Below are positions 1-12,526 of a stretch of 12,526 nt of DNA, one piece after another. How positions within the stretch are numbered: the stretch's first letter is position 1; every line of letters begins with the position of its first letter. The notes under the pieces were generated by a model. That model saw only the letters and a list, made by a program, of their open reading frames with translations, was not told where the DNA came from and made no database searches. Position numbers and translations under genes: made by a program. The stretch is taken from contig JAOZPT010000063.1 in the NCBI GenBank assembly GCA_029932605.1, positions 1 to 12,526 on the forward strand. The letters run 5' to 3'. Origin of the DNA: Candidatus Zixiibacteriota bacterium. GTDB taxonomy: Bacteria; Zixibacteria; MSB-5A5; UBA10806; 4484-95.

Positions 1-19
1 GTTTTGTTCTAAGGTTGTT

Positions 20-47
20 AAAGCCCGCCTTTTGGCGGGCTTTTTTT
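20..47 (+). terminator. Intrinsic (Rho-independent) terminator of an upstream transcript
   Basis: Perfect stem AAAGCCCGCC (20-29) / GGCGGGCTTT (34-43), TTTT loop, T7 tract at 41-47. Confidence 0.9.
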
Positions 48-48
48 A

Positions 49-76
49 TTGACAGAAATATATGAATAATTATATT
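49..76 (+). promoter_or_regulatory. Putative sigma70-type promoter for the fibre operon
   Basis: TTGACA (49-54), 16-nt spacer, TATATT (71-76), directly after the terminator. A strong RBS GGGAGGAG lies at 161-168, before ATG 171. Confidence 0.6.
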
Positions 77-170
77 AAAAAAGTAAGCCTCTTTTTAAGG
101 GCAGCCTTGACTTGGTAGTATTTTGGAAATTGACTTAAGTATCAGTTTTAATCCTTAAACGGGAGGAGTT

Positions 171-3100
171 ATGGTTTTCAACAACAGGTTTGTAAGCGGC
201 CTGTTTGCGGTCGGTTTTATCGTTATAATTGCTGGCATTGCCAGTGCTCAGACCGCAAAGACTGGCGATTTTAAAACAGGGGGAGACACACCAGAAATCA
301 TTACCTCGGTTCCTCGAACGATGACCTACCAGGGGATACTGAAGGACAATGAGGGGAATCCCTATGATGGGGTACTTACAGTAGAGTTTAAGATTTATAA
401 TGTTGAATCAGGAGGTTCCTCACTTTGGTATGAACCACAGGATATAGAATTTGTCGACGGATACTTCACTGTTGAATTAGGAACAATAAATCCATTGAAT
501 CTATCTTTTGATGAGGATTACTGGCTTGAGATTATAATCGGGAGCGATATTCTCTTTCCACGCCAGAAGCTGAACATGTCGGCGTATTCGGCTCGCACCG
601 ACACCAGCGATTATGCATTTAACGCCGATTTACTCGATGGGATGGACTCAGGTGATTTTGCCTTGGTCAACCATAACCACGATGATGACTACGTTAACGA
701 GAATCAACCAAACTCTATATCCAGTGATATGATTATTGATGAGACGATACAGTTTGTTGACATCGGTCAGAATGGTGCGGATATCGATCAGGTGATGAAA
801 TGGAACGGAAGTGGCTGGATTGCCAGCGATGATGAAGTTGGTGTTGGAGGTGGTGGTTGGGCAGATGATGGCACAGTTGTAAGATTGGAAACAGATTCTG
901 ACTCTGTTGGTATAGGAACAACCAGCCCGTCTGAGAAATTGGAAATTGAGGGTAACATTCTGATAAACGGTAAAGCAACAATTGGCTCAGGCCATATAAA
1001 CACTGGAACCTATGCAACAGTTAGTGGAGGAGGTAACAACACGGCCAGCGGACATTATAGCATAATTGGCGGAGGCAGACTAAATATGTCAAAAGCCCAA
1101 TTCAGTGGGGTATTTTCGGGCTATTCAAATTTAGCCGGTGATGAAGAAGCTGACACTGCCGCTTTTGTCGGTGGAGGTTCAAATAACTCAGCTTTTGCTA
1201 AATACTCTACAGTCAGTGGTGGTGATAGTTGTACTGCCAGTGGGGACTACAGTACAGTCGCTGGTGGACAATATAATACTGCAAGCAATATAGGGGCTGC
1301 TGTAAGCGGTGGATACCTCAACACTGCTAGTGGAGGTCATAGCGTAATCGGCGGAGGCAACTTCAATGTTAATGAAGGCAATTACTCGGTCATTCCCGGA
1401 GGATATGCAGACACTATAACAACATCAGCCCTCATGTCTTACCTTTTCGGTATAGGCAGTAAACTAACAGGCGATTCTACTTTTATGGTCGATATGCCCC
1501 ATATCAGGTTTGGCGATGAAGCAACTGGCTATGAATTCCCCACCTCAGACGGTGAAAGCGATCAAGTGATGGCCACTGATGGTAATGGCCAGTTGAGCTG
1601 GGTTGATGTTTCTTCTGGTGGCGGTGGCTGGACAGATGATGGTACAGTAGTTAGACTTGAAACCATTGATGATTCAGTAGGCATTGGAACAACATCACCA
1701 ACGGAAAAACTTGATGTTTCAGGCAATATCAAGGCCAGCGGCACGATAACAAGCGGAAGTTCTATCACTATCGATGGCGTTAACAACGAGATTACCTCAA
1801 CCACCGGAACAATTGATTTTGATGATGAGAACCTTGTTACATCCGGCAAAGCGACGATTGGTCCCAACCATACTAATACCGGCGGTAATGCGTTTGTAGC
1901 TGGAAGTAACAACACCACAAGTGGTGCTCAGTCGACTGTTGGCGGAGGTTACATGAATACCGCCAGCCAACAAGCGTGTGTAGTAGGTGGTGGCCAGCAA
2001 AATGAGGCAAGCGGCTCTTACTCTACTGTAGCAGGTGGACTGATGAGCACAGCCAGTGGTTATATTAGCACTGTCGGTGGTGGGAAATACTGCAAGGCTC
2101 GCGGCCAGTATTCGGTTGTTAGCGGTGGTGGTGGTATAACCGAAGCTGATTCCAACTCGGCAATAGGAGATTATTCCACTATAGGGGGTGGTACAAAAAA
2201 CATTGCAAGTGCATACTATGCTACTATTGCAGGCGGGTCTGGTAACACAGCGACTTCAAACAGCAGCACGGTCGGTGGTGGTGGTTACAACAATGCTACC
2301 GACTACGCAGCCACGGTAGGTGGCGGGAATTATAACAACGCCAACGGTTATGCCAGCACGGTCGGTGGAGGAAGATCGAACTATGCTAGCGGAAGAAGTA
2401 GTACCGTAGCTGGAGGTGAGCAAAGCACCGCTAATGGGGATTATGCTACTGTGGATGGTGGATTTCGAAATTATGCTATTGGTAATTATGCATTAGCTGG
2501 TGGCGGTTCTCACAACTATGCCCGCGGTCAATATTCAGTTATATGTGGAGGTGGTGGAAGCTCGGCAGCTGATTCCAACTCAGCAAGTGGCACATTATCC
2601 TTTATAGGTGGAGGTTCAAGGAACAGTGCTACCAACACTGCATCCGCTATTTGTGGAGGTGCTAATAATATCGCCAGCGGTTTTGAAAGCATGGTTGGCG
2701 GAGGGTATGGCAACACCGCAAGTGGACTCTACAGCACAGTCGGTGCAGGGTATAACAACACTGCAAGCGGTGCCTACAGCACAGTCAGCGGTGGGTATAG
2801 CAACATTTCAAGCGGAGACTCCAGCACAGTAAGCGGCGGAACCTTTAATACTGCAGGCGGATATGCCTCCTCAGTATGTGGAGGGCACCGCAACTTAAAT
2901 GAAGGCAATAATAGTGTGATTCTCGGAGGTCTTCATGACACCTTGACTTCAAGCGCTAGTGTTTCCATGGCTTTTGGGTTCCGGGTATATGTCAATAACT
3001 CCCGGAAGGTGGTATTCTTCAACGATTACTACTCCGGTTATTTTGGATTAAACCGTGATGATAACGATGGCGGAATCAACTACCCCATCCATGTAGGCAC

Positions 3101-3464
3101 CAGGACCACAAACGGCAACGGCGCTTATCTTTCCTACGGTGGCACCTGGACTAACTCCTCCAGCAAAACATTCAAGGAAAATTTCCAGCCCTTAAACAGA
3201 CAACAGCTCTTGGATAGAATCTCCCAACTGCCAGTCGGCTCTTGGCAATACAAAGACTCTCAGGAACGACATATCGGACCATATGCCGAGGATTTCGTTT
3301 CGGCGTTCGATGTCGGCACAATCAGAGAGGACGGCAAACGCGAGAACATGTATCTTGCGGCAGGCGATGTTGCTGGTGTGGCGTTGGCAGGAGTAAAAGC
3401 CTTATTGGAGAGGATAGAGCAATTAGAAAAGCGTATTGCAGAACTTGAAGCAGAAAAAAGGTAG
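171..3464 (+). CDS. Secreted trimeric tail-fibre-like adhesin with C-terminal peptidase S74 intramolecular chaperone
   Basis: Sec signal peptide (..IASA/Q); N-terminal 'PRTMTYQG..FKIY..LW..GYFTVELG' domain; fibre motif ADLLDGMDSGDF..HNH; two 'VGIGTTSP.EKL' segments; many 14-aa N.ASG.YSTVGGG repeats (YadA-head-like beta-roll); C-terminal 'SSKTFKENF..W.YK..HIGPYAED' followed by a coiled coil, typical of S74 chaperones. Confidence 0.85.
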   Translation: MVFNNRFVSGLFAVGFIVIIAGIASAQTAKTGDFKTGGDTPEIITSVPRTMTYQGILKDNEGNPYDGVLTVEFKIYNVESGGSSLWYEPQDIEFVDGYFTVELGTINPLNLSFDEDYWLEIIIGSDILFPRQKLNMSAYSARTDTSDYAFNADLLDGMDSGDFALVNHNHDDDYVNENQPNSISSDMIIDETIQFVDIGQNGADIDQVMKWNGSGWIASDDEVGVGGGGWADDGTVVRLETDSDSVGIGTTSPSEKLEIEGNILINGKATIGSGHINTGTYATVSGGGNNTASGHYSIIGGGRLNMSKAQFSGVFSGYSNLAGDEEADTAAFVGGGSNNSAFAKYSTVSGGDSCTASGDYSTVAGGQYNTASNIGAAVSGGYLNTASGGHSVIGGGNFNVNEGNYSVIPGGYADTITTSALMSYLFGIGSKLTGDSTFMVDMPHIRFGDEATGYEFPTSDGESDQVMATDGNGQLSWVDVSSGGGGWTDDGTVVRLETIDDSVGIGTTSPTEKLDVSGNIKASGTITSGSSITIDGVNNEITSTTGTIDFDDENLVTSGKATIGPNHTNTGGNAFVAGSNNTTSGAQSTVGGGYMNTASQQACVVGGGQQNEASGSYSTVAGGLMSTASGYISTVGGGKYCKARGQYSVVSGGGGITEADSNSAIGDYSTIGGGTKNIASAYYATIAGGSGNTATSNSSTVGGGGYNNATDYAATVGGGNYNNANGYASTVGGGRSNYASGRSSTVAGGEQSTANGDYATVDGGFRNYAIGNYALAGGGSHNYARGQYSVICGGGGSSAADSNSASGTLSFIGGGSRNSATNTASAICGGANNIASGFESMVGGGYGNTASGLYSTVGAGYNNTASGAYSTVSGGYSNISSGDSSTVSGGTFNTAGGYASSVCGGHRNLNEGNNSVILGGLHDTLTSSASVSMAFGFRVYVNNSRKVVFFNDYYSGYFGLNRDDNDGGINYPIHVGTRTTNGNGAYLSYGGTWTNSSSKTFKENFQPLNRQQLLDRISQLPVGSWQYKDSQERHIGPYAEDFVSAFDVGTIREDGKRENMYLAAGDVAGVALAGVKALLERIEQLEKRIAELEAEKR
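846..959 (+). repeat. Internal duplication copy 1 (GGGGW.DDGTVVRLET..DSVGIGTTSP.EKL...GNI)
   Basis: 31/38 aa identical to copy 2 at 1617-1730 (offset 771 bp). Confidence 0.9.
1617..1730 (+). repeat. Internal duplication copy 2
   Basis: Matches 846-959 at 31/38 aa. Confidence 0.9.
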
Positions 3465-3475
3465 AGGGGGTTACC

Positions 3476-4021
3476 ATGAATATTTACAAAATACTGATAA
3501 TGGTGTTATCGATAACATCTGTAGCAGTAACCCAAAATTACCAGATCGATTGGTATGTCATCGCTTCCGGTGGGGGTCATACGGAGTCAAGCAGTTATCA
3601 GATCGATGGCACAATAGGCCAGCCGATAGTGGGGAGCTCATCGTCGGCTGTTTATCAAATCGAAGCAGGCTTCTGGGTTGGCTTTGGTGAAGCTGGTGCA
3701 TGTGACTATGTCCCCGGTGATGCTAATGGTGACGGCAATGTCATGGGCAACGATGTCACCTACAGCGTGCGCTACTTTAAGGGTCTTGGCGCTCCTCCTC
3801 CTGATAGTTGCCCTTATAATGGTGGTTGGTTATATTCTGCCGGTGATGCCAACGGCAACTGTGCATATACCGGCTCTGATGTGACTTTCCTGGTTGGATT
3901 CTTTAAGGGAATCAACCCGTCTGTCCTCTACTGTCCTGATACGCCACCGGCTGGTGGACCGGTATTTTTGGTTGGAAGCAGAGAAAACAAACAGTTGATT
4001 ACTAAGGAGAATAACAGGTAA
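3476..4021 (+). CDS. Small secreted fibre-partner protein with C-terminal dockerin-like domain
   Basis: Starts 11 bp after the fibre stop, with RBS-like GAGGGGG. Signal peptide; about 50-aa 'YQIDWYVIASGGG..YQIDGTIGQ..YQIEAGFW' domain; then two Ca-loop repeats GDANGDGNVMGNDV and GDANGNCAYTGSDV. Confidence 0.85.
   Translation: MNIYKILIMVLSITSVAVTQNYQIDWYVIASGGGHTESSSYQIDGTIGQPIVGSSSSAVYQIEAGFWVGFGEAGACDYVPGDANGDGNVMGNDVTYSVRYFKGLGAPPPDSCPYNGGWLYSAGDANGNCAYTGSDVTFLVGFFKGINPSVLYCPDTPPAGGPVFLVGSRENKQLITKENNR
3701..3954 (+). repeat. Dockerin-like cassette copy 1
   Basis: Manual codon alignment to 5820-6073 gives 27 mismatches in 254 nt (about 89% identity), no indels, mostly synonymous. Confidence 0.95.
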
Positions 4022-4081
4022 AGACGTGAATAAGTAGTTATGCACTTGAATCTTATAGTCTATTGTAGCCCCCGCATGGGT

Positions 4082-4226
4082 CTGTCTTAAAAGTATAATT
4101 TACCAGTCCTTGCGAAGAACAAAGTGACGAAGCGATCTATGTAACCTATGAGATCGCCTCGACACGCTCGCAAAGACTATTGTTGTAAGTCCACTATAAA
4201 ACTCAATATTTTGACTTTTGAGATAG
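4082..4226. mobile_element. Putative MITE/REP-like nested palindromic element
   Basis: Outer IR CTGTCTTAAAAGT (4082-4094) / ACTTTTGAGATAG (4214-4226), 11/13. Inner IRs AGTCCTTGCGA (4105-4115) / TCGCAAAGACT (4168-4178) and CGAAGCGATCT (4128-4138) / AGATCGCCTCG (4151-4161), 10/11 each. No transposase in the window. Confidence 0.6.
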
Positions 4227-4230
4227 TTTT
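4186..4230 (-). repeat. 45-bp inverted repeat, left copy
   Basis: Its reverse complement matches 6171-6215 at 37/45 nt without gaps. Confidence 0.85.
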
Positions 4231-4242
4231 ATAGGGGGATTT

Positions 4243-4276
4243 TTTGTCTTGACAAATAAATTTTAATATATATTAT
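4243..4276 (+). promoter_or_regulatory. Putative sigma70-type promoter with a palindrome over the -35 box
   Basis: TTGACA (4249-4254), 16 nt, TATTAT (4271-4276). Palindrome TTTGTC-TT-GACAAA at 4243-4256. RBS AAGGAG at 4371-4376. Confidence 0.55.
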
Positions 4277-4382
4277 TATATTAGTATTGGCGAACTTAGC
4301 GCCTTTAAAGAAATGATTATCAACTTTAAATATTATCTTTCAAATCACAATATAATGTTATAGCTATAGAAAGGAGTGCAAC

Positions 4383-6131
4383 ATGGTGAGGTTATTGTCT
4401 ATAAGGCTGATGTTTGTATTGGCGCTGTTAGTATTTATGAGTGCTGGCGGTTGGGCGCAGTGGCCAGAAGACCCGGCGTTAAATATGATTATAAGCGATC
4501 AGGTTGGCGCTCAGGTGATATCAAAAGTCGCCGCAACATCAGATGGTGGTTGCTATGTCAGTTGGTATAGTAATGCCTCAGGTAATTACGACCTTTATCT
4601 GCAGAAGCTAAACGGGGACGGAGAGATTCAGTGGGTTGATAATGGATTGCTCATCAGCAATCATCCACAGGAAACATGGCTCACCGACTATGATATGACT
4701 GTAGATGGTGAGGACCATGCTATAATCGTATTTAATGACATTCGCAATGGTGGCGATTGGGATATTTACGCTTACCGTATCAGTCCTGATGGTGATTTTG
4801 TTTGGGGTGCTGATGGGTTGACGATTTCAGATAACGATGGTTTTGAACCTGACCCAAGAGTTACTATCACTTCAAATGGTAATGTTGTCATCGCCTGGAA
4901 GGAAGATGATATGGTCCATTTACGCAAGCTTACATTAGCTGGTGATGACTTCTGGGACCCTTCAACTATTACCCTTACGTCCACCTATGGTCTTTCGGCT
5001 CCACGGGTTGTTCCTGCGGAAAATGATGGTATAATCTTACAACTTATGGTGGCTAGTGGTCCAAACTGGTGGGACCCTCAGCATATTTATGCCCATAAAT
5101 TCGATTCAGATGGTGTTGAGCAATGGGGAACAAATGGTGTAGCTGTTATGACTACAGGGGGTATTGCAGCTTATATGAAGCCGGATATTGTCACTGATGA
5201 AAATGGCGGCGCTTATTCATTCTGGTATGATACCCGGAACCTTGAGCACCATGTTTACGTCCAACACATTCTTACAGATGGTTCCATGGACTGGACAACA
5301 AACGGAGTCCGGGTCTCTTTAGCCTCTGCTCAATTGCAAATGGACCCTTCGCTGGTTTTCGAGCCAGAAACTGGTGATATCCTTGTTTTCTATAAAGCTA
5401 CAGACCTTAGCCAGACAATCTTTGGTGTTTATGGGCAGAAATTAAACACCAATGGAGAGCGGCAATGGGGTGATGGTGGAGTTGTCCTTGCCCTGATGAA
5501 TAGCCAGGACCATTGGGATATCTATGGTTCAAAACAGGATGATGGCGCAATCGTAACTTATTTTGAATATCTTCCCGGGAGTGCTGTTAACAGCCTTGTC
5601 AAGGCTATCGGTATCAATGATGATGGTGTAATAATCTGGGATCCATCGCCTGTGGAAATGTCCACTGTTATTAGTGAAAAAATGCATATGGCAATAGCTG
5701 TTAACATAAACAATCAGGTTATAGCAACCTGGACTGACTCAAGGATTGATGATAGTGGTGATGTTTATCTGCAGAATATCAATCCTGATGGTACTCTTGG
5801 ACCGTTGTTTTCTCCCGGTTGTGACTATGTCCCCGGTGATGCCAATGGTGACGGCAATGTCATGGGTAACGATGTCACCTACAGCGTGCGCTACTTTAAA
5901 GGTCTTGGTAATCCTCCTCCTGATAGTTGCCCTTATAATGGTGGCTGGTTGTATTCAGCTGGTGATGCCAACGGCAACTGTTCCTATGCTGGCTCTGACG
6001 TGACCTTCCTTGTCGGATTCTTTAAGGGCATAAACCAGACTATTCTCTGGTGTCCTGATACGCCACCAGCTGGACTTGTAGTATTGGGTGAAAACAAGGA
6101 TGGTATGCCGGCTGTTTTGCCTGGAAAATAA
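4383..6131 (+). CDS. Secreted beta-propeller-like repeat protein with C-terminal dockerin-like domain
   Basis: Signal peptide (..GGWA/QW); about 8 repeats of the 'D.Y.Q.l..DG...W..nG..i' type (e.g. DLYLQKLNGDGEIQW, DIYAYRISPDGDFVW, HIYAHKFDSDGVEQW, GVYGQKLNTNGERQW, DVYLQNINPDG); tail nearly identical to that of 3476-4021. Confidence 0.85.
   Translation: MVRLLSIRLMFVLALLVFMSAGGWAQWPEDPALNMIISDQVGAQVISKVAATSDGGCYVSWYSNASGNYDLYLQKLNGDGEIQWVDNGLLISNHPQETWLTDYDMTVDGEDHAIIVFNDIRNGGDWDIYAYRISPDGDFVWGADGLTISDNDGFEPDPRVTITSNGNVVIAWKEDDMVHLRKLTLAGDDFWDPSTITLTSTYGLSAPRVVPAENDGIILQLMVASGPNWWDPQHIYAHKFDSDGVEQWGTNGVAVMTTGGIAAYMKPDIVTDENGGAYSFWYDTRNLEHHVYVQHILTDGSMDWTTNGVRVSLASAQLQMDPSLVFEPETGDILVFYKATDLSQTIFGVYGQKLNTNGERQWGDGGVVLALMNSQDHWDIYGSKQDDGAIVTYFEYLPGSAVNSLVKAIGINDDGVIIWDPSPVEMSTVISEKMHMAIAVNINNQVIATWTDSRIDDSGDVYLQNINPDGTLGPLFSPGCDYVPGDANGDGNVMGNDVTYSVRYFKGLGNPPPDSCPYNGGWLYSAGDANGNCSYAGSDVTFLVGFFKGINQTILWCPDTPPAGLVVLGENKDGMPAVLPGK
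5820..6073 (+). repeat. Dockerin-like cassette copy 2
   Basis: About 89% nt identity to 3701-3954. Confidence 0.95.
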
Positions 6132-6170
6132 TCATATACCCATCTCGTAAACAGATATAAGGCGGTCACA

Positions 6171-6215
6171 AGAACTGACTTAAAAGTCGAAATGTTGAGT
6201 TTTATGGTGGAGTTA
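6171..6215 (+). repeat. 45-bp inverted repeat, right copy
   Basis: 37/45 match to the reverse complement of 4186-4230. It contains CTGACTTAAAAGT (6175-6187), 12/13 identical to 4082-4094. Confidence 0.85.
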
Positions 6216-6309
6216 ACTTTTGCTATTTTTTGTAAAATTTCAACGGAAGATTAACAGAATCAGATATTGGTGAAATTTTATTTTTCTTGAAGGCAGGTGC
6301 AACATATAT

Positions 6310-6329
6310 CCCCTATAATATTATCGGGG
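6310..6329. terminator. Possible hairpin/terminator between convergent genes
   Basis: CCCC-T-ATAA-TA-TTAT-C-GGGG imperfect hairpin 15 bp beyond the stop of the 6345-7448 gene; no good U tract. Confidence 0.3.
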
Positions 6330-6344
6330 TAAAATGATTTTTCT

Positions 6345-7448
6345 TTAAAAAGATCTGTTAGTTGTTAGGACTTTCCGAGCCTCCATTAGGCACTCGCAAA
6401 AATCATTTATTTGTTTTTCTGTATGCACAGCCATGGTTGTCAAGCGCAATCCCCAGCGGTTATATATACTTATTGGAATAACAAAGAAACCGTTCTGGCG
6501 AAGGTAGTCGACAACCTGCAACGTCATTTTCTGGCTGTCAAAATAGACGTTAACAATATGTGTACCTCTATTGTTTAAGGTAAAACCTTTTTCATCTAAG
6601 TAATCGTAAATTTTTTTGATATTTGTTCTCATCTGCTCTACAAGTTCTGGTTTTTCTTTAAGGATTAAGAGTGCTTTTAAAGAGGCAGCGACTGCCATGG
6701 GTGAGATTGAGGTTGAATATAAATATGGCCTTAATGGTTTGGATACTATTTTTTCGACCTCATTCGAATAAGTTAAAAAGCCGCCCTGCGAACCTAAAGC
6801 TTTGGAAAAAGTGCCCATGATGAAATCAGCAACGCCCTCAAGGGAGAACATCTGCTCCAGTCCCCTGCCCGTATCACCTATGCAACCGGTAGCGTGAGCT
6901 TCGTCGAGTATAAGGATGAAATTATATTTTTCTTTAAGCCTGGTAAGCTCATCTAAAGGACAGATATCACCGTCAAGAGTGAAAACAGAGCAGATTGTTA
7001 CTATTTTTTTGGAGTGTTTATCGTCTTTTATAAGTTTTTCGAGGTGGTTGAAATCGAGATGAACGAACGTCTTGACTGGAGTGCCAGAAATTTTTATTCC
7101 ATCAACTGCCGAGGGATGGTTTTTTTCGTCGCTGAAAAATACGGTGTTTGGTCCACCAAGGCAATGATGCAAAGCCACATTTGCGGCATAGCCGGATGGG
7201 AAAATTACAGCTTTCTGACGATTTTTGAATTCGGCGATTTCACCTGCAAGTTTTATATGAAGGGATGTAGTCCCCGAGGTGTTCGGAGCACCACCGGTAC
7301 CACATCCGAATGCCTCAGCTGCTTCGGTCGCCGCCTTAAGAACCTCAGGGTGATGTGAGAGGCCAAGATAATCGTTCGATGAGAAGATAATAAGATCTTT
7401 ACCAGCTATCTTAATAAACTGAGCTTTCCGGGATTCAATCACCTGCAA
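6345..7448 (-). CDS. PLP-dependent alpha-oxoamine synthase family enzyme (BioF/Kbl/SPT-like, aminotransferase class I/II)
   Basis: Motifs FSSNDYLGL, FPSGYAAN, SDEKNHPS..DG, LDEAHATG, GTFSKALGSQGG (PLP Lys) and LRLT...HT. TTG start preceded by GGAGG. Confidence 0.9.
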   Translation of the reverse strand: MQVIESRKAQFIKIAGKDLIIFSSNDYLGLSHHPEVLKAATEAAEAFGCGTGGAPNTSGTTSLHIKLAGEIAEFKNRQKAVIFPSGYAANVALHHCLGGPNTVFFSDEKNHPSAVDGIKISGTPVKTFVHLDFNHLEKLIKDDKHSKKIVTICSVFTLDGDICPLDELTRLKEKYNFILILDEAHATGCIGDTGRGLEQMFSLEGVADFIMGTFSKALGSQGGFLTYSNEVEKIVSKPLRPYLYSTSISPMAVAASLKALLILKEKPELVEQMRTNIKKIYDYLDEKGFTLNNRGTHIVNVYFDSQKMTLQVVDYLRQNGFFVIPISIYNRWGLRLTTMAVHTEKQINDFCECLMEARKVLTTNRSF

Positions 7449-7468
7449 CAGACGGCTCCTCCATGATT

Positions 7469-7497
7469 ATTATAGGTACATTCTTTCATTCGGTCAA
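7469..7497 (-). promoter_or_regulatory. Near-consensus sigma70 promoter for the oxoamine synthase gene
   Basis: On the minus strand: TTGACC (7497-7492), 17-nt spacer, TATAAT (7474-7469). Confidence 0.75.
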
Positions 7498-7522
7498 AAT
7501 AATATTATGTTGAAGATTCGAT

Positions 7523-7547
7523 AAAAGCTGAAAATTGAGGTTTTCAG
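7523..7547 (-). terminator. Possible weak intrinsic terminator
   Basis: Perfect 7-bp stem CTGAAAA (7528-7534) / TTTTCAG (7541-7547) with a 6-nt loop, followed on the minus strand by CTTTTAT. The stem is AT-rich. Confidence 0.35.
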
Positions 7548-7811
7548 ATATCATCATCCGCTGGAGACCTTGGATGGTTCATTAATGGATTCCCACCTGC
7601 TATTGGGAAAATGGAAACGGTGTTAGCAACCTACACAACGTGCTTCAAGTCACAAAACCAGGAACCATTAAAACCGGCCTTAAACATAACTTTAATCTGA
7701 CAGCTGGAAAAGCGCGCTTTTAAGTGGTTGCTCGACTTAGAATAATCAATTGGCATAGATGATAAGGCTTTATGGAGTAAAAACTTGAATATGATATGCT
7801 GAATAGTTAAG

Positions 7812-10475
7812 CTAACTGCTTAGAACCTCTCTTATGGCCATGCCCAGTTTTTGCATGGTGTAAGGCTTTTTGAGATACACTCCAACACCAAGCCTTTCGG
7901 CCTCCTTGACACGGTTGGTTTCCGAAAAACCGCTTGTTATGATAGCTTTCTGGCCTGGTTTGAGTTTGATGATTTCACGGTAAGTATCCAAGCCATCAAA
8001 ACCGTTTTCCATTATCATATCCAGAATAACCACATCAGCTAAATTTTTCTTGATGTATTCTACCGCCTCTTCACCGCTGGCTACTGTATCAACATCATAG
8101 CCAAGGCTTGATAATATACATGCTGCAAGTTCTCTTTGCTCGGGGACATCGTCAACCACCAGGATTTTTTCATTACCCCTGATGTCAGTAACGATACTAT
8201 TCTTACTATCACAGCTGACATCAACAGCTGGAATGTATACTATAAATTTACTACCTTTGTTGGGCTGTGACTGAACGTCGATATATCCGTTATGGTCTTT
8301 TACTACTCCATAGACGATTGCCAACCCCAATCCGCTTCCGCTTCTGCCCATCTCTTTTTTAGTGTAGAATGGTTCAAATATACGTTTTAAATCTTTTTCA
8401 TTTATCCCAACACCTGTGTCGCTTACTGTTAAGATTAGATATTTGCCATCGTTAATATTATCAAAACCGCTGATGAGCTTATCGATTTTTTCACATTTTG
8501 TTTTTATTTTTAGTTTACCGCCATGAGGCATGGCGTCAAGAGCATTGACGATAAGGTTCATTATCATCTTGGATAGATGAGGGGTTGAACCAAGTGTGTT
8601 GGGTAGATTCTTTTCGAGAACGACCTTGATTTCCACATTGGGGAATTTTGATTTAATGTCTAAAAAATCGGGAGATTTCAGGTACGTTTCTATTATTTCG
8701 TTGAGTGCAACGGGCATCATCTCATAACGTCCTCTTCTGGCCAGGGTGAGGAGGTCCTGGACGATGTCAGCTGCCCTTTGAGCCGATTTTTCAATTTGCA
8801 ATATCTGCTTTTTAATCGGGGTATCTGGCGGTAGTTTCATCCTGATTAATTCCGGGTAGGCCACCAGTGGTCCGAGAATGTTATTTAAGTCGTGAGCGAC
8901 ACCACCGGCAAGCACCCCCAGCGATTCCATTCGTTGAGCACGGGCAAGTTTTTCTTTCAGCTGCAGTTTCTCCTCTTCCGTTCTTTTTAACTCCGTTATA
9001 TCAGAAAATACTCCTACTGTCCCTATTACTTTTCCGTTACTGTTTAAATAAGGCGAAGCTGAAAGGTAAATGTAACACAATTGCCCGTCTTTTCTTTTTA
9101 TGGTTAGTTCATAAAGGCTATGTTTTTTGTTTATTCTTTTTTGTGTTTCTTTATAGATTTTATCAATTTCATCTTTGACAACTATTTGCCTGAGATTCAT
9201 TCCTATTAATTCTCTCTGGGAGTAACCAAATACATTGGATGCACCTTTATTTACGAATATTATGTTTTCGTCAAGGTCTGTGATACCAACACCGTCATGT
9301 ATGGTTTCGATGAGAGTGCGGTATCTTTCTTCAGACTGTCGGAGCAGTTTTTCAATATTTTTGCGCTCTGTGATATCTGATACGACCCCGTTTATACGAT
9401 ATATTTTTCCATCCGGAGAGAACTCAAATGTCTTGATATCGTTAACCCATATTATCTTTTTATCCTTGCGTATCACTCGATATTCGGTAATAATTGGACC
9501 GGCATCGGGTCCTTTTCTAATATGGTCAGCGACTTCAGTTAATACTCTATCAATGTCATCTGGATGGGTAATTTCTTTAGTGAATTCACTCGGTTTGTTT
9601 TTGATATCTTCTAGGGAATAACCTGTTTGTTTCTCGAAAGATGGTGAGATAAAATCATAACGATTATTTACAGGATCGAAACGGTATATAACATCTGAGA
9701 TGGCCGAAGCAAATTTCTGAAAACGTTCCTCGCTTTCTCTAATGGCCTCCTCTGATAGCTTACGCTCGGTGTTGTTTATAAAGAGTCCTACAATTATGTC
9801 TTTATCGCTCATTTTCATAGGTTGGGCTGCTATCCAGACAGGGATTTTTCTTCCGTCTTTATGTTGTACTTCTCCCTCGCAATCAACAAGGTGACCTTTT
9901 TTAACATGGGCGGCAAATCTTTCCTTGTATTTTGTTTCTTCGCCTTTGGGATGTAACTCTAATTGATGCATTCCAATAATTTCATTTCGTTTACGGCCTA
10001 TAAGTATTTCAGCTTGCGGGTTGCAATCTATTATCTTCCCTGTAAGCACGTCTGCTATGAATACTGCCCCTCCCGAATTTTCAAATACTGTTTTAAACTT
10101 AACCTCCATGTCTTTTAATTTGTTTTCTACGTTTATGTACTTGGTGATACTATAAAACATGGAGCGATGTAGTAAAAGATAAGATACCGGTAAAATAAGT
10201 ACAATCAGTAATAGTGAATTAATTAAAAACTCAGTTAAAAAAGGTAATGAGGGTAATAAGTGTAAGAGGAACATGATAAATGACTCAGCCATGATAATAG
10301 AGATAGCAACAATGATAAAGAGAGATACAAACGGATGTCTTAGCCTTTTTCCTGGTTTAAAAATTTTATCTTTATCGATAGGTCTGAAATTTTTACCTTG
10401 GCCAGACCCAAAATTTGTTTTGTCTGATTTGGGTGGTTTTAGTGTCTGGATTCTACTCATTAAGCTCAGTCTCAT
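7812..10475 (-). CDS. Hybrid sensor histidine kinase (2 TM - 3 PAS/PAC - HisKA - HATPase_c - REC)
   Basis: Two hydrophobic segments; three PAS domains ending NNTERK, DITERK and DITELK; H-box GGVAHDLNNIL; N-box NLIVNALDAM; G boxes SDTGVGI, FEPFYTKK, GSGLGLA; receiver ILVVDD..LDMIM..KPY. The exact start codon is uncertain. Confidence 0.95.
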   Translation of the reverse strand: MRLSLMSRIQTLKPPKSDKTNFGSGQGKNFRPIDKDKIFKPGKRLRHPFVSLFIIVAISIIMAESFIMFLLHLLPSLPFLTEFLINSLLLIVLILPVSYLLLHRSMFYSITKYINVENKLKDMEVKFKTVFENSGGAVFIADVLTGKIIDCNPQAEILIGRKRNEIIGMHQLELHPKGEETKYKERFAAHVKKGHLVDCEGEVQHKDGRKIPVWIAAQPMKMSDKDIIVGLFINNTERKLSEEAIRESEERFQKFASAISDVIYRFDPVNNRYDFISPSFEKQTGYSLEDIKNKPSEFTKEITHPDDIDRVLTEVADHIRKGPDAGPIITEYRVIRKDKKIIWVNDIKTFEFSPDGKIYRINGVVSDITERKNIEKLLRQSEERYRTLIETIHDGVGITDLDENIIFVNKGASNVFGYSQRELIGMNLRQIVVKDEIDKIYKETQKRINKKHSLYELTIKRKDGQLCYIYLSASPYLNSNGKVIGTVGVFSDITELKRTEEEKLQLKEKLARAQRMESLGVLAGGVAHDLNNILGPLVAYPELIRMKLPPDTPIKKQILQIEKSAQRAADIVQDLLTLARRGRYEMMPVALNEIIETYLKSPDFLDIKSKFPNVEIKVVLEKNLPNTLGSTPHLSKMIMNLIVNALDAMPHGGKLKIKTKCEKIDKLISGFDNINDGKYLILTVSDTGVGINEKDLKRIFEPFYTKKEMGRSGSGLGLAIVYGVVKDHNGYIDVQSQPNKGSKFIVYIPAVDVSCDSKNSIVTDIRGNEKILVVDDVPEQRELAACILSSLGYDVDTVASGEEAVEYIKKNLADVVILDMIMENGFDGLDTYREIIKLKPGQKAIITSGFSETNRVKEAERLGVGVYLKKPYTMQKLGMAIREVLSS

Positions 10476-10480
10476 TTTTC

Positions 10481-10497
10481 TCGTTATAAAATAACGA
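10481..10497. promoter_or_regulatory. Perfect 7-3-7 palindrome at the kinase translation-initiation region
   Basis: TCGTTAT-AAA-ATAACGA, 5 nt upstream of ATG 10475. Confidence 0.35.
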
Positions 10498-10783
10498 TAG
10501 GATTAGTTAAATTTCTTTAAAAAATGATCTTCATAACTTTTTAGTTATTTTAATTATTCGGCGGTTATAGTTATTTTTTTAAATAGAATAAAGGTCTTGG
10601 ATACATGTTGGTCTCAGTAAATATGTAAATTGAAACAGCAAATTTATGATAATGCTTGAGGTAATCACCGTGTGTTAAGTGAGTTACATTCGTAAGGAAG
10701 GGTCTATGAAGGACAATTGGTTAATACATATATTTTTTGCTTTTTTGCTAATGGGTCAAAACTGGGAAGACGAATCCGAGAAT

Positions 10784-11548
10784 CTACTCGGTTTCTTTAA
10801 ATTCTTCATTCTCCAACACCCTGTAATCATAAAATTGCCCCGCAACCCTAAACCTGACATTTATAACCCCTAAAAGTATTTTTACACGTCCCCGCATCTC
10901 CATATCGGTCATCACATAGGGGCCTTCGTCAAGTTTGGTGAAATCGAGATGCATTTTAAGTTCTTTTACCTTTTTGGGGCGCAGCACCTCAAAATCCATT
11001 GTTTTTATTAAAAAGCTTTCTTTGTCGATAAAATATTTACCTTTGATTTGACCCTTGTCGGGTTTTTTCTTGCGCGGAGCAATAGATATCACATAGAACT
11101 GAGCTGTATCATCAACCAGTTCGAAGACATAATCGGGGTTATCAATGGTAAGTTCGACATCGATATCGACACCGAGTTTCTTATTTTCCTTTTCACTTTT
11201 CTTTTTATCCGGTTTCTCTTTTTCGCTTTCGGAGTGTGAATAAACGATTTCTCGAGACAGCTCTTCATCGCCTCGCATCTTTACCCGGGAATAAACCGTA
11301 TCGGCTTTCTCAAATTCGCCCTCTTTGCTAATTTTGCCAGCAATTATCCTCTCGGTATATTCGTAGATAAAGGCTTTATTATTTTCCTGTTGAAGCTCAA
11401 AAGTTTTTTGAGCTCGTTTAAGTATTTCCTCAAGAGATAGATCTTGGGGAATAGCTAGGTTGGTTAGAACTATTAGGAAAAAAGCGATGAGATATATCAT
11501 CAGTATATGGTTAACCGGTAGTTTTTGCCTGAAGGCATGATTTTTCAA
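10784..11548 (-). CDS. Secreted hypothetical protein, probably LolA/outer-membrane lipoprotein-sorting-like beta fold
   Basis: Hydrophobic signal then 'QDLSLEEILKRA', 'YVFELV...YVISIAP', 'KGKYFIDKESF', 'FYDY' pattern. The true start may be the ATG at 11500. Confidence 0.6.
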   Translation of the reverse strand: MKNHAFRQKLPVNHILMIYLIAFFLIVLTNLAIPQDLSLEEILKRAQKTFELQQENNKAFIYEYTERIIAGKISKEGEFEKADTVYSRVKMRGDEELSREIVYSHSESEKEKPDKKKSEKENKKLGVDIDVELTIDNPDYVFELVDDTAQFYVISIAPRKKKPDKGQIKGKYFIDKESFLIKTMDFEVLRPKKVKELKMHLDFTKLDEGPYVMTDMEMRGRVKILLGVINVRFRVAGQFYDYRVLENEEFKETE

Positions 11549-11569
11549 AATATATAATACTTTTCAGTT

Positions 11570-12517
11570 TCAATGAGTTTCTTTCTTCTTATATCCCTCC
11601 GGAATTTCAAATTTGCTGTCATCTACGTTCTTCTTTTCGATACTTAGAATCTCGTTAGATAACGAGAAAACCTTTATCATGTCACTTTCGGATTTCTGAG
11701 ACTGTTTCTTGTTGGATAGACCACTAAGCATTTCTTTCATGCCAGGGGGCATTTCTTCACCATAATCCCCTTCGCCACCCTCTACACCTTTGGTGCTTTC
11801 AACCAGTATAACGGTTTTTATCGGGTAACCTTCAACCCCCTGCATCTTCTCTGTCATCTTGTCAAACTGAGACCCGTATTTATTAAAGATTTTTTGAACA
11901 TGTTGCCGGGGCATAGTAATATCAAAACCGGTGGCTTTGCTGAATTTATTATGGTAATCCTCAAGTTCGTCGAGACCCGGGACATCTTTAGCATACCAGT
12001 ATTCGTAAGTTAATCTCATTTTATCCTCGGGATTTTTCTTATTAATACCGGTTGCTTTACCGATGATGCCTGTGCATTTGAATCCGTTGATTTCAACGTC
12101 TTTATCAGATGTTTTGACATCGAGTGTCCAGTTGTATTCTGACGTTTCATCCTCGTTTTCGCTTTCAGGAGTCTGGCCAGTTCCGGCCATCATCTGTTGT
12201 AAAGACGCTAAACTTGATTCTGAATAGGTTTTATTTTGGGGATCAAGGTCCCAGATGACATCTTTATCGAGTCGAGTAATCTGTATAAACTCACTTGTGG
12301 TCTTCTTGCCCATCATGGCCATCATACCACCAACCATATTGGTTGAGCTACTGCTATAATTTTTATCCCCCTTGATATACTCTACTCCGTTTATTTCGAT
12401 ATTCATTATTGCGGAGCTTTCGATAGATGTTTTTTGCTTGATGATGACATCGGCCTGTGCAAAGACAGCCAGACATATAACCGCAACCACGATAAAAATC
12501 AGGTAATTTCTTTTCAT
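11570..12517 (-). CDS. Secreted DUF4412-like protein
   Basis: RBS GGAGG at the window end; signal peptide (..AQA/D); motifs 'ITRLDK..IW.LD..NKTY.E', 'EINGFKC', 'YWYA.DVP', 'GYPIKT', 'DDSKFEIPEGYK'. Confidence 0.75.
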   Translation of the reverse strand: MKRNYLIFIVVAVICLAVFAQADVIIKQKTSIESSAIMNIEINGVEYIKGDKNYSSSSTNMVGGMMAMMGKKTTSEFIQITRLDKDVIWDLDPQNKTYSESSLASLQQMMAGTGQTPESENEDETSEYNWTLDVKTSDKDVEINGFKCTGIIGKATGINKKNPEDKMRLTYEYWYAKDVPGLDELEDYHNKFSKATGFDITMPRQHVQKIFNKYGSQFDKMTEKMQGVEGYPIKTVILVESTKGVEGGEGDYGEEMPPGMKEMLSGLSNKKQSQKSESDMIKVFSLSNEILSIEKKNVDDSKFEIPEGYKKKETH

Positions 12518-12526
12518 GGCACCTCC

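Follow-up and report, generated by a model that had tools for sequence, protein, structure and literature searches.

A bacterium of the Candidatus Zixiibacteriota encodes, side by side, a secreted fibre resembling the MAT fibres of Bdellovibrio and a small secreted protein in which a conserved module is joined to a dockerin-fold tail. We propose that the module clamps the predicted fibre trimer at its base and that the tag of the small protein anchors the pair on the cell, a reading built on comparative sequence analysis to which we assign a probability of about 0.55. The small protein likely grips the fibre base because two distant phyla share the pairing and differ in the tags. An earlier sequence-only reading of the locus, which took it for a two-gene system displaying adhesive fibres in the manner of a cellulosome, is partly supported.

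A secreted fibre and its small partner

The window analysed here (12,526 bp) is the whole of contig C83, and the fibre ORF begins 170 bp past the contig start (Table 1). Contigs from four runs in four studies span the stretch and differ by substitutions, with no indels.

Table 1. Features of the locus, numbered from the first nucleotide of the window
Feature	Position	Strand	Basis or remark
Terminator-like hairpin	20..43	+	10 pairs and T run; consensus match only
Sigma-70-like promoter ahead of fibre gene	49..76	+	11/12; consensus match only
Secreted MAT-like trimeric fibre (trimer predicted), 1097 aa	171..3464	+	ORF, Pfam, profile matches
Sec signal peptide (predicted), aa 1-26	171..248	+	cleavage site inferred from sequence
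N-domain, aa 45-150	303..620	+	predicted six-strand Ig-like sandwich, pLDDT 86
Stalk module copy 1, aa 206-270	786..980	+	internal duplication
Gly-rich adhesin-head repeats, block 1, about aa 280-415	1008..1415	+	self-match, repeat positions
Stalk module copy 2, aa 464-525	1560..1745	+	internal duplication
Main block of 14-15-residue UspA1-like head repeats, aa 584-848	1920..2714	+	PDB 3pr7
S74 intramolecular chaperone/protease and C-terminal coiled coil	3159..3461	+	PF13884, motif at aa 997
Spacer with ribosome-binding site, 11 nt	3465..3475	+	purine-rich
Small secreted partner, candidate adaptor, 181 aa	3476..4021	+	ORF, homologues
Conserved 50-aa module	3533..3691	+	19-residue period; resembles mature N-terminus of CPR PamT
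Cys-containing dockerin-fold tail	3701..3952	+	common to 31 other ORFs of the genome
Dockerin-like tail of next gene (4383-6131)	5820..6071	+	near-identical to the partner's tail

The fibre has a single hydrophobic stretch, which is N-terminal, contains no Cys and corresponds to the predicted signal peptide; a lipobox is absent because the first Cys lies only at aa 354. In the fibre, Pfam and NCBIfam detected neither a YadA anchor nor a T9SS tail, nor any further kind of sorting tag. The S74 domain (PF13884) was found at aa 997-1046 with 37.7 bits, above the cut-off, and its motif keeps the catalytic Ser and Lys, correctly spaced, with Ser in place of the Asp of the SDxxxK consensus given in the accessible text of PMC10769870. 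No solved relative of the S74 region was found. The repeats of the main block matched the head of the trimeric adhesin UspA1 with an E-value of 1.3e-28. Both ORFs, the PF13884 match and the absence of an anchor family thus bear out the description of an S74 fibre with a signal peptide and no recognisable anchor.

The partner, earlier described as a tiny secreted protein encoded 11 bp downstream, consists as described of a signal peptide, the module and a dockerin-like tail, which its homologues and a fold model confirmed. A second fibre and module pair of the same genome, on contig C43, is likewise separated by 11 nt. The C43 paralogue and gene 4383-6131 are likewise preceded by elements similar to the promoter-like site of the fibre gene; the latter gene, with its own promoter-like site at 4249, is probably outside the fibre unit. 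The terminator-like hairpin may mark the end of whatever unit precedes the contig start. Two further proteins of the window were assigned by Pfam, an aminotransferase and a PAS kinase.

A probable distant kinship of the N-domain with the MAT N-domain

The sequence-only reading had likened the N-domain to that of Bdellovibrio adhesins. In agreement, 41 of 42 N-domain homologues matched NF053851 (Bdello_MAT_N; best E 1.1e-9), every match falling far under the family cut-off; the window's own copy matched positions 12-74 of the 162-position profile (E 0.0022, 17.8 bits against a cut-off of 60). By profile similarity the domain thus looks like a distant homologue of the Bdellovibrio MAT N-domain, not a curated member of that family. 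In fold searches no solved structure stood out as a match (Foldseek best E 0.009); the model hit generic Ig-like domains in VIA (best Z 7.0) and uncharacterised phage proteins in BFVD (best E 8e-4), and a PDB sequence search with the N-domain and module profiles was empty. The N-domain of the C43 paralogue scored 0.92-0.93 in the ESM Atlas against unnamed clusters from Verrucomicrobiota, Bacteroidota and Myxococcota.

Proteins carrying the N-domain range from about 200 to 2050 aa and have unrelated C-terminal halves, a mosaic of stalks and tips on a constant N-domain. As in the MAT proteins of Bdellovibrio bacteriovorus (an S74 subfamily), the signal peptide is followed by a conserved beta-rich N-domain, weakly matching NF053851, then by mosaic stalk and head modules and a C-terminal S74, in a chromosomal multi-copy family. 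Unlike the Bdellovibrio case, the host lineage here is uncultured and annotated as non-predatory, the N-domain is about 106 aa long (about 130 aa in MAT), UspA1-like repeats are present, and there is a tagged partner gene, which the accessible text of PMC10769870 does not describe. Head repeats and a trimeric fibre, here predicted, are also features of the Moraxella UspA1/YadA trimeric autotransporter adhesins; unlike these, the fibre has no C-terminal beta-barrel, and its S74 C-terminus would imply a reversed polarity with the base at the N-terminus.

A repetitive module on a genome-wide tag

The module has a period of 19 residues (z 4.1, reached by none of 1000 shuffles, with 36 lags tried); this lag alone was significant, the 38-residue lag giving z 1.4. 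Modelled without a partner by AlphaFold2, the module was of low confidence (pLDDT about 55) and the dockerin confident. The module family comprises 8288 clusters at 50% identity (E at most 0.001), corresponds to no Pfam family and was present in 162 of 201 sampled genomes of the phylum. Some proteins carry two to four copies, and in others the module is embedded in 650-1660 aa. The best ESM Atlas hit (0.87) was an unnamed cluster and serves as a lead only.

In 34 of 35 homologues the module matched positions of about 30-78 of NF058579 (PamT), at about 27-28 bits against a cut-off of 240 and in the N-terminal 78 positions only; every PamT match was far below the family cut-off. A preprint by Troman et al. 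(2026; PMC13278184) predicts PamT to be the tip of the CPR Pam pilus and reports that a tail-fibre-like gene consistently co-localises with the pam operon; its accessible text draws no connection between PamT and the fibre. The likeness is confined to the N-terminal 50 residues, the rest of PamT being an Ig-like pilin where the partner has a dockerin. A full PamT would be marked by a full-length match above the cut-off, a truncated Ig pilin domain and a pam operon; with its short N-terminal match, the partner is not one.

The tail was modelled by AlphaFold2 as two helices (pLDDT about 95), and the top Foldseek rows were all clostridial dockerins, with probabilities of 0.87-1.0, TM-scores by target of up to 0.82 and E-values of only 0.02-0.8. 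On this model the tail has a dockerin fold. Pfam missed the dockerin (PF00404) in the window's copy and detected it in 48 of 141 aligned partner homologues. As in clostridial cellulosomes, where many secreted proteins carry a C-terminal dockerin, the tail is not particular to the partner: it occurs on 32 ORFs of the genome, the next gene included.

Module genes follow fibre genes in two phyla

In the genome of the window, a module gene lies behind the fibre gene in both pairs. Among 15 contiguous Zixibacteria genomes (37 module genes, 107 fibre genes), 23 of the 37 module genes were directly behind an N-domain gene (chance, 0.10), and three more adjoined fibre genes on inspection. In Chloroflexota, 24 of 39 were directly behind, or 28 if module genes in front are included (chance, 0.12). 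Adjacency across genomes, which the earlier reading had put forward as a check, is thus conserved in both phyla, with the proviso that these counts overstate independence because genomes inside a phylum are related. Eight of 61 Chloroflexota genomes had both domains, 51 had neither and two had one only; both exceptions dissolve on inspection or are cut by a contig end.

Seen from the fibre side, the association is looser. In the Zixibacteria set a module gene was directly behind 23 of the 107 fibre genes and within 20 kb of 43, and of the 54 N-domain ORFs present in 44 metagenome loci, 24 were followed by neither a module nor a further fibre gene. In arrays, as many as 11 fibre genes go with a single module gene (locus L066), and eight inspected module genes were solitary. 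The arrangement is therefore not a strict two-gene system. Two N-domain proteins are lipoprotein-like, with an anchor of their own. One of them, L078, the single true locus in a scan of named genomes, is followed after 2 nt by a module gene; L079, from the same scan, was discarded as a chance locus.

A single fusion was found among 253 N-domain and 348 module entries (G084, locus L064). We rejected it as Rosetta-stone evidence: the end of the N-domain and the opening repeat of the module are missing from it, and it resembles the product of a deletion that joined two neighbours. In one further case (G118), N-domain and module are both degenerate; the module comes second and carries a T9SS tail. 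A literature search, with subscription papers largely outside its reach, found no paper on the pairing.

Tags, cohesins and the type IX system

The earlier reading had stated that the C-terminal tag of such small proteins varies, and this proved correct: 106 of 150 module proteins carry a dockerin and three a T9SS tail, 18 module proteins have a short Chloroflexota-type C-terminal tail, and one (P0257) has an IPTL-CTERM tail above the cut-off. Among 208 N-domain proteins, none had a T9SS tail, one had a dockerin (the deletion fusion) and 45 had an S74 detected with a custom-built profile.

A cohesin search, likewise proposed earlier, was positive: the genome encodes proteins with both a cohesin and a T9SS-type tail (contig C64), together with SprA above the cut-off and 68 T9SS-tail matches. 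Only three cohesin matches passed Pfam, and the Pfam search of the genome found no large multi-cohesin scaffoldin. Because the dockerin is a genome-wide tag, the label "cellulosome-style" fits the tag and not a dedicated scaffold. The co-occurrence of a cohesin and a T9SS-type domain in one genome recalls the inferred T9SS-tailed scaffoldin of Ca. Stygibacter (Cloacimonadota), as given in the accessible text of PMC8542988. In contrast to cohesin-dockerin systems, the cargo here would be a fibre held through a candidate adaptor, not an enzyme, and the dockerin has conserved cysteines.

A proposed mechanism for fibre retention

How might the fibre be held at the surface? Fibre and partner, both with signal peptides, would reach the periplasm via Sec. 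There S74 would trimerise the fibre and then cleave itself off, as is established for S74 and Bd3182; because S74 cuts itself off, the fibre C-terminus would be unable to anchor. One adaptor may engage three N-domains, probably with one 19-residue repeat per protomer, each repeat adding a beta-strand to a six-strand Ig-like domain, as the period and the predicted fold suggest. The dockerin could then bind the cohesin of a T9SS-tailed protein that the type IX system, whose components are encoded, would export and attach to the surface. Several fibre genes could be served by one adaptor gene. Other lineages would mount the module via a T9SS, IPTL-CTERM or short Chloroflexota tail, and CPR bacteria possibly through the pilus-tip PamT. 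More tentatively, and with the odds somewhat against it, the module may act throughout the bacteria as the common receptor of MAT-type N-domains, a single pseudo-threefold chain giving one strand to each protomer and mounted on whichever surface system a lineage has: dockerin-cohesin, a T9SS, exosortase or Chloroflexota tail, or the CPR Pam pilus tip. Caulton et al. (2024; PMC10769870, accessible text) expected the partner of the MAT N-domain to be a surface element and left it unidentified.

Alternatively, the module could bind N-domains as an assembly or export helper (a trimer nucleator, cap or escort) and not as a lasting anchor, its tag localising the helper. Such a helper would suit the 11-fibre arrays and the ratio of fibre to module genes (107:37, about three), the self-anchored L078 fibre that still precedes a module gene, and the lack of T9SS tails on fibres, which would need a carrier across the outer membrane. 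We consider it rather unlikely: many fibres have their own S74 folding chaperone (45/208), the module is fused to several kinds of terminal sorting or anchoring tails, consistent with retention, and some very long, stalk-like proteins also end in it. Contact could also be absent altogether, the two being co-regulated surface proteins and the module self-assembling into a beta-rich filament or binding, for example, a cell-wall polymer. Solitary module genes do exist, as do modules repeated in tandem, and operon co-inheritance by itself could yield adjacency and co-occurrence; the pairing is nevertheless tight in two distant phyla, where fibre bodies and tags swap and only the N-domain and module stay constant, which makes this explanation quite improbable. 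About as doubtful, or slightly more so, is that the module binds the fibre and the tail is a calcium-binding or sorting tag, with the complex released to matrix or vesicles. The tail is found on 32 unrelated secreted proteins against three Pfam-passing cohesin matches, PF00404 does not recognise the window's copy, and Bdellovibrio MAT fibres also occur in a deposited vesicle; against release, the tail has a dockerin fold, cohesin proteins with T9SS tails are encoded, and in relatives a T9SS tail takes the place of the dockerin on the same module.

Could the fibre instead belong to a prophage or contractile injection system just beyond the contig? S74 is a phage-fibre domain, the C-terminus of the C43 paralogue matches PHROG tail-fibre families, the contig starts close upstream of the fibre gene, and an unlinked contig of the same genome (C18) is terminase/capsid-like. 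This origin is largely refuted and very improbable: the fibre bears a signal peptide, the C43 pair sits among citrate synthase-like and pyrimidine-operon-like genes (read from sequence), the 99.96%-complete genome has no sheath gene, and N-domain and module had no match in 50,697 phage records, PHROGs or IMG/VR. Neither was matched in plasmid collections. PHROGs gave zero matches for the five window proteins scanned, and Pfam assignments were non-phage, in line with the earlier remark that no phage genes lie nearby in a window that begins at the contig start. The flanks in four relatives hold housekeeping and T9SS-substrate genes (e.g. UvrD, DnaA, DnaN, FeoB); the sheath search, the phage collections and these flanks thus gave no sign of the prophage or injection-system context that the earlier reading had named as a refutation.

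Implications

The MAT paper leaves fibre retention open, and for this the anchoring reading offers a small candidate pair, a 106-aa domain and a 50-aa peptide. If binding holds, the pair would be a new plug-and-socket displaying interchangeable fibre adhesins, with a possible use in surface display. The weak, consistent PamT match ties the module to the pili with which CPR bacteria contact their hosts. If the module were indeed a general receptor, it would supply the anchor so far missing for prey-binding fibres of the Bdellovibrio type, and CPR pili would be tipped by a phage-like host-recognition fibre held by PamT.

A predicted MAT-type fibre and its tagged partner

The sequence-only reading proposed a signal-peptide fibre followed by a small secreted protein, and this ORF pair is present as described, with a ribosome-binding site inside the 11-nt gap. 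In this 2.5-Mb genome contig C83 coincides with the window; the stretch is covered, without indels, by contigs from four runs in four studies, and vent and sediment metagenomes cover it best. Close homologues of the partner carry a Zixibacteria label in their sources, so the host probably falls within that group.

The sole hydrophobic stretch of the fibre is its signal peptide. The view that it lacks a recognisable membrane anchor holds: Pfam and NCBIfam scans detected neither an anchor nor a sorting tail, and an early cysteine is absent. The N-domain (aa 45–150) is predicted to form a six-strand Ig-like sandwich (pLDDT 86), for which fold searches found no clear solved match. The fibre also contains two copies of a stalk module, repeats resembling the UspA1 adhesin head (aa 584–848, E 1.3e-28) and an S74 domain (aa 997–1046) whose SDxxxK motif retains Ser and Lys, Asp being substituted. 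According to PMC10769870, S74 self-cleavage is demonstrated for Bd3182, and the MAT N-domain presumably binds a surface element that is not identified there. The similarity to Bdellovibrio MAT adhesins was recovered as a distant one: because 41 of 42 members of the N-domain alignment match NCBIfam Bdello_MAT_N (best E 1.1e-9), with the window's copy under the cut-off (17.8 bits against 60), we regard the N-domain as a distant MAT relative and, judging from sequence, the fibre as a distant MAT-type adhesin.

Behind its signal peptide the partner has a 50-aa module, which leads into a tail confidently predicted as two helices. The top Foldseek rows of this tail are dockerins, with E-values that all fail 0.001, and PF00404 matches 48/141 homologues. 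Since 32 ORFs of the genome carry the same tail (C-terminal in 30), including the next gene at 4383–6131, it is a generic tag. Folded alone, the module gave a low-confidence model (pLDDT about 55), and no Pfam family was found for it. It has a period of 19 residues (z 4.1, 0/1000 column shuffles, 36 lags tried); a 38-residue lag did not reach significance in the same test. At scores far under the cut-off, 34 of 35 members resemble positions about 30–78 of the CPR PamT model; preprint PMC13278184 predicts PamT to be a pilus tip and also describes a tail-fibre-like gene next to the pam operon. With an E-value limit of 0.001, a module profile search returned 8288 clusters.

Features of the window and of related loci (L, numbered loci; G000, the window's genome; G099, a relative genome)
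Feature	Location	Strand	Observation
Terminator-like hairpin	5' of promoter-like site
Promoter-like site	49–76		upstream of fibre gene
582-aa secreted protein	4383–6131	+	probably beta-propeller (weak SBBP-repeat match); dockerin tail nearly identical in DNA to partner's; assemblies break at both tail copies
BioF/Kbl-family PLP acyltransferase, PAS hybrid histidine kinase	6345–10475	-	ordinary host genes
Two secreted proteins	10784–12517	-	weak LolA-like and DUF4412 matches; unrelated to fibre–partner finding
Second pair (L093)	G000:C43:3596–5685		11-nt spacer and similar promoter region; fibre may not self-cleave because its S74-like end has Thr at the expected catalytic Ser
Tandem fibres	L066 (G099:C1:186000–205999)		11 short fibres (460–510 aa), then a single module–dockerin gene
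Chloroflexota fibre	L078:5220–6736	+	lipoprotein-type signal, yet module gene 2 nt downstream
Degenerate pair	L139:8225–11513	+	degenerate N-domain fibre, then small T9SS-tailed protein with degenerate module; possible co-divergence
Natural in-frame fusion	L064:1289–2002	-	truncated N-domain, truncated module, dockerin; probably arose by deletion between neighbours
Long secreted Chloroflexota proteins (650–1660 aa)	L086:3209–8194; L088:5290–9195; L087:3518–5464	-; +; -	module deep inside or near end; adjoin N-domain genes
Fibre with hydrophobic C-terminal tail	L089:799–3138	+	tail lies behind S74-like domain, whose cleavage would part fibre from this anchor
Cohesin-like cluster	G000:C64:1–4700 and 15300–19450 (L091, L092)		T9SS/FlgD-type tails; one protein also bears dockerin-like repeats
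Terminase and capsid-like ORFs	G000:C18:189–7830		8-kb contig, probably a prophage piece; no link to window

The module gene often lies behind an N-domain gene

The proposed check of gene adjacency was run in two lineages; genome relatedness inflates all adjacency and co-occurrence counts. The window's genome encodes exactly two N-domains and two modules, arranged as two pairs. Across Zixibacteria, the module occurs in 162/201 genomes and the N-domain in 61/61, at 1–30 copies each. In 15 contiguous Zixibacteria genomes picked for assembly quality, profiles matched 110 N-domains and 37 modules. Three N-domain rows were excluded, namely a fusion, a row with a partial match and the second fragment of a split gene. 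Directly behind an N-domain ORF lie 23 of the 37 modules (expected 0.10). Twelve of the other 14 were inspected individually: two are behind frameshifted fibres, one behind a contig-cut fibre, one behind an S74-like gene without N-domain match, and eight are solitary. Viewed from the fibres the association is weaker, a module being directly behind 23/107 and within 20 kb of 43/107.

The Chloroflexota set was centred on L078, an Ardenticatenaceae record. Among its 61 genomes, nine have the module, nine the N-domain and eight both; on inspection, a fibre of the 'N-domain only' genome proved to be followed by a module gene, and in the 'module only' case the module stands behind a contig-cut fibre-like gene. 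Leaving out one duplicate row, 24/39 module genes are directly behind a fibre and 28/39 behind or in front (chance 0.12). Module alignments of the two lineages are homologous (hhalign 99.8%). In 44 metagenome loci with 54 N-domain ORFs, the next feature is a module in 11, a fibre in 9, another gene in 24 and the contig end in 10.

Fibres and modules differ in their surface tags

The survey of tags covered 208 N-domain proteins that do not run into a locus end; those from databases are possibly partial. None of the 208 has a T9SS tail, one has a dockerin and is a deletion fusion, and eight show a loose lipobox pattern, two of them convincing by eye. Among the best 150 module matches, by contrast, 106 carry a dockerin, three a T9SS tail and 18 a short tail that no family named, which we take to be typical of Chloroflexota; in five, the C-terminus was flagged as a hydrophobic tail. 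T9SS tails exceed the NCBIfam cut-off at two homologous loci (L113, L107) and in two database proteins (P0292, P0330), as does IPTL-CTERM in a third (P0257). The suggestion that the partner's tag varies is supported, module proteins bearing dockerin, T9SS, IPTL-CTERM or short tails. Fibres are untagged and modules tagged, and the two are therefore complementary.

How is the fibre mounted? The genome encodes SprA, over the cut-off, and has 68 T9SS-tail matches. The suggested cohesin search gave three matches, all on contig C64; two of the matching sequences belong to proteins bearing a T9SS/FlgD-type tail. The cohesin-like cluster there is a candidate set of sockets at the surface that would receive the 32 dockerin proteins. 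A putative dockerin–cohesin–T9SS display has been inferred for Cloacimonadota (PMC8542988). As a guess, the fibre might cross the outer membrane riding on a T9SS-tailed carrier.

Could the fibre instead belong to a prophage or contractile injection system beyond the contig? The genome does hold a terminase contig, C18, unlinked to the window, but no sheath gene was found in the genome, searches of phage records and IMG/VR gave no match for N-domain or module, and PHROGs matched neither the N-domain alignment nor the window's partner. The reported absence of phage genes near the fibre stands within C83 from its base 1 and at the flanks of four relatives, which consist of housekeeping and secreted-protein genes (31/42 neighbours scanned). 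We thus consider a phage origin highly improbable. The module together with its tag is most likely a lasting adaptor of the fibre through a putative module–N-domain contact, a reading to which we give a probability of about 0.55; that the module is an assembly or export helper ranks next and seems unlikely. Our literature search did not find a description of the N-domain/module pairing. What is new is that the module accompanies the N-domain and bears a lineage-specific surface tag.
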